In this document: piece by piece, positions 1-64,000 of the stretch
How the letters are laid out: each line of letters starts with the position of its first letter
How positions within the stretch are numbered: position 1 is the stretch's first letter
NCBI RefSeq assembly: GCF_052095765.1
Contig: NZ_JBQDJZ010000001.1
Span: 11,090 to 75,089 of the forward strand
Direction of reading: 5' to 3'
Source: Halomonas sp.
Lineage (GTDB): Bacteria > Pseudomonadota > Gammaproteobacteria > Pseudomonadales > Halomonadaceae
Length of the DNA: 64,000 bases
Translations under genes and position numbers: made by a program
The notes under the pieces: generated by a model
Told to the model about the DNA's origin: nothing
The model's input: only the letters and a program-made list of their open reading frames with translations
Databases searched by the model: none

Positions 1-1356
1 GGCCTGGCCAAAGGCCGGCAGGTACTTGCCAAGCACGCCGTAGCGGTTCATGCGCCGCAGTTGGCGGGCCACGTTGCCCGGTGCCCGCAGCAGACGCATG
101 AACAGCGCCTGGTGCTGGGGGCTGGCGCGGAAGCGGTCGTCGATCAAATGTCGGTGATCGCGGATCAGGCGGATGGTGTCGGCGCGTACGCCCTCGATGT
201 GCGGGTGCTCGGCCATCAGCGCAAACAGTTCCAGTAGTGCGGCAGGGTCGTCGTTGAATACCCGGCGCTGGCAGGCCTGAATGTAGCCGGCTTTGATCTC
301 GAAACGCGCGTTGAGCGGTTCGATGATCGGGTCTTCACCGGCGTGCAGGATGACCTCGTCGAAATGCTGCAACAGCATATCGTTGAGCCCGGCCAGCGCG
401 GTGACGTGGCGGTAGTAGCGTTTCATGAAACTTTCCACCGCCAGACGCTCGGGGGTGTCACGAAAGCCAAATAGCTCGGCGATGGCCGCCTGATGATCAA
501 ACAGCAGGCGGTCTTCGGCGCGACCAGCCAGCATGTGCAGCGCATAGCGTACCTGCCACAGGAAGGCTTGGCCCTGGCTGAGGATGTGCAGCTCGGCATC
601 GTTCATGAAGCCGCCGGCCACCAGCTGTGAATAATGCTCGGTGCCGAAGTGACGCTTGGCCACCCAGCCGATCATCTGGATATCACGCAGCCCGCCGGGA
701 GAGCTCTTGATGTTGGGCTCCAGGTGGTACTCGGAATTGTTGAAGCGGCGGTGGCGGGCGATCTGTTCCTGCCACTTAGCCTCGAAGAAGAGCTCAGAGG
801 GCCATAGCTGCTTGGTGGCAAGTCGCTCCTGCATGGCTTCGCGCAAGCGCTCTGGGCCGGCTAGGGTGCGTGTTTCGATCAGATTGGTGATAATGGTGAT
901 ATCGGCGCTGGCTTCACGCTCACAGTCGTTCAGTGAGCGTACGCTATGGCCGATCTCAAGGCCGATATCCCACAGGAAGGTGATGAAAGCGCTGAGCGGT
1001 TCGCGGTAGGCGCTGTCGTCGTCGTGTTCAAGCAGGATCTGCAGGTCCACATCAGAGTGCGGATGCAGTTCGCCACGGCCATAGCCGCCCACCGCCAGCA
1101 GGGCGATGCCGTCATCTTGCCAGTCATGCTGCTGCCAGGCGACTTCTAGCAGGCGGTCGAGACACCACGCGCGGCCACGCACCAGGTCGCGAATGTCGCT
1201 GCCGGTGTGGAAGCGTTCGTCGAGCCGCGCCTGGATTTCGCCCAGCGCGGCCTTGAATGGCGCGATGGGCGATCGGCTGCCGGCAAGCTCGCTGCGAAAG
1301 CCCTCGATATCGAACAGGCTGGTGTCAGGATGAAACTGATAATGGTGCAGCAGCAT
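1..1356 (-). CDS. glnD: [protein-PII] uridylyltransferase/uridylyl-removing enzyme, N-terminal part (runs off the window start)
   Basis: Manual translation from ATG at 1356: MLLHHYQF...ALLAVGGYGRGELHPHSDVDLQILL...EYHLEPNIKSSPGGLRDIQ. These are the GlnD nucleotidyltransferase motifs. Conserved position downstream of map. Not in the ORF track because it is truncated. Confidence 0.95.
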   Translation of the reverse strand, partial: MLLHHYQFHPDTSLFDIEGFRSELAGSRSPIAPFKAALGEIQARLDERFHTGSDIRDLVRGRAWCLDRLLEVAWQQHDWQDDGIALLAVGGYGRGELHPHSDVDLQILLEHDDDSAYREPLSAFITFLWDIGLEIGHSVRSLNDCEREASADITIITNLIETRTLAGPERLREAMQERLATKQLWPSELFFEAKWQEQIARHRRFNNSEYHLEPNIKSSPGGLRDIQMIGWVAKRHFGTEHYSQLVAGGFMNDAELHILSQGQAFLWQVRYALHMLAGRAEDRLLFDHQAAIAELFGFRDTPERLAVESFMKRYYRHVTALAGLNDMLLQHFDEVILHAGEDPIIEPLNARFEIKAGYIQACQRRVFNDDPAALLELFALMAEHPHIEGVRADTIRLIRDHRHLIDDRFRASPQHQALFMRLLRAPGNVARQLRRMNRYGVLGKYLPAFGQA

Positions 1357-1368
1357 AGGGTGGTCAGC

Positions 1369-2160
1369 TCAGTCAGCGAGGAAGGAGAGGTCTTCGTCGC
1401 TGCGGGCGGTGAGCACCTCCACGCCAGTGGCGGTGACCAGCAGGGTGTGCTCCCACTGGGCAGTCAGGCTCTTGTCGCGTGTCACGGCGGTCCAGCCGTC
1501 GCGCAACACCTTGGTCTGGTACCCGCCAACGTTGATCATCGGCTCGACGGTGAAGCACATGCCTTCGGCCAGCACCAAGTCGGCCTCGGGAGCATAGCCG
1601 TCGTAGTGCAGCACCTGGGGGTCTTCGTGGAAGCCTGCACCAATGCCGTGGCCGCAGAAGTCGCGAACTACCGAGTAGCCGTTGGCTTCAGCGTGTTCCT
1701 GGATGGCGCGTGCCAGTTCTGACAGTCGTGCGCCCGGGCGAATCAATGCCATGCTGCGGTACAGGCATTCCTGGGTGATGCGGCACAGACGTTCGCCCTG
1801 GATGCTTTCGCCGATGATGTACATCACGCTGGAGTCGCCGTGGTAGCCGTCGGCAGTTTTTACCGTGACGTCCAGGTTCATGATGTCGCCTTTCTTGAGC
1901 GACTTCTTGTCATCGGGAATGCCGTGGCATACTACGTGATTGATCGAGGTGCAGACCGATTTGGGGAAACCGTGGTAGTTGAGCGGAGCCGGCGTCGAGC
2001 CGAGGGTGTTGACGATATAGTCGTGGCACAGGCGGTCAATTTCGCCGGTGGTGACGCCAGCCTTTATGTAGGGGGCAATCATTTCGAGCACGCTGGCAGC
2101 CTGACGGCCGGCTTCGCGCATCTTGGTGATTTCGTCGAGCGTCTTGATGGGTACGTTCAT
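1369..2160 (-). CDS. map: Methionine aminopeptidase type I
   Basis: Motifs CTSINHVVCHGIP, DVTV, HGDSS, GHGIG..FHEDP, TVEPM, AQWEHT; divergent from rpsB. Confidence 0.97.
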   Translation of the reverse strand: MNVPIKTLDEITKMREAGRQAASVLEMIAPYIKAGVTTGEIDRLCHDYIVNTLGSTPAPLNYHGFPKSVCTSINHVVCHGIPDDKKSLKKGDIMNLDVTVKTADGYHGDSSVMYIIGESIQGERLCRITQECLYRSMALIRPGARLSELARAIQEHAEANGYSVVRDFCGHGIGAGFHEDPQVLHYDGYAPEADLVLAEGMCFTVEPMINVGGYQTKVLRDGWTAVTRDKSLTAQWEHTLLVTATGVEVLTARSDEDLSFLAD

Positions 2161-2361
2161 GGGTTCTCGAGGTCAGAGGAGTGTCGCTGCACAGCGCTGA
2201 TAGCATGGTGTAGCTTCATCTTGCAGTCGATCTATGGTATAAAGCTGCGCGCTTTCCTGCAAATTCACCGACAAGTTCCATCATGCCAGTCGTCTGGATG
2301 CTGTGCTGTCATTGGAATGGCAGGGTGAGCGCTATATCAATTGTAATGTAATGCCTTGAAA

Positions 2362-2445
2362 ACACACATGCACCGACACATGGTCCCGGGTGCTTTCGGT
2401 TCGCCGATAGTCGGATCCATGGGGTGCGTGGAGGCCTAACCCGAT
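2362..2445 (+). ncRNA. rpsB 5' leader (t44-like / S2 autoregulatory element)
   Basis: ACACACATGCACCGACACATGG...CCATGGGGTGCGTGGAGGCCTAACCCG has the shape of the conserved leader between map and rpsB; boundaries approximate. Confidence 0.75.
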
Positions 2446-2460
2446 TTTCAGGAGTTATCC

Positions 2461-3225
2461 ATGTCACACGTCAATATGCGCGATCTGCTGAAGGCAGGCG
2501 CTCACTTCGGTCACCAGACCCGTTATTGGAATCCGAAGATGAGCAAGTACATCTTCGGTGCGCGCAACAAGATTCACATCATCAACCTCGAGCATACGCT
2601 GCCGGCCCTCAATGAGGCTATCGATGTGGTTGAGAAGATGGCGGCGTCGAACAACAAGATCATGTTCGTCGGCACCAAGCGCAGCGCCAGCAAGGTTATC
2701 AAAGAAGAGGCTAACCGCGTTGGTCAGCCCTTCGTCAATCATCGCTGGCTCGGTGGTATGCTGACCAACTTCAAGACTATTCGCCAGTCGATCAAGCGTC
2801 TGCGTGAACTTGAGGGAATGCGTGAAGACGGCACCTTCGAAAAGCTGACCAAGAAAGAGGTCCTGATGGCGACCCGCGAGCAGGATAAGCTCGAGCGCTC
2901 CATCGGTGGTATCAAGGACATGGGCGGTTTGCCTGATGCGCTGTTCGTCATCGATGTCGATCATGAGCGAATTGCTATCAACGAAGCCAACAAACTGGGT
3001 ATTCCGGTGATCGGTGTGGTTGATACCAACTCCAATCCGGATGGTGTTGACTACATCATTCCGGGTAACGATGACTCGATTCGTGCTATACAGATCTACG
3101 TCAAGGCTATTGCAGACGCCTGTGGCCGTGCCAAGGAGGGTCGCCCTGACGAGTTCGTCGAGGTTAACGAGGCCGCCGCCGAGCCAGCTGCTAGCGAAAA
3201 CGAAAGCAGCGCCGCCGCCGAGTAA
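2461..3225 (+). CDS. rpsB: 30S ribosomal protein S2
   Basis: [42 protein letters not shown]; RBS AGGAG. Confidence 0.99.
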
Positions 3226-3267
3226 TCAGCAGCCTGCCCTAGGCGTTGTGCCTCAAAAGATGTGAAG

Positions 3268-3289
3268 AAAGGGGCTGCGGCCCCTTTTT
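3268..3289 (+). terminator. Intrinsic terminator/attenuator between rpsB and tsf
   Basis: AAAGGGGC-TGCG-GCCCCTTT followed by more T. Confidence 0.7.
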
Positions 3290-3388
3290 AAAACATGCCA
3301 GGGCGAGGTGGGGCCGCCGACATCTGTGTCGACGGCAGACTTTCAGGTCGGCCTGTTTTTCAGGCCGAACTATTAGAGGAAATTAATC

Positions 3389-4261
3389 ATGGCAGCTATC
3401 AGCGCCTCTCAGGTCAAGGAACTGCGTGATCGTACTGGTCTTGGCATGATGGAGTGCAAGAGCGCACTCACAGAAGCCGGTGGCGATATCGACGTCGCGA
3501 TTGAAAACCTGCGTAAGAATTCCGGCCTCAAAGCCGCCAAAAAGGCTGGCCGTACCGCCGCCGAAGGCGTCGTGGTTACCCGTGTTGCTGAAGACGGCAA
3601 CTACGGCGTGATGGTTGAGATCAACTCTGAGACGGACTTCGTCGCCCGTGATGACAACTTCAAGGCGTTTGCCGATCGTATCGCCGACGCTTTCTTCGCT
3701 GCCAAGAACGAAGACGTGGCAGCAGTGATGGCCGGTGAGCTGGAAGAAGTCCGCGAGCAGTTGGTGCAGAAGATCGGTGAAAACATCGGCGTGCGTCGCT
3801 GCGTGGTAGTCGAGGCCGCTCCGCAGGGAACGCTGGTCGGAGAGTATGTCCATGGTGGTCGCATCGGTGTGCTGACTGTGCTGAAAGGCGGCAACGCTGA
3901 AGTCGGCAAAGATGTGGCCATGCACGTGGCGGCCATCAATCCGGCTGTGGCGCTGCCTGAGGATATGCCCCAGGAACACCTGGATGCTGAAAAATCCATC
4001 ATCATGGCTCAGCCCGATATGGCCGGCAAGCCCGAGCAGATCGCTGAGAAAATGGTCCAGGGTCGCCTGAAGAAGTACCTGGCGGAGAACAGCTTGACCG
4101 AGCAGCCGTTCGTCAAGGATCCGAACCAAAGCGTCGCCGAGTTCGTAAAAGCGGCGGGTGGTGAAGTCGTTTCTTTCACGCGCTTTGAAGTGGGTGAAGG
4201 CATCGAGAAGGAAGAAGTCGATTTCGCTCAGGAAGTCATGGAGCAGGCAGGCCGTAAGTAA
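3389..4261 (+). CDS. tsf: Elongation factor Ts
   Basis: [44 protein letters not shown]. Confidence 0.99.
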
Positions 4262-4280
4262 GGCTGTCCGTTTCGTTATA

Positions 4281-4310
4281 CGAAAGCGTGCGCGTAAGCG
4301 CACGCTTTCG
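4281..4310 (+). terminator. Perfect 13-bp hairpin downstream of tsf
   Basis: CGAAAGCGTGCGC-GTAA-GCGCACGCTTTCG; no strong U-tract. Confidence 0.55.
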
Positions 4311-4381
4311 CGTGTTCGGTCGGTGCATCCGGCCGCATCATCCCCCACGCTGTCAACTCTGCTCGACCCGGAGATAACGTT

Positions 4382-5146
4382 ATGAGCCAAGCTGAAACCG
4401 CCACGCCCAGGTCTGATAAGTCACGCCCTCAGGTATCCAAGTTCAAGCGTATTTTGCTCAAGCTGTCAGGCGAGGCACTTACTGGAAATGCTGAGTTTGG
4501 TATTGACCCGCAGGTGCTGGACCGGATGGCGCTGGAGATTGGTCAGCTTGTCGGTATTGGCGTTCAGGTCGGTATCGTGGTGGGCGGTGGCAACCTGTTT
4601 CGCGGCGCGGCACTGCATGAGGCGGGCATGGATCGGGTAACTGGTGACCACATGGGCATGCTGGCAACAGTGATGAATGCACTGGCTATGCGCGATGCGC
4701 TGGAGCGCTCCAATATCCGCTCCCGGGCCATGTCAGCCATCCCTATGACAGGTGTGGTGGAGCACTATGACCGTCGGACGGCTATCCGCTACCTGACCTC
4801 TGGTGACGTGGTATTGTTCGCTGCGGGAACGGGTAATCCGTTCTTTACCACCGACTCGGCGGCCTGCCTGCGCGGCATCGAGATTGATGCTGATGTGGTG
4901 ATCAAGGCCACCAAGGTCGATGGAGTGTATGACAAGGACCCGGTGAAATATTCCGATGCGGTCAAGTACGAGCGTCTTTCCTACGACGATGCGCTTGACC
5001 AGAAACTGGGTGTCATGGATTTGACCGCCATTTGCCTTGTGCGTGACCATGACATGCCGGTGCGGGTGTTCAACATGAACAGGCCTGGCGCGCTGCTGAA
5101 TCTGGTAGTGGGCGGCCGGGAAGGAACGCTGATTGATAGAGGGTAA
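4382..5146 (+). CDS. pyrH: Uridylate kinase
   Basis: [36 protein letters not shown]. Confidence 0.99.
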
Positions 5147-5150
5147 CATC

Positions 5151-5708
5151 GTGATTGACGATATCAGGAAAGATGCGCAAAGCCGCATGAAAAAAAGCGT
5201 TGAGGCGCTGCATAACAACTTCAACAAGATCCGCACCGGTCGGGCACACCCGAGTATTCTGGATGCCGTTCAGGTTGATTACTACGGCGGTATGGTACCC
5301 ATCAGCCAGGTGGCATCGGTGAATGTCGAAGATGCGCGGACCCTCAGCATTGTGCCTTGGGAGCAGGGTATGGTTGCCAAGGTGGAAAAGGCCATCATGA
5401 CGGCTGAGCTGGGCCTCAACCCGTCGAGCGCGGGCAATGTGATTCGCGTTCCGATGCCTATGTTGACCGAAGAAACGCGCAAGGGATATATCAAGCAAGC
5501 GCGCCAGGAAGCAGAAGCGGCGCGGGTTTCGGTACGCAACGTGCGTCGCGACGCCAATAACGATGTCAAGGCGCTGCTTAAGGACAAGGATATTTCCGAG
5601 GATGAAGCCCGTCAGGGTGAGGACGCCATTCAGAAGATCACTGATGCCACAGTGGCTGATATTGACAAAGCGCTGGAGTCCAAGGAACAGGATCTGATGC
5701 AGGTCTGA
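5151..5708 (+). CDS. frr: Ribosome recycling factor
   Basis: [25 protein letters not shown]; GTG start at 5151 preferred over the track start at 5133. Confidence 0.97.
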
Positions 5709-5787
5709 AGGCGGTCTTGCCTGGCGGCAGTGAGCGTTGAGCTGCCGCCACCGCTTCCCCTGATGTTGAGCAGCCATAAGAGGCACC

Positions 5788-6546
5788 ATGACGTCATCGA
5801 CACCGGGCCTTCTGCCTGAGGGTTCAAAGCCACGTCACGTCGCCATCATCATGGATGGCAACAATCGCTGGGCTAAGGCCCGCGGGCAGTCTGGAATCCG
5901 CGGGCATCATGCCGGGGTTGAGGCTGTGCGTGCGGTCATTCGCCGGGCGGCTGAGCAAGAAATTGAAACCCTGACATTGTTCGCTTTTTCCAGCGAAAAT
6001 TGGCGCCGTCCGCGCACTGAGGTCGAGGCCCTGATGCAGCTTTTTCAGCTGGCGCTGCAGCGTGAGGTCAAGAAACTGCATCGCTATGGTATTCGCCTAT
6101 CGGTCGTTGGCGATCGCGAAGGTCTTCCTGCGGTCGTACGCAAGCATATTGACAAGGCCGAAGCGCTGACCGCTGACAATACCCGCCTGCATCTGGTCAT
6201 TGCTGCTAACTACGGTGGTCAGTGGGATATCGCCCGGGCCGCCCGTCGTCTGGCCGAGCGTGTCGATCGGGGTGAGATAAGTCCGCTGGATATCGATGAA
6301 AACAGTCTGGGGCAGGCGATGTGTCTGGCGACTGATGCGCCGGTCGACCTGTGCATCCGCACCAGCGGAGAGCAGCGTATCTCCAACTTCATGCTTTGGC
6401 AGATGGCTTATGCCGAGCTCTATTTCACCTCGGTTCTGTGGCCGGATTTCGGTGCCGATGCCTTTGATGCAGCGTTGCTGGATTTTGCCGGACGTAAACG
6501 TCGCTTTGGCAGGACTGATGATCAGGTAGAGGACGCCGGTGCTTAA
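5788..6546 (+). CDS. uppS: Undecaprenyl/isoprenyl diphosphate synthase
   Basis: HVAIIMDGNNRWA, FAFSSENWRRP, IRTSGEQRISNFMLWQMAYAE. Confidence 0.98.
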   Translation: MTSSTPGLLPEGSKPRHVAIIMDGNNRWAKARGQSGIRGHHAGVEAVRAVIRRAAEQEIETLTLFAFSSENWRRPRTEVEALMQLFQLALQREVKKLHRYGIRLSVVGDREGLPAVVRKHIDKAEALTADNTRLHLVIAANYGGQWDIARAARRLAERVDRGEISPLDIDENSLGQAMCLATDAPVDLCIRTSGEQRISNFMLWQMAYAELYFTSVLWPDFGADAFDAALLDFAGRKRRFGRTDDQVEDAGA

Positions 6547-7339
6547 ACAACGCATTATTACCGCCCTGTGGTTGTTCGTGGTAGCCGGAGTCGGCCTATT
6601 TGTGCTGTCCGGCAGTGCCTTCACGGTCTTTACTGCTGCTGTTGTGTTGTTGGGAAGCTGGGAGTGGGCCAACCTGGCCGGGTTGTCATCTACCGGCAAG
6701 CGCCTGCTGGCGGTGGTCGCCATGGCGGCAGTGTTAGCGCTTATGTATGCCACCGGCAATGTTTTGGCAACCTGGCCGCTGTGGGTCGCAGCGGCAGGCT
6801 GGCTGGTCAATCTTTACTGGGTGATCGGCTACCCCGGGCGTGTGGGACAGTGGAGCGGCATGGCCATGCGCCTGCTGATGGGGTTGTGGGTGCTGGTAAC
6901 GGCCTGGGTCGGACTTAACGTGCTGCGCGACCTGGGGGCCATCTGGCTGCTGTACGTGCTGCTGCTGGTGTGGAGTGCAGATATCGGCGCTTACTTCGTT
7001 GGCCGTGCTTTTGGTAAGCGCAAACTGGCGCCAAGCGTCAGCCCCGGCAAGTCCTGGGAGGGTGTGTTTGGTGGAGCGGCACTGACAGCGTTACTGGCCA
7101 TTGGGTTTGCCTTGGGCATGAAGCTTGGCCTGGGTAGTGGTCTGTTACTGCTGGCGGCTACGGTTGTCGTGTCGTTGGCTTCGGTGCTGGGTGACCTGCT
7201 CGAAAGCATGCTCAAACGCTACCGCGGCATCAAGGATTCCAGCAATCTGTTGCCGGGCCACGGTGGCGTACTTGATCGTATCGACAGCCTTACTGCAGCG
7301 GCGCCTCTGTTTGCGCTGTTCAAGGTGCTGGGCTCATGA
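6539..7339 (+). CDS. cdsA: Phosphatidate cytidylyltransferase
   Basis: Multi-TM protein with SPGKSWEG and [19 protein letters not shown]. Confidence 0.97.
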
Positions 7340-8568
7340 GCCGACGCCTAGCGGTTACGGTACTTGGCGCCACCGGTTCAATAGGTGCCAGCACCCTTGA
7401 TGTTCTGGCTTGCCACCCTGATCGCTACCGTGTGTATGCGCTTACTGCCCACCGCTCTCGGGAAACCCTGCTGAGCGCCTGTCTGCGCCATTGCCCTGAA
7501 GTCGCCGTTATCGACGCGCAAGCGGATGCACGCTGGCTGCGTACTGCGCTACGCAAGGCTGGGCTGGGTACCGAAGTGAGGCATGGTGCCGAGGCGCTGG
7601 TTGATGTCAGCCAGGCTGGCGAAGTTGATGTGGTCATGGCAGCGATCGTCGGCGCCGCCGGTCTGCTACCGACCCTGGCGGCAGTGCGCGCGGGTAAGCG
7701 GGTGCTGCTGGCCAACAAGGAGGCGCTGGTGATGTCCGGCGCGCTATTCATAGATGAAGTTGCTCGGCATGGTGCAACGCTTCTGCCCATCGATTCTGAA
7801 CATAATGCTATCTATCAGTGTCTACCTACCGAACTGAGCGGTGGCCAGGCAGGCTCTCATTCTCATGGGCAGGGGAGCCGTCTGGCGCAACATGGCGTGA
7901 CGCAGCTACTGTTGACGGCGTCGGGCGGCCCTTTCCGCGGCTGGAGTGCTGAAGCACTGGCTAAAGTGACCCCGGATCAGGCGTGTGCCCATCCTAACTG
8001 GTCCATGGGGCGCAAGATATCCGTCGATAGCGCCACTTTGATGAACAAGGGGCTGGAGCTGATCGAAGCCTGCTGGCTGTTCGATGCGCGGCCTGATCAG
8101 GTGCAGGTGGTTGTTCATCCGCAGAGCGTGGTGCACTCCATGGCAGCTTACAGCGATGGCTCGGTGCTGGCGCAGCTTGGCAATCCGGATATGCGCACGC
8201 CTATTGCCTATGGTTTGGCTTGGCCTGAGCGGATTGACGCCGGTGTCAGGCCGCTGGACTTGTTTGAAGTGGCAAGGCTGGATTTCGAGGCACCGGACGA
8301 GACGGCGTTTCCGTGCCTGCGCCTGGCCCGCGACGCCATGCAAGCTGGTGGGACCGCGCCAGCCATTCTTAACGCCGCCAATGAAGTCGCCGTGGCGTCT
8401 TTTCTTGGGGGCAGGCTCGGATTTGATGGCATACCTGAGCTTGTGGCCCGGGTCCTTGAGGCGTGTCCGGTAACTGATGCCAGTGAGCTTGACGCCGTGC
8501 TGGATGCTGATGCCAGGGCTCGGAATGAGGCCAGTGTCCGGCTGACTCAATGTCAGGCTTACCAATAA
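7336..8568 (+). CDS. dxr: 1-deoxy-D-xylulose-5-phosphate reductoisomerase
   Basis: [45 protein letters not shown]. Confidence 0.98.
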
Positions 8569-8590
8569 TGACAGCTTCCAGGAGATTGAC

Positions 8591-9946
8591 GTGGGTCTGA
8601 TCCAGAACGTTCTGGCCGTCATTGTCGTACTCGGCCTGCTGGTGACATTCCATGAGTTCGGGCACTTTTGGGTAGCCCGGCGCTGTGGCGTCAAGGTACT
8701 GCGGTTCTCTGTTGGCTTTGGCCGACCGCTGTGGTCACGCTACGACCGGCATGGCACCGAGTTTGCCGTGGCCGCCATTCCGCTGGGTGGCTACGTCAAG
8801 ATGCTGGATGAGCGTGAGGGCGGAGTCGATCCCGCCGATGCGGATCAGGCATTCAACCGTAAATGTGTGTGGCAGCGCATTGCTATTGTGGCCGCAGGGC
8901 CGATTGCCAACTTCTTGCTGGCCATCGTTGCCTATTGGCTGTTGTTTGTTGTGGGAACCACCGCAGTAGTGCCCACCATTGGTCAAGTGGCGCCAGGCTC
9001 TCCTGCTCAGCAGGCGGGTCTGCAGGCAGGCCAGGAAATCAGCGCTGTACAGGGCGAGCGGGTGCGTACTTGGGAAGATATCGGTCTCAAACTGATAGCC
9101 CATATCGGCGTTACCGGCGTTCTGGATGTTGAGGCGCATGGTGGAAACAGCCAGGTCGCACGCTCTTATGCGGTGCCGGTTAACGACTGGCTGGTGGGCC
9201 AGGATCCGCCTCAGCCGCTGCAGAGCCTGGGTGTAGTACCCTGGCGTCCGGCTGTACCGGCAATAATTGGCCAGCTGCTGGAGAATGAGCCGGCGCAGCA
9301 GGCCGGGCTCATGGTGGGTGACAAGGTACTCAGTGTTGCTGGCGAACCGATAGCTGACTGGCACGCATTTGTTGAGCGCGTTCAGGCCAGTCCGGGCCGT
9401 GAGCTGACGCTTGACGTGGCGCGTGATGGTGAGGTGTTATCTCTGGGCATCATACCAAGCCACAAGGCCAACGCGGGTCAGAGCATTGGCTATATCGGTG
9501 CCGGCGCCGAGGCGGTAAACTGGCCAGGCTCGGCTGTGCGAGATATCCGTTACGGGCCGCTCGAAGCGGCAGGGCAGGCTGTGCAGCGTACCGGCGAAAT
9601 GACGCTGCTGACGCTGGGAGCTATCCGTAAGATGCTCGTCGGGTTGATTTCTCCTAGCAATCTGTCAGGTCCGATCACCATTGCACGTATTGCTGGAGAT
9701 TCGGCGCGCTCTGGTCTGGAAGGTTTTATCAGCTTTTTGGCTTACCTGTCGATCAGCCTCGGGGTGTTGAACCTGCTGCCGATTCCGATGCTGGATGGGG
9801 GGCACCTGATGTTTTACCTGATTGAGGCGGTCCGCGGTAGACCAGTTTCTGAGCGGGTTCAGGATGTGGGCCTGAGAATCGGTATTGCCCTGGTGGGTAC
9901 GCTGATGCTCATGGCACTGTATTTCGACGTGATGCGACTGTGGTAG
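8591..9946 (+). CDS. rseP: RIP metalloprotease RseP
   Basis: HEFGH zinc motif, PDZ domains, [12 protein letters not shown]. Confidence 0.97.
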
Positions 9947-10037
9947 GCTGTTGCGACGGCTTGTCAGCAGACCATACAAATGTATAAGGTGCCTGTCAGA
10001 AAATGGGTGGGCAGATCAACTTGAGCGAATCGACTGC

Positions 10038-12383
10038 ATGAAGATCAAGAACATCGGACTGGCGGCTGTGCTGCTGGCCAGTGCCAGTGTGGCACAGGCG
10101 GATCCCTTTGCGATCAGGGATATTCGTGTGGAAGGCCTGCAGCGGGTGTCTGCTGCCTCAGTGTTCAACGCCTTTCCTGTAAGTGCCAGTCAGACAGTAG
10201 ACGAGCGACAGCTAGCTGCTGCGGCACGCCAGCTGTTTGCTACGGGGTTATTCGATGATGTGCGTCTGGCCCGTGAGGGCGACATACTGATTATCGAAGT
10301 TGAAGAGCGCCCGACCATTTCACGCCTGAACATTCAGGGTAACAAGCAGATCTCCAATAACGATCTGCGCAATGGCTTGCGTGAAGCCGGTCTCGACGAG
10401 GGGCAGGTGCTGCAGCTTTCAACACTGGAAGAGCTCGAACGTGAGCTGGCCGGGGTCTATCAGGCCCAGGGCCGTTACAGCGCCAGGATCAAAACCAGTG
10501 TTGAGCCTGCGGGTGCTGGCCGGGTTCAGGTCAATATCGACATCGATGAAGGCGCAATAGCGCGTATCCGCCAGCTGAATATCGTCGGCAATAAAGCCTT
10601 TGACGATGACACCCTGCGTGATGTCTTCGAGCTGGAAGACACCCCCGGCTGGTTCTTTGGCTGGTTTTCTGACGACAAGTATTCGCGTCAGGCACTATCC
10701 GGTGACTTGGAGCGTCTGCGCTCCTACTATCTTGACCGCGGCTATGTGAACTTTAATGTCGACTCCACCCAGGTGTCGATCAGCCCTGATAAGTCGCAGA
10801 TTTATATTACTGTCAACATCACTGAAGGCAGGCAGTACCGGCTGGGAAATATCAGTTTTGCTGGCGACATGCGTATACCCGAGCGTGAAGCCAGGGAGTT
10901 GCTGCAGGTCAACAGTGGAGACATCTTTTCACTCAGCGATGTCACGGCTTCATCCGAAGCGCTGCGCTCGCGGCTGGGAGCCGAAGGCTTTGCCTTTGCC
11001 GAGATCAACGGTATTCCCGAAGTCAGTACCAGTGGTGATGCCGTGGATCTGACCTTCGCGGTAAATGCGGGGCGGCGTGCCTATGTGCGGCGTATCGAGT
11101 TCGTTGGTAACACCACGACCCAAGACGAAGTGCTGCGTCGTGAAATGATCCAGATGGAAGGCGCTCCGGCCTCAACCGACGCGATTGCCCAGTCCCGCCA
11201 ACGTCTAGAGCGGTTGGGCTTTTTCAAGCAGGTTGAAGTGCAGACAGAGTCGGTGCCGGGTGCGGGCGATCAGCTGGATGTGACCTATACCGTTGAAGAG
11301 CAGCCTTCAGGCTCGATATCTGCGAGTATCGGTTATTCACAGAGCGCGGGTGTGATTTATGGAGCCGCACTGGCCCAGGATAACTTCCTCGGCACAGGAA
11401 ACCGCGTGAATATCGGTGCCCAGCGCAGTGACTACTACACCAGCGTTAACTTTGGCTTCACCGACCCCTACTGGACGCTGGATGGCATCTCCCGAGGCTA
11501 CCACCTGTTTTATCGTGAAACCAATTACCGAGACACCGATATATCGACCTACTCGACGGATGCCATCGGTGGCGGGATCAACTTCGGCTATCCGATCAAT
11601 GAAGTCACACGCCTGAATTTCGGTGCGGATATCGAGAGCCTCAAGATAAAGACCTATCGGGATACACCGTCCGAGATCGAGCGTTATGCGCAGGATCAGG
11701 GCGCCAGAGCCGATTCGTTGCGCTTGCTGGCCAGCTGGACGCGTAATGATCTGAACCGCGGCCTTATGCCGACTGCGGGTAACTATCATCGTCTTTCCAT
11801 GGAAGCCTCGGTGCCCGGCTCTGACGCCCAGTTCTACAAGATGCGGGCCCAAGCGCGCCATTTCTTCCCCTTCAACGAAGAAGAAACTTGGACCCTGAAG
11901 TTCAGTGCTGAAGCGGGCTATGGAGACAGCATTGGCAGCGATCCCTACCCGTTCTATGAGAACTTCTTCGCAGGTGGCCTGGGGTCGGTGCGCGGTTACA
12001 CCTCCAGCACCCTGGGGCCGCTTACTACGCCTCGGGGTAACGGTGGCATAACCACGATGGGTGGTAACGTGCTGATTCAGGGCAGCGCTGAGTTGATTTT
12101 TCCGATGCCATTTGTGGATGACCAGCGCTCAGTGCAGCCGTCGCTGTTTGTTGATGGCGGCAACACCTTCCTGACATCCTGCTACAAGGTGATGCCAGAG
12201 GATCAGTCGCGCCAGCGCTGCAAGTCCGGTGTTGATCTTGGCGAGCTTCGCTACAGCGCGGGCATAGGGCTTTCTTGGCTGACCCCGGTAGGGCCGCTGA
12301 CGTTCAGCATAGCCAAGCCGATTAACAAGAAAAGCGATGATGACACCCAGGTGTTCCAGTTCTCACTGGGTCAGACATTCTGA
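10038..12383 (+). CDS. bamA: Outer membrane protein assembly factor BamA
   Basis: Signal peptide from ATG 10038, POTRA repeats (IRVEGLQRV), VRGY loop motif, C-terminal FQFSLGQTF. Confidence 0.97.
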
Positions 12384-12405
12384 CTTTTGCCATGGAGTTT
12401 GATGC

Positions 12406-12894
12406 ATGCGTAAGTTGACGGCAGTTATTTGCCTTGCCTTGCTGGGTGCGATTGTCCAGCCAGCAATGGCCGCGGAAGTGGCCACTCTCGACTGGCGTAA
12501 GGCGCTGATGGATACCAGCGCCGCCAAGCAGTCGACCAACCAGTTCCGTAATCAGACCAGCGGTAGCCAGCAAGAAGTGGAAAGACTGGGCTCCGAGTTG
12601 GAAAGCATGCAACAGCGCTTCCAGAGCACTCAGCCAGGCGAAGCTGACGTCCAGGAATTCCAGCGTAAGGCTCAGCGTTTCGATGAGCTGCGTATTGAGA
12701 TTCTTGAAGCAAGACAGCAAGCGGAAGAGCGCTTCCTGCAAAGCGCTGAAAGTAAGATGAACCAGGCCGTCCAGCAGGTCATCGACCGTCACGGTATCGA
12801 TGTGCTGGTTGACACGGAAGGTGTGCTGAGCAGCAACCAGCAGTTGCCTGATATGACAACCGAAGTGACACAGATCATCGAGTCGCTCAACTAA
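12406..12894 (+). CDS. skp: OmpH/Skp periplasmic chaperone
   Basis: Signal peptide plus coiled-coil body; position between bamA and lpxD. Confidence 0.85.
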   Translation: MRKLTAVICLALLGAIVQPAMAAEVATLDWRKALMDTSAAKQSTNQFRNQTSGSQQEVERLGSELESMQQRFQSTQPGEADVQEFQRKAQRFDELRIEILEARQQAEERFLQSAESKMNQAVQQVIDRHGIDVLVDTEGVLSSNQQLPDMTTEVTQIIESLN

Positions 12895-12925
12895 GCGGTA
12901 GCTGATGAGAGGACAGCGGCGTCCT

Positions 12926-13963
12926 ATGAAACATGATTCCCTGTGCCTGACGCTGGCAGATATTGCTGAGCATCTGGGGGCCACACTTGAAGGCGACGGT
13001 AAGCGTCGTGTGCGCGGGGTGGCAACGCTCAAGGATGCCGGGCCTGATCAGATAGCCTTTATGTCCAACCGCGCCTATCTCAAGGATCTGGCGGGTACGC
13101 GGGCTGCGGCAGTGTTACTCCATCCTCAGTACATTGCCGACTGTCCGGTCGACTCACTGGCATTGGATAATCCCTATCTGGGGTATGCTGATCTGTCGCT
13201 GTTGCTGGCCCCGCAGCTGGGCATCGATGAACCGGGTATTCATCCCGGCGCGACAGTGGCGAAAGATGCAGTGCTGGGTAAGAGTGTGTGCATTGGTCCC
13301 AATGCGGTGATTGAACGCGGCGCTGAGCTGGGTGATGGCGTCGTGGTCGGACCTGGCTGTGTGATTGGTGCCGGATGCAAAATTGGTGCTAGCTCGCGGC
13401 TGCATGCCAACGTCACGCTTTACCACGGTGTCATTGTGGGGAAACGGGCCATTTTGCATAGCGGCTGTGTAATTGGTGGTGATGGCTTCGGCTTTGCCCA
13501 CGACGGGGAAAAGTGGCATAAGATTGCTCAGCTGGGCGGCGTTGTACTGGGTGATGACGTTGAAGTTGGAAGCTGTACTAGCATTGACCGCGGCGCCCTG
13601 GACGACACCCTGATCGGCAATGACGTGAAGATTGACAGCCAGGTGCAGATTGCCCACAACGTACGGATCGGTGACCACAGCGCACTGGCCGGCTGTGTCG
13701 GCATTGCAGGATCCACCAAGGTGGGCCGGCATTGCATGCTGGGCGGTGGTGTGGGTTTGTCCGGGCACCTGACGATTGCCGATGGTGTCCAGGTAACCGG
13801 CATGACCCTGGTAACCAACTCGATTCCCGAGCCCGGCGTTTATTCATCAGGGACCGGCACGATGGCCAATGCTCAGTGGCGGCGCAATGCAGTACGTTTC
13901 AAGCAGCTAGATGACATGGCGCGTCGGTTGAAGCGCCTGGAAAAAGAAATTAACAACACCTGA
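12926..13963 (+). CDS. lpxD: UDP-3-O-(3-hydroxyacyl)glucosamine N-acyltransferase
   Basis: Hexapeptide repeats, GGDGFGFA, IDRGALDDT, KIDSQVQIAHNV; start could be 12905. Confidence 0.97.
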   Translation: MKHDSLCLTLADIAEHLGATLEGDGKRRVRGVATLKDAGPDQIAFMSNRAYLKDLAGTRAAAVLLHPQYIADCPVDSLALDNPYLGYADLSLLLAPQLGIDEPGIHPGATVAKDAVLGKSVCIGPNAVIERGAELGDGVVVGPGCVIGAGCKIGASSRLHANVTLYHGVIVGKRAILHSGCVIGGDGFGFAHDGEKWHKIAQLGGVVLGDDVEVGSCTSIDRGALDDTLIGNDVKIDSQVQIAHNVRIGDHSALAGCVGIAGSTKVGRHCMLGGGVGLSGHLTIADGVQVTGMTLVTNSIPEPGVYSSGTGTMANAQWRRNAVRFKQLDDMARRLKRLEKEINNT

Positions 13964-14130
13964 TCTCACAGTGATTAGGTGCTCCTGTAGTTACTGTGGC
14001 CGTCCACCGCGGTAGTCGGTGTACATGTTCTGACGTCAGCGTATGGGGCGTCAGTTTGGGCTTTTTATAGTCAGTGCCTGGCGTTCAGGTTCAGGCATCG
14101 GGCGCTCAGTCATTTTTCGAGGTTGTAACG

Positions 14131-14574
14131 ATGGTAATGGATATCAATGAAATTCGAGAGTACCTGCCGCATCGCTATCCGTTTCTGCTAGTGGATCGGG
14201 TAACGGAGCTGGTGCTCGGCGAGTCCATCGTAGCCTACAAGAATGTCAGTATTAACGAGCCTTTTTTCAACGGACATTTTCCGCATCATCCGATCATGCC
14301 AGGGGTGCTGTTGGTTGAAGCCATGGCACAGGCGTGTGGCATCCTCGGTTTCAAAACTGTCAACAAGCTACCTGCCGATGGTTATGTCTACTATCTGGTA
14401 GGGAGTGACAATGTGCGCTTCAAGCGCCCAGTGATGCCAGGTGACCGGCTTGAGCTGCGTGCTGATGTCATCCGCGAGAAGCGCGGCATCTGGAAGTTTG
14501 CCTGCCGCGCCAGCGTAGACGGCGAACTGGCCTGTGAGGCGGAAATCATCTGTGCCGAGAGGAAGGTCGCTTGA
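14131..14574 (+). CDS. fabZ: 3-hydroxyacyl-ACP dehydratase
   Basis: [32 protein letters not shown]; ATG 14131 after GAGG. Confidence 0.98.
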
Positions 14575-15338
14575 TCCACCCAACGGCCATTGTAGATCCT
14601 GACGCTCGGCTTGCCGATGGCGTCGAGGTTGGCGCCTTCACGGTGATCGGCCCCGGTGTCGAGATAGGCGCCGGGTCGCGTATCAACTCCCACGTGGTGA
14701 TTAAGGGCACTACTGTGCTGGGTAAGCGCACGCGTATTTTCCAGTTTGCATCGGTCGGGGAGGACTGCCAGGATAAGAAATACGCCGGTGAGCCTACCCG
14801 GTTGGTGCTAGGTGATGACAACGTGATCCGCGAAGGCGTCACGCTGCACCGGGGCACTGTCCAGGACCGGGCTGAGACTACGATCGGTTCCCGAAACCTG
14901 TTCATGGCCTATGTTCACGTCGGGCACGATTGCGTGATTGGCGACGACTGCATACTGGCCAACCAGGTTACTTTGGCCGGCCACGTCAAACTCGGCAATT
15001 TTTCCATTGTTGGCGGCCTGTCGGCGATTCACCAGTTCTGTCACTTCGGTGAGTACGCCATGGCTGGCGGTGGCTCGATCATCACCAAGGACACACCAGC
15101 GTTCGTAATGATCAACGGCAACCCGGCTCGCACCCATGGCTTAAACCTGGTCGGCCTGCGCCGCCGGGGCTTTAGCAGTGATTCAATCCGCGCGCTCAGC
15201 GACGCTTATCGGCTGGTCTATCGTCAGGGGCTGACCACCGAGCAGGCTATCAGTGAAGTCCGTGCCCGGTATTCGCTGGCTGAAACGGAAACGTTCCTGG
15301 CCTCCATTGAGGCCTCGACTCGCGGCATCATTCGCTGA
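14571..15338 (+). CDS. lpxA: Acyl-ACP--UDP-N-acetylglucosamine O-acyltransferase
   Basis: [22 protein letters not shown]; TTG start overlaps the fabZ stop. Confidence 0.98.
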
Positions 15339-15346
15339 GGCCGACC

Positions 15347-16567
15347 ATGCGTGTGTATTTGGTGGCCGGCGAACTGTCCGGCGACATCCTCGGGGCTGGT
15401 CTGATGCGTGCTATCAGCGCGCGCCATCCCGAGGCAGAGTTTCGCGGCATCGGCGGGCCGCGCATGGCAGCTGAAGGCCTACACAGCCTGTATCCGCTGG
15501 AGACCCTGTCGGTGATGGGCCTGGTCGAAGTAATCAGACATCTGCCGCGTCTGATTAGTGTGCGTCGCCACCTGCGTCGCGACGCCTTGGCTTGGCAGCC
15601 CGATATCATGGTCGGCATCGATGCGCCGGACTTTAATCTAGGTCTAGAGCGGCAGCTGCGCGAGGCCGGGATTACCACCGCCCATTATGTCAGCCCGTCT
15701 GTGTGGGCCTGGCGGCAGGGCCGGGTTAAAGGTATTGCCCGCTCGGTGGATGCCATGCTCACCTTTCTGCCGTTCGAAGCGGCTTTCTATGCGCGCCATC
15801 AGGTGCCGGTGGCCTTTGTCGGTCACCCGCTGGCTGACGAATTGCCGCTGGTCAACGATCGGGCCGGTGCGAGGGCTGAGTTGGGGCTCGATGCCGATGC
15901 TCAGGTGCTGGCCCTGCTGCCGGGGTCCCGGGCCAGCGAGATCCGTTTTCTGGGCGAGACATTTTTTGATGCTGCTGAACGGCTGTGCCGTGAGCGCGAA
16001 GAGCTGCAGGTGATTGTGCCAGCGGCCACGCCTGAGCGGCGCACCCAGCTCAATGCCATGCTCGACGAGTACCCTGCGCTGGCTGGGCGGTTGCTGCTGG
16101 TGGATGGTCGCTCCTGGCAGGTCATGGAGGCCGCTGATGTAGTGCTGCTGGCCTCGGGCACGGCGGCGCTGGAAGCCATGTTGTGCCATCGTGCCATGCT
16201 GGTGGCCTATCGCATGGCGCCAGCGACCTACTGGTTGGCCCGTCGGCTGGTTAAGACCGAATGGATCTCGCTGCCCAACCTGATCGCCCGCGAAACACTG
16301 GTGCCCGAACTGATCCAGGAGGCCGCCAGTGCCGAGGCGATTGCCGTCGGTCTTGGCGGCCTCCTGGATGACATCGAGGCCCGTGCCGCATTAGAAGCCC
16401 GCTTTGCCGCCATGCACGCTGAGCTGCGCCGGGATGCTAGTCGGCGCGCTTGTGAGGCCATTGAAGCTCTGGTTGCCGGTGAAACGCTGCCGCCAAGTGT
16501 CCGTGCTGATAACCCGGTGGGGCATCGTAGGCCAGGTCAGAGCGAGCCTGATCAGGAGCAGCGCTGA
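15347..16567 (+). CDS. lpxB: Lipid-A-disaccharide synthase
   Basis: [38 protein letters not shown]. Confidence 0.98.
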
Positions 16568-17172
16568 TGAGTGCGCCAGACTTTCCGCCGCTGGTCATCA
16601 ACTATCATGGCAATCTGCTTGCAGGCGTCGATGAGGTAGGGCGTGGGCCGCTGGTTGGCTCCGTCGTGGCGGCGGCAGTCATTCTCGACCCGCAGCGGCC
16701 CATTGACGGGCTGACCGACTCCAAGAAGCTGTCGCCAAAACGGCGTGCAGCGCTGGCGCTTCAGATTCGCGAGCGGGCCCTGGCGTTTGCAGTTGCCGAG
16801 GCTACGGCGCAGGAAATTGATGCCGTGAATATCTTCCAGGCCACGCACCTGGCCATGCGCCGCGCCATTGATGGACTGTCGCCAGCAGCCGAATATCTGT
16901 TGGTGGATGGCAATCGTCTGCCCGGGCATGCTGTGCCGGGGCAGGCAGTCGTCAAGGGAGATCTGCGTCACTCAGCCATCAGCGCGGCCTCTATTCTGGC
17001 CAAGGTGGCCCGGGACACCGATATGCTGGCGCTGGACGCCAGGCATCCCGATTATGGTTTCGCCCGCCACAAGGGTTATCCGACCCGTGAGCACCTGGCA
17101 GCACTGGAAAAGTTTGGCCCGCTGCCGGAGCATCGGCGCAGTTTTGCACCGCTCAAGCGCTGGCTGGTCTAG
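16567..17172 (+). CDS. rnhB: Ribonuclease HII
   Basis: [31 protein letters not shown]. Confidence 0.98.
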
Positions 17173-17294
17173 TCTCAGGCTTGCCGGTCTTATCATCAGG
17201 TCGCGCCCAGTAGTGCGGCACCTTGTATGTGGTCGACATATACCCTGGACTGTTTCTTGCCAGGTTATCTTTTTTCTGTCAAAACGAGTTCGCC

Positions 17295-20200
17295 ATGACA
17301 CCCCCGTTTGTTCATCTGCGCGTACACAGCGAATTTTCATTGGTCGATGGCCTGGTGCGTCTCAAACCGCTGGTCAAGACGGCGTTGGCCCTCGGGGTCC
17401 CGGCCCTGACACTGACCGATGAGACGAACCTTTTCGGGCTGGTCAAATTCTATCGTGGCACTCAGTCTGCAGGGCTCAAGCCGATCATCGGCAGCGATCT
17501 GTGGCTGGCTAACGTCCATGATGCAGCGCGCCCCTATCGCCTTACCCTGTTGGCGATGAACAACACCGGTTATCGTAATCTCACTGAGCTGATTTCGCGC
17601 GGCTGGATGGAAGGGCAGCAGGGTGGGCGCACGCTACTGCAGCGTGACTGGGTGCTGGCCCAGAGTGAAGGCCTGATTGTGTTGTCTGGTGGGCGCGAAG
17701 GTGACGTGGGCCGTCATCTGCTCGGCGATCATCCAGTGGAAGCCCGGGAGCTGCTGGATCAGTGGAAAGCGGCCTTTCCCGGACGCTATTACCTGGAGTT
17801 GACCCGTACCGGTCGGCCGCTGGAAGAAGACTGTGTGCACCTCTCGGTGGCGTTGGCGGAGCAGACCGGTACGCCAGTGGTGGCAACTAACGATGTGCGC
17901 TTTCTTGAGCGCGACGACTACTGGGCGCATGAAACCCGGGTGGCCATCGGTGAAGGTAGGGCGCTGGACGACCCGCGCCGTGAGCGCCGCTATAGCGAGG
18001 AGCAGTACTTTAAGTCGCCCCAGGAAATGGCCGAGTTGTTTGCCGATATCCCTGAAGCCCTGGAAAATAGCCTGATGATTGCCTCGCGCTGCAGCGTGGA
18101 TGTGCGGCTGGGTGAGATCTTCTTGCCTGACTTCGGCATTCCCGAAGGAATGACGCTTGACGAATATTTCCGCCAGGTGTCGTACCAGGGGCTCGACGAG
18201 CGCCTCGACGTGCTGTTTCCGGTGTCCGAGTATCCGCGGGACGGTCAACAGTATGCCGAGATCGAAGCGCGCTATCGCGAACGGCTTGATTTTGAACTCA
18301 ATGTCATCATCCAGATGGGGTTTCCCGGCTACTTCCTGATCGTGATGGACTTCATTCAGTGGGCCAAGGATAACCGTGTACCGGTGGGGCCGGGACGGGG
18401 CTCCGGTGCTGGTTCGTTGGTGGCCTACGCCCAGAAGATCACTGATCTGGATCCCATCGGCTACGATCTGCTGTTTGAACGCTTCCTCAACCCCGAGCGG
18501 GTCTCAATGCCTGACTTTGACGTCGACTTCTGCATGGAGAAGCGCGACAGCGTGATTGAGTACGTGGCCGAGCGTTACGGGCGCGATGCAGTGTCCCAGA
18601 TCGTCACCTTCGGCACGATGGCTGCCAAGGCCGTGGTGCGCGATGTGGCGCGCGCCCAGGGTAAGCCGTATTCGCTGGGCGATAAACTGTCCAAACTGAT
18701 TCCTTTCGAGGTCGGTATGACGTTAGCCAAGGCTATCGAAGCTGAACCTGCACTCAAGGAGTTCATCAACGACGACGAGGAAGCCGAAGAAATCTGGGAG
18801 ATGGCGCTCAAGCTTGAGGGCACTACCCGGGGCACCGGTAAGCACGCGGGCGGGGTAGTGATTGCACCGACCCGGCTGACCGATTTTGCGCCGTTGCTGT
18901 GCGATGAAGACGGCTCAGGGCTAGTGGTGCAATTCGATAAGGATGACATCGAAGAGGCTGGGCTGGTCAAGTTCGACTTTCTCGGCCTGCGCACCCTGAC
19001 TATCATCGACTGGGCGTTGGAAATGGTCGACAAGGTGCGAGCCACCGAAGGCCTGCCGTCGCTGAATATCGACGCCATCCCGCTGGACGACGCCGCGACC
19101 TTCGAGATGCTCAAAAAGGCCGATACCACGGCGGTCTTCCAGCTCGAATCCCGGGGTATGAAGGAGTTGATCAAGCGCCTGCAGCCTGACTCGCTGGATG
19201 ACATGATCGCGCTGGTGGCATTGTTTCGTCCCGGTCCGCTGCAGTCGGGCATGGTTGACGACTTTATTAATCGCAAGCACGGCCGCGCTGAGGTGGCCTA
19301 TCCGCACCCGGAATATCAGCACGAGCTGCTTAAGCCGGTACTCGAGCCCACCTATGGCATTATCCTGTATCAGGAACAGGTCATGCAGATTGCCCAGGTG
19401 ATGGCCGGATATTCGCTGGGCCAGGCAGACATGCTGCGCCGCGCCATGGGTAAGAAGAAACCCGAGGAAATGGCCAAGCAGCGTGCCGGCTTTATGGAAG
19501 GCTGCGAGGCCAACGGCATCAGCAGGGAGCTGTCAGGCAACCTGTTCGACTTGGTAGAGAAATTCGCCGGCTACGGCTTCAACAAGTCGCACTCGGCAGC
19601 CTACGCACTGGTTTCCTACCAGACCGCCTGGCTCAAGACACATTACCCCGGCCCGTTCATGGCGGCAGTAATGTCTACCGAGATGGACAACCTCGACAAG
19701 GTCGTTCCGCTGATCGAGGATTGTCGTCGACTCAACCTGACGGTGACGCCGCCTGATGTGAACGTCGGTGGCTACAAGTTCACGGTCGATGACCAGGCCC
19801 GGGTGGTTTACGGTCTGGGGGCCATTCGCGGCGTGGGCGAGGGGCCAATCGGCGCCATCGTCGAGGCCCGTGAGGCGGGCGGACCATTCAGCGACCTGTT
19901 TGATTTCTGCCGGCGTTTAGACCCCAGGCGCATGAACAAGCGCACCTTGGAAGCGCTGATCCGCTCCGGTGCACTGGATAATTTGGGGCCGAGCCGGGCG
20001 ATTCTTGCCGCGGCGACAGCCGATGCGCTCAAGGCGGCCTCTCAGGCGCAGACTAACCAGAACATCGGCATGGTGGACATGTTTGGCGATGCCTTCGTCG
20101 AGCAGGAAACGGGCGAACTCTACGCGCCCTATGGCGACGTGCGCGACTGGAGCGACAAGCAGCGGTTGTCCGGCGAGAAAGACACCCTGGGGTTGTATCT

Positions 20201-20795
20201 GACCGGTCACCCCATCGATGAATACGAGAGTGAACTAGCACGCTTTGTTTCGACGCGCATCAGCGACCTCAAGCCCTCTCGGGAGTCGCAGCGGGTTGCC
20301 GGGCTGGTGGTCGGTATGCGCACCATGAAGTCCAAGCGCGGTGACACCATGGCATTTCTCACCTTGGATGACCGCACAGGGCGCATCGAGGCATCGCTGT
20401 TTGGCGAAATGTTTGAGGCCATGCGTGGCCGCTTGGAAGGCGACCAGGTGCTAATCGTTGAAGGCGAGGTGTCTAGCGATGACTATTCCGGCGGTTTGCG
20501 GTTGCGCGGCAAGGACGTGACCCCCATGGTGGATGCTCGCGCACGGTTCGGCGATGCGGTGGAAGTCTCGCTGGATGGCAGTCAGGTAAATGGCAAGCTG
20601 GTGGAGCAGCTGCGCGATAGCCTGACACCGCACTTGAGCGAAGCAGGGCTGCCAGTGCGACTGCGCTACCGCAACGCCCAGGCCGGCGGCTGGATGACGT
20701 TAGCCAATGCGTGGAAGGTCATGCCTGCCGATGAGCTGTTGTTGGCCCTGAATGAGGTGCAGGGTCAGGACGGTGTTCGGCTGAAGTACCGGTGA
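17295..20795 (+). CDS. dnaE: DNA polymerase III alpha subunit
   Basis: FVHLRVHSEFSL (PHP domain), GPGRGSGAGS, SMPDFDVDF, KFDFLGL, YGFNKSH; ATG 17295 preferred. Confidence 0.99.
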   Translation: MTPPFVHLRVHSEFSLVDGLVRLKPLVKTALALGVPALTLTDETNLFGLVKFYRGTQSAGLKPIIGSDLWLANVHDAARPYRLTLLAMNNTGYRNLTELISRGWMEGQQGGRTLLQRDWVLAQSEGLIVLSGGREGDVGRHLLGDHPVEARELLDQWKAAFPGRYYLELTRTGRPLEEDCVHLSVALAEQTGTPVVATNDVRFLERDDYWAHETRVAIGEGRALDDPRRERRYSEEQYFKSPQEMAELFADIPEALENSLMIASRCSVDVRLGEIFLPDFGIPEGMTLDEYFRQVSYQGLDERLDVLFPVSEYPRDGQQYAEIEARYRERLDFELNVIIQMGFPGYFLIVMDFIQWAKDNRVPVGPGRGSGAGSLVAYAQKITDLDPIGYDLLFERFLNPERVSMPDFDVDFCMEKRDSVIEYVAERYGRDAVSQIVTFGTMAAKAVVRDVARAQGKPYSLGDKLSKLIPFEVGMTLAKAIEAEPALKEFINDDEEAEEIWEMALKLEGTTRGTGKHAGGVVIAPTRLTDFAPLLCDEDGSGLVVQFDKDDIEEAGLVKFDFLGLRTLTIIDWALEMVDKVRATEGLPSLNIDAIPLDDAATFEMLKKADTTAVFQLESRGMKELIKRLQPDSLDDMIALVALFRPGPLQSGMVDDFINRKHGRAEVAYPHPEYQHELLKPVLEPTYGIILYQEQVMQIAQVMAGYSLGQADMLRRAMGKKKPEEMAKQRAGFMEGCEANGISRELSGNLFDLVEKFAGYGFNKSHSAAYALVSYQTAWLKTHYPGPFMAAVMSTEMDNLDKVVPLIEDCRRLNLTVTPPDVNVGGYKFTVDDQARVVYGLGAIRGVGEGPIGAIVEAREAGGPFSDLFDFCRRLDPRRMNKRTLEALIRSGALDNLGPSRAILAAATADALKAASQAQTNQNIGMVDMFGDAFVEQETGELYAPYGDVRDWSDKQRLSGEKDTLGLYLTGHPIDEYESELARFVSTRISDLKPSRESQRVAGLVVGMRTMKSKRGDTMAFLTLDDRTGRIEASLFGEMFEAMRGRLEGDQVLIVEGEVSSDDYSGGLRLRGKDVTPMVDARARFGDAVEVSLDGSQVNGKLVEQLRDSLTPHLSEAGLPVRLRYRNAQAGGWMTLANAWKVMPADELLLALNEVQGQDGVRLKYR

Positions 20796-20905
20796 TGAGC
20801 TAGCGCGGAAGATAGTACCTGCCTTGCGCAGGATTTCAGGGGTGCGATAATGCCCGTATTCTATGCGTAATCGGTCGCTATCGGCCGCTTTGACAAGGTT
20901 AGCCC

Positions 20906-21856
20906 ATGAATCCCAATTTTCTAGACTTCGAACAGCCAATTGCCGAGTTGCAGGCCAAGATCGAGGAGCTGCGCCTTGTCGGACATGACAGCCAGGTCAA
21001 CCTGAGCGACGAGATTGTCCGGCTCGAGGGCAAGAGCCGCAAGCTGACCGAGTCTATTTTCAAGGACCTGACGCCCTGGCAGGTGTCGCAGCTCTCGCGA
21101 CATCCTCAGCGCCCCTACACTCTGGACTACCTGGAGCACCTGTTCAGCGATTTTGATGAGCTGCACGGTGACCGGCTGTACGCTGACGATGCGGCCATTG
21201 TCGGCGGTGTAGCGCGCCTCGATGATCGCCCAGTGATGGTGATCGGCCATCAGAAGGGCCGTGAGGTTAAAGAGAAGGTGCGTCGTAACTTCGGTATGCC
21301 CCGCCCGGAAGGCTACCGCAAGGCCTGCCGTCTGATGGAGATGGCTGAGCGCTTTCGCATGCCGATTCTGACCTTCATCGATACCCCCGGTGCTTACCCT
21401 GGCATCGGTGCCGAGGAGCGTGGCCAGTCCGAGGCCATTGCCCATAACCTGGCGGTGATGTCGCGTCTCAAGACCCCGATCATCTCCACGGTGATCGGGG
21501 AGGGCGGCTCTGGCGGGGCGCTGGCCATTGGTGTGTGTGACGAGCTGGTCATGCTGCAGTACTCGACCTATGCGGTTATTTCGCCCGAAGGTTGCGCGTC
21601 AATTCTGTGGAAGAGCGCCGACAAAGCCTCTGAGGCTGCCCAGGCCATGGGGATTACCGCGGAGCGGCTCAAGGAGCTAGGTTTTGTCGATAGCCTGGTG
21701 GCTGAGCCGCTGGGCGGCGCGCATCGCGACCCCTTTCAGACTGCGCAGCGTATCAAGCAGGTGCTGCTGACGAGCCTTGAGCGTCTCGATGCGCTGGATG
21801 AAGACAGCCTGCTCGAGCAGCGCTATAAGCGCCTGATGAGCTATGGCGCCCCCTAG
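20906..21856 (+). CDS. accA: Acetyl-CoA carboxylase carboxyltransferase alpha
   Basis: [33 protein letters not shown]. Confidence 0.99.
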
Positions 21857-23186
21857 TAACGCCGGCTCTTCCTTGCAGGCTCTGATCGATGACGCCCTGG
21901 CTGATACTGCGCCGGGGCGTTGTGTCTGGGTCGCGCTCTCCGGTGGGCTGGACTCCGCCTTGCTGCTGAGCCTGGCTGCCGATGCCTGTCGCCGTCATCC
22001 CCGCTCGTTGTTTGCCCTGCACATCCACCACGGCCTGCAAGCTGCCAATGATGACTTTGAGCGCCACTGCCGCTGGCTGTGTTCTCGTCTCGGGGTGCCG
22101 CTTTTTGTTGAGTATGTTGATGTCAATAGCGCGGGCGGTGATGGTATAGAAGCCACTGCCCGCCGTGCCCGCTACGCCGCTTTTGCGCGCCATGTCAGAT
22201 GTGGCGAGACGCTGTGGTTGGCCCAGCATCAAGATGACCAGGCCGAAACCTTCCTGTTGGCGGCGCTGCGCGGCAGCGGCCCGGCAGGGCTGGCCGCCAT
22301 GCCACGGCGCAGAAATTTTTCCGGCATCCTCATGGAGCGCCCGCTGCTCAGCGTAGCCTTGCCGCGGCTGGAGGCTGAAGCGCAATGCCGGGGGCTCGCC
22401 TGGATCAATGATCCGACCAATGCCGAGCTGCAATTCGATCGCAACTATGTGCGTCATAAGGTGCTGGGCGCGTTGGAAGCACGTTGGCCCCATGCTCGAG
22501 CGTCGCTGGCGCGCAGCGCCGAGCTTGCTGGTGAGACAGGCGGGTTGCTGGATGAGCTGGCAGATACTGACCTGGCTCGCCTTGGTGGCGAGCCTCAACA
22601 GCTGGCAGTCAAAGAGTTGCTGCAGCTGTCTGAGCCGCGCTGCCGTTTGTTGATTCGCCGTTGCCTGACACATCTCGGGCTGGCACGGCCTCCGGCGCGT
22701 CGACTGGCAACGCTGATGGCTCAGTTGTCTAGCCGTGACGGTGCTGAGGTACAGGTAAACTGGCCCGGTGGCGAGGCGCGGTTGTGGCGTGACAGGCTGT
22801 TTCTTATGACACCACCGTTGGTGTTGGACGACGGCTGGCAGGCCATGTGGTGCGGCCACAAGGCGTTGCCGACGCCGCTGGGCAGGCTGCAGCGCAGGCT
22901 GGCGCCTGACACTGGGCAGGCGGTCAGCTTGCAGGTTTGTGCTCGGCGCGGCGGAGAAGTGTTTCAGCTGGCAGGCCGTGGGCGGCGCGACCTCAAGCGC
23001 TTGTTGCAGGAGCACGGGCTGCCCCCTTGGCAGCGCAAGCAGCTGCTGGTGGTTTGGCATGAGGGTGTTGCCGTGGCAGCCGGTCTGCTAGGCGGAGAGT
23101 GGCTGGTGCTGGCGCAGGGCTGGCATGAGCCACCGGGGCAGCCTGACGGGCAAGCAGGTAGTGAAGTGGATGGATCTTGTCGCTAA
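21843..23186 (+). CDS. tilS: tRNA(Ile)-lysidine synthetase
   Basis: [10 protein letters not shown]-loop, [21 protein letters not shown]-terminal LPPWQR. Confidence 0.95.
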
Positions 23187-23200
23187 GCTGTCGATCTGGC

Positions 23201-23229
23201 TTGCGTTTGTCTGCGTCCTTGTCTACTAT
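23201..23229 (+). promoter_or_regulatory. Putative sigma70 promoter for rho
   Basis: -35 TTGCGT (23201-23206), 17-nt spacer, -10 TACTAT (23224-23229). Confidence 0.65.
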
Positions 23230-23554
23230 CGAGTCGTTCGCATGTTCCGAATGCTTTCCGATTGCAGCGTTAATGCTTGCTGCAATCTTTCCAAGTCGTC
23301 AGTACGCCCAAACTATCAGCTCTTGACCCCGACCTCAGGCTTCGGCCCCTGGTCAGCGAAAAGCACCTGTCCTCCTCATTGCCTTGCCGGCTGCCTTTGC
23401 ATGTAGCCCGCCCATCAGGCATATCAGCAAATTGCGTGGAGTGGCAGCCGATTCGGGCACTGAACGCATTTCTCCTCGCGGCGTTACCGCCTCAATATCT
23501 GTCTCTCGTGGCGTAGTACTGCCCGGTTTTTATGAGCAACTTCCGAACACACCG

Positions 23555-24814
23555 ATGAATCTTACCGAACTCAAGCAAAATTCCGTACCAGAGCTTCTCG
23601 AAATTGCCCGTGAAATGGGCGTCGATAACATGGCGCGGTCCCGTAAGCAGGACATCATCTTCGGCATTCTCAAGAAGCACGCCCGTAGTGGCGAGGCGAT
23701 CTATGGCGATGGTGTGCTGGAGATACTCCAGGATGGTTTTGGCTTCCTGCGCAGTGCCGACAGTTCCTATCTGGCCGGGCCTGATGACATCTATGTCTCG
23801 CCCTCCCAGATCCGGCGCTTCAACCTGCGCAAGGGTGACTCGATTTCCGGAAAGATTCGTCCGCCCAAGGATGGTGAGCGCTATTTTGCGCTGCTCAAGG
23901 TCAGCCAGATTAACTTTGAGAAGCCCGAGAATGCCAAGCATAAGATCCTGTTTGAAAACCTGACGCCGCTGTTCCCCCAGGAACGCATGCGCATGCAGCT
24001 CGGCAACGGCTCCACCGAGGATCTGACCACCCGTATCATCGATCTTGCTGCGCCGATTGGCAAAGGCCAGCGCGGCCTGATCGTCTCGCCACCCAAGGCG
24101 GGTAAAACGCTGATGCTGCAGAGCATTGCTACCTCGATCACCCGAAACAATCCTGAGTGTCATCTGATCGTGCTGCTGATTGACGAGCGGCCCGAGGAGG
24201 TGACCGAGATGTCGCGGACCGTGCGCGGTGAGGTCGTCGCCTCGACTTTCGATGAGCCGCCGGCACGTCATGTGCAGGTTGCCGAGATGGTCATCGAGAA
24301 AGCCAAGCGGCTGGTCGAACACAAAAAAGACGTGGTGATCCTGCTCGATTCCATCACGCGTCTGGCACGTGCATACAACACAGTGGTGCCGTCTTCCGGC
24401 AAAGTGCTGACCGGTGGTGTTGACGCCCATGCTCTCGAGAAGCCAAAGCGCTTCTTTGGTGCGGCGCGTAACATTGAGGAGGGTGGCAGTCTGACGATTA
24501 TCGCCACCGCCCTGGTCGATACCGGCTCGAAGATGGATGAAGTGATCTACGAAGAGTTCAAGGGCACCGGCAACATGGAAGCCCACTTGGATCGCAAGCT
24601 TGCCGAGCGTCGCGTCTATCCGGCAATGAATATCCGTCGTTCCGGCACACGTCGCGAAGACCTGATTGCCTCAGAGGATGAGATGCAGCGCATGTGGATT
24701 CTGCGTAAGCTGCTTAACCCCATGGATGACGTTGCTGCCACGGAGTTCCTGATCGACCGCTTGAAAGACACCAAAACAAATTTGGAGTTCTTCGAGGCAA
24801 TGAAGCGGCGTTGA
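23555..24814 (+). CDS. rho: Transcription termination factor Rho (419 aa)
   Basis: [42 protein letters not shown]; ATG 23555 gives the canonical length. Confidence 0.99.
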
Positions 24815-24851
24815 TCGAACCCTGCTGCGCTCACAGCGCAGCAACCACAAG

Positions 24852-24878
24852 GGGCGGCATGCTATGCTGCCCTTTTTT
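24852..24878 (+). terminator. Intrinsic terminator after rho
   Basis: GGGCGGCAT-GCT-ATGCTGCCC followed by TTTTTT. Confidence 0.75.
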
Positions 24879-24889
24879 CTGTTCGGGAA

Positions 24890-26431
24890 ATGGGAAGCCG
24901 AGTGAAATACAAGGATCTGCGTGACTTTATCGCGGCGTTGGAGGCGCGGAGAGAGCTCGTGCGCGTCACCGCTGAGGTCGATCCCTACCTTGAGATCACC
25001 GAGATCTGCGACCGCACCCTGCGCGCCGGTGGTCCGGCGTTGCTGTTCGAAAACGTCAAAGGCCATGACATGCCGCTGCTGGGCAACCTGTTCGGTACGC
25101 CGAAGCGGGTAGCGTTGGGCATGGGACAAGAGTCGGTCGGGGCGCTTCGTGAGGTGGGCGAATTGCTGGCGTTTCTCAAGGAGCCGGAGCCACCTAAGGG
25201 CTTTCGCGATGCCATGGACAAGCTGCCGATCTATCGACAGGTAATGAGCATGAGCCCCAAGGTACTGCGCCGCGCGCCAGTACAAGAGGTCGTGCTGGAA
25301 GGCGATGACGTCGATCTGGACCGGCTGCCGATTCAGCACTGCTGGCCCGGCGATGCCGCGCCACTGGTGACCTGGCCGCTGGTGATCACTCGTGGTCCTC
25401 ACAAGAAGCGTCAGAACTTGGGTATCTATCGACAGCAGAAGTTGACGAAGAACCGCCTGATCATGCGCTGGTTGTCCCATCGCGGTGGGGCGCTGGACTA
25501 TCAGGAGTTCCGCCGTCTACATCCCGAGCAGCCCTATCCGGTAGCTGTAGCTCTGGGCGCTGATCCGGCGACCATTCTCGGTGCCGTCACGCCAGTGCCG
25601 GACAGCCTTTCTGAATACGCCTTTGCTGGCTTGCTGCGCGGCTCACGCACTGAACTGGTGCGTTGTGGCCATGTGGATCTGGACGTGCCGGCGTCTGCCG
25701 AAATCATCCTCGAGGGCTTTATCTACCCCGACGATACCGCGCCAGAAGGGCCTTATGGTGATCACACCGGCTACTATAACGAGATTGAAGAGTTTCCGGT
25801 GTTTACCGTGACCCGCATGACCATGCGCCGCGACGCCATCTATCACTCGACCTATACCGGGCGGCCGCCGGATGAGCCCGCGGTGCTGGGCTTGGCGCTC
25901 AATGAAGTCTTCGTGCCCATTCTGCGCCGTCAGTTTCCCGAGATCGTCGACTTCTATCTGCCCCCCGAAGGCTGCTCCTACCGCATGGCGGTGGTGACCA
26001 TGAAAAAGCAGTATCCCGGCCATGCCAAGCGGGTGATGATGGGCGTGTGGAGTTTCCTGCGTCAGTTCATGTACACCAAGTTCGTGGTGGTATGTGATGA
26101 CGACATCAATGCGCGTGATTGGAAGGATGTGATTTGGGCGATCACGACGCGCATGGATCCAGCCCGGGACACCCTGTTGGTCGAGCATACGCCCATCGAC
26201 TACTTGGACTTTGCCTCACCCACGGCGGGGCTTGGTTCCAAGATGGGCATGGACGCCACCAACAAGTGGCCTGGCGAAACCGACCGTGAATGGGGCGAGC
26301 CCATCGTGATGGATGAAGCGGTCACAGCCCGGGTAACGCAGCGCTGGGACGAACTGGGTATTGATCTGGGTCCAGCGGAACAAACCGGCACCAGCTCGGC
26401 TCTGGTCGAAAACAATAGGAGCGACACATGA
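24890..26431 (+). CDS. ubiD: 4-hydroxy-3-polyprenylbenzoate decarboxylase
   Basis: [36 protein letters not shown]; start may be GTG 24902. Confidence 0.97.
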
Positions 26432-27198
26432 GTTCATGCACCCTGACCTGCCGGGTGGCTGAAGTGGAAGATCTGACGTCTGATGTCATGGGCGTGCGCC
26501 TGGAAGGGCGTTCTGAGGCCATGGTTCATGAAGCCGGCCAGTATCTTGAGCTTAAGCTCGATGAGGACACCTGGGTGCCGTTCTCGATTGCTAGTGCACC
26601 CAGCGGTGATGGTGTACTGGAGCTTCACATCCAGCATTGGCCAGAGCGCCGCAACACCGCACGGTTGCGTGAGATGCTGATTGAGGCGCGCCAGGTGATG
26701 GTGCACTTGCCGGGGGGGGACTGTTTACTTGACCCCGACAGCCGTCGGCCGCTGCTGCTGGTGGGTGCCGGTACCGGCTACGCGCAGATGAAAGCGTTGG
26801 CCGAAGCGGCGCTGCGTGAAGACCCCCAACGTCGTATCGAACTTTGGTGGGCGGCTCGTGAGCGGCGCGACCTGTATCTGGAATCGCTGCCACGCGAGTG
26901 GGCGGCGCAGTATCCTGGCGTACACTTTCACGGTGTCAGCGAACTTGGTATGCACGCCGATTTTGATGATGAGGCGGTAACGGGACATCAGGGGCGGATT
27001 GATCAGGCGCTGGCAAGTCAGCTCGATGATGTGTCGGCTTATGATGTCTATCTGTGCGGGTCGCCGGGCATGGTGTATGCCTGTGTCGATGTGCTCGCTT
27101 CGTTGGGCCTACGTCCGAACCGGGTATTTTCCGATGTGTTTGCCTATGCCCCGCGTGACCCGCTGGTGCCAGTGGTAGGAAATCTTTCCAGAAAATAG
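26428..27198 (+). CDS. fre: NAD(P)H-flavin reductase (Fre/UbiB-type)
   Basis: [31 protein letters not shown]; typical ubiD neighbour. Confidence 0.85.
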
Positions 27199-27312
27199 GG
27201 TTAAGGTTAAAGCAGAGGATAATGCGGCTGCAGACTTCCATTAACGTCGCTCAGCGGGCATTATATCCGCATAATATTCCGTTTCAGCCTGATGATCATG
27301 AGGGAAATAACG

Positions 27313-27438
27313 ATGGCAGAACACAATGTCTCACAAGACAGCACCGGCATCATGATGGTTGTGCTATTTCTGCTGGCGCTGGTTTTCCTGGCATGTGCGC
27401 CAGCCGTCGCCAGGTTATACGTGTTACTCGGCGCCTGA
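27313..27438 (+). CDS. Putative 41-aa single-TM small protein
   Basis: MAEHNVSQDSTGIMMVVLFLLALVFLACAPAVARLYVLLGA*, RBS-like GAGGGA upstream; below the ORF-track cutoff. Confidence 0.5.
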   Translation: MAEHNVSQDSTGIMMVVLFLLALVFLACAPAVARLYVLLGA

Positions 27439-27464
27439 TCAGCAGTGAACACAGGAGAAGCCTT

Positions 27465-27602
27465 GTGAGACCAGACCGTTCCATGATCAACATGCTGTCC
27501 CATCCGGACGTTCACCGTTCGGGTGAGGGCGTGTGTTCCACATTGTCTGGTTATTGGTATGGCAACGACTTTAGCGCCGGTGTGCCGGCGGCCCTGTCCT
27601 GA
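27465..27602 (+). CDS. Putative leader peptide 1 (45 aa, contains YWY..F)
   Basis: AGGAG 7 nt before GTG; VRPDRSMINMLSHPDVHRSGEGVCSTLSGYWYGNDFSAGVPAALS*; followed by attenuator-like hairpins. Confidence 0.45.
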   Translation: MRPDRSMINMLSHPDVHRSGEGVCSTLSGYWYGNDFSAGVPAALS

Positions 27603-27659
27603 TACATCACCAGGAACACTGAGGTCGAAAGGCACACCCGACAGGGTTGCCTCTCCCAG

Positions 27660-27700
27660 AACCCCCGGACGGCAACCCCGCCCGGGGGTTTTTGTTTGTT
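27660..27700 (+). terminator. Intrinsic terminator with competing antiterminator arm
   Basis: AACCCCCGGACGG-CAACC-CCGCCCGGGGGTT then TTTGTTTGTT; GGGTTGCC (27644-27651) is complementary to GGCAACCC (27671-27678). Confidence 0.75.
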
Positions 27701-27784
27701 GAGATTTTTATCGGGCGTTGTTTATCGAATACTGTTTAATGAATGACGGTAACATCAATGAATAGCATATCAAGGAGAGCAAAC

Positions 27785-27949
27785 ATGGCCGTAGCGTATA
27801 TTGTGTCTGACATCGAGTATCTGTCGGTGAGCACTTATTATTATTTCGGCTGGCGATTTAGCGACGCGCGGTCGGCTCACGTTGCCACCTCCGACCGTAG
27901 CACCTGTGGTGGCAAGACCCCCCACCGATGTAATCGCTCACGGAGATAA
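27785..27949 (+). CDS. Putative aromatic-amino-acid leader peptide 2 (54 aa, YYYFGWRF)
   Basis: AAGGAG RBS; MAVAYIVSDIEYLSVSTYYYFGWRFSDARSAHVATSDRSTCGGKTPHRCNRSRR*; TAA abuts the DAHP synthase RBS. Confidence 0.6.
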   Translation: MAVAYIVSDIEYLSVSTYYYFGWRFSDARSAHVATSDRSTCGGKTPHRCNRSRR

Positions 27950-27953
27950 CCCC

Positions 27954-29036
27954 ATGAATGCTTCTCTTACTGTGGCTTGCCAATCCAGTAAAACAACCCA
28001 CACAGCACGCCAGAGAACTGCTTCCGGTTTGCCGGTGTCCTTACCTGCTCCCGCTCAACTGCACCAGCGTCTGCCGGTGTCCGGCACACTTGCTGACCAG
28101 CTAGTGTCCCAGCGCCAGGCAATCCGCGATATTCTTGCCGGACACGATGACCGGTTGCTGGTCGTCGTGGGCCCTTGCTCGATTCATGATCCTACGTCGG
28201 CACTGGAATATGCCCAGCGGCTAGCGGAGCTGAGCGGAAAGATCAGCGATCGTATTCTGCCGGTGATGCGGGTCTATGTGGAAAAGCCACGCACTACGGT
28301 AGGTTGGAAAGGTCTTGCTTATGACCCAGCACTTGATGGCAGCGGCGATCTGGCGCGGGGAATCGAGCTCTCGCGGCGGCTAATGCGTGATGTCGCCATG
28401 CTTGGCCTGCCAGTGGCCACTGAACTGCTACAGCCGATGTTGGCGCCCTATCTCGATGATTTGTTGTCCTGGGTGGCCATCGGGGCGCGTACCACCGAGT
28501 CCCAGCCGCATCGCGAAATGGCCAGCGACTTGGCCGCGGTGGTGGGCTTCAAGAATGCCACCAGTGGAGACCTTCAGGTAGCGGTTGATGCCATGCAGGC
28601 GGCCGCCCATCCGCATCAGCACATTGCGCTTGGCTATGAAGGCTTGCCTGAAGTCAGACAGACCCGCGGAAATGCATATACCCACGTGGTGTTGCGTGGA
28701 GGACATGACGAGCCTAACTATCAAGCGCACTGGGTTTCCGCCGCCCGTAAGGTGCTGCTGGATGCCGGTCAGAACCCGCGGCTGATGGTCGACTGCAGTC
28801 ACGCTAACGCCCGCAAGGATCATCGTCGCCAGAGCGAGGTCATGCTCGATGTGCTGGCCCAGCGTGAAGCCGGCAATGCTGATCTGGTCGGGCTGATGCT
28901 GGAAAGTCACTTGAATGAAGGCAAGCAGCCACTGGTGCCGGGACAGCTGCGCCATGGTGTATCAGTGACCGATGCCTGCATCGGTTGGGAGACCACGGAG
29001 CATCTGCTGCTGAGTGCGGCGGAGCGGCTACGGTAA
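27954..29036 (+). CDS. 3-deoxy-7-phosphoheptulonate (DAHP) synthase, class I-alpha (AroF/G/H family)
   Basis: VVVGPCSIHD, YVEKPRTTVGWKG, IGARTTESQPHRE, GFKN, DCSHANARK, SVTDACIGW; ATG 27954 after GGAG. Confidence 0.97.
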   Translation: MNASLTVACQSSKTTHTARQRTASGLPVSLPAPAQLHQRLPVSGTLADQLVSQRQAIRDILAGHDDRLLVVVGPCSIHDPTSALEYAQRLAELSGKISDRILPVMRVYVEKPRTTVGWKGLAYDPALDGSGDLARGIELSRRLMRDVAMLGLPVATELLQPMLAPYLDDLLSWVAIGARTTESQPHREMASDLAAVVGFKNATSGDLQVAVDAMQAAAHPHQHIALGYEGLPEVRQTRGNAYTHVVLRGGHDEPNYQAHWVSAARKVLLDAGQNPRLMVDCSHANARKDHRRQSEVMLDVLAQREAGNADLVGLMLESHLNEGKQPLVPGQLRHGVSVTDACIGWETTEHLLLSAAERLR

Positions 29037-29057
29037 GATTCAGCATAAGGAACTTTG

Positions 29058-29480
29058 ATGGCCTTTTACTTCGAGGACCATGAGCCCGAGCGTTACCGTC
29101 GCCTTACGCGACTGGTGGGCATGGCCATGGCAGCCATGCTGATCGTGTTTAGCCTGATCTTCACCCAGCTGCGTCATAAAGCGTGGATGGAGCCGATCAG
29201 CTACAGCTGGCGTCTTAAGCAGCGATTGTCGCGGGTCAGTGGTTATCTACCGGCGCTGCGTCGGGGGCTTGAAGAGCGTGATCCCAGCGCACTTACTGTG
29301 CTGAGCTTCTATCATCAGGGCATGGCCCAGCTGACCACTCTTGACGGGCGGGCCATGGACGATGCCACTGAGTTGCTCGCCGAGCGCCAGCAGGTCAGGT
29401 TGGCACGGCTTGAGCTGGGGCTCAGCGAGCGTGTTGAGGGCCTGAGTGATGCAGACCTAGCTAGATTTAAGCGCGGCTGA
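29058..29480 (+). CDS. Conserved hypothetical membrane protein, DUF3087-like
   Basis: One N-terminal hydrophobic segment, then a YSWRLKQ...LSFYHQG core; family recalled from memory, not searched. Confidence 0.55.
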   Translation: MAFYFEDHEPERYRRLTRLVGMAMAAMLIVFSLIFTQLRHKAWMEPISYSWRLKQRLSRVSGYLPALRRGLEERDPSALTVLSFYHQGMAQLTTLDGRAMDDATELLAERQQVRLARLELGLSERVEGLSDADLARFKRG

Positions 29481-29483
29481 GGC

Positions 29484-30563
<1,080 letters not shown>

Positions 30564-30717
30564 TCAACATCCTGGCTTTCAAAGGCCTTGGTTGTTGGCG
30601 GGGAATAACCACAGCCTCGTGAGCAGGCAGGAAGACCGCGTTCGATCACGTCCGTTATTATATCAGTGTTGTCGACACGCAGGTCTGCACGCTTGTCGCA
30701 GGGTGTCAGCAACGCAA

Positions 30718-30744
30718 ACGGGGAAGGCCATTGGCCCTCCCCGT
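30718..30744 (-). terminator. Probable terminator of the betaine ABC operon
   Basis: 12-bp stem ACGGGGAGGGCC/GGCCTTCCCCGT on the minus strand, downstream of the SBP gene; weak U-tract. Confidence 0.55.
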
Positions 30745-30779
30745 GGGTTGATGCGTTGCGCCAACAGTTCACAAAGTGC

Positions 30780-31646
30780 TCAGTTCTGCGGCAGCCACTG
30801 CTGGACGATATCCTGGTTCTCATCGACCCACTTCCTGGCAGCTTCATCAGGATCGCCGCCTTCTTCCTGCATGAGCATGACTTCGCCCATCAGTTCGGTA
30901 TCCCATTTGAAGTTGCTGAGGATCTCATAAGCTTCAGGCATGTCTTCCTCAAGCCCCTGGCGGGTGATGGTATGGATCTGTTCAGCACCACCATAGGTTT
31001 CTTTGGGGTCATCGAGGAATTTCAGGTCCCAGCGAGCGAACATCCAGTGTGGAGTCCAGCCGGTGACGGCAATGTCTTCCTCGTTATTGATGGCAGACTT
31101 GAGCGCTGCAGTCATGGTCGCGCCGCTGCCGCTGACCAGACTGTAGTCTAGATCATAGTCGGTGATAACGTCTTCAGTCAGTCGCATGACGCCAGCACCA
31201 GGATCAATGCCGGTAATTTTGCCATCGAAGTCGTCCACGTACTCGTTGAGCTCATCGATGGAACCCGCTTCGGTATAGGCAGGCACGACCATGCCAAGCT
31301 TGGCGCCCTCCAGGCTGATGCCGGCATCGACGACGTCATCTTTCAGCTTGGCGTAGTAATCTTCATGCGTGACCGGCAGCCAGCCAGCCAACAGGACATC
31401 GGTATCACCTGAAGCGACCGACTGCCACATGGCGGCTGCGGACAGGGAAGAGGTTTCGACGTCAAAGCCAGCTTGTTCAAGCACAGCCTGCATCACTGAA
31501 GTGGATGCCACGGTTGACGCCCACTCGACATAAGCGATATGTACGCTGCCTTTGTCCTGGGCTTGAGCGGTTCCGGCAAGAGCCACGCCCGCGGCAAGTG
31601 CAACGCCAGCAAGACGGATACGACGGTTCAGAAGATGCTGCTTCAT
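30780..31646 (-). CDS. proX: Glycine betaine/proline-betaine ABC transporter substrate-binding protein (ProX/OpuAC)
   Basis: Signal peptide from ATG 31646; WLPVTH, GIDPGAG, VTGWTPHWMFARWDLKFLDDPK. Confidence 0.9.
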   Translation of the reverse strand: MKQHLLNRRIRLAGVALAAGVALAGTAQAQDKGSVHIAYVEWASTVASTSVMQAVLEQAGFDVETSSLSAAAMWQSVASGDTDVLLAGWLPVTHEDYYAKLKDDVVDAGISLEGAKLGMVVPAYTEAGSIDELNEYVDDFDGKITGIDPGAGVMRLTEDVITDYDLDYSLVSGSGATMTAALKSAINNEEDIAVTGWTPHWMFARWDLKFLDDPKETYGGAEQIHTITRQGLEEDMPEAYEILSNFKWDTELMGEVMLMQEEGGDPDEAARKWVDENQDIVQQWLPQN

Positions 31647-31725
31647 CAGTTTTCCCTTCCCTTTTTTCATGTACACCGATTCACTCTGACGGCATCCCCT
31701 TGCAGTTTCAAGGGGCACGGCTGGC

Positions 31726-32565
31726 TCAGGATGTGCGCTTCTTGCGCAGAGACTGGGTGATACGGTCCAGCAACATGGCCAGAATGACCACGGCAATACC
31801 GGCTTCAAAACCGTCGCCCGGGCGCAGACGCTGGATGGCGCGCCATACTTCACTGCCAAGGCCGTCGGCGCCGATCATGGCGGCAATAACCACCATGGAA
31901 AGTGCCAACATGATGGTCTGGTTGATGCCGGCCATCACGGTAGGCAGCGACATGGGCAGTTGCACCTTGAAAAGCTTTTGGTTGCGGGTTGCACCATAAG
32001 CATCAGATGCTTCGATTAGCTCCACTGGCACCTGGCGAATGCCCAAGGTAGTGAAGCGGATGGCCGGTGGCATGGAAAAGATCACGGTGGCAAAAATCGC
32101 TGATGTCGAGCCGATACCAAAGAATGGAATGGCCGGGATCAGGTACACGAACGCCGGCATGGTCTGCATGAAATCCAGCATCGGCATGATGAGCTTGTAA
32201 AGCCGTTCCGACAGCGCTGCCGCAATACCTACTGGCAGGGCGATAACCACAGCGACCAAGGTGGCAATGACCACCAGTGTCAGCGTTTCTATCATCGGCA
32301 GCCACAGGCCCATGTTCCAGATCAGGGCCAGCCCGGCAATAGCGCCAATGGCCAGGCGAATGCCTGAAACCGACCAACAAATTCCAGCAATGATCGCCAG
32401 CAGCGCCCAGGGAGGAAGCCAGATCAGCACGTCGTTAAGGGCATCGATTGCTGTCACGGTAAAACTTGCAAAGCCACGAGTGACGCCTGAAAACTCTGTG
32501 GTCAGCCAGTCCAGGCCGGTTTCTATCCAGTCACCCAGCGGGATACGGGGAATGTCGATAGCCAT
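31726..32565 (-). CDS. proW: Glycine betaine ABC transporter permease (ProW/OpuAB)
   Basis: LDFMQTMPAFVYLIP, GINQTIMLALSMVVIAAMIGA. Confidence 0.93.
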   Translation of the reverse strand: MAIDIPRIPLGDWIETGLDWLTTEFSGVTRGFASFTVTAIDALNDVLIWLPPWALLAIIAGICWSVSGIRLAIGAIAGLALIWNMGLWLPMIETLTLVVIATLVAVVIALPVGIAAALSERLYKLIMPMLDFMQTMPAFVYLIPAIPFFGIGSTSAIFATVIFSMPPAIRFTTLGIRQVPVELIEASDAYGATRNQKLFKVQLPMSLPTVMAGINQTIMLALSMVVIAAMIGADGLGSEVWRAIQRLRPGDGFEAGIAVVILAMLLDRITQSLRKKRTS

Positions 32566-33779
32566 TAGCTGTTGTCTCCTGCCTGTGCCTGTGCCAGCTC
32601 GTCGAGTACGGCGCCTTTGACGACCACGCCGATCAGACGCTTTTCGTCATCCACTACCGCAATCGGAAAGCTCTTTTCGGTAAACATGGCGAACAGGTTC
32701 TGCATTGGTTCATCACGCCCCACCGAGCGGAAGTCCTGGGTCATGATGTGCTTGATATCGTCTTTACCTTCCTGTGCGGCGCGCTCGAGCGCGTCGATTT
32801 CAACCAGGCCCAGCAGGTTGCGGTTGCGCGACGTGACGTAGATGGAGTCAATAGCGTTTTCACTCATCTTACGCAGGGTGGTGCGTGGGCCATCGCTCTC
32901 GCGAGCCGTGGCTCGCACTGGGCGCATGGCGTGCTCGGCGGTCAGTATCCGCGACATGTCCACCCCTTCTACAAAGCGGCGCACATAATCGTCTGCCGGT
33001 TTGGTCAAGATCTCTTCCGGGGTGCCGATCTGCACCACTTCGCCATCCTTGAGCAGCACGATGCGATCCCCGATGTTGATGGCTTCGTCAAGATCATGGG
33101 TAATGAAAACGGTGGTCTTCTGGGTGCGGTGCTGCAGTTCCTGCAGTTCCTGCTGCATGTCGCCACGAATCAGCGGATCCAGTGCCGAGAAGGCTTCGTC
33201 CATCAGCAGCACCGATGCATCGTTGGCCAGTGCCCTGGCCAGGCCGACACGCTGTTGCATGCCGCCCGAAAGCTGGTTGGGGTAGGCGTCTTCCCAGCCT
33301 TCCAGGCCTACCTGTTTGAGTGTCTTGAATGCCGTGTCGCGGCGCGTCTGTTTGTCAATGCCGCGAATTTCCAGACCGAACTCAGCGTTCTGCTGCACGG
33401 TGCGGTGGGGAAACAACGCAAAATTCTGGAATACCATGGAGAAGTGACGGCGACGGGCTTCCAGCAGCTCCTTGTCGCTCAGGCTGGGAATATTTTCGCC
33501 ATCAATGACAATTTCGCCTTCGGTAGGCTCTATCAGCCGGTTCAAGCAGCGGATCAGTGTGGATTTACCTGAACCGGATAGCCCCATGATGACCAGTAGC
33601 TCGCCTTCGTAGACATCGAAGTTGATGTTGGAAAGGCCCAAGGTTTGCCCGGTTTTTTCAAGTATTTCGGGACGCTTCAGCCCTTCATCACGTAGCTTCA
33701 GTGCTTTCTTGGGGTCGCTGCCGAAAACCTTACTCAGGTTGCGAACCCGAATTTTCACGTTTCGCTGATTATCTTCCAT
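32565..33779 (-). CDS. proV: Glycine betaine ABC transporter ATP-binding protein with CBS domains (ProV/OpuAA)
   Basis: GLSGSGKS, LSGGMQQRVGLARAL, DEAFSALDPLIR, C-terminal CBS pair; ATG 33779 preferred. Confidence 0.95.
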   Translation of the reverse strand: MEDNQRNVKIRVRNLSKVFGSDPKKALKLRDEGLKRPEILEKTGQTLGLSNINFDVYEGELLVIMGLSGSGKSTLIRCLNRLIEPTEGEIVIDGENIPSLSDKELLEARRRHFSMVFQNFALFPHRTVQQNAEFGLEIRGIDKQTRRDTAFKTLKQVGLEGWEDAYPNQLSGGMQQRVGLARALANDASVLLMDEAFSALDPLIRGDMQQELQELQHRTQKTTVFITHDLDEAINIGDRIVLLKDGEVVQIGTPEEILTKPADDYVRRFVEGVDMSRILTAEHAMRPVRATARESDGPRTTLRKMSENAIDSIYVTSRNRNLLGLVEIDALERAAQEGKDDIKHIMTQDFRSVGRDEPMQNLFAMFTEKSFPIAVVDDEKRLIGVVVKGAVLDELAQAQAGDNS

Positions 33780-33913
33780 TGGCGTTGCCTTTGATCGGGC
33801 TTCTGGTTCGGTAAGTGACTCACACTGAGCGGAGCGGCTTGACGAGTCGATAGTCGTTTGCAGGTTAGCCATATAAGACCGTGGACAGTGGAAAGGTTTT
33901 TACCCTACCTATT

Positions 33914-33931
33914 ATTGAACGATCATTCAAA
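33914..33931. promoter_or_regulatory. BetI-like operator
   Basis: ATTGAACGATCATTCAAA, an inverted repeat TTGAA-N6-TTCAA upstream of the betaine ABC operon. Confidence 0.6.
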
Positions 33932-34052
33932 CTCCTTTGTTAAGCAATGTGACAGTACAACGGCATCAAAATAGCGAAAAAGTCGTTGAAAAATGGCGAT
34001 CGGGATTATCGCTGTGCGCCGCATCGGGCTGATGAAGGAACCACTGGAGCCG

Positions 34053-34928
34053 CTACATAAGAATAGCCAGAAGAATAGGCAGGTAGACCAGTGCCAGTAG
34101 CGTAGAGCAGAACACCAGGCTGGCCACGTACTCAGGCTCACACTGTGAGCGTTGGGCAAACAAGTAATTGAACACTGCCACGGGCATGCTCATCTGCAGA
34201 ATGAGAATGGCTTGGGCCATGGGTGGCAGGCCGAGCAGGGTACTGATGACCCAGGTCACGCAGGCGGCTATGGGAATGCGTATCAGGCTGAATACCAGTC
34301 CTGAGCGTAGACTTTTGACCTGGATGCTGGCCAGTGACACGCCCAGAGTGATAAGCATCAGCGGTACGGTAAAGCCGGAAATCAGGTCCAGCGTGTTGGT
34401 CATCCAAAGCGGCAAGGCCGTGTCGGTCAGCATCAACGCCAGTGAGATGACCACGGCGTAGATCGTCGGTGTGGTGGCCAGCGCCTTTAGCGGGTTGCCA
34501 CGCTCGGTCAGAATCGTTCCCAGGGTGAACTGGAAGAGCGCCACGGTGACCATGACCGTGATGCCAACGGCAAACCCCGTGGTGCCGAAGGCGTAGAGTA
34601 CTACCGGTAGTCCCATGTTGCCGGTATTGGGATACATCATTGGCGCCAGCAGCACACGCCAGCTGTGGCCCAGTAGGCGGGTGACGATAAAAGTGGCCGC
34701 GGCCATGGTGATCAGTACCAGTGCCGTGGCCAGCATGATACGCACGAAGGTGTCTGGCTGTATATCGGCGCTGGCAAGTGACGCCAGCACTAGCGACGGC
34801 GTGCCAATGTTGAACACCAGACGAGTCACGAAGGCGACGGGGTAATCATGGCCCATTCGTATCCAGCCAAAGCCCAGTCCGGCGCCGGCCAGCACTGGTG
34901 CCATGACGGCGAACAACTCCGCCAGCAT
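34053..34928 (-). CDS. AEC (auxin efflux carrier) family transporter
   Basis: Multi-TM protein; NTGNMGLP, LMLITLG, MSMPVAV motifs. Confidence 0.85.
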   Translation of the reverse strand: MLAELFAVMAPVLAGAGLGFGWIRMGHDYPVAFVTRLVFNIGTPSLVLASLASADIQPDTFVRIMLATALVLITMAAATFIVTRLLGHSWRVLLAPMMYPNTGNMGLPVVLYAFGTTGFAVGITVMVTVALFQFTLGTILTERGNPLKALATTPTIYAVVISLALMLTDTALPLWMTNTLDLISGFTVPLMLITLGVSLASIQVKSLRSGLVFSLIRIPIAACVTWVISTLLGLPPMAQAILILQMSMPVAVFNYLFAQRSQCEPEYVASLVFCSTLLALVYLPILLAILM

Positions 34929-35045
34929 GCGTGTCTCCTTGGGGTTATGGCTTGAGGTTATGACGATTATTTCGCGGCGGGTAGAAGACTAACCATCAAT
35001 AGTGAGGGTTGCCAGTTAATTAGCTGTGGAAGCTTATCAAAACAG

Positions 35046-35083
35046 CTGCCCCCTGTGGCAGACAAGGTTGGCACAGGGGGCAG
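35046..35083. terminator. Hairpin downstream of the PRC-barrel gene
   Basis: CTGCCCCCTGTG...CACAGGGGGCAG, 12-bp perfect stem. Confidence 0.55.
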
Positions 35084-35148
35084 TTAAGCGATGGGTAGGG
35101 TGGGTAAGCGCTATGGGTGGGGCAGAAAAGCCGTACCGTAGAGAGGCT

Positions 35149-35718
35149 TTACTTCGTCTCAGCCTTGTCGCCAGAAGGCTTGAGTGCCTCTTCGGCACGT
35201 TCAAGCACATCAGCAGTGGCTTCACGGGTATTATCCCAGGCGCTGGACGCACCTTCTTTGGTCTTTTCCCAGGCGTTCTGCGCACGTTTTCTGGCGTCGT
35301 TCCACCAAGTGTCGGTATAGGCTGGCTGCTCGGTGATGTCCTGCTCGTTAAGGTTGACCACAATCCGGTATTCAAGATCGTCGAGATTATTGCTGTTCAT
35401 GGTTTCGACGCTGAAGTTGCCGGTCTCGATGACGTACTGCTTTTCACCCAGATCAAGCAGGTTGCCGGTTTCAATGACCACGGCGTGAACCTGCATGTTG
35501 TCATCAAGCAGGATATCTTCTACTTCTCCAATCGACTTGGAACCATCGGCGCTGGTATAGACATCGGCATCAAGCAGTTCGTCAGCGGAATACAGGCCCT
35601 GAAGGTCTGCCTGGGCTGTTGCGGCGAGACTCATGCCTGCTGCTAGCAGGGCGGCGGCCAGTGTAGAAAGCCGTGCCTTACTTGGTGCTTTGTTTCCGGA
35701 ATTCTTGTTCAGTAACAT
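35149..35718 (-). CDS. Secreted PRC-barrel domain protein
   Basis: Signal peptide; YSADELLDADVY...IGEVEDILLDDNMQVHAVVIETG; helical general-stress-like C-terminus. Confidence 0.8.
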   Translation of the reverse strand: MLLNKNSGNKAPSKARLSTLAAALLAAGMSLAATAQADLQGLYSADELLDADVYTSADGSKSIGEVEDILLDDNMQVHAVVIETGNLLDLGEKQYVIETGNFSVETMNSNNLDDLEYRIVVNLNEQDITEQPAYTDTWWNDARKRAQNAWEKTKEGASSAWDNTREATADVLERAEEALKPSGDKAETK

Positions 35719-36004
35719 TGCAGTTCTCCGATTGCAGTCATTACTCCTGGAGTGTGTTCACAGCACCGTCATTGGTGTGTGACTACCGGATGGCCCGGGT
35801 TACCAGGTGTCCTTTTTTCTGAGTGCTCTGATGGTTAAGGGTTCCATGGACAACGCAAAAAAAACTGCTGACCGGCGTTGAGCCTGTTCACCTCCCTGAC
35901 CCGCTCAATGACAAGACGTCAGTGAAAAACACCCTCTGCGATCATGCCTCGACGGAGTGTTTGGCAGTACACTTGAGGCATCTTCCAGCATCTGAAGGCA
36001 GCCG

Positions 36005-37204
36005 ATGTACGATTTCATCATTATTGGCGGTGGCATCCTCGGGATGTCGACTGCTATGCAACTTAAGCAGGCCTACCCTGAACGCCGCATGCTGCTGGTC
36101 GAGAAGGAAGACGGCGCAGCGCGCCATCAGTCGGGGCATAACAGCGGGGTGATTCACGCCGGCGTTTACTACACGCCCGGTAGCCTGAAGGCCAAGTTCT
36201 GCTTGGCGGGCAATCGCGCCACCCGGGAGTTCTGCGATGCCCACGGGATTGCCTATGACATCTGCGGGAAGCTGCTCGTGGCCACTAGCGAGCTTGAAAG
36301 GCAGCGTATGCAGGCGCTGTGGGAACGTACTGAGGCCAACGGGCTGGAGCGGGAATGGCTGAGTGCTGACGCATTACGTGAGCGAGAGCCGAACATTACC
36401 GGTCTCGGCGGCATCCTGGTGCCCTCCAGCGGGATTGTCGACTACGCCGCTGTGACTCGGGCCATGGCCGCCGAGTTCGAGCGCATGGGCGGTGAGATCC
36501 GCTACTCTACGGAAGTTACTGCCATTGAAGAGCGCCGACAGGAGGTAATCGTGACCTCGCAGAGTGGCGATTTCAACAGTCGCTATCTGGTGACCTGCTC
36601 AGGACTGATGGCCGACCGGGTGGTGCGCATGCTTGGCAAGAAGCCGGGCTTTACCATCTGTCCATTCCGTGGCGAGTATTATCAGCTGTCCGAACAGCAT
36701 AACCGGATAGTCAATCACTTGATCTACCCGATTCCCGACCCGTCGATGCCGTTTCTTGGCGTGCACCTGACGCGGATGATTGACGGTACCGTAACCGTCG
36801 GCCCCAATGCGGTGTTAGCACTCAAGCGCGAAGGCTATCGCCGTCGCGATATCTCACCGCGTGACCTGGTCGATATGTTGATCAACCCAGGTATTCTTAA
36901 AGTGTTGCAGACGAACCTGAAGCCCGGTCTGGCAGAGATGAAAAACTCGCTTTACAAGAAAGGTTATCTAGAGTTGGTCCGCAAATACTGTCCGAGCCTG
37001 ACATTGGAAGACCTGAAGTCCTATCCGGCGGGTGTGCGTGCCCAGGCAGTGACACGTGACGGCAAGCTGGCGGACGACTTTTTGTTCGTCAACACACCAC
37101 GTACCGTCAATGTGGGCAATGCACCTTCGCCGGCGGCGACTTCGGCACTGCCAATTGGTTCGCACATTGTTGCCAAGGTTAAGGAGCAGGTCGAAGCCGC
37201 GTAA
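36005..37204 (+). CDS. lhgO: L-2-hydroxyglutarate oxidase/dehydrogenase
   Basis: IIGGGILG, QSGHNSGVIHAGVYY, IYPIPDPSMPFLGVHLT, NAPSPAATS. Confidence 0.95.
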   Translation: MYDFIIIGGGILGMSTAMQLKQAYPERRMLLVEKEDGAARHQSGHNSGVIHAGVYYTPGSLKAKFCLAGNRATREFCDAHGIAYDICGKLLVATSELERQRMQALWERTEANGLEREWLSADALREREPNITGLGGILVPSSGIVDYAAVTRAMAAEFERMGGEIRYSTEVTAIEERRQEVIVTSQSGDFNSRYLVTCSGLMADRVVRMLGKKPGFTICPFRGEYYQLSEQHNRIVNHLIYPIPDPSMPFLGVHLTRMIDGTVTVGPNAVLALKREGYRRRDISPRDLVDMLINPGILKVLQTNLKPGLAEMKNSLYKKGYLELVRKYCPSLTLEDLKSYPAGVRAQAVTRDGKLADDFLFVNTPRTVNVGNAPSPAATSALPIGSHIVAKVKEQVEAA

Positions 37205-37401
37205 TGCTTTGTGAATGTCGATACTTTTGTATAATTAACTAAATATAAGGAAGCATCGATACTGGCCATGAAAAGAGCAAGGTTGGTTGCTCAACGATGG
37301 ATCGTGGTAGCGTTAGCCTGAGCTGTGTTCTGATCCGCAGGTATTGACGGGTCTTCACAGCGACAAGTACAGCAATGTTTCACACGAAACGGAGAAGCCT
37401 C

Positions 37402-38364
37402 ATGCAAGTGATCCGATATGCTTTGGCGGCAACAGCCATTGCCGTAGCCCCGCTGGCTGCGGCTGAACAGCAGCTTTCCATTGCCACTGGCGGTACTGGC
37501 GGTACCTACTATCCCTATGGCGGCGGCCTTGCCGAGCTGATCAACAAACACCTGGACGGCTATGATGCGGTGGCCGAGGTGACTGGCGCCTCCGTCGAGA
37601 ACATGGGGTTGGTGTGGCGCGGCGATTCTGACGCTGCTCTGGCACTGGCTGATACGGTCTATCAGGCCTACCACGGCACCGATGATTTCGAAGGGCGCCA
37701 GCTAGATAATATTCGTGCCCTGGCGTCGATCTACCCCAACGCCCTGCAGTTGGTTACCCTTGAGGGTGCCGATATTGAATCGTTGCGTGACCTGGAGGGT
37801 ATGAGAGTGTCCGTGGGCGCGCCGGGCAGCGGAACCGAACTTAACGTTCGTGCTCTGTTTGAATCCAACGGCATGACCTTTGAAGATATTGACGCTCAGC
37901 GGCTGAACTTCAATGAAACCGCTGATGCGCTGCGTGACGGCGACATTCTGGCTGGCTTCTGGAGTGTCGGCCCGCCCACCAGCTCGATCCTCAACCTTGC
38001 CACGACCCGCAACGTTACCCTGGTCAACCTCAACGAAGAGGAAATCAATAACGTCCTGGAAGAGGAGCCAGTGTTTGCTGCCTATGAGCTGCGCGCTGGC
38101 TTGTATGAGGGTATGGATGAGGCAGTGCAGACCATCGGTATTCCCAACGTACTGGTAGCCAGCAGCGAGATGGATGACGAGGTGGCCTACCAGATCACCA
38201 AGCTGCTGTTTGAGCGCACCAGTGAGCTGATTGACATTCACCCGGCGGCCAACGATACGACTGTCGAGTTTAGCGTCAACTCCACGCCGATTCCCTTCCA
38301 CGCTGGCGCGCTGCGCTACTACGAAGAAGTCGGCGCAGAGGTGTCGGATAAGCAACGGGAGTGA
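37402..38364 (+). CDS. TAXI-family TRAP transporter solute-binding protein
   Basis: Signal peptide; IATGGTGGTYYPYGGGLA, TGASVEN, VGAPGSGTE, PFHAGALRYYEE. Confidence 0.93.
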   Translation: MQVIRYALAATAIAVAPLAAAEQQLSIATGGTGGTYYPYGGGLAELINKHLDGYDAVAEVTGASVENMGLVWRGDSDAALALADTVYQAYHGTDDFEGRQLDNIRALASIYPNALQLVTLEGADIESLRDLEGMRVSVGAPGSGTELNVRALFESNGMTFEDIDAQRLNFNETADALRDGDILAGFWSVGPPTSSILNLATTRNVTLVNLNEEEINNVLEEEPVFAAYELRAGLYEGMDEAVQTIGIPNVLVASSEMDDEVAYQITKLLFERTSELIDIHPAANDTTVEFSVNSTPIPFHAGALRYYEEVGAEVSDKQRE

Positions 38365-39074
38365 GGCGGCTCGTCAACATGACGGCACTGGTGAAGGTCG
38401 TTGATCGAGGGCGAGCCGAAAGGCTCGCCCTCTTGTTGCTGGTTGCCGCGCTTTGCCAATGGCTGGCCATGCCGTTGCAGGCGCAGGGCAAACCGCCCGA
38501 ACCGGAAAAAAGCAGCGGCGGTTGGTGGTTGCAGGTGATCGGGCCTGACAATACGCTGTTGGTAAGTCTTCCAGTGACTGACGGCGCAGGCTGGTGCCTG
38601 GCCTGGAACCATTCAGTCGAGGGCTTCACGGTGCACGATTGCTATCGCAACCTGGCCGGCCAGATGCTGCTTGAGCGCAGCCACTTGCCGGATTTTGCCG
38701 CCGGGCTGGATCATATTCCTGGCCGTGGTCGCCAGCTCTCTGACGGCCAAGGCGGTTACTGGATTGAGGATATCAACGAGCCGGTGCTGGGAAGCCGCTA
38801 CCGGCTGCGGGTAGGCAGTGACAAGGTGAACCACCGACTGGTCAGCCACGGCCAGCCAACACTGAGTGAGCTGATTGAGCTGCAGGAAAAGGTTGAAGCC
38901 ATAAGCTGTCCACTGCTGGTGCCGGACGTAAATCGCAACACACCCGTAGTGATTTCGCTGAGCGAGCTGGCCGCCGGGCGCGGCGTTGTCGTTCAGTTAA
39001 CAGACAGTACCTCCTGTGACATCTACAAGAGCAGCGCTTCCGAAAGCGCCGCAACAACGAGAACATCACCATGA
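38361..39074 (+). CDS. DUF1850-like accessory protein of the TAXI operon
   Basis: WNHSVE..VHDCY, SHLPDFAAGLDHIPGRG, YRLRVGS; lies between SBP and permease with overlapping start/stop; start uncertain. Confidence 0.7.
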   Translation: MRRLVNMTALVKVVDRGRAERLALLLLVAALCQWLAMPLQAQGKPPEPEKSSGGWWLQVIGPDNTLLVSLPVTDGAGWCLAWNHSVEGFTVHDCYRNLAGQMLLERSHLPDFAAGLDHIPGRGRQLSDGQGGYWIEDINEPVLGSRYRLRVGSDKVNHRLVSHGQPTLSELIELQEKVEAISCPLLVPDVNRNTPVVISLSELAAGRGVVVQLTDSTSCDIYKSSASESAATTRTSP

Positions 39075-41077
39075 CTGATACGGCAGTTTCCCCGGTTATT
39101 CCAGGTAGCCAGGCCAATCACTCGCGGGCCATGCTGTGGCTGATCAGCTTGGTTGCGATAACGCTGTCGCTGTTTCAGCTCTACTCGGCGGGTATTCAGC
39201 CACTGGGCCTGTTCTATCAGCGCAGTATTCACCTGGCGCTGATCATGATGCTGGCTTTTCTGATGTTTCCGGTATTCGGGCCCGCACATAAGCGCGGCTT
39301 GCTTGGTGGTGGCATTGATCTGATGTTCTTTGCCGGTGCCGTACTTACAGGCGGCTATCTGGTCCTGAACCTTGATGCCATCTTCCAGCGTGCCGGCTTC
39401 TGGAGTCAGACCGATATTGTGGTCGGCTGTATCGCCACGCTCACCGTGCTTGAAGCCAGTCGCCGTGCGGTAGGGCTGGGCATGACGATAATCGGCATCA
39501 TTGCCATCCTCTATGCCTTTGCTGGACCACGCGGGGAGCTGCCGTGGCTTGGCGAATTTTTGCCGGGGATTCTCGAGCATCGCGGCTACAACATCGATCG
39601 GGTGGTAGGGCAGCTGTATCTGGGGCAGGAAGGCATCTTTGGCCTGCCCATGGGTGTGGCGGCGACCTATATCTTCATCTTCGTGCTGTTCGGTGCCTTT
39701 CTTGAGATCACCGGGGCGGGCAAGTTCTTCATCGATCTGGCCTATGCCGCTACCGGGCGGCAGCGCGGCGGTCCGGCCAAGGCGGCGGTTATTGCCTCGG
39801 CCGGTATGGGCTCGATTTCCGGCAGCGCCATCGCTAACGTAGTGACCACTGGGGCTTTTACCATCCCGCTGATGAAGCGTCTGGGCTACAAGCCAGAGCA
39901 GGCCGGCGGTATCGAAGCAGCAGCATCCACTGGTGGGCAGATCATGCCGCCGCTGATGGGCGCGGGGGCGTTCCTGATCGCCGAGTACACCCGGATACCG
40001 TATCTCGACGTGGTCAAGGTCAGCATCTTTCCGGCCATCATGTACTTCGGTACCGTCTATCTGTTCGTGCACATCATTGCTTTGAAGCAGGGCATGCAGG
40101 GCATGAGCAAAGATGAGCTGCCAAAGGTGGGTGACGTAATGGCCTCCGGCTGGCATTTCCTGCTGCCATTGGCAGTGCTGGTGTGGCTGCTGGTCATGAG
40201 TATGTCGCCGATGCGGGTGGGCTATTATGCGATCATCACCATGCTGGCGGTGGCGGTGCTGCGCTTTGCGGTGTGGTTCTTCTTTGTTGGGCCCAAGCGC
40301 GGTGAACCGGTGACGGCGCCACGGCTATGGCAAGCGGTCAGGACCGGCTTCATCAAGCTGCTGCAGGGGCTGGAGCTCGGGGCGCGTAATGCGGTGTCGG
40401 TCTCAATGGCCTGTGCGGTGGCGGGTATTATTGTCGGGGTGGTAGGGCTGACCGGTCTAGGGCTGAAGTTCTCGGCCATGATGCTGGCGTTCTCTGGTGG
40501 CAACCTGCTGCTGGCGCTGGTGATGATACTGCTGGCGAGCCTGGTGCTGGGCATGGGTTTGCCGGTAACTGCCAGCTACATCGTGCTGATCGTACTGGTG
40601 GGTCCCGCGCTGGCTAACGAGTTTGGCGTGCCGCTGCTGATCGCTCATTTGGTGGTGTTCTGGTACTCCCAGGATTCCAATGTCACCCCGCCAATTGCCT
40701 TGGCTGGTTTTGCCGGGGCAGCGATTGCCGGGGCCAAGCCGATGCCGACCAGCTTCCAAGCCTGGAAGTTTGCCAAGGGACTGTATCTGATACCGTTGTT
40801 CATGGTCTACAACCCAGAAATCATCGTCGGTGGCCCGGTGCTGTTGGTGATCTGGAGTGGCCTGAGTGCGCTGCTGGCGTTGGGTGCCTTCGCTGCGGCA
40901 TTGGAAGGGTATCTGTTCACGCGCTTGTCGTGGGGATCACGGGTCGTGCTGTTGCCCGCCATCGTTGGCGTATTCTACCCGAGCCTGGTGGCCGAGATGG
41001 CGGGCGTGGGAGTCATGGTGGTGATCCTTGCTGGCAACTGGTTGGTCAGCCGCCGGGAGCAGCCCGCTGCTGCCTGA
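39071..41077 (+). CDS. TRAP transporter fused 4TM/12TM (DctQM-type) permease
   Basis: GGPAKAAV, SGSAIANVVTTG, EAAASTGGQIMPPLMGAGAF, GMGLPVTASY, VTPPIALA. Confidence 0.94.
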   Translation: MTDTAVSPVIPGSQANHSRAMLWLISLVAITLSLFQLYSAGIQPLGLFYQRSIHLALIMMLAFLMFPVFGPAHKRGLLGGGIDLMFFAGAVLTGGYLVLNLDAIFQRAGFWSQTDIVVGCIATLTVLEASRRAVGLGMTIIGIIAILYAFAGPRGELPWLGEFLPGILEHRGYNIDRVVGQLYLGQEGIFGLPMGVAATYIFIFVLFGAFLEITGAGKFFIDLAYAATGRQRGGPAKAAVIASAGMGSISGSAIANVVTTGAFTIPLMKRLGYKPEQAGGIEAAASTGGQIMPPLMGAGAFLIAEYTRIPYLDVVKVSIFPAIMYFGTVYLFVHIIALKQGMQGMSKDELPKVGDVMASGWHFLLPLAVLVWLLVMSMSPMRVGYYAIITMLAVAVLRFAVWFFFVGPKRGEPVTAPRLWQAVRTGFIKLLQGLELGARNAVSVSMACAVAGIIVGVVGLTGLGLKFSAMMLAFSGGNLLLALVMILLASLVLGMGLPVTASYIVLIVLVGPALANEFGVPLLIAHLVVFWYSQDSNVTPPIALAGFAGAAIAGAKPMPTSFQAWKFAKGLYLIPLFMVYNPEIIVGGPVLLVIWSGLSALLALGAFAAALEGYLFTRLSWGSRVVLLPAIVGVFYPSLVAEMAGVGVMVVILAGNWLVSRREQPAAA

Positions 41078-41098
41078 TTGATCGCCGCTGGCAGTGGG

Positions 41099-41127
41099 GA
41101 TTCAGCAGTCAAATCAGCTGCTGAATC
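41099..41127. terminator. Hairpin between convergent genes
   Basis: GATTCAGCAG-N9-CTGCTGAATC. Confidence 0.5.
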
Positions 41128-41842
41128 ATTCTTCAACCTTGTCAGCGGTGTCGGCATCCCCGGCGCTTTCATCAGCAGACTCTTTTTGTGCTGAAGCGCT
41201 GGGTTCCTGAATGTTTTCTACTTGGCTGTCCAGTGCTTCCAGGCTGCCATCGTCCTGGGGGCGTTTTCCATTGGGCGGTTGCAGCATGGTTTTCTGTGTG
41301 TCTTGCATGCTGCCGATGGCATCAGCGGCGCGGACTGGCTCAAGGGTCAGCGTAACGGGGTTGTGATCGGCGCCATTGCCAACATCGATGCTATGACGGC
41401 TAGCGCTGACCCATAGCAGTTCACCAGCGGCGTTGCGCAGCTCACCGTGCAGGGCATGGGAATGTTCGGGGTCGATGTCGCTGGTGTCGTAGTCGAGCTG
41501 AAAGCGCACCGGGCCCTGATTGCCGGGCTTCAGTGTTGTCCTGGTAATAAGTACCGAGGGTGCATCAGCCTGCGCAATGTCTCTCAGGCTGATGGTCAGC
41601 TCGGCATCATCGGGCACTGAAATATCGGTAGCCGAGAAGACAACGTCACCTTCCAGGCGGAGGGTCTGCGAGGGCGCTGAAGGCTGCTCAGCTTTGTCGG
41701 TATCCTGAGCGCTGGCATCGCTTTGCATCTGCTGGGCAGACGGCTTGCTTTCGTCCTCGTTGGCATCCTGGCTGCTGTCACAGGCGGTCAGCGCGAGTGA
41801 CGCGCTCAGTGTGGCAATTAGCAGGACGTATCCTTTCTTCAT
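41126..41842 (-). CDS. YbaY-family lipoprotein
   Basis: Lipobox LALTAC; PDDAELTISLRDIAQADAPS, PVRFQLDYD. Confidence 0.8.
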   Translation of the reverse strand: MKKGYVLLIATLSASLALTACDSSQDANEDESKPSAQQMQSDASAQDTDKAEQPSAPSQTLRLEGDVVFSATDISVPDDAELTISLRDIAQADAPSVLITRTTLKPGNQGPVRFQLDYDTSDIDPEHSHALHGELRNAAGELLWVSASRHSIDVGNGADHNPVTLTLEPVRAADAIGSMQDTQKTMLQPPNGKRPQDDGSLEALDSQVENIQEPSASAQKESADESAGDADTADKVEE

Positions 41843-42087
41843 GGTCGGGTTCCTGGTTCAGGTGACTGGGTTGCGCCCCCTTAGTGACGGATACTCAGAG
41901 GTTTGGTTCCCTGATACTTAGCAATTGGGTGACATTTAAGCATGCGCTGCCTAGCCAATAAAGAACGCAGACAGCATACGCAACACCTGCGGTCGCTCTG
42001 GTAGAATGTGGAACTTTCCCTTTATCGTCTGCCCTGTGCGCCGTCATTGCGTCAGCCAGACGTCATTTCATTTCCAAGGAGCCTCGG

Positions 42088-42597
42088 ATGCCCGAGAAGA
42101 CTCAAGCGCCGCAGGTTGGCGTGATCATGGGATCAAAATCTGACTGGCCGGTCATGGAACATGCGGTGGCCATGCTCGAGCGGCTAGGTGTGGCCTATGA
42201 AGCCCGGGTGGTATCGGCCCATCGTACGCCAGACTTGCTGTTTGATTACGCCAAGGGCGCCAGCGCCCGGGGTATTCAGGTGATTATTGCCGGTGCCGGC
42301 GGCGCGGCCCATCTGCCGGGCATGGTGGCCTCCCAGACGGCGTTACCGGTGCTTGGCGTGCCGGTAGAATCCAAAGCGCTGAAAGGGCTCGATTCGCTGC
42401 TGTCTATCGCCCAGATGCCGGGCGGCGTTGCGGTGGGCACCCTGGCGATCGGTAAAGCCGGTGCTACCAATGCAGGGTTGCTGGCAGGCCAGATCATAGG
42501 CTTGCAGGATAGTTCAGTCGGTGTCGCAGTTGAGGCATTCCGTGCCGAGCAGACCCAAAGCGTGCTAGACCATCCTGATCCGCGCCCAGAGCCCTGA
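42088..42597 (+). CDS. purE: N5-carboxyaminoimidazole ribonucleotide mutase
   Basis: [37 protein letters not shown]. Confidence 0.98.
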
Positions 42598-42676
42598 TAA
42601 ACGTCCTAAGAAAGGTCTGACGAAAGGCCCTCCACGAGCGGTCTTCATCAAAAGAGTAACCCGTGAGGAAAATACC

Positions 42677-43825
42677 ATGAACATCGGCGTACTGGGTGCC
42701 GGTCAGCTGGGCCGTATGCTGGCGCTAGCAGGCTATCCGCTGGCCAACCGCTTCACCTTCCTTGATACCACTGGCAACCCCAGCGCCGGTATCGGCGAAG
42801 TGATGATCGATACCGACCAGAGTCATCTAGAGGCGTTTCTCGGCAAGGTGGATCTGGTCACCTACGAGTTCGAGCATTTACCAGTGGCGCTGGTTCAGGC
42901 CATCGAGGAGCGCAAGCCGGTGTATCCCTCCAGCGAGGCGATCCGTATCTGCCAGAACCGCGCCGAAGAGAAGGCGTTATTCGATCGGTTAGGCATTCCG
43001 ACACCGGCCTATCGTCTGGTGGACAGCGCTGAATCTCTGGAAGCAGCAGTGCGTGAGCTGGGTGCGCCGGTAGTGGCCAAGTCGGTGACCGAAGGCTATG
43101 ACGGCAAGGGGCAGGCGGTGATCCGCGATCCGGCTCAGGCGGGTGACGCCTGGCGCAGCATCAACCATCCGCAGCTGATCGTTGAAGCCTTCGTGGACTT
43201 CGTGCGCGAAGTGTCGATCATTGCAGTGCGTGGTCGCGATGGCGAGGTGGTGTTCTATCCTATGGCAGAAAACCAGCATGTGAATGGTATCCTGCGTTAC
43301 TCGCTGGCACCGGTTCCTGATCTGGAGGATGACGTGCAGCGCACTGCCGACGGTTATATCCGCTCGCTGCTTGACGCGCTGGACTATGTCGGTGTGCTGA
43401 CCCTGGAGCTGTTCCAGTGCGCTGATGGTAGCCTGCTGGCCAACGAGATGGCACCGCGGGTGCATAACTCCGGCCACTGGACCCAAGACGGGGCGGTGAC
43501 CAGCCAGTTTGAAAACCATCTGCGTGCCATCCAGGGCCTGCCGCTGGGGGATACCCGTGCCCGCCAGCCTACCGCCATGGTCAATGTGATCGGGCAGGAA
43601 GCGGATAACAGCGCGGTATTGGCCATGGCCGATGCGCACCTGCATCGCTACGGCAAAAGCGAGCGCCCCGGTCGTAAGCTGGCGCATATCAACTTGGTGG
43701 CCAGGACCTACGATGAGCTGCTGAAAAAGGTGCGCGTCTGCGCTGCGCTAGTACCGGACGCGCCAGAGTCACATTTCAGTTTCGAGCCCCATACCGGCAG
43801 CAGTTTTGAAACAACCACCGACTAG
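42677..43825 (+). CDS. purK: N5-CAIR synthase (ATP-grasp)
   Basis: GAGQLGRML, TYEFE, GYDGKGQ, NEMAPRVHNSGHWT, GRKLAH. Confidence 0.97.
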   Translation: MNIGVLGAGQLGRMLALAGYPLANRFTFLDTTGNPSAGIGEVMIDTDQSHLEAFLGKVDLVTYEFEHLPVALVQAIEERKPVYPSSEAIRICQNRAEEKALFDRLGIPTPAYRLVDSAESLEAAVRELGAPVVAKSVTEGYDGKGQAVIRDPAQAGDAWRSINHPQLIVEAFVDFVREVSIIAVRGRDGEVVFYPMAENQHVNGILRYSLAPVPDLEDDVQRTADGYIRSLLDALDYVGVLTLELFQCADGSLLANEMAPRVHNSGHWTQDGAVTSQFENHLRAIQGLPLGDTRARQPTAMVNVIGQEADNSAVLAMADAHLHRYGKSERPGRKLAHINLVARTYDELLKKVRVCAALVPDAPESHFSFEPHTGSSFETTTD

Positions 43826-43854
43826 CTGTGCAGGAAAAACAGGGTCAGCCCGGC

Positions 43855-44853
43855 TCACCCCACCAGCAGGGTACTGGCCAGCCAGCCGCCGCTGACCAGC
43901 AGCACAAATAGGGTCAGTGCCAGGATAAAAGGGCGCAGGCCCAGATCGCGCAGCGTCGAGAGTCGGGTATTGAAGCCCAGCGCCGCCATGGCCATGGTCA
44001 GCGCCAGCTGGCCTGCCAGAACCAGGCTGTGATGCAGCGAGGCGGGCAGCTCGATGAAGCTGTTGAACACCACCATGGCCATGAAGCCAAAGGCAAACCA
44101 CGGGACTGCCAGGCTGGCGCCGACATTGGCGCCGTCCGTGCTGGCCGCCTGACTGCGCAGCCACAGCCGGCCTACGATCAGCAGGAAGGGCACCAGCATC
44201 ATCACCCGCACCAGCTTGACGATGACTGCATTGGTCAGCGCTTCGGGACCGACTGCCTCGCCGGCAGCGATCACCTGAGCCACTTCGTGGATGGTAGCGC
44301 CGATATATATGCCGAACAGACTTTCTTGCATGCCTATCAGCGGATACAGCAGTGGATAGACCAGCATGGCCAGAGTACCGAACAATACCACCGTGGCGAC
44401 TGCCATGGAGGCAGCAGCAGGGCGTGAGCGGATGAGGGATTCGGTAGCCAATACCGCGGCAGCACCGCAGATGGCGCTGCCGGCACTGGTCAGCAGGGTG
44501 GTTTCACGGTCCATACCCAGCACTCGGGTGCCGATAAAGTAGCCGGTGATTAGCACCGTAGTAATCACCAGCACATCGAGGACCAGTACCATCGGTCCCA
44601 AAGCCGTGATCTGCTGCATGGTCAGCGACAGGCCAAACAACACAATACCGCCACGTAGCAAGCGGCTGGTGGAAAACTTCAGGCCGGGGCCGGCGTCGCG
44701 CAGCTTGTCTGCCAGCGGCGTGTTACCAGCGACGATGCCCAGCAGCAAAGCGATAACCAGCGGGCTGATACCGTTATTAGCCAGCGCTGGCAGCTGGGCA
44801 AGGCTGAATCCTGCCGCGGTTAGTAGTGCGCATAAGACTAGCCCTTGGACCAT
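43855..44853 (-). CDS. YeiH-family (putative sulfate exporter) membrane protein
   Basis: AGSAICGAAAVLA, YIGATIHEVAQV, VKLVRVMML; ATG 44853 after GGGGG; divergent from LysR. Confidence 0.9.
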   Translation of the reverse strand: MVQGLVLCALLTAAGFSLAQLPALANNGISPLVIALLLGIVAGNTPLADKLRDAGPGLKFSTSRLLRGGIVLFGLSLTMQQITALGPMVLVLDVLVITTVLITGYFIGTRVLGMDRETTLLTSAGSAICGAAAVLATESLIRSRPAAASMAVATVVLFGTLAMLVYPLLYPLIGMQESLFGIYIGATIHEVAQVIAAGEAVGPEALTNAVIVKLVRVMMLVPFLLIVGRLWLRSQAASTDGANVGASLAVPWFAFGFMAMVVFNSFIELPASLHHSLVLAGQLALTMAMAALGFNTRLSTLRDLGLRPFILALTLFVLLVSGGWLASTLLVG

Positions 44854-45008
44854 GAAGCGCCCCCCTTGTGATGCATTGGTATGAAATGAGATAGCCCGGG
44901 CCGTGATAGCTCGGAATGATATGGTCATATGTCGATGAAGCGAGTCTAGGGCTTGCTAGCTGATATAGTTATCAACCAATAACGAAGTGGCTTTTCGGAA
45001 AAACCGAT

Positions 45009-45968
45009 ATGGGACCCGCCGTCACCTTTCGCCAGCTCCAGGTATTCGTCGCCGTTGCGCGGTTTGGCACCGTCAGCGCCGCCGCGCTGGAGCTGTGTCT
45101 GTCGCAGTCGGCTACCAGCCAGGCGCTGTCTGACCTGGAGCGCCAGCTGGGCATCACGCTGTTTGAGCGCCCCGGGCGCCGCTTGAGGCTTAACGCTCTG
45201 GGCGATGAGCTGCTGCCTCGTGCCGAAGCCTTGCTGGAAGGCATGGCAGACTTTGTTGCCGCGGCCAGCGATCCGTCAGGCACCCTGCGCGGCAGCCTGA
45301 ACATTTCGGCCAGTGCCACGGTCGGTACCTATCTGCTACCCGCCCTCGCAGGACGTTTTACCGAACTTTACCCCGCGGCTGAGCTGCGCCTGCGCCTGCG
45401 TAATAGCCACGAAGTGGCCAATGATGTGCTGGGGATGGACGCCGATATTGGGCTGATTGAAGGCGAGTGCCGCGACAATGTGTTGGTCAGTGAACCCTGG
45501 TGCCAGGACAGTCTGGTGGTGGTGGCTGCGCCGGGCCAGGTGCTTGCTGATAACAGCACGGCGGGAGAGCCACTGTGCGGCGACGAGCTTGAAAGCATGG
45601 CGTGGATACTGCGTGAACCGGGTTCGGGTACGCGCAGCGTTTTTGAGCAGGCCATGCGTGGGCGTGGGCTGACGCCGCGTGTGCGCATGGCGCTGGATCA
45701 GACCGAGGCGGTCAAGCAGGCGGTTGTGGCTGGGCTGGGTGCAAGCTGCCTGTCACGGCTTAGCGTAGCCGGAGAGCTGGCGCGCGGTGAGTTGGTTGCG
45801 CTGGAAACGCCGCTGTCCCTGCGCCGCCGCTTTTCACTGGTGTGGCATCCCGAGCGCTATCGCAGTCCACTGTGGCAAGCGTTCAAGGTATTCCTGACCG
45901 ATGCTGAGCGCAGCGGTGTGCTGCACGACTTGAGCCGCTTAAATGTTGCCGCTGAGGAAAAGCCATAG
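45009..45968 (+). CDS. LysR-family regulator (YeiE/CysL-like)
   Basis: N-terminal HTH FRQLQVFVAVA...LSQSATSQALSDLE; REPGSGTR. Confidence 0.92.
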   Translation: MGPAVTFRQLQVFVAVARFGTVSAAALELCLSQSATSQALSDLERQLGITLFERPGRRLRLNALGDELLPRAEALLEGMADFVAAASDPSGTLRGSLNISASATVGTYLLPALAGRFTELYPAAELRLRLRNSHEVANDVLGMDADIGLIEGECRDNVLVSEPWCQDSLVVVAAPGQVLADNSTAGEPLCGDELESMAWILREPGSGTRSVFEQAMRGRGLTPRVRMALDQTEAVKQAVVAGLGASCLSRLSVAGELARGELVALETPLSLRRRFSLVWHPERYRSPLWQAFKVFLTDAERSGVLHDLSRLNVAAEEKP

Positions 45969-46829
45969 GGCAATGACGGCGAAGTGGCCGGGGTACCAGC
46001 TGAGCCATAGACGGCGTGGCATCTGCCATATCATTTCGGGGATATGGCGATGGGTGCCTGCCGCCAGTAGCAGCACCAGCACACAGGTGCCCAGAGTGAA
46101 CGACTTGGCCATCAGTGAGCTGTTCATAAACCCGCCGATGATCAGCACCGGTAAACAGCTGAGGGCGGCGACAGGCACGCCATCGCGCGTCACATCAGTG
46201 CGGTGAAGGCGCTGCATGGCTAGCATGTAGGCGGGAATTAGCAGCAGCCCCGGATGACCATACTCCGTCAGAGTGCCGGCCAGCCACCAGACCATCACCG
46301 CGGTGGCGATTTCTGCGCCGAGCCGCCATACAGCAGTGCTTTCTTGCCTAAGCCGCTGCCCCAGCCCCGACAGCCAGACACCGCCCACCAAGCCCAGCGA
46401 CAGCGTGAAACAGATGTTGATGATCAGTGCATCACTTGAGCGCGGCATCAGCATGTAGGGCAGCTGCGCTACCAGGCCGATGACCAGAATACGTCGCGCA
46501 TAGCGCAGCGGGTTACGGGTGTTGAAACAGGCATGCCAGGCCACCATGCCCGCAAACAACGGAAAGGCAATGCGCCCCACCGAGCTGCCTACCCAGCTCA
46601 TCTGCCAAGCTTCTGGCGCCACATAACGGGCGACATGGTCAAGCGTCATGGTAATCAGCGCCAGCCACTGGCCCCAGCCGGTCCAGTTTGAACAGGGGCG
46701 TGGCAGAGCAGAGCTCGCATGAGTGTTTGTAGCAGTGTCCGCATGCGGGTCAGCAGACGCGTGTGCTGAAGCCCGATTCTCTAGTGAAAGCGTTTGGGAT
46801 GGCTGGCGGCAAGGTGCGCTGGCAGGCAT
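45939..46829 (-). CDS. TraX-family membrane protein (putative acyltransferase)
   Basis: LALITMTLDH, GRIAFPLFA, QLPY, NICFTL, YPGHF; ATG 46829 after GGAG. Confidence 0.75.
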   Translation of the reverse strand: MPASAPCRQPSQTLSLENRASAHASADPHADTATNTHASSALPRPCSNWTGWGQWLALITMTLDHVARYVAPEAWQMSWVGSSVGRIAFPLFAGMVAWHACFNTRNPLRYARRILVIGLVAQLPYMLMPRSSDALIINICFTLSLGLVGGVWLSGLGQRLRQESTAVWRLGAEIATAVMVWWLAGTLTEYGHPGLLLIPAYMLAMQRLHRTDVTRDGVPVAALSCLPVLIIGGFMNSSLMAKSFTLGTCVLVLLLAAGTHRHIPEMIWQMPRRLWLSWYPGHFAVIALWLFLSGNI

Positions 46830-46954
46830 GGCATACTCCAAAATATCCTTATGCCATGAGGACACTGATCTTTGCCTGCCGTTCGCTGCTGATGCGATTA
46901 GTCAAAGTATACTTGTTGGTGTTGTCAGAATTGTTGTCAGACCTGCTGCAAAAA

Positions 46955-47494
46955 TTATGTCGTCTCTCCAGCAACAGATCGACACATGGCAGTGTCCTGT
47001 TCGCTAAAAAAGCATAGCGTGACCTCGAATGCCGGGTGCTTCGGTAACTCATCGCGCATGACTGCTAGCACGACCTTGGCAGCTTCCTCGGATGGATAGC
47101 CGAAAACGCCCGTAGAAATGGCGGGAAAGGCAATGCTGTGCAGGCTGTACTCGGCGGCTAACACCAGGGCACGACGATAACAGTCGGCCAGTAGTCCGGA
47201 TTTATCTTCGTTTTTGTCATATACCGGCCCTACGGTGTGGATCACATGGCGCGCCGGCAGCTGAAAGCCATCGGTCAGCGCGACTTGGCCAACTGGCAAA
47301 CCGTCTGGCCAGTCACTGTCGCGCAGCCGCTGGCAGGCAGCTTTCAGCTGTGGCCCGGCAGCGCGGTGGATCGCTCCATCAACGCCGCCACCACCTAGCA
47401 GGCTATGGTTGGCGGTGTTGACGATGGCATCGACGTCCAGTGTGGTGATATCGCCGGTGATGATGTGCAAGCGCTGATCCGTGCTGACTGACAT
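46955..47494 (-). CDS. Macrodomain protein (O-acetyl-ADP-ribose deacetylase, YmdB-like)
   Basis: GDIT, DAIVNTAN, GGGGVDGAIHRAAG, VIHTVGP, AFPAISTGVFGYP. Confidence 0.92.
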   Translation of the reverse strand: MSVSTDQRLHIITGDITTLDVDAIVNTANHSLLGGGGVDGAIHRAAGPQLKAACQRLRDSDWPDGLPVGQVALTDGFQLPARHVIHTVGPVYDKNEDKSGLLADCYRRALVLAAEYSLHSIAFPAISTGVFGYPSEEAAKVVLAVMRDELPKHPAFEVTLCFFSEQDTAMCRSVAGETT

Positions 47495-47675
47495 CAGTTT
47501 ATCCTCCTGTACTTCCCGTTCATTTGAACGGGTTAATGATGACTTGTTTTAGTTACCCTCGAATTGTCTGACTTAAATCAGGGTTCGTTATCCTGCAGGC
47601 TGTGTATCGCCTGCTTGGCGCTTTATCAGCAAAATTTCAGCTGAACTTCAATTAAACATACCAGGAAATACCCCC

Positions 47676-48275
47676 ATGCTTCTGACCGCCACCCTGCTTG
47701 TTTGCGTTGTCTGTGTCGTTGCCTACCTGTGGTACGTCGCTGTAATAAAGCGGCGCAACCGCGTGCTTGAGGCGCTGTCTTCCATTGATGTGCAGCTGAA
47801 AAAGCGCCACGACCTGCTGCCCAATGTGCTCAAGCTGGCCAGTCAGTACATGACCCATGAGCGCGACCTGCTGGAGCAGGTGACCCAGCTGCGCACCAGC
47901 GCCCGGGTGTCCTACGACGAAAAAAATGCCGGTGACGTCAAACAGCACCTTGAGGCAGAGGGTGGACTGCAACAGGGCATGCGGCAGATATTTGCGGTGG
48001 CGGAAAACTACCCGGACCTCCGCTCAAGCGAAACCATTGTCGAGGCGCAGCAGAATTTCAACGAAGCCGAAGCGCACATTGCCGCCGCACGGCGTTTCTA
48101 CAATGCCGCCGTTACGCGCTTGAACACTGCGGTGCAGATTTTTCCCGGCAGCTTGATCGGGCGGATGGCCGGCGTTGAGCCGATGCCTTTCTTCGAGCTG
48201 GAGGACAAAGCGCAGCGCGAGAACGTCAATGTGGATGATTTTCTCAATGTGGGTAACCGGGGGAATCAGTCATGA
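47676..48275 (+). CDS. lemA: LemA family protein
   Basis: N-terminal TM; IDVQLKKRHDLLPN, AENYPDLRS, ARRFYNAAV. Confidence 0.93.
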   Translation: MLLTATLLVCVVCVVAYLWYVAVIKRRNRVLEALSSIDVQLKKRHDLLPNVLKLASQYMTHERDLLEQVTQLRTSARVSYDEKNAGDVKQHLEAEGGLQQGMRQIFAVAENYPDLRSSETIVEAQQNFNEAEAHIAAARRFYNAAVTRLNTAVQIFPGSLIGRMAGVEPMPFFELEDKAQRENVNVDDFLNVGNRGNQS

Positions 48276-49327
48276 GGGTTGATACAGCAGTCGCAGGACG
48301 CGCGGAGAACCTGCCGGAAGGCTTTGTGGAATATTACACTGGCACTATTGAGCCGCAGCTGGAGCGTTTTGATGAAAAACGCCGTCTGGGTGTCAAGTTG
48401 ATGATAGCAGGCGGTGTTGTGGTGGTGCTGGACCTGGTGGCGCTTTTCTGGCTTAACAGCCAGGGCGTTACCAGCTCTATGGTCCTGGTGGCCGGTCTTG
48501 CCGTGGCCGCTTTAGCTGGCCTGGGCGTTTTTCTGACTTATCGCAAAACGCGCCAGCTGGTAAAAACTGCGCTGGTCGAGCCAGGGTGCCGGTTTCTTGG
48601 CTATGACTATGTTCAAAAGCCCAGGGATTTCCCGGTAGAGCAGTTTTATGATCTGAGGTTGATTCGACGCCGCCAGCAAACCAGTACCCAGGTGGAGGAC
48701 GGCATCAGCGGCACGTACAACGGGATAGGATTCCGGCTATGTGAAGTGGAAATCAGGGACAGGAGCAACCAGGACAAAGAGCAGAAAAGCTCAAGCGATA
48801 AAAATAAAAACCTGCTGTTTCGCGGTGTGCTGTTTATTAGCGAATTCCCCCGCAACTTCACCGGGGAAACGCGAGTGTTGCACTCGGCACACCTCAGCCT
48901 GTTACCCAAGTCAGCCCTGGATGGCTCGCGGCTGGAAAGTGTCCATCTGGAAGAGTCGAAGTTCTCACAGTCGTATCATGTGTATTCCAACGATCAGGTT
49001 GAGGCCCGCTATCTGCTCAACCCTCGCTTCATGGAGCTGTTGATGGAGCTGGTTGCCCGCTTCAACCCCAGCCCTGAGCTTCCGCCAGACCAAGCCGAGG
49101 CGATTGAACAGTCATGGATTTACCAGAAGATGATGGACGTGGCCAACTCACTGTCCGTCGCCTTTGTGGACAATCAGATGTTGATCGCGGTCGGCACCCG
49201 TGAGAACCGTTTTGAGGGCGGCAGCCTGCTCAAGTCGCTAAAAGACCGCCAGCGGGTGGAGCAGTTGCTGGAAGAGTTACAGGTGGTGCCGCAGATTCTC
49301 GATACCCTTTCGCTGGAAGGTAAGTAG
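48272..49327 (+). CDS. DUF3137-like membrane protein
   Basis: Two N-terminal TMs; EDGISG, LFRGVL, FS..YHVYSNDQVEARYLLNPRFME; ATGA-coupled to lemA. Confidence 0.75.
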   Translation: MRVDTAVAGRAENLPEGFVEYYTGTIEPQLERFDEKRRLGVKLMIAGGVVVVLDLVALFWLNSQGVTSSMVLVAGLAVAALAGLGVFLTYRKTRQLVKTALVEPGCRFLGYDYVQKPRDFPVEQFYDLRLIRRRQQTSTQVEDGISGTYNGIGFRLCEVEIRDRSNQDKEQKSSSDKNKNLLFRGVLFISEFPRNFTGETRVLHSAHLSLLPKSALDGSRLESVHLEESKFSQSYHVYSNDQVEARYLLNPRFMELLMELVARFNPSPELPPDQAEAIEQSWIYQKMMDVANSLSVAFVDNQMLIAVGTRENRFEGGSLLKSLKDRQRVEQLLEELQVVPQILDTLSLEGK

Positions 49328-49354
49328 CCGCACCACCCGGGCAACATCAGTGCT

Positions 49355-50407
49355 TTATTGCAATGCGCTGATCAACGCATCAGTCAACTCGGAGGTACTG
49401 GCATTGCCGCCCATGTCCGGTGTGCAGTGTCGGGTATCGCTGGATACTTGATCCAGCGCTTTCAGGATGGCCGAGGCTGCCGCTTTTTCGCCCAGATGTT
49501 CGAGCATCATCGCGCCGGACCAGATGGCTGCGATCGGGTTGGCCTTGCCCTGGCCGGCAATATCCGGCGCCGAGCCGTGCACGGGCTCAAACATCGAAGG
49601 CAACTGCCGGTTCGGGTTGATGTTGGCAGATGCTGCGAATCCCAGTCCGCCCTGAATGGCTGCGCCGATATCGCTGAGAATGTCGCCGAACAGGTTGGAA
49701 GCGACGATCACGTCCAGGCTTTCGGGATGGGTGATCATGCGCGCAGCCATAGCGTCGACATGGTAGCGCGTCACAGTGACGTCGGGATACTCGGCGGCCA
49801 ATTCATCGGTGACCTCATCCCAGAACACCATGGAATATTTCTGTGCGTTGGACTTGGTCACCGAGGCTAGCTTGCCGGAGCGCAGCCGCGCCTGTTCGAA
49901 GCCAAAACGCAGAATACGTTCGACCCCGTGGCGGGTGAAGATGGATGTTTCTACTGCGACTTCTTGCGGGCTGCCCAGATGCACGCGGCCACCGGCGCCG
50001 GAGTATTCACCCTCGGTATTCTCTCGGATGCACAGGATGTCGAAGCCGGTTTTCTTCAACGGACCATTGGCCCCACCGAGCAGACGGTGGGGGCGCATGT
50101 TCACGAACTGATCGAAGTGCTTGCGGATCGGCAGTAGCAGGCCGTGTAGCGACACGCTGTCGGATACTTTTTCAGGCCAGCCCACCGCGCCCAGAAAAAT
50201 CGCATCGCTCTGTGCCAGTCGTGCTAGACCGTCGTCGGGCATCATTTGCCCGTGCTCAAGGTAGTATTCACAGCCCCAGTCGACTTCGGAAAACGTCAGG
50301 CCGAAGCCAAATTGATCGGCGGCCGTTTTGAGTATGCTGCGCGTTGCGTGGGTGACATCGACACCGACGCCGTCACCGGGAATTACGGCGATATCATAAG
50401 AAGACAT
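49355..50407 (-). CDS. Tartrate dehydrogenase/D-malate dehydrogenase (beta-decarboxylating dehydrogenase family)
   Basis: IAVIPGDGVG, IRENTEGEYS, VTKSNA, SNLFGDILSD, FEPVHGSAPDIAG. Confidence 0.88.
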   Translation of the reverse strand: MSSYDIAVIPGDGVGVDVTHATRSILKTAADQFGFGLTFSEVDWGCEYYLEHGQMMPDDGLARLAQSDAIFLGAVGWPEKVSDSVSLHGLLLPIRKHFDQFVNMRPHRLLGGANGPLKKTGFDILCIRENTEGEYSGAGGRVHLGSPQEVAVETSIFTRHGVERILRFGFEQARLRSGKLASVTKSNAQKYSMVFWDEVTDELAAEYPDVTVTRYHVDAMAARMITHPESLDVIVASNLFGDILSDIGAAIQGGLGFAASANINPNRQLPSMFEPVHGSAPDIAGQGKANPIAAIWSGAMMLEHLGEKAAASAILKALDQVSSDTRHCTPDMGGNASTSELTDALISALQ

Positions 50408-50461
50408 GGTTTCTCCTGGTTAGTGTGTTTGTCGCTAGCTTTGGCAATCGCCGCTCAACCG

Positions 50462-51430
50462 TCATGAAAACAGCGACTGGTCGACGGGCATATCACATGA
50501 CAGCGCTAACATAAGCCGCAGCCTGGCTTTTCTGGCGTTCAAGTGGCTGGTCTTGAGCGCCCCCAGTGCCACCATCTCGGCAAGACAGCCCGGATACTCA
50601 TAGACCTCGGCCAGATTGCCTAAAAAGGTAGAAGAGGCGATTGCCACTGGCACGCCGCTTTTCATCACAGCACCAAGGGGCTCAACCCAGTCTGGCGGCA
50701 CATGCCCGCGACCGATAGCGTCAATGACCAGCCCCTCGGCACCGCTGGCCACCGCCGCCTCAAGCAAGGCAGGTGACGCGCCAACCGCCACCGGCATGAT
50801 ATCCACTCGTGGCAGCTGGGTACCTGGGGTGATGGCGCTCAGGCGCTGTAACTGTTTGAATAGCCTTACCTCATCACCATCCACAAAGCCCACGGGGCCG
50901 ATGCCCGGCGAGCCGAAGCCGTTGAGTTGATAGCTGCTGGTCTTGCGCACCGTGCTGGCCGCATGGACCTCCTCATTGAACACCACAAGGGTACCAGCAC
51001 CGCGTGCTTGGGATGCACCTGCCACCTTTATGGCATCGCGTAGATTGGGGCCGGCATCCGAGCCGGGGACGTAAGGCACACGCTGGGCCCCGGTGACCAC
51101 CACAGCAGTGTTTGGCAGCATCAGGCTGGTATCGAGGAAGTAGGCGGTATCTTCCAGGGTATCGGTGCCTTGTGACACCACCAGGCCGGCGACTTCTTCA
51201 CGCTGTGACAGTTCAAGGCACAGCGCCCTGAGCTGCAGCAGGTCGTCAGTGGTAATGGAGTTGCTGGCTTTCTGGTAGAGCGTGACCACTTCAACCGGGC
51301 CGCTGCTGTGGATATTCAGTTGCTCCATCAGCGCCTTGCCGGAAAGGGCCCCGGCAACCGCTCGTCCCGAGCTGTCGGGAATGCTGGCGATGGTGCCGCC
51401 CAGCGAAATCAGTACTACGGTATTTTTCAT
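50462..51430 (-). CDS. Asparaginase/glutaminase-family amidohydrolase (cytoplasmic, no signal peptide)
   Basis: LGGTIAS, SQGTDTLEDTAY, VTGAQR, GSDAGPNL. Confidence 0.85.
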   Translation of the reverse strand: MKNTVVLISLGGTIASIPDSSGRAVAGALSGKALMEQLNIHSSGPVEVVTLYQKASNSITTDDLLQLRALCLELSQREEVAGLVVSQGTDTLEDTAYFLDTSLMLPNTAVVVTGAQRVPYVPGSDAGPNLRDAIKVAGASQARGAGTLVVFNEEVHAASTVRKTSSYQLNGFGSPGIGPVGFVDGDEVRLFKQLQRLSAITPGTQLPRVDIMPVAVGASPALLEAAVASGAEGLVIDAIGRGHVPPDWVEPLGAVMKSGVPVAIASSTFLGNLAEVYEYPGCLAEMVALGALKTSHLNARKARLRLMLALSCDMPVDQSLFS

Positions 51431-51466
51431 TGCATGTGACCCCTGTTGGCTCCGGTGGTTGTTTTC

Positions 51467-51482
51467 ATCAGATTTATCTGAT
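51467..51482. promoter_or_regulatory. Operator-like perfect inverted repeat
   Basis: ATCAGAT-TT-ATCTGAT, overlapping the recD stop, 37 bp upstream of the asparaginase start. Confidence 0.4.
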
Positions 51483-53708
51483 ATTTAACCCGCTGACACG
51501 TACCACACGGCGCTTGACGGCATCATTGAGCTGCCCGCGGCCGGGCTCTACCAGCGTCAGCCAGTGGCGGGCGCGGGTGATGCCGGTGTAGACCAGCTCG
51601 CGGGTCAAAATCGGGTTGGGTAGATCGGGCAGTACCAGCGCCGTGTGGTCAAACTCTGAGCCCTGGGATTTGTGTACTGTCATGGCGAACACGGTTTCTA
51701 CTGCTTTGAGGCGTGCTGGCAACACCCACTTGATATGCCCCGAGCCATCACTGGCAGGGAAGGCCACGCGCAGCAGGTGGTCGTTGGGAGCATCGGGGTG
51801 GGGCTGCTCCAGGGTGATGCCAATATCGCCGTTCATCAGTCCCAGCCCATAGTCGTTAGCCGTCACCAACACCGGGCGACCGGCGTACCATTGGCTTTGC
51901 TCGCTTCCCGGTTTGATCAGCCCCTGCTTGGCCAGCGCTTCGCGGACACAAAGGTTCAGCCCTTCCACGCCCCAGGAGCCGCGGCGCAAGGCGCACAGCA
52001 GCTGGAAACGCCCGTAGGCTGCCAGCACGTCTGTGGCCCAGTCATCAAAGCGCTCGGGGGGGGCGTCCTGAGTAGGGCGCTGGCTATGCATCACCTCAAG
52101 GTAGTGACGATAGCCCACCGGGGGAAGCGCTTGGCCGACTGCCGGGTGAGCCGGGTGGCGGGGAAACCCCTCGGGATAGCCGCTGAGGGCTAGTTGGGCA
52201 AGGCGTGCGCGATCATCGTTTTTTACCCGCAGGTGAGAAAGGTCAGCATAGCTGGTAGCCCAGATTTCGTTCAGCGAGACAGGGCTGCTGCCCCCTGAAT
52301 TGATGGCCTCGGCCAGTTGGCCCACGCCGCTGTCGGCGGTAAATCGGTGGCTCAAGCGCAGCATGGTAATGGCCTGATCCAGCGGCTGGCCATTGGCGTC
52401 AAGCATGTTTTCAGACAGGGTCTGGCCGCTGGCGGCGCTCAGCCACTTGGCGGTGGCTGGCGTATAGTGACCCGCCTCGGCCCGGGCGCACAGGTCGCCT
52501 AGCACCGAGCCGGCTTCCACCGAGGCCAACTGGTCCTTGTCGCCAAGCAGTACTAGTCGCGCATGGTGCGGTAGGGCATCAAGCAGTGCCGCCATCAGGC
52601 TGACGTCGATCATCGAGGCTTCGTCAACCACCAGCACATCCAGCGGTAGCGGCTGGTGGCGGTGATAACGCAGGCGGCGCGTTCCGGGACGCGCGCCAAG
52701 CAGCCGGTGCAGAGTGCTGACTTCCGTGGGGATGGCTTCCTGCAGTTGCGCAGTCGTGCTTGCTGCGCTGCTGTGAGGTTCATCCGAGGTGTGTTGGTTG
52801 ATCTGTCTCGTCAGACTGCTTAGTGGTAAGCGATCCACCTGACCAGCGATGGACTCATTGAGCCTTGCCGCAGCCTTGCCTGTGGGCGCGGCCAAGCGAA
52901 TGCGCAGCGCTGGCAGGCCCAGTCCCAGCTGGCGAGCCTGCAGCAGGGTGAGCAAGCGCACCACGGTGGTGGTTTTGCCGGTACCTGGCCCGCCGGTAAT
53001 CACCGCAAAATGGCTGCGGCTGGCTAGGGCGCAGGCGACCTTCTGCCAGTCAATTTCATCAGGCAACTGGCTGGGCTGCGCAAACAGGGTGTCGAGCAGT
53101 GGGCGCAGCCGCTCGGGGCTGGCGGAGGCCTCCAAACCATCATCAGGCGCGTTCAGTCTTGTGTCGAGCTGATGGCGGATTTCCTGCTCGTACTGCCAGT
53201 AGCGGCGTAGATACAGCCGCGGGCGCTGGTTGCTGTCATCGCCAGCGCTGTTGCCAGGGCCAACAAGCACCAACGGGGTGTTGCCTGGGCCGCTGCTAAT
53301 CAGCGCAGGTTGAGCCAAGGCAGATTGCCATTCATCAAGTGTCAGCCCCGCCATCACGTAACTAGGTAGTGGCGGCGGCTCATCCAGGCTGTCGCCCTCC
53401 GGCGGTAGCGACAGGGCCAGATCCGGCGTGGCCAGTGTCTGGGCGAGATCAAGACACACATGGCCGCGCCCCAGCTGGTGGCTGGCCAGTGCCGCCGCCA
53501 GCAGCAGCAAAGGGGATGTGTCGCTGACTTCGCGCAACAGGAAAGCCGCAAAGGCGCGGTCCAACGAGCGTAGCCAGCCACGTTCTACCCAGCGGTCGAG
53601 CAGTTCAAACAGCGCCGTACGGCAGTGGCGTGCTGCTGTGGCGTCGCTGTGGGTTTGAGAACCCGCCGCTTGGGAGTTGCGCAGTTTTGTATCTGGCCGC
53701 GGCGTCAT
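51474..53708 (-). CDS. recD: Exodeoxyribonuclease V alpha subunit
   Basis: ITGGPGTGKTT, AAPTGKAAARL, VVDEASM, GDKDQL, TVHKSQGSEF. Confidence 0.96.
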   Translation of the reverse strand: MTPRPDTKLRNSQAAGSQTHSDATAARHCRTALFELLDRWVERGWLRSLDRAFAAFLLREVSDTSPLLLLAAALASHQLGRGHVCLDLAQTLATPDLALSLPPEGDSLDEPPPLPSYVMAGLTLDEWQSALAQPALISSGPGNTPLVLVGPGNSAGDDSNQRPRLYLRRYWQYEQEIRHQLDTRLNAPDDGLEASASPERLRPLLDTLFAQPSQLPDEIDWQKVACALASRSHFAVITGGPGTGKTTTVVRLLTLLQARQLGLGLPALRIRLAAPTGKAAARLNESIAGQVDRLPLSSLTRQINQHTSDEPHSSAASTTAQLQEAIPTEVSTLHRLLGARPGTRRLRYHRHQPLPLDVLVVDEASMIDVSLMAALLDALPHHARLVLLGDKDQLASVEAGSVLGDLCARAEAGHYTPATAKWLSAASGQTLSENMLDANGQPLDQAITMLRLSHRFTADSGVGQLAEAINSGGSSPVSLNEIWATSYADLSHLRVKNDDRARLAQLALSGYPEGFPRHPAHPAVGQALPPVGYRHYLEVMHSQRPTQDAPPERFDDWATDVLAAYGRFQLLCALRRGSWGVEGLNLCVREALAKQGLIKPGSEQSQWYAGRPVLVTANDYGLGLMNGDIGITLEQPHPDAPNDHLLRVAFPASDGSGHIKWVLPARLKAVETVFAMTVHKSQGSEFDHTALVLPDLPNPILTRELVYTGITRARHWLTLVEPGRGQLNDAVKRRVVRVSGLNIR

Positions 53709-56700
53709 GTGATGGTCTCCTGGCTGGCGCTGAACAAAGTGTCGAGGGCTTCGATCAGCTGGCGAGGCACACGTTCCGCGTGTACACCGCGGGACACTGC
53801 TTTAGTGCCGCGCAGAAACACATAAACGGCGCCGCCCAGATGGCGGTCGATGTCGTAGTCCGGCAGGCGCGAAGCCAGCAGTCGGTGCAGTGCCAGCAGG
53901 TACAGGCAGTACTGCAGGTCGTAGCGCTTGTCGAGCACCGCGTCGCGCATGGCTTCCGGCGTATAGGCATCGTCGTCACGGCCCAGATAGTTGGATTTCC
54001 AGTCCACCACGTAATAGCGCCCATCGTGCTCTACCACCAGGTCGATAAAGCCTTTGAGCATACCGTTGAGTCTTTCCGGTAGTAGCGCTGGGCGGGGTAC
54101 ACCGCCAAGAGTGTGATGGCTGACCAACTGATCGAGAGTGTTGCTATTGACTTGGTGAGCGGCAAACCAGAACTCCAGCTCGACCTGGAAGTGCTCAAGC
54201 TCAGCCAGTTTCATTGGTGTCTCGCTGCCCGGAAATGGCAGCGATGCCGTGAGTAGCGTCGGCAGCCAGCGACTCAGCGCGGGAATCTGCGCGCTCCAGC
54301 CGCGGCGGTTGGCACGCCGAGCCAAGCCGTCGTCGCGGCGCTCGGCGTCGTTGGCTAAACGTGAAAAGCCCTCGCTGGCGGCCCATTCCAGTAGGCCGTG
54401 CAGGAAGGTCCCCGGCGAGGGGCCACGGGGAAAATAGTGTAGCGAGCCGCCAGCGCGATCAGTGGTGTCAATAACGTCAGTGTCGGTAAGGCCCCGTTCG
54501 TTGGGCTCGTCGCTGACCTCAAGTGCAGTGGCTTCGTCGGCGGTGGAGGGTTCCTGGAGGACGTCTGGCGTGGCGCCCGCTTGCTGGGGACCGTATTTCA
54601 GCGCCGAGTAGCTGGCGATCCACCAGTGCTCACGAATCCGGCGGCTGGGCATACGGGCCGGAGTCAGCGGCGCACTCTTTGTTAAGGGACGCAGAGGCGT
54701 GGGATCAACCTCTGGGGCCACTGCGATATGCACAGGTTGTTCGTCGCCCACCATAACTTCCAGCAGCGGGCCAAGCCCGTCTGGTGTGATGGGCTCTCCA
54801 CCGCCGATCAGCTGGCCGATGGCGCTGAGCTGCATGTCTTTCAGCGGCGCAAGGCCCAGCCAGGTGGCGTGGCTGGCGCGGGTCAGGGCCACATACAGCT
54901 TGCGCAGGTCTTCACCGAGGCGCTCCAGGTCGGTGTGTTGCTGGGCGTCAGGGTCTGCGGTCAGCGAGAGGCGCAGGGTGCCGTCGCTGTCATGCCAGCG
55001 TAGCGGTAAGTCGCTTGTTTTTGCCGGCCGGAAGGCGGTGATGAATGGCAGAAACACCAGCGGGTATTCCAGCCCTTTGGACTTGTGAACGGTGATCACC
55101 TGCACCAGGTCAGCGTCGCTTTCCAGGCGCAGCCGGTGGGCGTCGATCTGCTGCTCGGGAGCCGTCACGGCCTCGTCCAGCCAGCGCAGCAGGGCGTGTT
55201 CACCGTCCAGCTCTTGGCTGGCCTGCTGCAGCAGCTCGCCTAAGTGCAGCAGGTCGGTCAGGTGGCGCTCGCCTTCCGCCGCGACCTGCTGGTGGCTTGC
55301 CGATAGGCCCAGTAAGCGGGCCGCGACGCCGAAGTCGGCCAGTAGTTGGTGCAGCATCGGCAACACACCACGCCGCTGCCATAGCTGGTGATAGTCGCGG
55401 AATTGCATGACCCGGGCTTCCCAGGCCAGTTCGCTGTGGTGACCACTGTTGTTAAGGTCGTTCAGGCCATCCAGGTCGGCAAGACTGAGGCCGAGGCTGG
55501 GTGTGGCCATGGCGGCGCGCAGTGCATGTTCGTTATCCGGGGCGGCACAGGCCGCCAGCCATAGGCGCATTTCGCTGGCGGCAGCGGTTTCGAAGACGCC
55601 GTCTTTGTCGGACAGATAGACGCTGCGCACAGCCCGCGCCATCAGGGCGCGACGAATGGCACGGGCCTCTGTGGCGTTGTTGACCAGCACTGCCAGGTCC
55701 GACGGCGCCAGCGGGCGGAAGGCAGTGCTGTCTTGTTCCGCAGCATTGTCGTTACTCTGGAAGCCCGTTAGACCAGCCTGGCCCTCACGTAGCAGCTGGG
55801 TCATCTCGCTGGCGCAGCGTTCGGCCAGCTCGTTGATATAGACGGTTTTGGAGAGCTCCTGATCAGCAGCCAGATGCCACAGGGTCAGCGCCGGTTGGGC
55901 CTTGCGCGGCTGTTCAGGAGTGGCACTGCGCATCAGGGCGTCTTTGCGGCCCTTGGCTTTGACCTGATGAAAGGGCAGCGGGTTGTTAGTGCCGTCCTTG
56001 AACAGAAAGGCGCCGCGACCGTGGTCGGCGTTTTCGGCGTATCTGAACAGGTGATTGACCGCAGCCACCATGTCCTGGGTAGAGCGATAGTTGGTATCTA
56101 GTGTGACGTGGCGCCCCGTGGTGTCGCGGCGCGCCTGCAGGTAGGTGTAGATATCGGCGCCGCGAAAGGCGTAGATGGCTTGCTTGGGGTCGCCGATTAG
56201 TAGCAAGCCGCAGTCGTCGCGTTGGCTGGCTGGCAGGTAGACGCGTTCGAACAGTCGGTACTGCACTGGGTCGGTATCCTGGAATTCGTCGACCAGTGCC
56301 ACCGGGAACTGGCGGCGGATGCGCTCGGCCAGCACGTCGCCAGAAGGGCCGCTGAAGGCGGCGTCCAGATGCTTTAGCAGGTCATCCGGCCCCAATTCGG
56401 CGCGACGCTGCTGCTGTTCGGTTAGGCGTTGGTTGGTCCAGTGCACGGCGTGAGTCAGTAGCTGGCTTTTAGCGTCAGGCAGCTCATCCAGCTGCTGGGG
56501 CAAATCAACCAGGGCATCTAGCGCAGGGTGGGACGGCGGTGCTTCGCCGTCTTTCCATATCTCAGCCAGCCCCTCAGGAGTGAGGCGTTTACTGGCTGTG
56601 TCAGTCAACGTCAGTTTGACTAGGTTCGGGTCTTGTGCCCAGTCGCGAATCTTCTGGAACCAGCCAGTCCGATGGTTAACCTTCATCTTTCCTTTGGGGA

Positions 56701-57541
56701 AAGCGCCCCGTTCAGCGGCATCCTCAAGCAGGGCTTCAAGTTCATCGGCCCACGTTGTCCAGGGCGCTTTCAATTCGGCCAGGAGCGCCTTGTGTTCAGC
56801 AATGGTCTCTGTCGGCGGGCCAACGGCGGGCAAGGCGGTGGCATACTGGCGCAGTCTGGCCAGGTTGTCATCCAGAGCATCGGGTGTGGTCCAGTGGCGG
56901 GCAACGGTTTCCAGCGCAGCACTGTCCAACGCATAGTAAAAAGTGCGCCAGTAATCACGGGTCACTTCGGCCTGCAATGGGCGCTGGTCGATTTCCATGT
57001 TCAAGGCGAACAGGCTGCCGCTATCGAAAGCGTGTTCGCGCAGCATGCGGTGGCACCAGGAGTGAATGGTAGAAACGGCGGCTTCGTCCATCCACTCGGC
57101 AGCCAAGCGCAGGCGGCGCGCGCAGGCCGGCCAGCTGTCCTGCGGGTAGCTGTTGCGCAGCTCGGCCAGGGCAGGATCAAGCTCTGAGCTGGCGGGTGCT
57201 GCGGCCACAGGCACTGGCTCGGCGAACAGATCCCCGGTCACTGGCTGTTGCGCGGCGGGTGGGTGTTCGGGTGACTGTAAAGAGAAAGCGGTGGCCGCCT
57301 CGACCAGCCGTGTGCGGATGCGGTCGCGAAGCTCACGCGTGGCAGCGTTGGTGAAAGTCATCACCAGAATTTCCGGCGGCATAAGCGGCCGGGGGAAACT
57401 GGCTTTGTCTTCGGGGGCACGTGGCCCGAGCACCAAGCGCAGATACAGCAGGGCGATGGTGAACGTCTTGCCGGTGCCGGCGCTGGCCTCGATCAGGTGG
57501 CTACCGTGCAATGGCTGCGCCATGGAGTTCAGCGGCGTCAT
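53705..57541 (-). CDS. recB: Exodeoxyribonuclease V beta subunit
   Basis: EASAGTGKT, LVDEFQDTD, IGDPKQAIYAFRGAD, TVHKSKGLEY; nuclease GFIDL...VVDWKSN. Confidence 0.97.
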   Translation of the reverse strand: MTPLNSMAQPLHGSHLIEASAGTGKTFTIALLYLRLVLGPRAPEDKASFPRPLMPPEILVMTFTNAATRELRDRIRTRLVEAATAFSLQSPEHPPAAQQPVTGDLFAEPVPVAAAPASSELDPALAELRNSYPQDSWPACARRLRLAAEWMDEAAVSTIHSWCHRMLREHAFDSGSLFALNMEIDQRPLQAEVTRDYWRTFYYALDSAALETVARHWTTPDALDDNLARLRQYATALPAVGPPTETIAEHKALLAELKAPWTTWADELEALLEDAAERGAFPKGKMKVNHRTGWFQKIRDWAQDPNLVKLTLTDTASKRLTPEGLAEIWKDGEAPPSHPALDALVDLPQQLDELPDAKSQLLTHAVHWTNQRLTEQQQRRAELGPDDLLKHLDAAFSGPSGDVLAERIRRQFPVALVDEFQDTDPVQYRLFERVYLPASQRDDCGLLLIGDPKQAIYAFRGADIYTYLQARRDTTGRHVTLDTNYRSTQDMVAAVNHLFRYAENADHGRGAFLFKDGTNNPLPFHQVKAKGRKDALMRSATPEQPRKAQPALTLWHLAADQELSKTVYINELAERCASEMTQLLREGQAGLTGFQSNDNAAEQDSTAFRPLAPSDLAVLVNNATEARAIRRALMARAVRSVYLSDKDGVFETAAASEMRLWLAACAAPDNEHALRAAMATPSLGLSLADLDGLNDLNNSGHHSELAWEARVMQFRDYHQLWQRRGVLPMLHQLLADFGVAARLLGLSASHQQVAAEGERHLTDLLHLGELLQQASQELDGEHALLRWLDEAVTAPEQQIDAHRLRLESDADLVQVITVHKSKGLEYPLVFLPFITAFRPAKTSDLPLRWHDSDGTLRLSLTADPDAQQHTDLERLGEDLRKLYVALTRASHATWLGLAPLKDMQLSAIGQLIGGGEPITPDGLGPLLEVMVGDEQPVHIAVAPEVDPTPLRPLTKSAPLTPARMPSRRIREHWWIASYSALKYGPQQAGATPDVLQEPSTADEATALEVSDEPNERGLTDTDVIDTTDRAGGSLHYFPRGPSPGTFLHGLLEWAASEGFSRLANDAERRDDGLARRANRRGWSAQIPALSRWLPTLLTASLPFPGSETPMKLAELEHFQVELEFWFAAHQVNSNTLDQLVSHHTLGGVPRPALLPERLNGMLKGFIDLVVEHDGRYYVVDWKSNYLGRDDDAYTPEAMRDAVLDKRYDLQYCLYLLALHRLLASRLPDYDIDRHLGGAVYVFLRGTKAVSRGVHAERVPRQLIEALDTLFSASQETIT

Positions 57542-60500
57542 GCGTTGTCTCCCTTGGCAGCGTTGTTCTTCACTGTGTCATGCAGCGGAGCGTATAGCAC
57601 CTCGGCCAGCTCGCTGAAACGGCGCTCAGCGGCGCGGGCAGTGACGACGGATTCAAAGCTGGGCCACTGGCGTGCCAGATACGGATCGCGGTCACGCTCG
57701 CCGGTGTTGTAATCATCGCCTTCATAGCGCTTGCGTGCAGCGTTCCAGGCCTTGGTCGCCGTCTCGTCGTCAGCGTCACCTTCGCCGTCCCTGCCATCCA
57801 GGCATTGCTGCATCATGGCAGCATTGCCGCCTTGTTCTATCCACATGAAGGCGCTGTCCAGTGGCAGCGGCAGTGGTGCATTCATCCCGGCCTGCCAGGC
57901 ATGGACGATGGCGTTCAGGCGGTGGCGGGCGTTGTCTTCGGCCAGTGGTGCCAGGGTGTGATCGCCAGCGCGGGAAATCAGCCGGGTGGTCATGGAGCCG
58001 ACCGCCAGTTGTCCAGCCAGGTGTTCGACCCAGGCGCCGACCCAGTTGCGCCACTGATACTTGCCTTTGCGGACCAAGCTTGAGGTCATTAATACCAGCC
58101 GACAGCATTCGCCGTTATCGTTTTCTCGCAGGCCGTCGAGCCAGTCCTCCAGGCGATGTTCGTGGTTAGCGTCCTGTTCGCGGTGCCCCAGCGGCAGGCT
58201 GATTGCTGCGGGCTGGGCAATGTCATGGGGCCAGTCGGCCAGCGCTTCGGCGTAGAGCGTGAACATCTTGTCTAGCGGCTCGATCAGTTCCGCGCGCATG
58301 CGCGCGGCAAAGCCGCCCATGGCCAGGCGACCTTCACGTTCAAGCCCCTGTAGGCGGGCTTCAACGGCAGGCAGGTAGTGTTCGCCATGGTCTGCGGCCA
58401 CTCGCCCAGCAGCCACCAGCGAATCCTGAAGCTGCCACATGCTCAGGCCGTCCAGATCAAACGGTTCGTGCTCCAGGGTATCGGTGTCGTCAACATCCAG
58501 ATAGACCCCGAGCCGTGTGTTGAAAAATGCCTTGGCTGGCGACTTTAGGAAATTCCCCAGTTGGCCAAGCGTCAGCGGGCGTTCTTGCTCCCAAGCTGGG
58601 AGTGGGGCGGTTTCATCGTGCGGCACTTGCCCCGAGGTATCGGCGTGAATGGCGTGCCATTCTTTGGCGTAGCTGAACAGGCGCTTGTCAGCTTCTGATG
58701 AATCATCCTGAAAGTAGGCGCGGCTGAAGGGCTGAAGCGGATGCTCCACAGTCAGTGCCGCCAATAGCGCCTTGGCGTTTTTCTCCTGGCCTTGGGTTTC
58801 ATCAGCCCCAGCCAACCGCCAGCCAGCAGCAAGGTGGTCTCGCAGTTGGCCGAGCAGCACTGAGGGCGGCTGGGGTTCGTTGTCGTGGATGCTGCGTCCG
58901 ACCCAACTGATCAGCAGCCGCTCCCGGGCCGAAAGCAATGCCTCCAAGAACAGATAACGGTCGTCGTCGCGGCGCGAACGGTCACCTGGGCGGTAGTCCT
59001 GGCCCATCAGATCGATATCCAGCGGGCGCTGGGTGCGCGGGTAGTCCTCGTCGTTCATGCCCAACAAGCAGACATGACGGAATGGGATGGCGCGCATGGG
59101 CATCAGAGTAGCGACGTTGACTGCACCGGCCAAAAAGCGCTGTGAAAGATGCGCTTGATCGACTTCGGTCAACCAGTGTTCGCGTACCACCGACAGCGGC
59201 AGCGCCTCAGTCAGTCCGGCGTCCTCGGTGGCTTCCAGCCACTGTTCCAGGCCTTCTTCAAGGCGGGCGAGGGTAGAAATATCTGCCTCGTCGTTAACGT
59301 CAAAGCAGTCAGCCAGCAACTCGCGCAGCCGCTGGCACCACTCCTCAGCGGTGGTCGGCTCGCTGAGTTGCTGCCAGTGGCGATGCAGGGTGTCGATGAG
59401 ATCCGAAAGAGGTCCGATCAGCGCCGCCTCCAGGCCACCGATATCGCCGTAGGGCTCGATATCGTGCCATGGCCCGGATGTGTCCTGGTCGTTTATAGCT
59501 GAGAGCTCTGCCGTCTGGCCTACCGCATAGCCCAGCAGTAGGCGCCGCAGGCCGAAGGCCCAGGTATTGGCTGTCAGCCCATCTGGCAGGTCGAGCCGGG
59601 CGCGCTGTTTGGCGTTAAGCCCCCAGCGGATGCCGGCATCTTCGACCCAGCGGCGCAGGGTGGGGAGATCATCGGTATCCAGGCCGAAGCGCTGGCGCAG
59701 CGCCGGGACTTCCAGCAAGTCCAGCAGGTCACTGATAGTCAGCCGCGACTCGGGCAGGTGTAGCAGGCTTTCCAGTGCGATCAGCAGCGGTTGGCGATGG
59801 CGGCTGGCCTGGTCGGAGAGGGTAAAGGGAATATGGCGCGGGTCATTGAGAGGCAGTCGCCCGAATACCGCCTGAACCGCAGCAGCGTAGGCCTCGATAT
59901 CCGGCACCATGACCAGGATATCGCGTGGGCGCAGGCTGGGGTCGGCGTCAAAGGCAGCCAGCAGCTGGTCGTGAAGAATTTCGACCTCGCGCAGCGCGCT
60001 GTGAGCCACGTGAAAGCGCAGGCTGTGATCCTGGTGAGGATCGACGGCTGGCCAGGTGGTCAGCGTTTCCTGCGGTGGGCGCAGTTCAAGAATATCGTCC
60101 TGCAGCTGCTGTAACAGGCCAGTGGGCTTGTCCTCATCCAGCGGTGAGTCGAACAGATCGATACGCAGCGAGCGGGCATCAAACAGTGCCTGATAGTGGT
60201 GCGGGTCGTCGAACTCATCGAGCAAGCGCAGGTAGTCGCGGCCCTGCTTGCCCCAGGCGGCCAGCAGCGGCTGGGCGTGCAGGTGCAGCTCGGTGTCATC
60301 CAGGTTCTGCGGCATGCCGGGGCGATGGCGCTGGCGGCGCCGCTCGGCGCGCAGCAGGTCTTTATGCTCGATGATATCGGCCCAGTAATGGCGGCAGGGG
60401 TTGTGCACGCACAGCAGCACCTGACTGACCCGGGACATGGCCGCCAGCGCCTCCAGCGTCTGGCGGGGTAGCGACGAGATGCCGAACACGATCACTCGAC

Positions 60501-61227
60501 GCGGCAGGCCAGCAGGACGTTGGCCTCGCTTCAACTGGCGACAGGCATCAAGAAAACGCTGGTGAATCAGCGCTCGGCTGGTGTTCAGCCCCTCGTCGCC
60601 GATACCGTCACGCAGTCGACGCCATAACTCGGGCTGCCAGCATTGGTCGGCATCCAGCAGCCTGGCTTGGCCCCGGGCGTCGATCAGCTCATCGCGGCCT
60701 TCAGCCCAGGCCGCCAGCCAGTCGGCACGATACACTTGGTATTGGTCGAACAGATCGGCCAAGCGCTCAGCCAGCTGGAAGCGCTTGCGCAGGTCGTCAT
60801 CGTCGGCCAAGAAGTGTGCCAGCGGCTGGAAGGCGGGCTCGGTCAGCAGCTCGGGCAGCAGGCGCATCAGCCGCCAGCTCAATCGAGACTTGTCCAGCGG
60901 CGACGCCTCAGGCACGGCGTCTTCGCCTTCGCTGTGGGACAGCACTGCACGATAGGCCTGCCACAGAAAGCGCGCTGGCAAAGTGATATCCAGCGCCGCC
61001 GCGATACCCGCGCCGTTGGGTGCATCCGCCGCCAGCGCCAGCTTCAGCCACTGGCTGATACCGTTGCTTTGGACCAGAATCACCTCGTTTTCCAGCGGCG
61101 CCAGCGGCTCGCGGCGCATCCAGCTCACCGCCAAATCGCGCAGCGACTCCAGCCGATTGCCGTGCACCACCAGAAAGCCGGGTTCAATAACGTCAGAGAC
61201 AGCAGCGGGGGAGGAAGCAGCGGGCAT
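57538..61227 (-). CDS. recC: Exodeoxyribonuclease V gamma subunit
   Basis: HGNRLE, VQSNGISQWL, LADLFDQYQVYR, TLMPMRAIPF, DDDRYLFLEALLSAR. Confidence 0.96.
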   Translation of the reverse strand: MPAASSPAAVSDVIEPGFLVVHGNRLESLRDLAVSWMRREPLAPLENEVILVQSNGISQWLKLALAADAPNGAGIAAALDITLPARFLWQAYRAVLSHSEGEDAVPEASPLDKSRLSWRLMRLLPELLTEPAFQPLAHFLADDDDLRKRFQLAERLADLFDQYQVYRADWLAAWAEGRDELIDARGQARLLDADQCWQPELWRRLRDGIGDEGLNTSRALIHQRFLDACRQLKRGQRPAGLPRRVIVFGISSLPRQTLEALAAMSRVSQVLLCVHNPCRHYWADIIEHKDLLRAERRRQRHRPGMPQNLDDTELHLHAQPLLAAWGKQGRDYLRLLDEFDDPHHYQALFDARSLRIDLFDSPLDEDKPTGLLQQLQDDILELRPPQETLTTWPAVDPHQDHSLRFHVAHSALREVEILHDQLLAAFDADPSLRPRDILVMVPDIEAYAAAVQAVFGRLPLNDPRHIPFTLSDQASRHRQPLLIALESLLHLPESRLTISDLLDLLEVPALRQRFGLDTDDLPTLRRWVEDAGIRWGLNAKQRARLDLPDGLTANTWAFGLRRLLLGYAVGQTAELSAINDQDTSGPWHDIEPYGDIGGLEAALIGPLSDLIDTLHRHWQQLSEPTTAEEWCQRLRELLADCFDVNDEADISTLARLEEGLEQWLEATEDAGLTEALPLSVVREHWLTEVDQAHLSQRFLAGAVNVATLMPMRAIPFRHVCLLGMNDEDYPRTQRPLDIDLMGQDYRPGDRSRRDDDRYLFLEALLSARERLLISWVGRSIHDNEPQPPSVLLGQLRDHLAAGWRLAGADETQGQEKNAKALLAALTVEHPLQPFSRAYFQDDSSEADKRLFSYAKEWHAIHADTSGQVPHDETAPLPAWEQERPLTLGQLGNFLKSPAKAFFNTRLGVYLDVDDTDTLEHEPFDLDGLSMWQLQDSLVAAGRVAADHGEHYLPAVEARLQGLEREGRLAMGGFAARMRAELIEPLDKMFTLYAEALADWPHDIAQPAAISLPLGHREQDANHEHRLEDWLDGLRENDNGECCRLVLMTSSLVRKGKYQWRNWVGAWVEHLAGQLAVGSMTTRLISRAGDHTLAPLAEDNARHRLNAIVHAWQAGMNAPLPLPLDSAFMWIEQGGNAAMMQQCLDGRDGEGDADDETATKAWNAARKRYEGDDYNTGERDRDPYLARQWPSFESVVTARAAERRFSELAEVLYAPLHDTVKNNAAKGDNA

Positions 61228-61414
61228 GGATCATCCTTGAGCAGCGAAAGGGCAGGCGGAGCTGTGCCTGCTCTATGGTGCCGGAAATGGGCGGGGTTAT
61301 GAATGGGTATGGCGGTTTGCTGTCTCAGTCATATACTTGCCACGCTGTAGTCGAACTGTCATCGTCAAAACCTGTTTTAACGAGATCAGCACGAGAGCAG
61401 AGAGGCCATTAGCC

Positions 61415-61750
61415 GTGTATATCGCCATGAACCGTTTCAAAGTGAACCCTGAGCGGGTCGCTGAGTTCGAACAGATATGGTTAGAGCGTGAGACCCACCT
61501 GCAAGGGTTACCCGGCTTTGTCGAGTTCCAGATGTTGCGCGGGCCGGAGAGGAAAGATCACGTACTCTATGCCTCGCATACGGTGTGGCGTGCGCAGGAG
61601 GATTTCGAGGCCTGGACGCATTCCGAGGCGTTTCGCAAGGCCCACGCCAATGCCGGGAAAAGCAAGCGCGAGGGGCTCTACCTGGGCCCGCCAAGCTTCG
61701 AAGGTTTTACGGTCATCCAGACTGTCAATAACGAGGAGAACAGCGTATGA
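61415..61750 (+). CDS. ABM-domain monooxygenase, IsdG/HmoA/HmuQ heme-degrading-like
   Basis: YIAMNRFKV, FEQIW, PGF, TVW..EDFEAWTHSEAFRKAH; GTG start 61415. Confidence 0.8.
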   Translation: MYIAMNRFKVNPERVAEFEQIWLERETHLQGLPGFVEFQMLRGPERKDHVLYASHTVWRAQEDFEAWTHSEAFRKAHANAGKSKREGLYLGPPSFEGFTVIQTVNNEENSV

Positions 61751-62040
61751 GCCAACGCGATGCCTATGAACAGAAGCTGCGTGCCAAGCTGGACGAATGG
61801 CAGGCCGAAATTGATTTGCTACGGGCGCAAGCGCGTAGCGCTGCTGCCGATAGTGAGTTAGAGAAAGAGCAGGAAAAAGAGGCCGAGCGCCTTGAAAAAC
61901 AGCGCGATGAGATGCGCGAGCGGCTCAATAAAATGCGTGATGCCAGCGATGATGCCTGGGATGACCTAAAAGATGGTGCCGAGCGTGCCTGGAGTTCGAT
62001 TAGTGACTCCTTTGAGAAGGCGAGATCGCGCTTTAAATAA
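61747..62040 (+). CDS. Small coiled-coil stress-response-type protein (Sll1863-like)
   Basis: RDAYEQKLRAKLDEWQAEIDLL...SDDAWDDLKDGAERAW. Confidence 0.65.
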   Translation: MSQRDAYEQKLRAKLDEWQAEIDLLRAQARSAAADSELEKEQEKEAERLEKQRDEMRERLNKMRDASDDAWDDLKDGAERAWSSISDSFEKARSRFK

Positions 62041-62200
62041 TTAGCGTAAATCGATGTGACGCCTGGCATTACGAAGGTTCTGTCAGGCGTTTTGGTAAGT
62101 AGTGAACAATTCTTATCCGCCTGCATCGGCTGTATTTTGTGGAGTAATATCAGCTTCCTGATAGGGCACAAGGGGTGCCTTGAAAGCACAGGGATGTGTG

Positions 62201-62935
62201 ATGAAAAACTCTCAAAAGTATGCAGCTGAGCTGATTGGTACGTTCTGGTTGACCTTTGGCGGCTGTGGAGCAGCGGTGCTGGCGGCGGGTTTTCCAGGGT
62301 TTGGGATAGGTTTCTTGGGAGTGTCGCTGGCCTTTGGTCTCACGGTGCTGACCATGGCTTATGCCATCGGGCACGTGTCAGGTTGCCATTTGAATCCGGC
62401 TGTAACGATCGGCCTTACCGCCGGTGGGCGCTTTCCAGGTTCACAAGTTGTTCCTTATATCGTCGCTCAGGTTGCGGGTGGCGTTCTGGGTGCGTTGGCG
62501 CTTTATATCATTGCAAACGGCGTTGAAGGATTTGATGCGGCAGCCTCAGGGTTTGCAGCTAACGGTTACGGTGAGCATAGCCCCGGTGGCTACTCGCTGG
62601 CAGCCGCGCTGGTGGCTGAAATCCTGCTAACCATGGTGTTCCTGTTCATCATCATGGGCGCCACTCACGGTCGCGCACCCGTGGGTTTTGCGCCCATCGC
62701 CATTGGTCTGGGGCTGACGCTTATCCACCTTATCAGCATCCCGGTGACCAATACCTCGGTCAATCCGGCGCGCAGTACTGGCCCCGCACTCTTTGTGGGA
62801 GGCTGGGCCATCAGTCAGTTGTGGCTGTTCTGGGTGGCTCCGTTAATTGGTGGCGCCTTGGGCGGTTTGCTCTATAACTGGATCAGCCCGACACCCTCTG
62901 AGCCTGTGATAGGCGGAATCGAAAGCGAAGGCTGA
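62201..62935 (+). CDS. aqpZ: Aquaporin Z
   Basis: [29 protein letters not shown] (two NPA motifs), LWLFWVAP. Confidence 0.96.
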
Positions 62936-62962
62936 TAGTTAAAAGCTCACGATAGACGTCAG

Positions 62963-62994
62963 AACGCCCGGTGCTGCTTCCGGGCGTTGCTTTT
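62963..62994. terminator. Terminator between aqpZ and the LLM gene
   Basis: AACGCCCGG-N8-CCGGGCGTT, then GCTTTT. Confidence 0.6.
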
Positions 62995-63035
62995 CTGTTG
63001 CGGTATCTTTCTTTGTGGCGTATTTACAACCCGTC

Positions 63036-64000
63036 TTAGAGGGGCGAAGTCGTTGGTTGCTGCAGTGCCGCCAACAGTTCAATTGAGTGGAGTCGATCTT
63101 TGCGGTCATAGACGTCAGTAACGATCATCAGCTCATCGGCATTGGTTTGCTGCAGGAAGTCTTCCAGGCCTGCGCGAACGCTGTCGGGGCTGCCGATGAC
63201 CGCCGCGCCCAGGTTCTGCGCGACCGCTGCGCGCTCCCTGGGTGTCCAGTCGATGCTTTCCACCGGCGGTAACGCCTTAGTGCTTTTACCACGGTGCAAG
63301 TTGAGAAACTTCTGCTGAGCGGTGGTGGATAGGTAGTGCGCGTGGGCATCGCTTTCGGCCACGATGACCGGCATACCGACCATGGCGTAAGGTGCATCGA
63401 GCACCTGTGAAGGGCGGAACTGGGTGCGGTAGAGGTGCAGCGCTTCAAGCAGGTAGCCGGGGGCGAATTGGGCAGCGAAGGCAAATGGCAGGCCCAAACG
63501 TGCGGCCAGTTGGGCACTGTAGCCGCTGGAACCCAGCAGCCAGATCGGCACATGGGTGTCCTGGCCGGGCACGGCACGAATACGCTGGCTGGCGCTGGCG
63601 GTGCCCAGGTAGCTGCGCAGCTCTTCCAAGCGCTCGGGAAAGTCGTCAACACCGGCGAAGGGGTCGCGGCGCAGGGCGCGCATGGTGGCGCCATCGGCCC
63701 CCGGTGCCCGTCCCAGCCCCAGGTCGATGCGGCCCGGATAGAGGGTTTCCAGGGTGCCGAACTGCTCGGCAACCACCAGCGGTGCGTGGTTGGGCAGCAT
63801 GATGCCGCCGCTACCCACGCGGATGCGTTGGGTCTTGCCGGCGATATGGCCGATCAGTACCGAGGTCGCGGCGCTGGCGATACCGTCGATGTTGTGGTGC
63901 TCGGCCAGCCAGTAGCGGTTGTAGCCAAGCTCGTCGGCTTTGCGCGCCAGAGCGACGCTGTCGTTGAAAGCTTCGCCGGCGGTACCGCCTTGGCGGATCG
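63036..64000 (-). CDS. Luciferase-like (LLM class) flavin-dependent oxidoreductase, 5' end outside the window
   Basis: Frame extends upstream of the track ORF: [18 protein letters not shown]...[34 protein letters not shown]. Confidence 0.92.

Follow-up and report, generated by a model that had tools for sequence, protein, structure and literature searches.

A probable leader-peptide attenuator ahead of a class-I DAHP synthase gene in Halomonas and its putative kinship with the P15 RNA

Aromatic amino-acid synthesis begins with DAHP synthase, which in the textbook organism is under the repressors TyrR and TrpR and feedback inhibition, not under attenuation. Does a leader peptide control this step in Halomonas? 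In the 64,000-nucleotide stretch of Halomonas sp. DNA analysed here (the window), a class-I DAHP synthase gene is preceded by a short reading frame with clustered aromatic codons (leader 1) and by an intrinsic terminator. A preliminary description of this DNA had recognised the architecture of trp/phe/his-type attenuation, a reading supported by the ORF, its aromatic codons, covarying helices, synteny and the lack of room for a promoter downstream. From comparative sequence analysis and folding models we consider leader 1 a likely ribosome-mediated transcription attenuator of the DAHP synthase gene. The putatively translated part of the element comprises the following features, in window coordinates:

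27453-27457, plus strand: Shine-Dalgarno sequence AGGAG of the leader-1 ORF, read directly, 7 nt 5′ of the GTG
27465-27602, plus strand: leader-1 ORF, 45 codons plus TGA (GTG at 27465-67, stop TGA at 27600-02)
27552-27560, plus strand: distal aromatic codons TAT-TGG-TAT (TAT 27552, TGG 27555, TAT 27558)
27570-27572, plus strand: Phe codon TTT, in the model the codon best placed for sensing, its first base exactly 9 nt 5′ of segment A

Conceptual translation of the ORF gives a 45-aa product, MRPDRSMINMLSHPDVHRSGEGVCSTLSGYWYGNDFSAGVPAALS, with Y, W, Y and F inside seven codons. All the features first described here, from AGGAG and the 7-nt spacer to GTG and the TAT-TGG-TAT...TTT codons, were found, the implied start being off by 1 nt. 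The further remark that the same ribosome-binding site fits a TTG-TGA start-stop holds for the window (27463-68), but relatives lack such a site. Their start codon is ATG at 28 loci; at L002 it is GTG, as in the window, and AAGGA precedes it. The Shine-Dalgarno sequence of most relatives is strong (commonly CAGGAGA) and lies 5–7 nt 5′ of the ATG. A leader ORF of 40–52 aa with a Shine-Dalgarno-like motif is present in 30/30 same-genus loci, and the proposed check of aromatic-codon conservation came out positive, with Tyr, Trp and Phe all found in the aromatic cluster of each of these 30 leaders. Outside the genus, ORF, Shine-Dalgarno sequence and cluster are also kept at 22 loci from other genera and families.

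The position of the cluster is as constant as its content. In 30/30 loci the last Phe codon is TTT and stands 9 nt ahead of the helix that we call P1, while the leader stop codon, UGA in most leaders, lies 21 nt past the start of segment A in 28/30. The peptide varies over its N-terminal two thirds, whereas its C-terminal part, made up of the aromatic cluster followed by S-A-G-V-P-A-A-x-S-stop, is conserved; across families a G-Y-W-F-S core is near-invariant, even in nucleotides. The window departs from this pattern: it lacks the core (YWYGNDFS), its TAT-TGG-TAT aligns with the distal YW cluster of relatives, and 27564-69 encodes Asn and Asp where the relatives have proximal Tyr and Trp codons. 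A RiPP or lasso-peptide precursor, a reading prompted by the string ..TLSGYWYGNDF.., was rejected: the N-terminus is unconserved and maturation genes are absent, and the neighbours (ubiD, fre, DAHP synthase and hemB) also speak against it.

The 3′ part of the ORF and the RNA behind it contain the segments of a candidate switch:

27567-27580, plus strand: segment 1 of the window, 5′ strand of two OFF-state helices, OUT and H0
27579-27598, plus strand: segments A (GGTGTGCC, 27579-86) and B (27587-98), 5′ arm of P1
27595-27618, plus strand: small hairpin enclosing the stop codon (TCCTG 27596-600 / CAGGA 27610-14)
27630-27639, plus strand: segment C (AGGCACACCC), pairing with A (P1, ON) or with D (C:D hairpin, OFF)
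27644-27652, plus strand: segment D (GGGTTGCCT), pairing with C (anti-antiterminator) or with E (antiterminator)
27660-27701, plus strand: intrinsic terminator, stem 27660-68:27682-90 with inner CGG:CCG, U tract 27689-27701

Segments A and B coincide with the final codons of the ORF (G-V-P-A-A-L-S). P1 consists of the 8-bp A:C helix (27579-86:27631-38, arms GGTGTGCC and GGCACACC) and an inner helix at 27589-92:27624-27; one A:C pair (alignment columns 53/124) varies as UA12/CG10/UG4, and compensatory changes occur in 4/4 pairs of the inner helix. The terminator has a 9-bp GC stem (AACCCCCGG 27660-68 / CCGGGGGTT 27682-90) followed by TTTTTGTTTGTT; the U-tailed terminator placed earlier at 27660-27700 is thus confirmed, with its U tract extended to 27701, and it is conserved in relatives. 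Its apical part is segment E (GGCAACCC, 27671-78), which pairs over 8 bp with GGGTTGCC (27644-51) in D, as the preliminary description had noted for the antiterminator arm. D:E crosses the terminator pairing T5:T3, and the two are therefore mutually exclusive in a nested fold, a pseudoknot being excluded by a steric argument only. For the 256-nt region the predicted folding energy is -111.8 kcal/mol, with z = -4.65 relative to 200 shuffled sequences. Two terminators were found in the region against 1.2 expected in shuffles, a count not above chance, so the window terminator owes its significance to conservation and not to a simple terminator count. In relatives, inspection by eye shows a GUCCUG/CAGGAC-type hairpin with a variable loop.

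ORF, aromatic cluster, helices and terminator are present in 30/30 loci examined. P1 and the terminator together show 98.4% paired cells and eight pairs with compensatory changes, some of them at the base of the terminator stem, and 0/500 shuffles match any of the five measures used. C:D is 94% paired. D:E reaches 95% pairing within the genus and 92% across a set of 49 distinct sequences from several families; one of its pairs covaries UA/CG/AU/UG, and one genus has a wholly different yet perfectly complementary pair, GUGCUGCC:GGCAGCAC, while half of the sequences carry a central D:E mismatch. In contrast to the window, the U tract is poor in the 29 same-genus relatives, where it reads GGGGGTTCTGCGTTTC or similar.

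Other helices did not survive comparison. H0 (27575-80:27585-90) is 84% paired in relatives with covariation no better than shuffles, which rules it out as a conserved segment-1 helix, and OUT (27567-74:27619-26) is confined to the window and L002. Two sets of upstream arms had been thought to sequester or free the antiterminator. The A:C arms exist and covary; the B:D arms (GGCCCTGTC 27590-98 / GACAGGGTT 27640-48) are both present in the window, and their pairing is confined to the window and L002. We rejected B:D (27587-98:27640-51) as a conserved anti-antiterminator: its 12 bp in the window shrink to a 7-bp core in relatives, the changes there are one-sided (G-U/G-C), and its probability in masked folds is about zero. 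In relatives, segment B pairs inside P1 and not with D.

The element has a fixed partner downstream:

27785-27949, plus strand: leader-2 ORF, 54 aa (..STYYYFGWRFS..), a second aromatic leader whose stop TAA (27947-49) adjoins the Shine-Dalgarno sequence of the DAHP synthase gene (aro)
27954-29036, plus strand: the putatively regulated gene, class-I (AroF/G/H-type) DAHP synthase, 360 aa (NCBIfam NF009395, TIGR00034)

The DAHP synthase scores 483 bits with NCBIfam NF009395 (cut-off 343) and 424 bits with TIGR00034. Leader 1 lies 5′ of an orthologous class-I DAHP synthase in 34/36 same-genus genomes; within the 755-nt intergenic region, the block 27549-27692 is what BLAST matches in 34/36 of them. 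The gene upstream of the element differs in at least 18/30 loci (judged by eye), and the DAHP synthase downstream is constant. The proposed link to DAHP synthase stands on synteny fixed across several families and on a downstream gene identified by profile search. Leader 2 is found in 30/30 loci, with its stop 5–11 nt ahead of the aro ATG. Between the terminator and the leader-2 ATG lie a median of 49 nt (36–94), usually 36–60 nt in relatives and 94 nt of AT-rich DNA in the window. A promoter-like motif, TTGCCA-N17-CA(G/C)GAT, is conserved by eye upstream of leader 1 in most relatives; on the plus strand of the window between fre and leader 1, a promoter-like site was not recognised. The short gap and the motif 5′ of leader 1 together indicate that in most relatives DAHP synthase is read through the terminator, and in these leader 2 must be reached solely by readthrough. 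The genome has a second class-I DAHP synthase (contig C66, 51% identity), upstream of which an aromatic leader is absent.

The terminated RNA resembles one already catalogued. A search of Rfam at the gathering threshold gave no match in the region, and an E-value search matched RF00627 (P15) to 27548-27688 at 24.0 bits (E 0.01), below the gathering score of 70. Matches of at least 27 bits (L031-L049, L052-54 and L062) all lie upstream of DAHP synthases 56–75% identical to that of the window and share TGGTTTAGC and the terminator sequence; weaker matches away from any DAHP synthase (L050, L051, L055-58 and L063) were taken as false positives. The true P15 loci, from Pseudomonas-like and other families, lie 150–450 nt 5′ of DAHP synthase and have the same leader ORF (..FYFGYWFSHWRA-stop) with a Tyr/Trp/Phe-rich cluster, the terminator and the second leader. 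Both types thus have in common the position 5′ of a class-I DAHP synthase, the C:D hairpin, the terminator AACCCCCGG..CCGGGGGUU, the second leader and, in most Halomonas-type leaders, the G-Y-W-F-S codon core. Helix 2 of the Rfam model (equivalent to C:D) and the terminator align with the window, whereas helix 1 (aromatic codons with the stop-codon region) is non-canonical or gapped there; in the Halomonas type the G-V-P-A-A codons make the long helix P1 in its place. On this sequence evidence leader 1 appears to be a distant, sub-threshold homologue of P15.

Rfam and Livny et al. 2006 (PMC1524904) treat P15 as a small RNA whose function is unknown and not as an ORF-bearing leader; on northern blots of P. 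aeruginosa it appears as an RNA of about 180 nt in exponential and stationary phase (PMC1524904). One alternative is that the element is simply such an independent sRNA or small-protein gene with a constitutive terminator, which acts in trans or not on its neighbour, the DAHP synthase having its own promoter. The Rfam filing of the Pseudomonas homologue as a gene/sRNA of unknown function and the discrete band in both growth phases fit this alternative, and the 94-nt AT-rich gap of the window could hold a promoter. However, the 36–60 nt usual in relatives leave little for one; D:E, conserved and covarying, would be purposeless in a constitutive terminator; the element always precedes DAHP synthase though its upstream neighbour changes; and on a blot, an attenuator RNA ending at the terminator would be indistinguishable from the P15 band. 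We therefore consider an independent sRNA gene unlikely, although the leader-1 RNA may have a role in trans beside attenuation.

How would an attenuator of this kind choose its fold? We folded transcripts ending just past D while placing a ribosome codon by codon, in 30 species (decision-stage folding). This approach, folding at the moment D emerges, replaced equilibrium folding of complete masked transcripts, which we discarded as a test of direction: the terminator wins there in every state, forming in 25–30 of 30 full-length folds whatever the ribosome position. At the decision stage, P1 forms in 29/30 species and C:D in 0/30 with the A site on Trp, and P1 in 24–26/30 with the A site on Tyr; with the A site past Phe or on the stop codon, C:D forms in 29–30/30. 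The flip holds for an assumed ribosome reach of 7–13 nt (Tyr) or 7–12 nt (Trp). The outcome at the Phe codon varies with this assumption, being ON if the ribosome extends no more than 9 nt beyond the first base of the codon in the A site and OFF at 11 nt or more.

The window was also compared in its two states. With 27567-78 free, the OFF fold is favoured (-40.4 versus -34.3 kcal/mol for ON); with these positions covered (ribosome edge at 27578), the ON fold with A:C is favoured (-32.9 versus -27.9 kcal/mol for OFF). When the modelled ribosome pauses at the YWY cluster, the window stays in the OFF fold and the switch does not flip. Here the YWY cluster is predicted to lie too far upstream, and Phe 27570 to be the well-placed sensor. 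Since equilibrium always favours the terminator, we infer that the switch must be kinetic. Median path barriers, heuristic estimates in a model without pseudoknots, are 13.8 kcal/mol from C:D to D:E and 20.5 kcal/mol from D:E to the terminator, so the helix formed first should persist during the approximately 1 s of transcription. The direction of the switch, said in the preliminary description to be unreadable by eye, could be resolved in silico, with a proximal aromatic pause predicted to give readthrough and a ribosome at the stop codon to give termination; in the folding models the choice flips between the aromatic and the next codons in 29–30/30 species and in the window.

These results suggest the following model. 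Transcription would start upstream of the 45-codon ORF and produce an exclusive chain of helices: segment 1 with A/B (H0 and OUT in the window), A/B with C (P1), C:D, D:E and the terminator. When charged aromatic tRNA is scarce, the ribosome would pause just 5′ of P1, at Phe TTT 27570 in the window and at Tyr-Trp-Phe in most relatives, masking segment 1 and leaving A free. P1 would then form and lock C away, D would be single-stranded when E emerges, and D:E would keep the terminator from nucleating, such that polymerase goes on to transcribe leader 2 and DAHP synthase. A ribosome in the last seven codons or at the stop would cover A/B, C:D would form once D is made, E would be left free, and the terminator would fold and end transcription at about 27692-27701, releasing a short RNA like the Pseudomonas “sRNA P15.” Untranslated RNA is predicted to take the OFF path in the window, where H0 is the helix responsible, and the ON path in 22/30 relatives. 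The model also predicts that changing D from GGGTTGCC to GGCAAGCC would turn the switch OFF and that a matching change in E would restore it. Most likely, then, DAHP synthase transcription rises when aromatic amino acids are scarce.

The logic could instead be non-specific or reversed, the leader serving general translation–transcription coupling or turning an aromatic pause into termination (superattenuation). Several results lean this way: equilibrium folding favours the antiterminator in no state, a pause at the YWY codons of the window is predicted OFF, a long ribosome reach makes the Phe pause OFF too, and untranslated RNA is predicted ON in most relatives. Yet all 30 same-genus leaders carry all three aromatics and P15-type leaders have their Tyr/Trp/Phe-rich cluster; moreover, the 3′ end of the cluster is fixed 9 nt 5′ of P1, the last pause position that spares P1. 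A non-specific sensor is disfavoured because it does not explain this fixed placement, and less DAHP synthase on aromatic starvation would be physiologically senseless. We regard either variant as quite unlikely.

A TnaC-like mechanism, in which the nascent peptide with its G-Y-W-F-S core arrests the ribosome on free aromatics and arrest at the ORF end sets the fold, seems very unlikely. The near-invariance of the core across families, nucleotides included, and the UGA stop of most leaders would suit it, but the residues from core to stop are wholly different between families (SAGVPAALS, SHWRA, SRSSA, SRYGV), where a TnaC-type peptide is conserved to the stop, and the window has no core at all. 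The terminator is intrinsic and not Rho-dependent, where a TnaC-type system has no intrinsic terminator. A ribosome at the stop is in any case predicted to cause termination, which amounts to repression by amino acids and is already given by charged-tRNA sensing. Finally, that the hairpin merely terminates the upstream ubiD-fre unit, the ORF and its aromatic codons arising by chance, is hardly credible: the negative plus-strand search of the window for a promoter-like site from fre to leader 1 and the chance-level terminator count would permit it, but comparative data already contradict it, with another upstream gene in at least 18/30 loci (by eye), the promoter-like motif directly 5′ of the leader ORF in most relatives, and ORF, Shine-Dalgarno sequence and aromatic cluster kept in 30/30 genus genomes and the 22 loci beyond.

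The attenuator reading places leader 1 beside trpL, pheL and hisL, the enterobacterial leader-peptide attenuators, which have leaders of 14–32 codons and, in hisL, a multi-segment chain. Like them, leader 1 has a short, presumably translated ORF that carries end-product codons, exclusive helices, a terminator and a fold that would be chosen by the ribosome; by analogy, starvation would lead to readthrough. It differs in mixing Tyr, Trp and Phe codons and in its probable control of the common first enzyme, not of a terminal branch. Leader-1-type ORFs are long (40–52 codons versus 14–32), in the Halomonas type the first big helix comes just after the sensor codons and does not include them, the antiterminator takes up the apex of the terminator hairpin instead of its 5′ arm, and there is a second, tandem aromatic leader ORF.

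A functional precedent is aroR-aroF of C. glutamicum, where a leader peptide with Phe-Tyr-Phe precedes a DAHP synthase gene and ribosome stalling under Phe limitation raises transcription (Neshat et al. 2014, as summarised in PMC11802643). That system is actinobacterial, Tyr supply is without effect in it, and neither a Trp codon nor a tandem leader is reported for it; the likeness is one of description. In full-text literature searches we did not find P15 or a gammaproteobacterial DAHP synthase leader described as a leader-peptide attenuator, though an earlier description may exist. If the prediction is right, the first aromatic step in a group of Gammaproteobacteria is under a leader peptide that reads all three aromatics, and a small RNA that Rfam has listed since 2006 without a known role gains a predicted function. 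Deleting the element would be expected to free aromatic flux from this control in production strains of Halomonas and Pseudomonas, and the element itself could serve as a small natural device for sensing how far aromatic tRNAs are charged. The mechanism is classical; the gain is annotation and one variant of attenuator design, with no new principle.

The tandem leaders raise a wider and, taken with all its parts, doubtful possibility: that P15/leader 1 is stage 1 of a hitherto unrecognised two-stage aromatic sensor in gammaproteobacterial families of the Halomonas and Pseudomonas kind, with the stages dividing the work and the RNA also acting in trans. Stage 1 would be the attenuator that captures the terminator apical loop, and stage 2 the ORF that ends on the DAHP synthase Shine-Dalgarno sequence. 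The abundant terminated stage-1 RNA (“sRNA P15”) would act in trans by analogy with rnTrpL, the trp attenuator RNA that acts in trans in Sinorhizobium. In the window, leader 1 would then read Phe only, and leader 2 Tyr, Phe and Trp. Tandem short ORFs are also reported in the Salmonella mgtCBR leader (PMC3641672); its signals and genes are different and there is no homology, whereas here the two ORFs are alike in the kind of codons they carry, and the end of the second lies on the Shine-Dalgarno sequence of the gene.

Comparison across genomes and folding models support leader 1 as a leader-peptide attenuator, a regulator of ordinary kind in a little-described place; two aromatic leaders stand here in tandem, and leader 1 is the first of them. 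The preliminary description had proposed a ribosome-mediated attenuator before DAHP synthase, a reading for which the conserved ORF and aromatic cluster, the covarying helices and the fixed gene link all argue. Every item it listed (Shine–Dalgarno sequence or SD, ORF, aromatic codons, terminator, complementary arms, and a TTG-TGA start-stop) was found in the sequence, with all three arm pairs located where it had placed them.

Features of the locus (window positions)
24890-26431: ubiD, preceding the flavin-reductase-like gene
26428-27198: NAD(P)H-flavin-reductase-like gene, upstream neighbor of the non-coding stretch
27199-27953: non-coding stretch of 755 nt holding leader 1
27313-27438: hydrophobic ORF of 41 codons (MAEHNVSQDSTGIMMVVLFLLALVFLACAPAVARLYVLLGA) with SD GAGGGA, directly 5′ of leader 1
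27453-27457: SD AGGAG, followed by 7 nt and GTG 27465
27463-27468: TTG-TGA start-stop
27465 to 27600-27602: leader-1 ORF, GTG to TGA, open frame of 45 aa
27552, 27555, 27558, 27570: aromatic codons TAT, TGG, TAT (YWY) and TTT, read directly
27579-27586: segment A
27587-27598: segment B
27630-27639: segment C
27644-27652: segment D
27671-27678: segment E, apical part of the terminator
27660-27668 / 27682-27690: terminator AACCCCCGG / CCGGGGGTT, then TTTTTGTTTGTT, read directly
27772-27779: strong SD of leader 2, AAGGAGAG
27785-27949: leader-2 ORF, 54 aa (..STYYYFGWRFSDARS..)
27954-29036: class-I DAHP synthase gene from ATG 27954 (NCBIfam NF009395, 483 bits; TIGR00034, 424 bits)

The leader-1 region folds at −111.8 kcal/mol (z = −4.65 against shuffles), and a crude terminator scan detects its hairpin. 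The regional terminator count is not above that of shuffles, so the case against chance rests on comparison with other genomes. When the whole intergenic region was used as a BLAST query against 60 related genomes, 34/36 same-genus genomes matched, the remaining two being 79–85% complete, and only two blocks were conserved: 27549-27692, from the aromatic codons through the terminator, and ~27842-27918, within leader 2. All 30 fetched same-genus loci have a DAHP synthase orthologue downstream and a leader ORF of 40–52 codons with a variable N-terminal part; in most of them the SD is strong (commonly CAGGAGA-N5-6-ATG). The aromatic codons first noted in the window are borne out in the relatives, where a Tyr/Trp/Phe cluster followed by (S/M/I)-x-G-V-P-A-A-x-S-stop ends the leader peptide in 30/30 ORFs; the final Phe codon reads TTT in 30/30, its start always lying exactly 9 nt 5′ of A. 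By alignment, Asn-Asp of the window (27564-69) occupy the columns of the relatives' proximal Tyr-Trp, and the YWY codons correspond to the distal aromatic cluster. In two loci (L009:640-803 and L027:1487-1650) an indel shifts the leader stop to 36 and 24 nt after A, rather than the usual 21; both ORFs end in TAG and the RNA helices are retained, and what is conserved seems to be the RNA, not the end of the peptide. Long ORFs of the window use TTC for most of their Phe codons (59%), yet the P1-proximal site (column 27570-27572) is TTT in 30/30.

RNAalifold on the 30 same-genus sequences yields two elements, helix P1 (A:C, 27579-86:27631-38, plus an inner helix, 27589-92:27624-27) and the terminator. 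Together they are paired in 98.4% of cells with compensatory changes at 8 pairs; 0/500 column shuffles reach any of five measures, and sliding the 3′ partners lowers pairing to 33–54%. Comparison also upholds the proposed antiterminator D:E (27644-51:27671-78), which occupies the terminator apex, not its 5′ arm. It is 95% paired in the genus and 92% in an alignment of 51 sequences from three families, with one pair covarying in both (UA21/CG7/UG2 and UA30/CG10/AU4/UG2, respectively) and a central mismatch in half of the sequences. In two loci from another genus of the same family (L048 and L049; leader ends ..GYWYWFRNGHA or ..GYWFRDRHA), D:E is wholly rewritten and fully complementary (GUGCUGCC:GGCAGCAC), the terminator-loop partner of GUGCUGCC being GGCAGCAC or GGCAGUAC; these natural compensatory mutants are useful for testing D:E. 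The alternative pairing C:D is 94% paired with little variation. The proposed B:D arms fared less well: they reach 12 bp in the window and in L002, its closest relative, but elsewhere only a 7-bp core with one-sided changes, and there B is used inside P1. A:C and B:D cross and therefore cannot coexist. The U tract, strong in the window and Pseudomonas-type loci, is poor in the 29 relatives within the genus (e.g., GGGGGTTCTGCGTTTC).

Folding suggests a direction for the switch, which the preliminary description had left open. In complete transcripts with ribosome-masked bases the terminator is the ground state in every state (25–30/30), so such folds are uninformative on direction, and in transcripts ending at E, D:E forms in 25–29/30 in any ribosome state. 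Since both are insensitive to the ribosome, the decision would be taken earlier and held kinetically; median heuristic path barriers are 13.8 kcal/mol from C:D to D:E and 20.5 kcal/mol from D:E to the terminator. We therefore consider RNA ending where D has just emerged, with the ribosomal A site moved codon by codon and reach defined as the nucleotides blocked beyond the first base of the A-site codon. A reach of ≤9 nt is judged realistic from prior studies of frameshift-stimulating structures.

Decision-stage folding by A-site position (loci forming each helix)
Tyr codon (15 nt before A): P1 24–26/30, C:D 3–5/30
Trp codon (12 nt before A): P1 29/30, C:D 0/30
Phe codon (9 nt before A), reach ≤9 nt: P1 26–29/30, C:D 0–2/30
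Phe codon, reach ≥11 nt: P1 0–2/30, C:D 20–29/30
Any later codon or stop: P1 0/30, C:D 29–30/30

With the A site on the Trp codon, D is unpaired in 30/30. The 3′ end of the aromatic cluster thus marks the limit beyond which a paused ribosome no longer spares P1. A ribosome paused on the aromatic codons would allow P1 to form, leaving D free to pair with E and giving readthrough, while one running on past them would lead to C:D and the terminator. In these folds, which address the co-transcriptional folding that the preliminary description had suggested as a check, the predicted choice flips between aromatic and later codons in 29–30/30 species, the mechanism being inferred from sequence and nearest-neighbor models without pseudoknots. 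Untranslated RNA is predicted ON in 22/30 relatives.

In the folding model, bases 27567-78 act as a clean thermodynamic switch in the window itself. When these are free, either without a ribosome or with one paused on YWY (27552-60), the OFF fold (OUT, 27567-74:27619-26; H0, 27575-80:27585-90; and C:D) has −40.4 versus −34.3 kcal/mol for ON; when they are covered, the A site being at Phe 27570, ON (with A:C) has −32.9 versus −27.9 kcal/mol for OFF. No covariation was found for H0. A pause on the YWY codons of the distal cluster leaves the predicted OFF fold, and only Phe codon 27570 is well placed as a sensor in the window.

Position ties the terminator to DAHP synthase. The gap between the terminator stem and the leader-2 ATG has a median of 49 nt (36–94) in the relatives, and the leader-2 stop lies 5–11 nt before the DAHP synthase ATG in 30/30, on or adjoining the gene's SD. 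The only conserved promoter-like motif noticed by eye, (C)TTGCCA-N17-CA(G/C)GAT, sits just 5′ of leader 1, ~20–60 nt upstream of its start codon in L003-L030, and most loci, by eye, have another gene 5′ of it than the window does. From the short gap and this sole motif, DAHP synthase transcription must pass through the terminator in most relatives, and termination there makes sense only if conditional. The window and L002 lack the motif and instead share the 41-codon hydrophobic ORF, which was not seen upstream in the other 28 loci and has no NCBIfam match. The motif spacer holds an inverted repeat whose sequence varies while its symmetry is kept (TGCCGCAATGCGGCA, CCGCCCCGCGAGGCGG, GCGCCGCGACACGGC); an operator is one possibility, a hairpin ending the upstream gene another. 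Leader 2 is conserved in 30/30 as (D)YYGYGWRFS. Alternative helices (CGGTCGG/CCGACCG and GCCACC/GGTGGC) lie 3′ of its aromatic codons, no U-tailed terminator was found after them, and leader 2 is probably a translational stage of control.

Leader 1 is a diverged homologue of P15 (RF00627) below Rfam's own membership threshold. The leader-1 region has no Rfam match at the gathering threshold; the best at E-value threshold is P15 (27548-27688, 24 bits, E 0.01; gathering score 70). RF00627 was searched in the order (301 genomes) and the class (400 genomes), giving 11 matches over threshold plus weaker ones. All those of at least 27 bits lie 150–450 nt upstream of a DAHP synthase that is 56–75% identical to the window's. 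Each has a leader ORF ending, e.g., ..VSFYFGYWFSHWRA-TGA and, with it, this terminator as well as a second ORF containing YYRY..WRFS. P15 was described as a predicted sRNA, confirmed by northern blot at ~180 nt in stationary as well as exponential phase and followed 221 nt downstream by a 1092-bp gene (PMC1524904); a terminated attenuator transcript would be expected to look like this. Leader 1 is thus a homologue of an RNA that is listed as an sRNA of unassigned function; a description of P15 as a leader-peptide attenuator was not found in the searchable full-text literature. A non-homologous precedent for this type of control is aroR-aroF of C. glutamicum (PMC11802643). TTTAGC is found again in leader 2 (TGGCGATTTAGC) and in every P15-type locus.

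The same genome encodes one more class-I DAHP synthase, located on a different contig (C66:13838-14821, 51% identity), with no aromatic leader ORF or terminator in the ~300 nt upstream; its opposite-strand neighbor resembles an ECF sigma factor. At gathering threshold the window has a sole Rfam match, t44 RNA (RF00127; 2345-2440, + strand, 74.7 bits).

Follow-up and report, generated by a model that had tools for sequence, protein, structure and literature searches.

Two aromatic-rich leader frames precede a DAHP synthase gene

Within the window (the whole 64,000-nucleotide stretch of Halomonas sp. DNA that was analyzed), two short frames rich in Tyr, Trp, and Phe codons lie in tandem 5' of a gene for DAHP synthase, the first gene of aromatic amino-acid synthesis (Table 1). 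The gene product scored 483 bits against NCBIfam PRK12755 and 424 bits against TIGR00034 aroFGH, both above the cut-offs, and scored below the AroH and AroG equivalog cut-offs. The C-terminal part of the first frame, leader 1, reads ..SGYWYGNDFSAGVPAALS; the second, leader 2, contains ..STYYYFGWRFSDARS.. and stops 4 nt 5' of the DAHP synthase ATG at 27954. The DAHP synthase frame itself is open back to 27831-27882 in the window.

Table 1 Features of the two leader units and the downstream gene (window coordinates; SD, Shine-Dalgarno sequence).
Feature	Positions	Strand	Details
Unit 1	27465-27700		Leader 1 and terminator
Leader 1 SD	27453..27458	+	AGGAGA, 6 nt 5' of GTG 27465
Leader 1 ORF	27465..27602	+	45 codons, GTG 27465 to TGA 27600-02; MRPDRSMINMLSHPDVHRSGEGVCSTLSGYWYGNDFSAGVPAALS
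Leader 1 putative sensor codons	27552..27572	+	TAT TGG TAT ggc aac gac TTT
Segment A	27579..27599	+	Final 7 sense codons of leader 1 (GGTGTGCCGGCGGCCCTGTCC); 5' strand of helix A:B
Segment B	27623..27638	+	GGTCG..GGCACACC; partner of either A or C
Segment C	27644..27651	+	GGGTTGCC; pairs with B (AGGCA..CCC) or with D (antiterminator)
Intrinsic terminator	27658..27700	+	Stem AGAACCCCCGG..CCGGGGGTTTT, then T-tract; terminator scan
Segment D	27671..27678	+	GGCAACCC; within terminator hairpin
Spacer	27701..27772	+	AT-rich; AATGAAT twice
Unit 2	27785-27949		Leader 2; no terminator
Leader 2 ORF	27785..27949	+	54 codons, ATG 27785, SD AGGAG 27773-77, TAA 27947-49; MAVAYIVSDIEYLSVSTYYYFGWRFSDARSAHVATSDRSTCGGKTPHRCNRSRR
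Leader 2 putative sensor codons	27836..27863	+	TAT TAT TAT TTC ggc TGG CGA TTT
Nucleotide-invariant block	27851-27863		TGGCGATTTAGCG; inside leader 2 sensor codons
Segment a	27867..27875	+	CGCGGTCGG; 5' strand of hairpin a:b (RNAalifold)
Segment c	27884..27889	+	GCCACC, in a:b loop; can pair with d, giving a pseudoknot with a:b
Segment e (anti-SD)	27889..27901	+	CTCCG..G.AGC; RNAduplex; overlaps b
Segment b	27891-27899		CCGACCGTA; 3' strand of a:b; overlaps anti-SD by CCG
Segment d	27908..27913	+	GGTGGC
Segment f	27936..27945	+	GCTC.CGGAG, with DAHP synthase SD (GGAG)
DAHP synthase gene	27954..29036	+	Class I (AroF/G/H-type), 360 aa; predicted regulated gene

Conservation of the leaders and kinship to P15

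Both leader ORFs are present 5' of the orthologous DAHP synthase gene in 21 of 23 same-genus genomes and in approximately 50 named Halomonadaceae from 8 genera. Because the gene upstream of the leaders varies among genomes, we assign the leaders to the DAHP synthase gene; both travel with the paralogue studied here, whatever the upstream gene. An earlier interpretation made without database searches (the sequence-only reading), every quoted string of which occurs in the window, had proposed two leaders stacked on one gene, and this linkage bears it out. Its alternative, that leader 1 is an orphan left after loss of another aromatic gene, is rejected by synteny.

The only Rfam family that matched these loci in relatives was RF00627 (P15), and the match fell on unit 1. 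Positions 27548-27688 of the window scored 24 bits (E 0.013) against a gathering score of 70, and unit 1 of the relatives scored 30.7-49.8 bits, the best score of 49.8 (E 4.7e-7) being followed by 40.6, 39.1, and 38.7. Unit 1 is a diverged relative of the Pseudomonas sRNA P15 and, because these scores lie below the 70-bit gathering score, not a member by the Rfam rule. In P. aeruginosa, northern blots confirmed P15 itself as an RNA of ~180 nt, with a 1092-nt gene 221 nt downstream on the same strand (Livny et al. 2006, PMC1524904); P15 is filed as a gene or sRNA, and we found no paper calling it an attenuator.

A protein search with the DAHP synthase yielded Halomonas sequences only, and P15-type loci were collected by a metagenome pattern scan for the Rfam P15 terminator. 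All 8 of the P15-terminator loci that were scanned were true P15 members (85-125 bits), 102 of 107 carried TGGCGATTTA and with it the same two-leader layout, and tblastn on 118 loci placed a DAHP synthase 55-65% identical to that of the window 150-260 nt downstream wherever the flank sufficed. The order seen in the window recurs in P15 loci: first an aromatic leader ORF (..FYFGYWFSH..), next a terminator, then a second ORF in which ..WRF(S/T).. accompanies TGGCGATTTA, and last the DAHP synthase. Part of the Halomonadaceae share the P15 terminator stem. Helices ahead of the terminator diverge: the P15 model pairs the aromatic codons themselves with the stop-codon region, and in unit 1 the final codons of the ORF pair with a downstream segment.

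Unit 1 resembles a transcription attenuator

A homologous leader 1 ORF, with a YWF-rich stretch and an end of the form F(S/M/I)xGVPAAxS, was identified in 20 of 23 orthologous loci, and an SD and an ATG occupy the matching place in relatives. Between them, the relatives' leaders cover all three aromatic amino acids, with 4-6 aromatic codons per 8-10 codons. Covariation, assessed by RNAalifold and pair counts, was found in A:B (column pairs 67:131, UA9/CG7/UG4/GC1; 76:121, CG15/UG4/UA3; 79:118, CG19/UA4) and in C:D (144:177, UA16/CG5/UG1), the antiterminator helix that overlaps the terminator; B:C is conserved, but shows almost no covariation. Paired cells make up 99% in the terminator stem, whose base shows compensatory changes, and 96% for A:B, C:D, and the terminator, compared with 35-55% when the partners were slid. 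Consensus folds of partial transcripts gave A:B with C:D and, when A was masked, B:C with the terminator.

The attributes of a leader-peptide attenuator that are present in unit 1 comprise an SD with a start codon, an aromatic codon cluster, a terminator, and an exclusive antiterminator. Unit 1 is most likely a ribosome-mediated transcription attenuator that switches the terminator, and we infer that the choice between its helices depends on the ribosome. Two further elements were considered and rejected: a local hairpin inside segment A (CGCCGG-UGUG-CCGGCG) as a 'segment 1', with a consensus energy of just -2.9 kcal/mol, and a -1-frame stop at UUUAG as a safety device, which is not universal in unit 1.

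Unit 2 contains putative competing helices at the DAHP synthase start

The leader 2 frame is open at 52-57 codons in 22 genomes, with indels in multiples of 3, and the nucleotide-invariant block within its aromatic codons is identical in 49 of 52 Halomonadaceae. Segment a begins 7 nt after the UUU codon of leader 2. Hairpin a:b is paired in 97% of cells across 52 sequences, with column pair 161:193 occurring as CG31/UA9/UG6 and 162:192 as 5 pair types; some amino-acid changes preserve the pairing, e.g., GAC to GGC, which replaces U-A by U-G in 14 of the 52. In the same sequences c:d is paired in 98% of cells with little variation. The e:f duplexes range from -9 to -23 kcal/mol, most sequences combining CUCCG:CGGAG with a clade-specific inner helix (GUGAG:CUCAC versus GUAGCG:CGCUAC), and the segments pair better with their own partners than with swapped ones (permutation p<0.0002). 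Taken one sequence at a time, the e:f duplex outperforms shuffles in only 12 of 52, and with alignment columns fixed its pairing extends to 77% of cells. Folding of 27820-27975 shows no stability beyond that of shuffles (z=+0.3), and unit 2 is without a terminator or T-tract.

Because a covarying hairpin would compete with a helix between the invariant CCUCCG and the Shine-Dalgarno sequence, unit 2 most likely hides or frees the ribosome-binding site of DAHP synthase, i.e., acts by translational attenuation. The division of labor put forward in the sequence-only reading, with one tier acting on transcription termination and the other on translation initiation, agrees with this, the evidence being comparative. 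Long-range helices around leader 2 that were suggested by RNAalifold (CAUCG:CGAUG and AUGACCGC:GGUGGCA) were discarded at 69% paired, which is not above shuffles. A helix z:a, between the leader 2 start region and segment a, is speculation; it is 83% paired and fails in Vreelandella and Chromohalobacter. Fusion of leader 2 to DAHP synthase by a programmed +1 frameshift at UUU-A was rejected on account of stops in the relatives' frame (e.g., genome L007).

The leaders are strongly biased to slow, wobble-decoded codons. For Phe, the leaders use TTT and TTC at 52:16 and the DAHP synthase coding sequence uses them at 1:45 (p=6e-17); for Tyr, the TAT:TAC ratios are 69:33 and 49:72, respectively. 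The invariant CGA codon represents just 4% of Arg codons in the coding sequence.

Similarity between the two units

The sequence-only reading had derived both units from one duplicated ancestral module, and had named similarity no better than in shuffled sequence as a result that would refute it. Unit 1 aligned locally to unit 2 with a score of 16, where 1000 dinucleotide shuffles scored 16.7 +/- 2.3 (p=0.68). Restricting the comparison to sequence 3' of TTTAGCG gave p=0.96, and the best alignment consists only of CGA(C)TTTAGCG.CG. When profiles of the units were searched against the 64-kb window, neither found the other unit at E<=10; in a 5-kb target they gave marginal cross-matches (E 0.002-0.09) to the aromatic/TTTAGCG stretch only. 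The downstream RNA elements quoted as shared are not collinear and mostly not conserved: in unit 1, CGGACGGC/CCGCCCG lies in the terminator (27666-27685), GTTGCCTCTCC at 27647, and GGCAACCCC at 27671, and in unit 2, CGGTCGGC/CCGACCG lies at 27868-27897, GTTGCCACCTCC at 27881, and GGCAAGACCCC at 27911, with GTTGCC and GGCAAGACCCC of unit 2 not conserved in relatives. Two features are clearly non-random: each unit is conserved, and so is a shared motif of aromatic codons followed by TGG-(CGA)-TTT-AGC. In the RNA this motif (an aromatic run, then UGG-(CGA)-UUU-AGC), 6-7 nt 5' of the first hairpin, is all that the units have in common.

That the units are ancient duplicates of one attenuator module concerns their origin only, is compatible with the mechanism proposed below, is not supported by these comparisons, and seems to us possible but doubtful. 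The shared motif with its fixed spacing and the marginal profile matches speak for duplication, as does a unit 1 terminator stem in part of the family (CGGTCGG..CCGACCG) that is identical to a:b of unit 2. The motif may, however, reflect a common functional need, and the shuffle-level similarity, the lack of a profile cross-match in the window, and the reordered, mostly unconserved elements all count against duplication. Any duplication would be too old to see, because the ancestor common to the Halomonas- and Pseudomonas-type loci already had two distinct units.

Proposed mechanism and alternatives

We consider it probable, on comparative grounds, that a single 5' leader carries two ribosome-sensed switches in series before the class I DAHP synthase gene; we further infer where the ribosome sits in either state, which way each switch works, and that one transcript in this organism spans both tiers. 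In tier 1, a ribosome delayed at the Tyr/Trp/Phe codons would sit immediately 5' of hairpin A:B, so that A:B would form, C would be free for D, the terminator would stay unfolded, and RNA polymerase would read on. With charged aromatic tRNAs, the ribosome would enter A and stop at the UGA, upon which B:C would pair, the terminator would form, and a short RNA would be released. In tier 2, a ribosome stalled at YYYFGW-R-F would leave hairpin a:b intact, possibly locked by c:d, and a:b would hold the invariant anti-SD CCUCCG, so that the DAHP synthase SD would be free. Full translation of the leader would melt a:b, and after departure of the ribosome the anti-SD would pair with CGGAG and block initiation. 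A leader ORF that ends on an SD could also couple translation positively, which is the opposite sign.

Such positive coupling, in which DAHP synthase would be translated solely by ribosomes that have completed leader 2, or Rho-dependent termination on the bare 3' part of leader 2, is an alternative account of tier 2 that we judge unlikely. Leader 2 shows the classic geometry of coupling, with its stop codon -1 to 7 nt from the DAHP synthase ATG in all 22 genomes; the 3' part of leader 2 (GGCACCCGACAGACACGAUGU..) is C-rich and without consensus structure, and the e:f helix is individually weak in many species. Such tight coupling is not conserved, however, as leader 2 of Pseudomonas-type loci stops ~60 nt 5' of the ATG. 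Either process would lower DAHP synthase when aromatic tRNAs are uncharged, opposite to tier 1, and every biosynthetic attenuator known to us has the opposite sign to this. Neither process would account for the invariant CCUCCG and its overlap with b, or for the way e and f co-vary. Still less probable is that the units are independent, leader 1 and its terminator being a stand-alone P15 sRNA or small-ORF gene, and leader 2 and DAHP synthase having a promoter in 27700-27775. P15 was described as an sRNA on northern blots (PMC1524904), the AT-rich spacer of the window is unusually long (87 nt from the T-tract to the leader 2 ATG at 27785, the longest among 48 relatives), and the only RNA-labelled run yielded contigs from 27798 onward, at very low depth and unstranded. 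The genome of the window derives from a food-fermentation metagenome, the data sets containing it are contigs without strand, and a locus of H. elongata similarly yielded mixed contigs. Across relatives, however, the same distance has a median of 41 nt (range 15-87, mostly 15-45), which leaves little room for a separate promoter and is in most of them too short for a promoter and a 5' UTR. We identified no sigma-70-like site on the + strand of the window's spacer, in which, since it is 87 nt long and AT-rich, an extra promoter may nonetheless exist. Moreover, one genome (L017) has lost leader 2 and the anti-SD and keeps unit 1, directly before the gene, together with the SD and the gene; unit 1 was never found apart from DAHP synthase in ~70 Halomonadaceae and 100 P15-type loci; and its antiterminator alternative covaries.

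We give almost no credence to the view that the small ORFs encode functional peptides (modified-peptide precursors or small regulators) in place of sensors. At 45 and 54 codons they are fairly long for leader peptides, and they have conserved C-terminal stretches (GVPAAxS; ATSDR..GG..RC), but these stretches coincide with RNA helices and vary by substitutions that preserve pairing and change the amino acid. The N-terminal halves are unconserved and no family match was obtained; in a search of 5.8 billion predicted proteins, the only match to leader 2 was itself.

Discussion

The two serial switches that we propose have partial counterparts in known systems. Unit 1 shares with trpL, pheL, and hisL of E. 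coli a short ORF rich in codons for the pathway product, antiterminator/terminator alternatives, and an intrinsic terminator, and differs from them in that all three aromatic amino acids would be sensed at once, an enzyme of the common pathway would be controlled, and a second tier follows. Stalling in tier 1 would leave the first helix free to form instead of masking it, so an untranslated leader would read through, unlike in trp. Unit 2 as proposed resembles regulators of the ermC/cat type, with a leader ORF, alternative helices of which one hides a downstream SD, and a stalled ribosome that would shift the balance. The ermC/cat stall involves a drug and the nascent peptide, whereas that of unit 2 would presumably involve uncharged aromatic tRNA, and the leader ORF of unit 2, unlike those of ermC/cat, spans the whole switch and ends on the SD.

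The suggestion in the sequence-only reading that such a tandem arrangement may be undescribed is not supported, given the kinship of unit 1 to RF00627 and two known systems. Salmonella mgtCBR likewise has two short ORFs (mgtM and mgtP) in one long leader with alternative RNA structures, although they respond to different signals (ATP and proline), both act on transcription elongation, and there is no aromatic link (PMC3641672). A leader-peptide attenuator of a DAHP synthase gene is known from Corynebacterium glutamicum aroR-aroF, where a Phe/Tyr leader peptide exerts control by ribosome stalling (PMC11802643, summarizing Neshat et al. 2014); as far as that summary describes it, this is a single unit acting on transcription only, in another phylum.

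A broader reading, which we offer tentatively, is that entry into the shikimate pathway in Pseudomonas-type bacteria and Halomonadaceae is under an ancient two-tier device with two leader peptides. On this reading 'sRNA P15' would be no more than what tier 1 releases on termination, and tier 2 a hitherto undescribed translational attenuator of an amino-acid biosynthetic gene; its core would be a programmed pause module with an invariant UGG-CGA-UUU-A placed 6-7 nt before a hairpin or pseudoknot, and both tiers could have a common origin.

DAHP synthase sets the flow of carbon into Phe, Tyr, Trp, and many aromatic products, and in enterobacteria its control is exerted by the repressors TyrR and TrpR. 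If the proposed mechanism is true, ribosome sensing of three aromatic tRNAs, applied twice (to transcription and to translation initiation), replaces repressor control, apparently likewise in Pseudomonas-type bacteria. Having two tiers could make the response sharper, or silence mRNA that has already been made. A function would be offered for the orphan Rfam 'sRNA' P15, tier 2 would be a rare instance of translational attenuation of an amino-acid biosynthetic gene, and attention is drawn to a nucleotide-invariant putative pause block (UGGCGAUUUA). Halomonas and Pseudomonas putida serve as hosts for producing aromatic compounds, and removal of the leaders would be an obvious engineering lever in both.

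Organization of the DAHP synthase leader region

Every string quoted in the sequence-only reading was found in the window, where two leader open reading frames (ORFs) precede a class I DAHP synthase gene. The TAA of leader 2 lies 4 nt ahead of the DAHP synthase ATG, immediately behind the GGAG of that gene, and the enzyme scores under both the AroG and AroH equivalog cut-offs.

Features of the DAHP synthase leader region, in window positions
Feature	Position	Strand	Remarks
Flavin-reductase-like gene	26428-27198		Upstream of the small ORF and the leaders
Small membrane-type ORF	27292-27438	+	48 codons; one hydrophobic helix (MIMREITMAEHNVSQDSTGIMMVVLFLLALVFLACAPAVARLYVLLGA); ends 27 nt before leader 1
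Leader 1 ORF	GTG 27465 to TGA 27600-27602		AGGAGA six nt before GTG; reads ..SGYWYGNDFSAGVPAALS-stop
Unit 1 segments A, B, C, D	27579-27599, 27623-27638, 27644-27651, 27671-27678		
Terminator-like hairpin (strong) and T-tract	27658-27700		3' of leader 1
Spacer	27701-27772		AT-rich
Leader 2 ORF	ATG 27785 to TAA 27947-27949		Preceded by AAGGAGAG; reads ..STYYYFGWRFSDARSAHVATSDR..
Block TGGCGATTTAGCG	27851-27863		
Unit 2 segments a, b, c, d	27867-27875, 27891-27899, 27884-27889, 27908-27913		
Unit 2 segments e, f	27889-27901, 27936-27945		e, anti-Shine-Dalgarno (anti-SD); f, contains the SD
Class I DAHP synthase	27954-29036		NCBIfam PRK12755, 483 bits; TIGR00034, 424 bits

The small ORF matched no family; counterparts occupy the same position at several related loci (L008-L010, L015, L018 and L019), and it may share a promoter with leader 1. 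The DAHP synthase frame in the window's genome is open for about 40 codons 5' of its ATG (27831-27953), across the TTTAGCG site, which looks accidental because relatives carry stops there. Contigs of one public run break at 27551-27584, with one of 64 nt folded back at the palindrome CGCCGGTGTGCCGGCG; this is a hairpin-caused assembly artefact, not biology.

Linkage of both leaders to DAHP synthase

The window's genome (G000) encodes two DAHP synthases, and only the one in the window has leaders. Neither an aromatic leader ORF nor a terminator is present in the ~350 nt upstream of the second (L002, contig C66), which is 51% identical to the first; this second DAHP synthase must be controlled differently. 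Orthologues 66-81% identical to the window's enzyme occur in 23 same-genus genomes, and both leader ORFs are present in unchanged order at 21 of these 23 loci. One locus (L017, genome G024) keeps unit 1 and the SD but has lost leader 2 up to the SD segment together with the anti-SD, so the tiers are separable; another (L024, genome G003) lacks both units and has a TGA within the DAHP synthase frame. These two loci are natural deletion variants and ready-made controls for the two-tier model. Among named relatives, Halomonas halocynthiae has the most similar protein (80% identity). A search with the unit 2 pattern matched about 50 named Halomonadaceae (Halomonas, Chromohalobacter, Vreelandella, Billgrantia, Onishia, Bisbaumannia, Franzmannia and Litchfieldella), nearly all with unit 1 upstream; the other matches equaled the chance expectation in number. 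The gene 5' of the leaders varies by genome, being flavin-reductase-like in the window and a short-chain dehydrogenase elsewhere, so it is the DAHP synthase gene to which the two leaders belong. The suggestion that leader 1 is an orphan of another aromatic gene thus fails.

Unit 1 as a probable transcription attenuator related to P15

Unit 1 helices were derived from RNAalifold and pair counts over 23 sequences. Helix A:B joins the final ORF codons (GGYGUGCC GGCGG..GUCC) to GGAC..CCGC..GGCACRCC, with compensatory changes at column pair 67:131 (UA9/CG7/UG4/GC1) and also at 76:121 and 79:118. Helix C:D pairs GGGUUGCC with GGCAACCC inside the terminator (column pair 144:177, UA16/CG5), helix B:C is kept with hardly any covariation, and the terminator is 99% paired; overall, 96% of cells were paired versus 35-55% with slid partners. 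Consensus folds of partial transcripts contained A:B and C:D while the 3' half of the terminator was absent, and B:C and the terminator when A was masked. Segment A starts 6 nt past the UUU codon, so a ribosome stalled at the Tyr/Trp/Phe codons would stand just before A:B and leave it intact, whereupon C:D would form and permit read-through. A ribosome at the UGA would cover A and leave B uncovered, allowing B:C and then the terminator to form and transcription to stop. We infer this assignment of ribosome positions to outcomes; unit 1 as a transcription attenuator is well supported by the comparison.

Rfam returned nothing above gathering score for the window, with P15 (RF00627, a Pseudomonas sRNA; gathering score 70 bits) alone at 24 bits (E 0.013). 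P15 was always the sole Rfam family matched by the relatives' unit 1, at 49.8 (E 4.7e-7), 40.6, 39.1, 38.7, 31.3 and 30.7 bits. Scanning metagenome contigs for a P15-type terminator yielded 118 loci (L152-L269), and all 8 of those tested were true P15 members (85-125 bits). Their layout is like that of the window: leader 1 (..FYFGYWFSH(WRA)-stop), terminator, a second ORF (M..YATYYRYD..AWRF(S/T)..), and, 150-260 nt downstream, a DAHP synthase 55-65% identical to the window's. Judged from these matches, unit 1 is a relative of P15. In P. aeruginosa PAO1, the gene downstream of P15 is presumably DAHP synthase. P15 in P. aeruginosa gives a ~180-nt band and has a 1092-nt gene 221 nt downstream on the same strand (Livny et al., PMC1524904), as would be expected of a terminated leader transcript. 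We found no paper describing P15 as an attenuator.

Two forms of unit 2 were seen at L152-L269. In type I, the a:b-like, GCCGCCUCCG and GGUGGCA elements are retained, leader 2 stops ~60 nt 5' of the DAHP ATG, and an additional GC-rich hairpin occupies the gap. In type II, the leader is short (..YRYDWRFS..) and the 3' portion differs.

Unit 2 as a proposed translation-initiation switch

No T-tract occurs anywhere in unit 2, whose consensus structure is a single hairpin, a:b (CGCGGUCGG:CCGACCGUG), 97% paired in 52 diverse sequences (column pair 161:193, CG31/UA9/UG6; pair 162:192, five pair types). Substitutions that preserve pairing and change the amino acid are common, among them GAC>GGC (Asp>Gly), found in 14 of the 52, where a U-A pair becomes U-G; since the pair is kept while the amino acid changes, it is the RNA and not the peptide that is constrained. 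The loop and 3' strand of a:b (GCCACCUCCGACCG) include CCUCC, identical in letters to the 16S anti-SD, and CUCCG is able to pair with CGGAG of the DAHP SD in nearly all species. The inner helix of e:f is clade-dependent (GUGAG:CUCAC or GUAGCG:CGCUAC; AGC:GCU in the window). Segments e and f paired more stably with their own partners than with those from diverged species (mean -12.6 vs -11.0 kcal/mol, permutation p<0.0002); taken singly, 12 of 52 duplexes and no more were better than shuffles, so the predicted e:f helix is moderately supported. Because b overlaps e, a:b and e:f are mutually exclusive. Helix c:d (GCCACC:GGUGGC), 98% paired with small variation, would lock a:b as a pseudoknot. 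The leader 2 frame has 52-57 codons throughout, with indels in threes and a stop -1 to 7 nt from the DAHP ATG.

Translation initiation is the most likely step at which unit 2 acts. A ribosome stalled at YYYFGW-R-F would leave a:b folded, and perhaps c:d too, with the SD free; full translation of the leader would melt a:b, and once the ribosome left, e would pair with f and hide the SD.

Codon usage in the leaders was compared with the DAHP synthase coding sequence in 22 genomes, the counts coming from related species and not being independent: TTT:TTC was 52:16 in leaders versus 1:45 (p 6e-17), and TAT:TAC 69:33 versus 49:72 (p 5.5e-5). The CGA of UGG-CGA-UUU is invariant, and CGA makes up 4% of Arg codons in coding sequence. 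Block TGGCGATTTAGCG is identical in 49 of 52 Halomonadaceae, its synonymous positions unchanged through to the Pseudomonas-type loci (L152-L269) despite the rare CGA and TTT; TGGCGATTTA lies 53-124 nt past the terminator at 102 of 107 P15-terminator loci. Selection for slow, wobble-decoded sensor codons at the hairpin mouth is a plausible explanation for part of this conservation, and pairing of UGGCG with YGCCA beside the anti-SD (C or U in 48/52) may be another partial reason.

Possible internal promoter and proposed duplication

In 48 relatives, the terminator T-tract and the leader 2 ATG are 15-87 nt apart (median 41 nt), a gap in which a separate promoter would hardly fit. The AT-rich spacer of the window is the longest of these (87 nt) and may have arisen by insertion, bind a protein or contain a weak promoter; no sigma-70-like site was found in it. 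The sole RNA-labelled public run has low-depth contigs from 27798 onward. AATGAAT occurs twice in the spacer, near 27738 and again ~21 nt further on, near 27759.

The proposal that one ancestral module was duplicated was to fall if the units resembled each other no better than shuffled sequence. Local alignment of 27465-27700 with 27785-27953 scored 16 (1000 dinucleotide shuffles, 16.7 +/- 2.3; p=0.68), and the RNA portions 3' of TTTAGCG gave p=0.96. HMM profiles of 23 unit 1 and 22 unit 2 sequences recovered their own units in the window (E 1e-39 and 1e-46), and neither detected the other at E<=10; against a 5-kb target, cross-matches were marginal (E 0.002-0.09, 3-7 bits) and limited to the aromatic-codon/TTTAGCG stretch. 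The quoted RNA elements differ in order between the units, and relatives do not keep the unit 2 elements GTTGCC and GGCAAGACCCC. Common to both is [aromatic run]-UGG-(CGA)-UUU-AGC, 6-7 nt 5' of the first hairpin, and some family members have a unit 1 terminator stem, CGGTCGG..CCGACCG, that matches the unit 2 hairpin exactly. Duplication is therefore not supported by these sequence comparisons, yet not disproved.

Discussion

Leader-peptide attenuation is textbook biology (trpL, pheL, hisL). A DAHP synthase attenuator, aroR, is already known in C. glutamicum (PMC11802643), and Salmonella mgtCBR has two leader ORFs within one leader (PMC3641672); we found no paper on Halomonas leaders. The tandem leaders first noted are real as described, but the similarity between the two units lacks statistical support. 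The comparisons point to a transcriptional tier, well supported, and a translational tier, moderately supported, on a single gene. As judged from the loci compared, this two-tier arrangement is widely conserved, and it is easy to test.

What the first reader, a model, noticed from the sequence alone, without database searches (positions are those of the whole stretch)
27766..27956. Leader 2: YYYFGWRF peptide coupled to an anti-SD switch at the DAHP synthase start
Seen: AAGGAG RBS and a 54-aa ORF with 5 Tyr, 2 Phe and 1 Trp, six of them within YYYFGWRF (27836-27859). Its TAA (27947-49) directly follows the DAHP Shine-Dalgarno CGGAG (27941-45). Seen: interleaved, competing hairpins CGGTCGG (27869-75)/CCGACCG (27891-97) and TTGCCACC (27882-89)/GGTGGCAA (27908-15). 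These embed CTCCG (27889-93), which is complementary to that SD. There is no U-tract. Known: DAHP synthase commits carbon to all three aromatic amino acids, and in enterics it is controlled by TyrR/TrpR rather than a leader peptide. Inference: a translational attenuator integrating Tyr, Phe and Trp in one peptide.
Basis: partly seen in the sequence, partly recalled or inferred. Interest (0 to 1): 0.72.

Follow-up and report, generated by a model that had tools for sequence, protein, structure and literature searches.

The report
Second aromatic leader ORF before DAHP synthase
A small Tyr/Trp/Phe-rich reading frame with a conserved RNA pseudoknot sits just before the first gene of aromatic amino-acid synthesis, is kept across Halomonas relatives and Pseudomonas, and is very probably a second ribosome-based sensor of aromatic amino-acid supply whose exact switch is not yet worked out.

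Summary

The single-sequence fold is unremarkable (z = -0.6). The comparative evidence is strong:
- The element occurs once per genome in 79 of 151 genomes of the family (14 of 25 genera).
- It also occurs in many Pseudomonas species, always between a P15-type terminator attenuator ("Leader 1") and a class-I DAHP synthase gene.
- In 157 distinct copies an RBS-linked ATG opens an in-frame ORF. Aromatic residues make up 35% of the 17 residues ending in the nearly invariant W-R-F, against 1.6% elsewhere.
- The two hairpins are conserved, with compensatory changes. They share no nucleotides, so they have H-type pseudoknot topology and do not compete.

There is no terminator and no Rfam family for this element.

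The proposed CTCCG anti-SD is not the best-supported partner. In Halomonas-type loci CCGT plus 3-6 nt, which overlaps helix A's 3' arm, covaries with the SD region. Pseudomonas-type loci lack any anti-SD complementarity and instead carry an extra hairpin.

Thermodynamic ribosome scans show no robust SD opening on stalling. The element is therefore a real regulatory leader ORF, and a translational attenuator is plausible but unproven.

Novelty: a new variant of leader-peptide control. I found no published description.

The parts
27772..27777 (+). Shine-Dalgarno AAGGAG of the leader-2 ORF, 7 nt before its ATG
   Evidence: An AGGAG-type RBS plus ATG is conserved in the alignments. In 148 of 157 distinct copies the RBS-linked ATG nearest the TGG codon is in frame with it.
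27785..27949 (+). Leader-2 ORF (54 codons plus TAA)
   Evidence: It is in frame in 22 of 24 same-genus genomes, and all indels 3' of the aromatic run are multiples of 3. All 157 distinct copies have an open in-frame ORF of 39-61 codons.
27836..27859 (+). Aromatic codon run YYYFGWRF (presumed stall site)
   Evidence: Across 157 copies the 17 residues ending in WRF hold on average 3.3 Y, 1.1 W and 1.4 F, which is 35% aromatic. The rest of the peptide is 1.6% aromatic.
27851..27863 (+). Nearly invariant block TGGCGATTTAGCG (W-R-F-S, with the rare Arg codon CGA)
   Evidence: It is invariant in 22 same-genus copies and nearly so in 14 genera found with the covariance model. All three codon positions carry 1.9-2.0 bits. 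TGGCGA is complementary to TTGCCA at 27882-87 (candidate helix D). The block was part of my search pattern, so the later loci are biased towards it.
27867..27875 (+). Helix A, 5' arm (CGCGGTCGG)
   Evidence: RNAalifold consensus. Cells paired: 98.5% in the genus and 90.8% over 70 sequences, with 5 of 9 pairs showing changes on both sides.
27882..27889 (+). Helix B, 5' arm (TTGCCACC), lying in the loop of helix A
   Evidence: 98.3% of cells are paired, with A-U, G.U and G-C alternating at one pair. Helix B was not part of the covariance model used to build the alignment.
27889..27893 (+).
   Evidence: CCTCC is present in 125 of 135 copies. It is replaced by GCCCG in L009, L013 and L014 while GGAG is kept.
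27891..27899 (+). Helix A, 3' arm (CCGACCGTA)
27895..27901 (+). c1: better-supported anti-SD segment CCGTAGC, overlapping the last 5 nt of helix A's 3' arm
   Evidence: Cognate c1:c2 duplexes average -12.1 kcal/mol against -10.2 for non-cognate pairs, with 0 of 5000 permutations reaching the cognate value. Lineage-specific complementary variants are GAG/CTC, GAGC/GCTC, AGCG/CGCT and GAGATC/GATCTC.
27908..27915 (+). Helix B, 3' arm (GGTGGCAA)
27936..27945 (+). c2 (GCTCACGG) plus the Shine-Dalgarno GGAG (27942-45) of the DAHP synthase gene
   Evidence: In Halomonas-type loci the RBS is complementary to the b1/a2/c1 region: -12.7 kcal/mol against -9.6 for shuffles, mean z = -1.2.
27947..27949 (+). 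Leader-2 stop codon TAA, 4 nt before the DAHP synthase ATG
   Evidence: In 61 of 135 loci the stop lies from -4 to +7 nt relative to the ATG. In 64 it lies 37-50 nt upstream, followed by an extra hairpin.
27954..29036 (+). Class-I (AroF/G/H family) DAHP synthase gene, the regulated gene
   Evidence: NCBIfam TIGR00034 aroFGH scores 424 bits and PRK12755 scores 483 bits.

Best explanation
Leader 2 is a translated regulatory mini-ORF. It is the second stage of a two-leader control region in front of a class-I DAHP synthase gene.

Stage 1 (27465-27700) is a homologue of the Pseudomonas 'sRNA' P15: an aromatic leader peptide with an intrinsic terminator. Transcripts that read through it carry Leader 2.

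Inferred mechanism when aromatic amino acids are scarce:
- Ribosomes translating Leader 2 slow or stall at its Tyr/Trp/Phe codons when charged tRNA-Tyr, -Trp or -Phe is scarce.
- A ribosome held at UGG-CGA-UUU ends its footprint just before helix A, so helices A and B can stay folded. They have pseudoknot topology.
- In Halomonas-type loci, this window included, helix A's 3' arm contains the anti-SD (CCGT plus 3-6 nt, next to CACCTCC). The folded state therefore keeps the DAHP synthase RBS free for independent initiation.

Inferred mechanism when aromatic amino acids are plentiful:
- Ribosomes run through, melt helix A and release the anti-SD.
- They then pass over the RBS and terminate on it, because the stop codon lies 4 nt before the ATG. 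This lowers initiation.

What is shown:
- the conserved ORF and codon bias;
- the conserved helices;
- covariation of c1 with the SD region;
- the absence of a terminator.

What is inferred:
- stalling;
- the direction of the response;
- that the output is translation initiation.

Pseudomonas-type loci use a different 3' module whose logic I could not work out.

The confidence given (0.45) is for this specific mechanism. That the element is a ribosome-sensing regulatory leader at all I put at about 0.8.
For: Conservation and position:
- The ORF, RBS and aromatic run are kept in 22 of 24 same-genus genomes, in 14 of 25 genera of the family and in many Pseudomonas species.
- The element is always between a P15-type terminator and the DAHP synthase gene. 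P15 scores 109.5 bits on Leader 1 of L072, and sub-threshold hits fall on Leader 1 of about 20 same-genus genomes.

Signs of a codon-sensing leader:
- Aromatic residues make up 35% of the run against 1.6% elsewhere, and the Tyr positions vary.
- Indels are multiples of 3.

RNA structure:
- 93.8% of cells in helices A and B are paired, against at most 51% in slid controls, and 6 pairs show compensatory changes.
- Conservation follows RNA elements, not codon position.
- There is no gap between TGG and helix A in any of the 70 aligned copies.
- Helix C covaries with the SD region, and type-I loci show significant anti-SD complementarity.
- Masking helix A's 5' arm raises the cost of opening the SD by about 1 kcal/mol on average, and by 3-4 kcal/mol in L019-L024. 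Masking c1 lowers it.

No intrinsic terminator follows the ORF.
Against: - Fold of the window's own element: z = -0.6.
- Ribosome-masking scans show no consistent drop in the SD-opening cost when the ribosome sits on the aromatic codons. The window itself shows a rise.
- Helix A is more stable than helix C, so naked RNA should already have a free SD. Repression then depends on ribosome traffic, which I could not model.
- Pseudomonas-type copies have no anti-SD complementarity (z = +0.4), and their stop codon lies 37-50 nt before the ATG. The SD-sequestration step is therefore at best lineage-specific.
- A stop codon this close to the downstream start is also the classic layout of positive translational coupling, which would give the opposite response.
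- ViennaRNA cannot model the pseudoknot.
Confidence: 0.45

Rival explanations
1. Positive translational coupling. The DAHP synthase RBS is used mainly by ribosomes that have translated Leader 2 and terminate beside it, or that unfold local structure on the way. The ORF is then an activating upstream ORF. Its aromatic codons would tune expression or even lower it under starvation. This resembles repY-repZ of IncI-alpha and IncB plasmids, where leader translation plus a pseudoknot activates the downstream gene (recalled from memory).
For: - The stop codon lies from -4 to +7 nt relative to the ATG in 61 of 135 loci, including ATGA overlaps.
- The SD is embedded in the last leader codons.
- The cost of opening the SD is lowest when the modelled ribosome sits on c1 or later.
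Against: - The response would run against pathway homeostasis and against stage 1, which turns on under starvation.
- Coupling does not explain why an aromatic codon composition is conserved.
- In 64 loci the stop is 37-50 nt upstream of the ATG.
- Two genomes have lost the 5' half of Leader 2 but keep the SD and the gene (L016, L023).
Confidence: 0.2
2. The output is RNA fate rather than initiation. Leader-2 translation state would control Rho-dependent termination or RNase E decay. The C-rich, G-poor stretch between helix B and the RBS could be a Rho loading site. The AU island GAUUU in the invariant block fits an RNase E site (consensus recalled from memory) that a stalled ribosome would cover.
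For: - There is no intrinsic terminator, yet the regulatory layout is conserved.
- By eye, a C-rich, G-poor segment follows helix B in both Halomonas-type and Pseudomonas-type copies.
- This output would work in both 3' architectures.
Against: - A ribosome stalled upstream would expose the C-rich RNA and favour Rho, which gives the wrong direction unless the pseudoknot blocks it.
- I have no test of Rho or RNase E sites. The C-richness was not compared with the genome background.
Confidence: 0.15
3. A nascent-peptide sensor. The invariant W-R-F-S segment inside the ribosome tunnel would arrest translation in response to a free aromatic amino acid, as TnaC does with tryptophan. The arrested ribosome would sit on helix A's 5' arm, so that the anti-SD pairs with the RBS and shuts the gene off.
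For: - W-R-F-S is invariant or nearly so in copies found with the covariance model.
- The modelled SD is most sequestered when the A site is 9-30 nt past TGG.
Against: - The block is equally conserved at synonymous positions. This points to an RNA-level or codon-level constraint, not a peptide one.
- Part of the invariance is ascertainment bias.
- The variable positions of the Tyr codons fit codon sensing better.
- There is no anti-SD in Pseudomonas-type copies.
Confidence: 0.05
4. The conserved pseudoknot is a ligand-binding or protein-binding RNA, such as a riboswitch or operator, and the ORF is incidental to it.
For: - H-type pseudoknot topology with very conserved stems.
- No known Rfam family matches.
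Against: - Loops L1 and L3 are the least conserved parts, at 0.1-0.9 bits, while the stems are conserved in sequence. This is the opposite of aptamers.
- The RBS, the ATG, the reading frame and the aromatic bias are all conserved.
Confidence: 0.04

Closest known systems
Rfam RF00627, Pseudomonas 'sRNA' P15 (Livny et al. 2006, PMC1524904), which corresponds to Leader 1 of the same control region
   Same: - Same locus type. P15 lies upstream of a 1092-nt gene with a 221-nt gap in P. aeruginosa.
- In L072 P15 scores 109.5 bits on the aromatic leader ORF plus terminator that stands just before Leader 2 and a DAHP synthase gene.
- Both leaders share the TGG(CGA)TTTAGC core directly after an aromatic run.
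   Different: - Leader 2 itself gives no P15 match or any other Rfam match.
- It has no terminator.
- Its ORF runs through all of its helices instead of stopping before them.
Classical leader-peptide transcription attenuators (trpL, pheL, hisL of E. coli)
   Same: A short RBS-led ORF enriched in codons for the end products of the pathway, followed by conserved helices.
   Different: - There is no G+C hairpin with a U-tract.
- The leader stop lies at the downstream RBS.
- The stall site abuts the first helix rather than overlapping it.
- The helices are pseudoknotted, not alternatives.
aroR-aroF leader of Corynebacterium glutamicum (Neshat et al. 2014, as summarised in PMC11802643; PMC4046766)
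   Same: A leader peptide with aromatic residues (Phe-Tyr-Phe) controls a DAHP synthase gene by ribosome stalling.
   Different: - It is described as a transcription attenuator.
- It is a single leader.
- It comes from a different phylum.
- Homology was not tested here.
Translational attenuation of ermC and cat-type resistance genes (from memory)
   Same: A leader ORF whose stalled ribosome would decide whether the downstream SD is accessible. No terminator is involved.
   Different: - In those systems the stalled ribosome directly disrupts the helix that masks the SD. Here it would preserve a helix that locks the anti-SD.
- The stalling signal would be amino-acid supply, not an antibiotic.
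repY-repZ (repB-repA) control of IncI-alpha and IncB plasmids (from memory)
   Same: A leader ORF ends at the downstream RBS, and a pseudoknot takes part in translational control.
   Different: - In those plasmids the pseudoknot forms next to the SD and is opposed by an antisense RNA.
- Here it lies 40-50 nt upstream and no antisense RNA is known.

Membership tests
Classical leader-peptide transcription attenuator (trpL/pheL/hisL type) | Short ORF with its own RBS and start codon | tested here: met
   AAGGAG, 7 nt, then ATG. This is conserved in 157 distinct copies.
Classical leader-peptide transcription attenuator (trpL/pheL/hisL type) | Cluster of codons for the amino acids made by the regulated pathway | tested here: met
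   35% Y, W or F in the 17 residues ending in WRF, against 1.6% elsewhere.
Classical leader-peptide transcription attenuator (trpL/pheL/hisL type) | Intrinsic terminator (G+C hairpin plus U-tract) between leader and gene | tested here: not met
   No terminator-like site lies between 27700 and 27954. No U-tract follows helix B or the extra hairpin in relatives.
Classical leader-peptide transcription attenuator (trpL/pheL/hisL type) | Mutually exclusive 1:2 / 2:3 / 3:4 helices, with the leader stop before segment 2 | tested here: not met
   Helices A and B share no nucleotides. The ORF runs through both to the RBS. Only candidate alternatives (helices C and D) exist.
Rfam RF00627 (P15) | Match to the covariance model at or above the gathering score | tested here: not met
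   Nothing matches on 27766-27956 at E up to 10, and nothing matches on Leader 2 of L072. P15 matches Leader 1 instead.
Translational attenuation (erm/cat type) | SD of the downstream gene held in a helix when no ribosome is stalled | tested here: inconclusive
   Helix C covaries and type-I loci have anti-SD complementarity. However, helix A is more stable, the SD unpaired probability is 0.08-0.50 in free RNA, and type-II loci have no anti-SD.
Translational attenuation (erm/cat type) | A ribosome stalled in the leader shifts the fold so that the SD opens | tested here: inconclusive
   Masking scans show no consistent opening at the aromatic codons. The pseudoknot is not modelled.
Translational coupling by a leader ORF (repY-repZ type) | Leader stop codon at or within a few nt of the downstream start | tested here: met
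   4 nt in the window. From -4 to +7 nt in 61 of 135 loci, but 37-50 nt in 64 others.
Translational coupling by a leader ORF (repY-repZ type) | Pseudoknot formed next to the downstream SD | tested here: not met
   Helix B ends at 27915 and the SD starts at 27942. The pseudoknot lies wholly inside the leader ORF.
Programmed -1 ribosomal frameshift signal | Slippery heptamer X XXY YYZ 5-9 nt before the pseudoknot | tested here: not met
   The heptamer in that position is G CGA UUU. The -1 frame hits TAG at once, so no extended product is possible.
H-type pseudoknot riboswitch | Conserved loop and junction nucleotides forming a pocket, with stems that covary freely | tested here: not met
   Loops carry 0.1-0.9 bits and stems 1.1-2.0 bits.

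The most novel reading that the evidence does not exclude
This is a new class of amino-acid attenuator. The stalled ribosome parks directly against an H-type pseudoknot and preserves it instead of disrupting a helix. The 3' arms of the pseudoknot have second partners close to the RBS: the SD region in Halomonas-type loci and the arm of an extra hairpin in Pseudomonas-type loci. The fold state would be relayed to translation of DAHP synthase without any terminator. Together with the P15-type stage 1, this would be a two-tier sensor, transcriptional then translational, that integrates Tyr, Trp and Phe supply at the entry of the shikimate pathway in Pseudomonas and Halomonadaceae.
Probability: 0.3. 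Interest if true: 0.75.

Novelty: new variant of a known kind. Interest (0 to 1): 0.62.

Why it matters
DAHP synthase sets carbon entry into the shikimate pathway. In Pseudomonas and Halomonas, both used as production hosts for aromatic compounds, its genetic control is poorly described.

These data make three points:
- The catalogued 'sRNA' P15 is the first of two leader-peptide stages.
- A second, terminator-less leader ORF with a conserved pseudoknot follows it in well over 150 distinct genome copies.
- This second stage may work by a layout not described for amino-acid biosynthesis genes.

If that holds, it gives a directly testable case of combined transcriptional and translational attenuation. 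It also gives a concrete target, removal of the leader, for deregulating aromatic production in laboratory strains.

Tried and rejected
1. Single-sequence folding of 27766-27975 is no more stable than shuffles, so structure cannot be argued from this sequence alone.
2. Rfam gives no family for Leader 2.
3. ViennaRNA ribosome-masking scans, both with the whole leader and with downstream RNA only, show no consistent SD opening at the aromatic codons.
4. CTCCG as the conserved anti-SD is not kept in three same-genus genomes.
5. In Pseudomonas-type loci I tested the helix A 5' arm, the b1/a2/c1 region, helix B's 3' arm and the W-R-F block against the extra hairpin's arms and the RBS. Only helix B's 3' arm against the hairpin's 3' arm stood out (z = -1.5). 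The hairpin's 5' arm against the RBS or early coding region was negative, so I could not complete a switch model for that architecture.
6. RNAalifold and an unbiased helix scan found only helices A and B as family-wide helices.
7. Frameshift signal: there is no slippery heptamer.
8. Riboswitch: the loops are variable.
9. Literature searches for a described second leader before DAHP synthase in Pseudomonas or Halomonas found nothing. This covers only the held library.
11. The second DAHP synthase paralogue of this genome (L031) has no comparable aromatic leader.
Full report
**1. Observation**

Reading 27400-28300 and listing ORFs confirms every item in the finding.
- AAGGAG lies at 27772-77 and ATG at 27785.
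- The 54-codon ORF has 5 Tyr, 2 Phe and 1 Trp. Six of these fall in YYYFGWRF (27836-59).
- TAA at 27947-49 comes one base after CGGAG (27941-45). The ATG at 27954 opens a 360-aa protein. This protein is a class-I DAHP synthase: TIGR00034 aroFGH at 424 bits and PRK12755 at 483 bits.
- No terminator-like site lies between the upstream terminator (27660-27700) and the gene.
- As a single sequence the region does not fold better than shuffles (z = -0.60). It matches no Rfam family.

**2. Conservation in the genus**

The genome has two DAHP synthase paralogues. Orthologues of the one in this window, at 66-81% identity, exist in 23 same-genus genomes.

Aligning their upstream regions shows the whole arrangement is conserved. 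An aromatic leader ORF ending ..YWYGYWFSAGVPAAMS* is followed by a strong terminator (Leader 1). Next comes AGGAGA-ATG and a second ORF with the consensus ..GYYGYWRFSExRS..ATSDR...GG..RC...RS*, which ends 2-10 nt before the gene.
- 22 of 24 genomes keep the second ORF in frame. L016 and L023 have lost its 5' half.
- All indels 3' of the aromatic run are multiples of three.
- L017 has lost two Tyr codons, so the run is not absolutely fixed.

**3. Breadth**

- A covariance model of the core finds one copy per genome in 79 of 151 genomes of the family, covering 14 of 25 genera. The best hit outside the family in 250 genomes of the order scored 41 bits.
- That hit, L072, has the same layout. An ORF ..FYFGYWFSHWRA* with a terminator matches Rfam P15 at 109.5 bits. 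It is followed by the ORF MNYATYYRYDTCTAWRFSKLRSGQPAASDRSPIGG...CRTPQ*, and then by a DAHP synthase gene.
- A pattern scan of one genome per species returned at least 120 loci. They came from many Pseudomonas species, from Halomonas, Chromohalobacter, Vreelandella, Billgrantia, Onishia, Modicisalibacter, Bisbaumannia and Franzmannia, and from one Paucimonas MAG.
- Leader 1 is therefore the RNA catalogued as sRNA P15. In P. aeruginosa P15 lies 221 nt upstream of a 1092-nt gene on the same strand (PMC1524904). That gap is the right size to hold a Leader 2. I did not check P. aeruginosa itself.
- Sub-threshold P15 hits of 24-40 bits fall on Leader 1 in about 20 same-genus genomes.

**4. Evidence that Leader 2 is a translated, codon-sensing ORF**

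Among 157 distinct copies:
- The RBS-linked ATG nearest to TGG is in frame in 148, and all 157 have an open in-frame ORF of 39-61 codons.
- The 17 residues ending in W-R-F hold on average 3.3 Tyr, 1.1 Trp and 1.4 Phe, which is 35% aromatic. The rest of the peptide is 1.6% aromatic.
- The positions of the Tyr codons differ between lineages (YYGY, YGYGY, YATYYRY and others). What is conserved is composition, as in known attenuator leaders.
- The rare Arg codon CGA is the most used Arg codon, at 2.4 per leader.

**5. RNA structure**

- RNAalifold recovers helix A.
- In the genus, helix A (27867-75 with 27891-99) has 98.5% of cells paired and helix B (27884-89 with 27908-13) has 93.9%. Each has one compensatory pair.
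- On a 70-sequence alignment spanning both families, 93.8% of cells are paired against at most 51% when partners are slid. Six pairs change on both sides. The alignment was fitted to helix A but not to helix B.
- The order a1 < b1 < a2 < b2, with loops of 8, 1 and 8 nt, is H-type pseudoknot topology.
- Conservation follows RNA elements, not codon position. Stems carry 1.1-2.0 bits at all three positions and loops 0.1-0.9 bits. The peptide 3' of W-R-F-S is therefore a by-product of the RNA.
- No gap occurs between TGG and helix A in any aligned copy. A ribosome with UGG, CGA or UUU in its P or A site would end its footprint at the foot of helix A. This step is inference from known ribosome footprints.

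**6. The link to the RBS**

- CTCCG belongs to CACCTCC at the B/A junction and is present in 125 of 135 copies. Three same-genus genomes have GCCCG there while GGAG is unchanged.
- A better partner is c1, CCGT plus 3-6 nt (27895-27901), which pairs with the bases just 5' of GGAG and running into it (27936-43).
  - Different lineages carry different complementary versions: GAG/CTC, GAGC/GCTC, AGCG/CGCT and GAGATC/GATCTC.
  - Cognate duplexes are stronger than non-cognate ones, -12.1 against -10.2 kcal/mol, with 0 of 5000 permutations reaching the cognate value.
  - c1 overlaps the last 5 nt of helix A's 3' arm, so A and C exclude each other.
- Loci fall into two 3' architectures.
  - Type I has 61 loci, this window included. 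The leader stop lies from -4 to +7 nt relative to the gene's ATG.
  - Type II has 64 loci, comprising Pseudomonas and some Halomonadaceae. The stop lies 37-50 nt upstream and a stable hairpin (H3) stands between stop and SD.
- The b1/a2/c1 region is complementary to the RBS in type I (-12.7 against -9.6 kcal/mol for shuffles, z = -1.2) but not in type II (z = +0.4).
- In type II, helix B's 3' arm is complementary to H3's 3' arm (z = -1.5). I found no partner that would then close the RBS.

**7. Tests of the switch**

- Masking a 31-nt ribosome footprint along the ORF and computing the cost of opening the RBS gave no consistent drop at the aromatic codons.
- With only the RNA downstream of the ribosome, the mean cost is 7.0-7.4 kcal/mol at the aromatic codons. 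It rises to 8.0-8.2 when helix A's 5' arm is covered and falls to 6.3 once c1 is covered. The effect is 3-4 kcal/mol in L019-L024 and absent in several others, the window included.
- The model ignores pseudoknots and kinetics.
- Helix A is stronger than helix C, so naked RNA should already show a free RBS. Any repression in plenty must come from ribosomes running through and terminating on the RBS.
- A candidate '1:2' pairing exists between the invariant TGGCGA and the 5' part of b1 (27851-56 with 27882-87). It would explain the fixed CGA codon. One side never varies, so it cannot be tested by covariation.

**8. Reading**

I am fairly sure, at about 0.8, that this is a translated regulatory leader that senses aromatic aminoacyl-tRNA supply as the second stage after the P15-type attenuator.

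I am much less sure, at about 0.45, of the specific mechanism in the best explanation. In that mechanism stalling preserves the pseudoknot, the anti-SD stays locked and the RBS stays open. Run-through ribosomes release the anti-SD and occlude the RBS.

Positive coupling, control through Rho or decay, a nascent-peptide sensor and a ligand-binding RNA remain as rivals.

**9. Known relatives and novelty**

- Leader-peptide control of a DAHP synthase is known in Corynebacterium glutamicum (aroR, Phe-Tyr-Phe, a transcription attenuator; PMC11802643 and PMC4046766).
- In enterics the genes are under TyrR and TrpR (PMC5343134).
- Leader 1 is catalogued as P15. I found no description of the second leader, its pseudoknot or the tandem design in the held library.
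- Earlier notes of this scan report the same 'second conserved small reading frame whose role is unclear' in Pseudomonas and Acinetobacter. I confirmed Pseudomonas independently and did not check Acinetobacter.
- It fails the defining terminator test for classical attenuators. I file it as a new variant of leader-peptide control, not as a member of any named family.

**10. Limits**

- The pattern used contained TGGCGATTTAG and parts of helix B, so those loci are biased towards them. The covariance-model hits are less biased.
- Many sequences are close relatives, so counts are not independent events.

Noticed in passing
window 27465-27700: Leader 1: an ORF ending ..SGYWYGNDFSAGVPAALS* (stop at 27600-02), followed by a terminator at 27660-27700. 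It is a diverged homologue of Rfam P15. It scores 24 bits here and 24-40 bits in the same position in about 20 same-genus genomes. P15 scores 109.5 bits on the equivalent element of a Pseudomonas-type locus. P15 therefore looks like a leader-peptide attenuator, not a trans-acting sRNA.
   Followed up: partly
window 27292-27438: A 48-aa ORF (MAEHNVSQDSTGIMMVVLFLLALVFLACAPAVARLYVLLGA) has a hydrophobic core. A similar small ORF stands in the same place upstream of Leader 1 in L002 and in most of the other genera aligned. It may be a conserved small membrane protein.
   Followed up: no
A3 alignment columns 734-775 (loci L048-L067): A conserved promoter-like pair, (C)TTGCCA then about 17 nt then TAGGAT, lies upstream of Leader 1 in other genera. 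No equivalent aligned in the window, and the promoter scan found no + strand site there.
   Followed up: no
window 27700-27771: The spacer between the Leader 1 terminator and the Leader 2 RBS is AT-rich and about 70 nt long. It is longer here than in most of the same-genus relatives aligned, where it is often about 20-40 nt.
   Followed up: no
L016 and L023 (same-genus genomes G024 and G003): These are natural deletions of the 5' half of Leader 2: the RBS, the aromatic run and helix A with most of helix B. Leader 1, the segment from about helix B's 3' arm onward, the SD and the gene are all kept. Leader 2 can therefore be lost in nature.
   Followed up: partly
window 27851-27863 and Leader 1 at 27566-27578: Both leaders carry TTTAGC right after TGG, which places a TAG stop in the -1 frame immediately after the aromatic codons. 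The meaning is unknown. It may simply reflect descent of both leaders from one duplicated unit.
   Followed up: no
Pseudomonas-type loci, e.g. L072 1636-1672: A stable hairpin (GGGCAUAGCGCGCGGG..CCCGCCGCUUGCCC) lies between the leader-2 stop and the SD. By eye, the stem sequence differs between species while staying complementary (for example GCGGAG/CTCCGC in L158 and GCTGCG/CGCAGC in L161). Analogous hairpins with the stop codon in the loop occur in Chromohalobacter and Modicisalibacter. No U-tract follows.
   Followed up: partly
G000 contig C66, locus L031 1501-2484: A second class-I DAHP synthase paralogue, 51% identical, has no comparable aromatic leader ORF upstream.
   Followed up: partly
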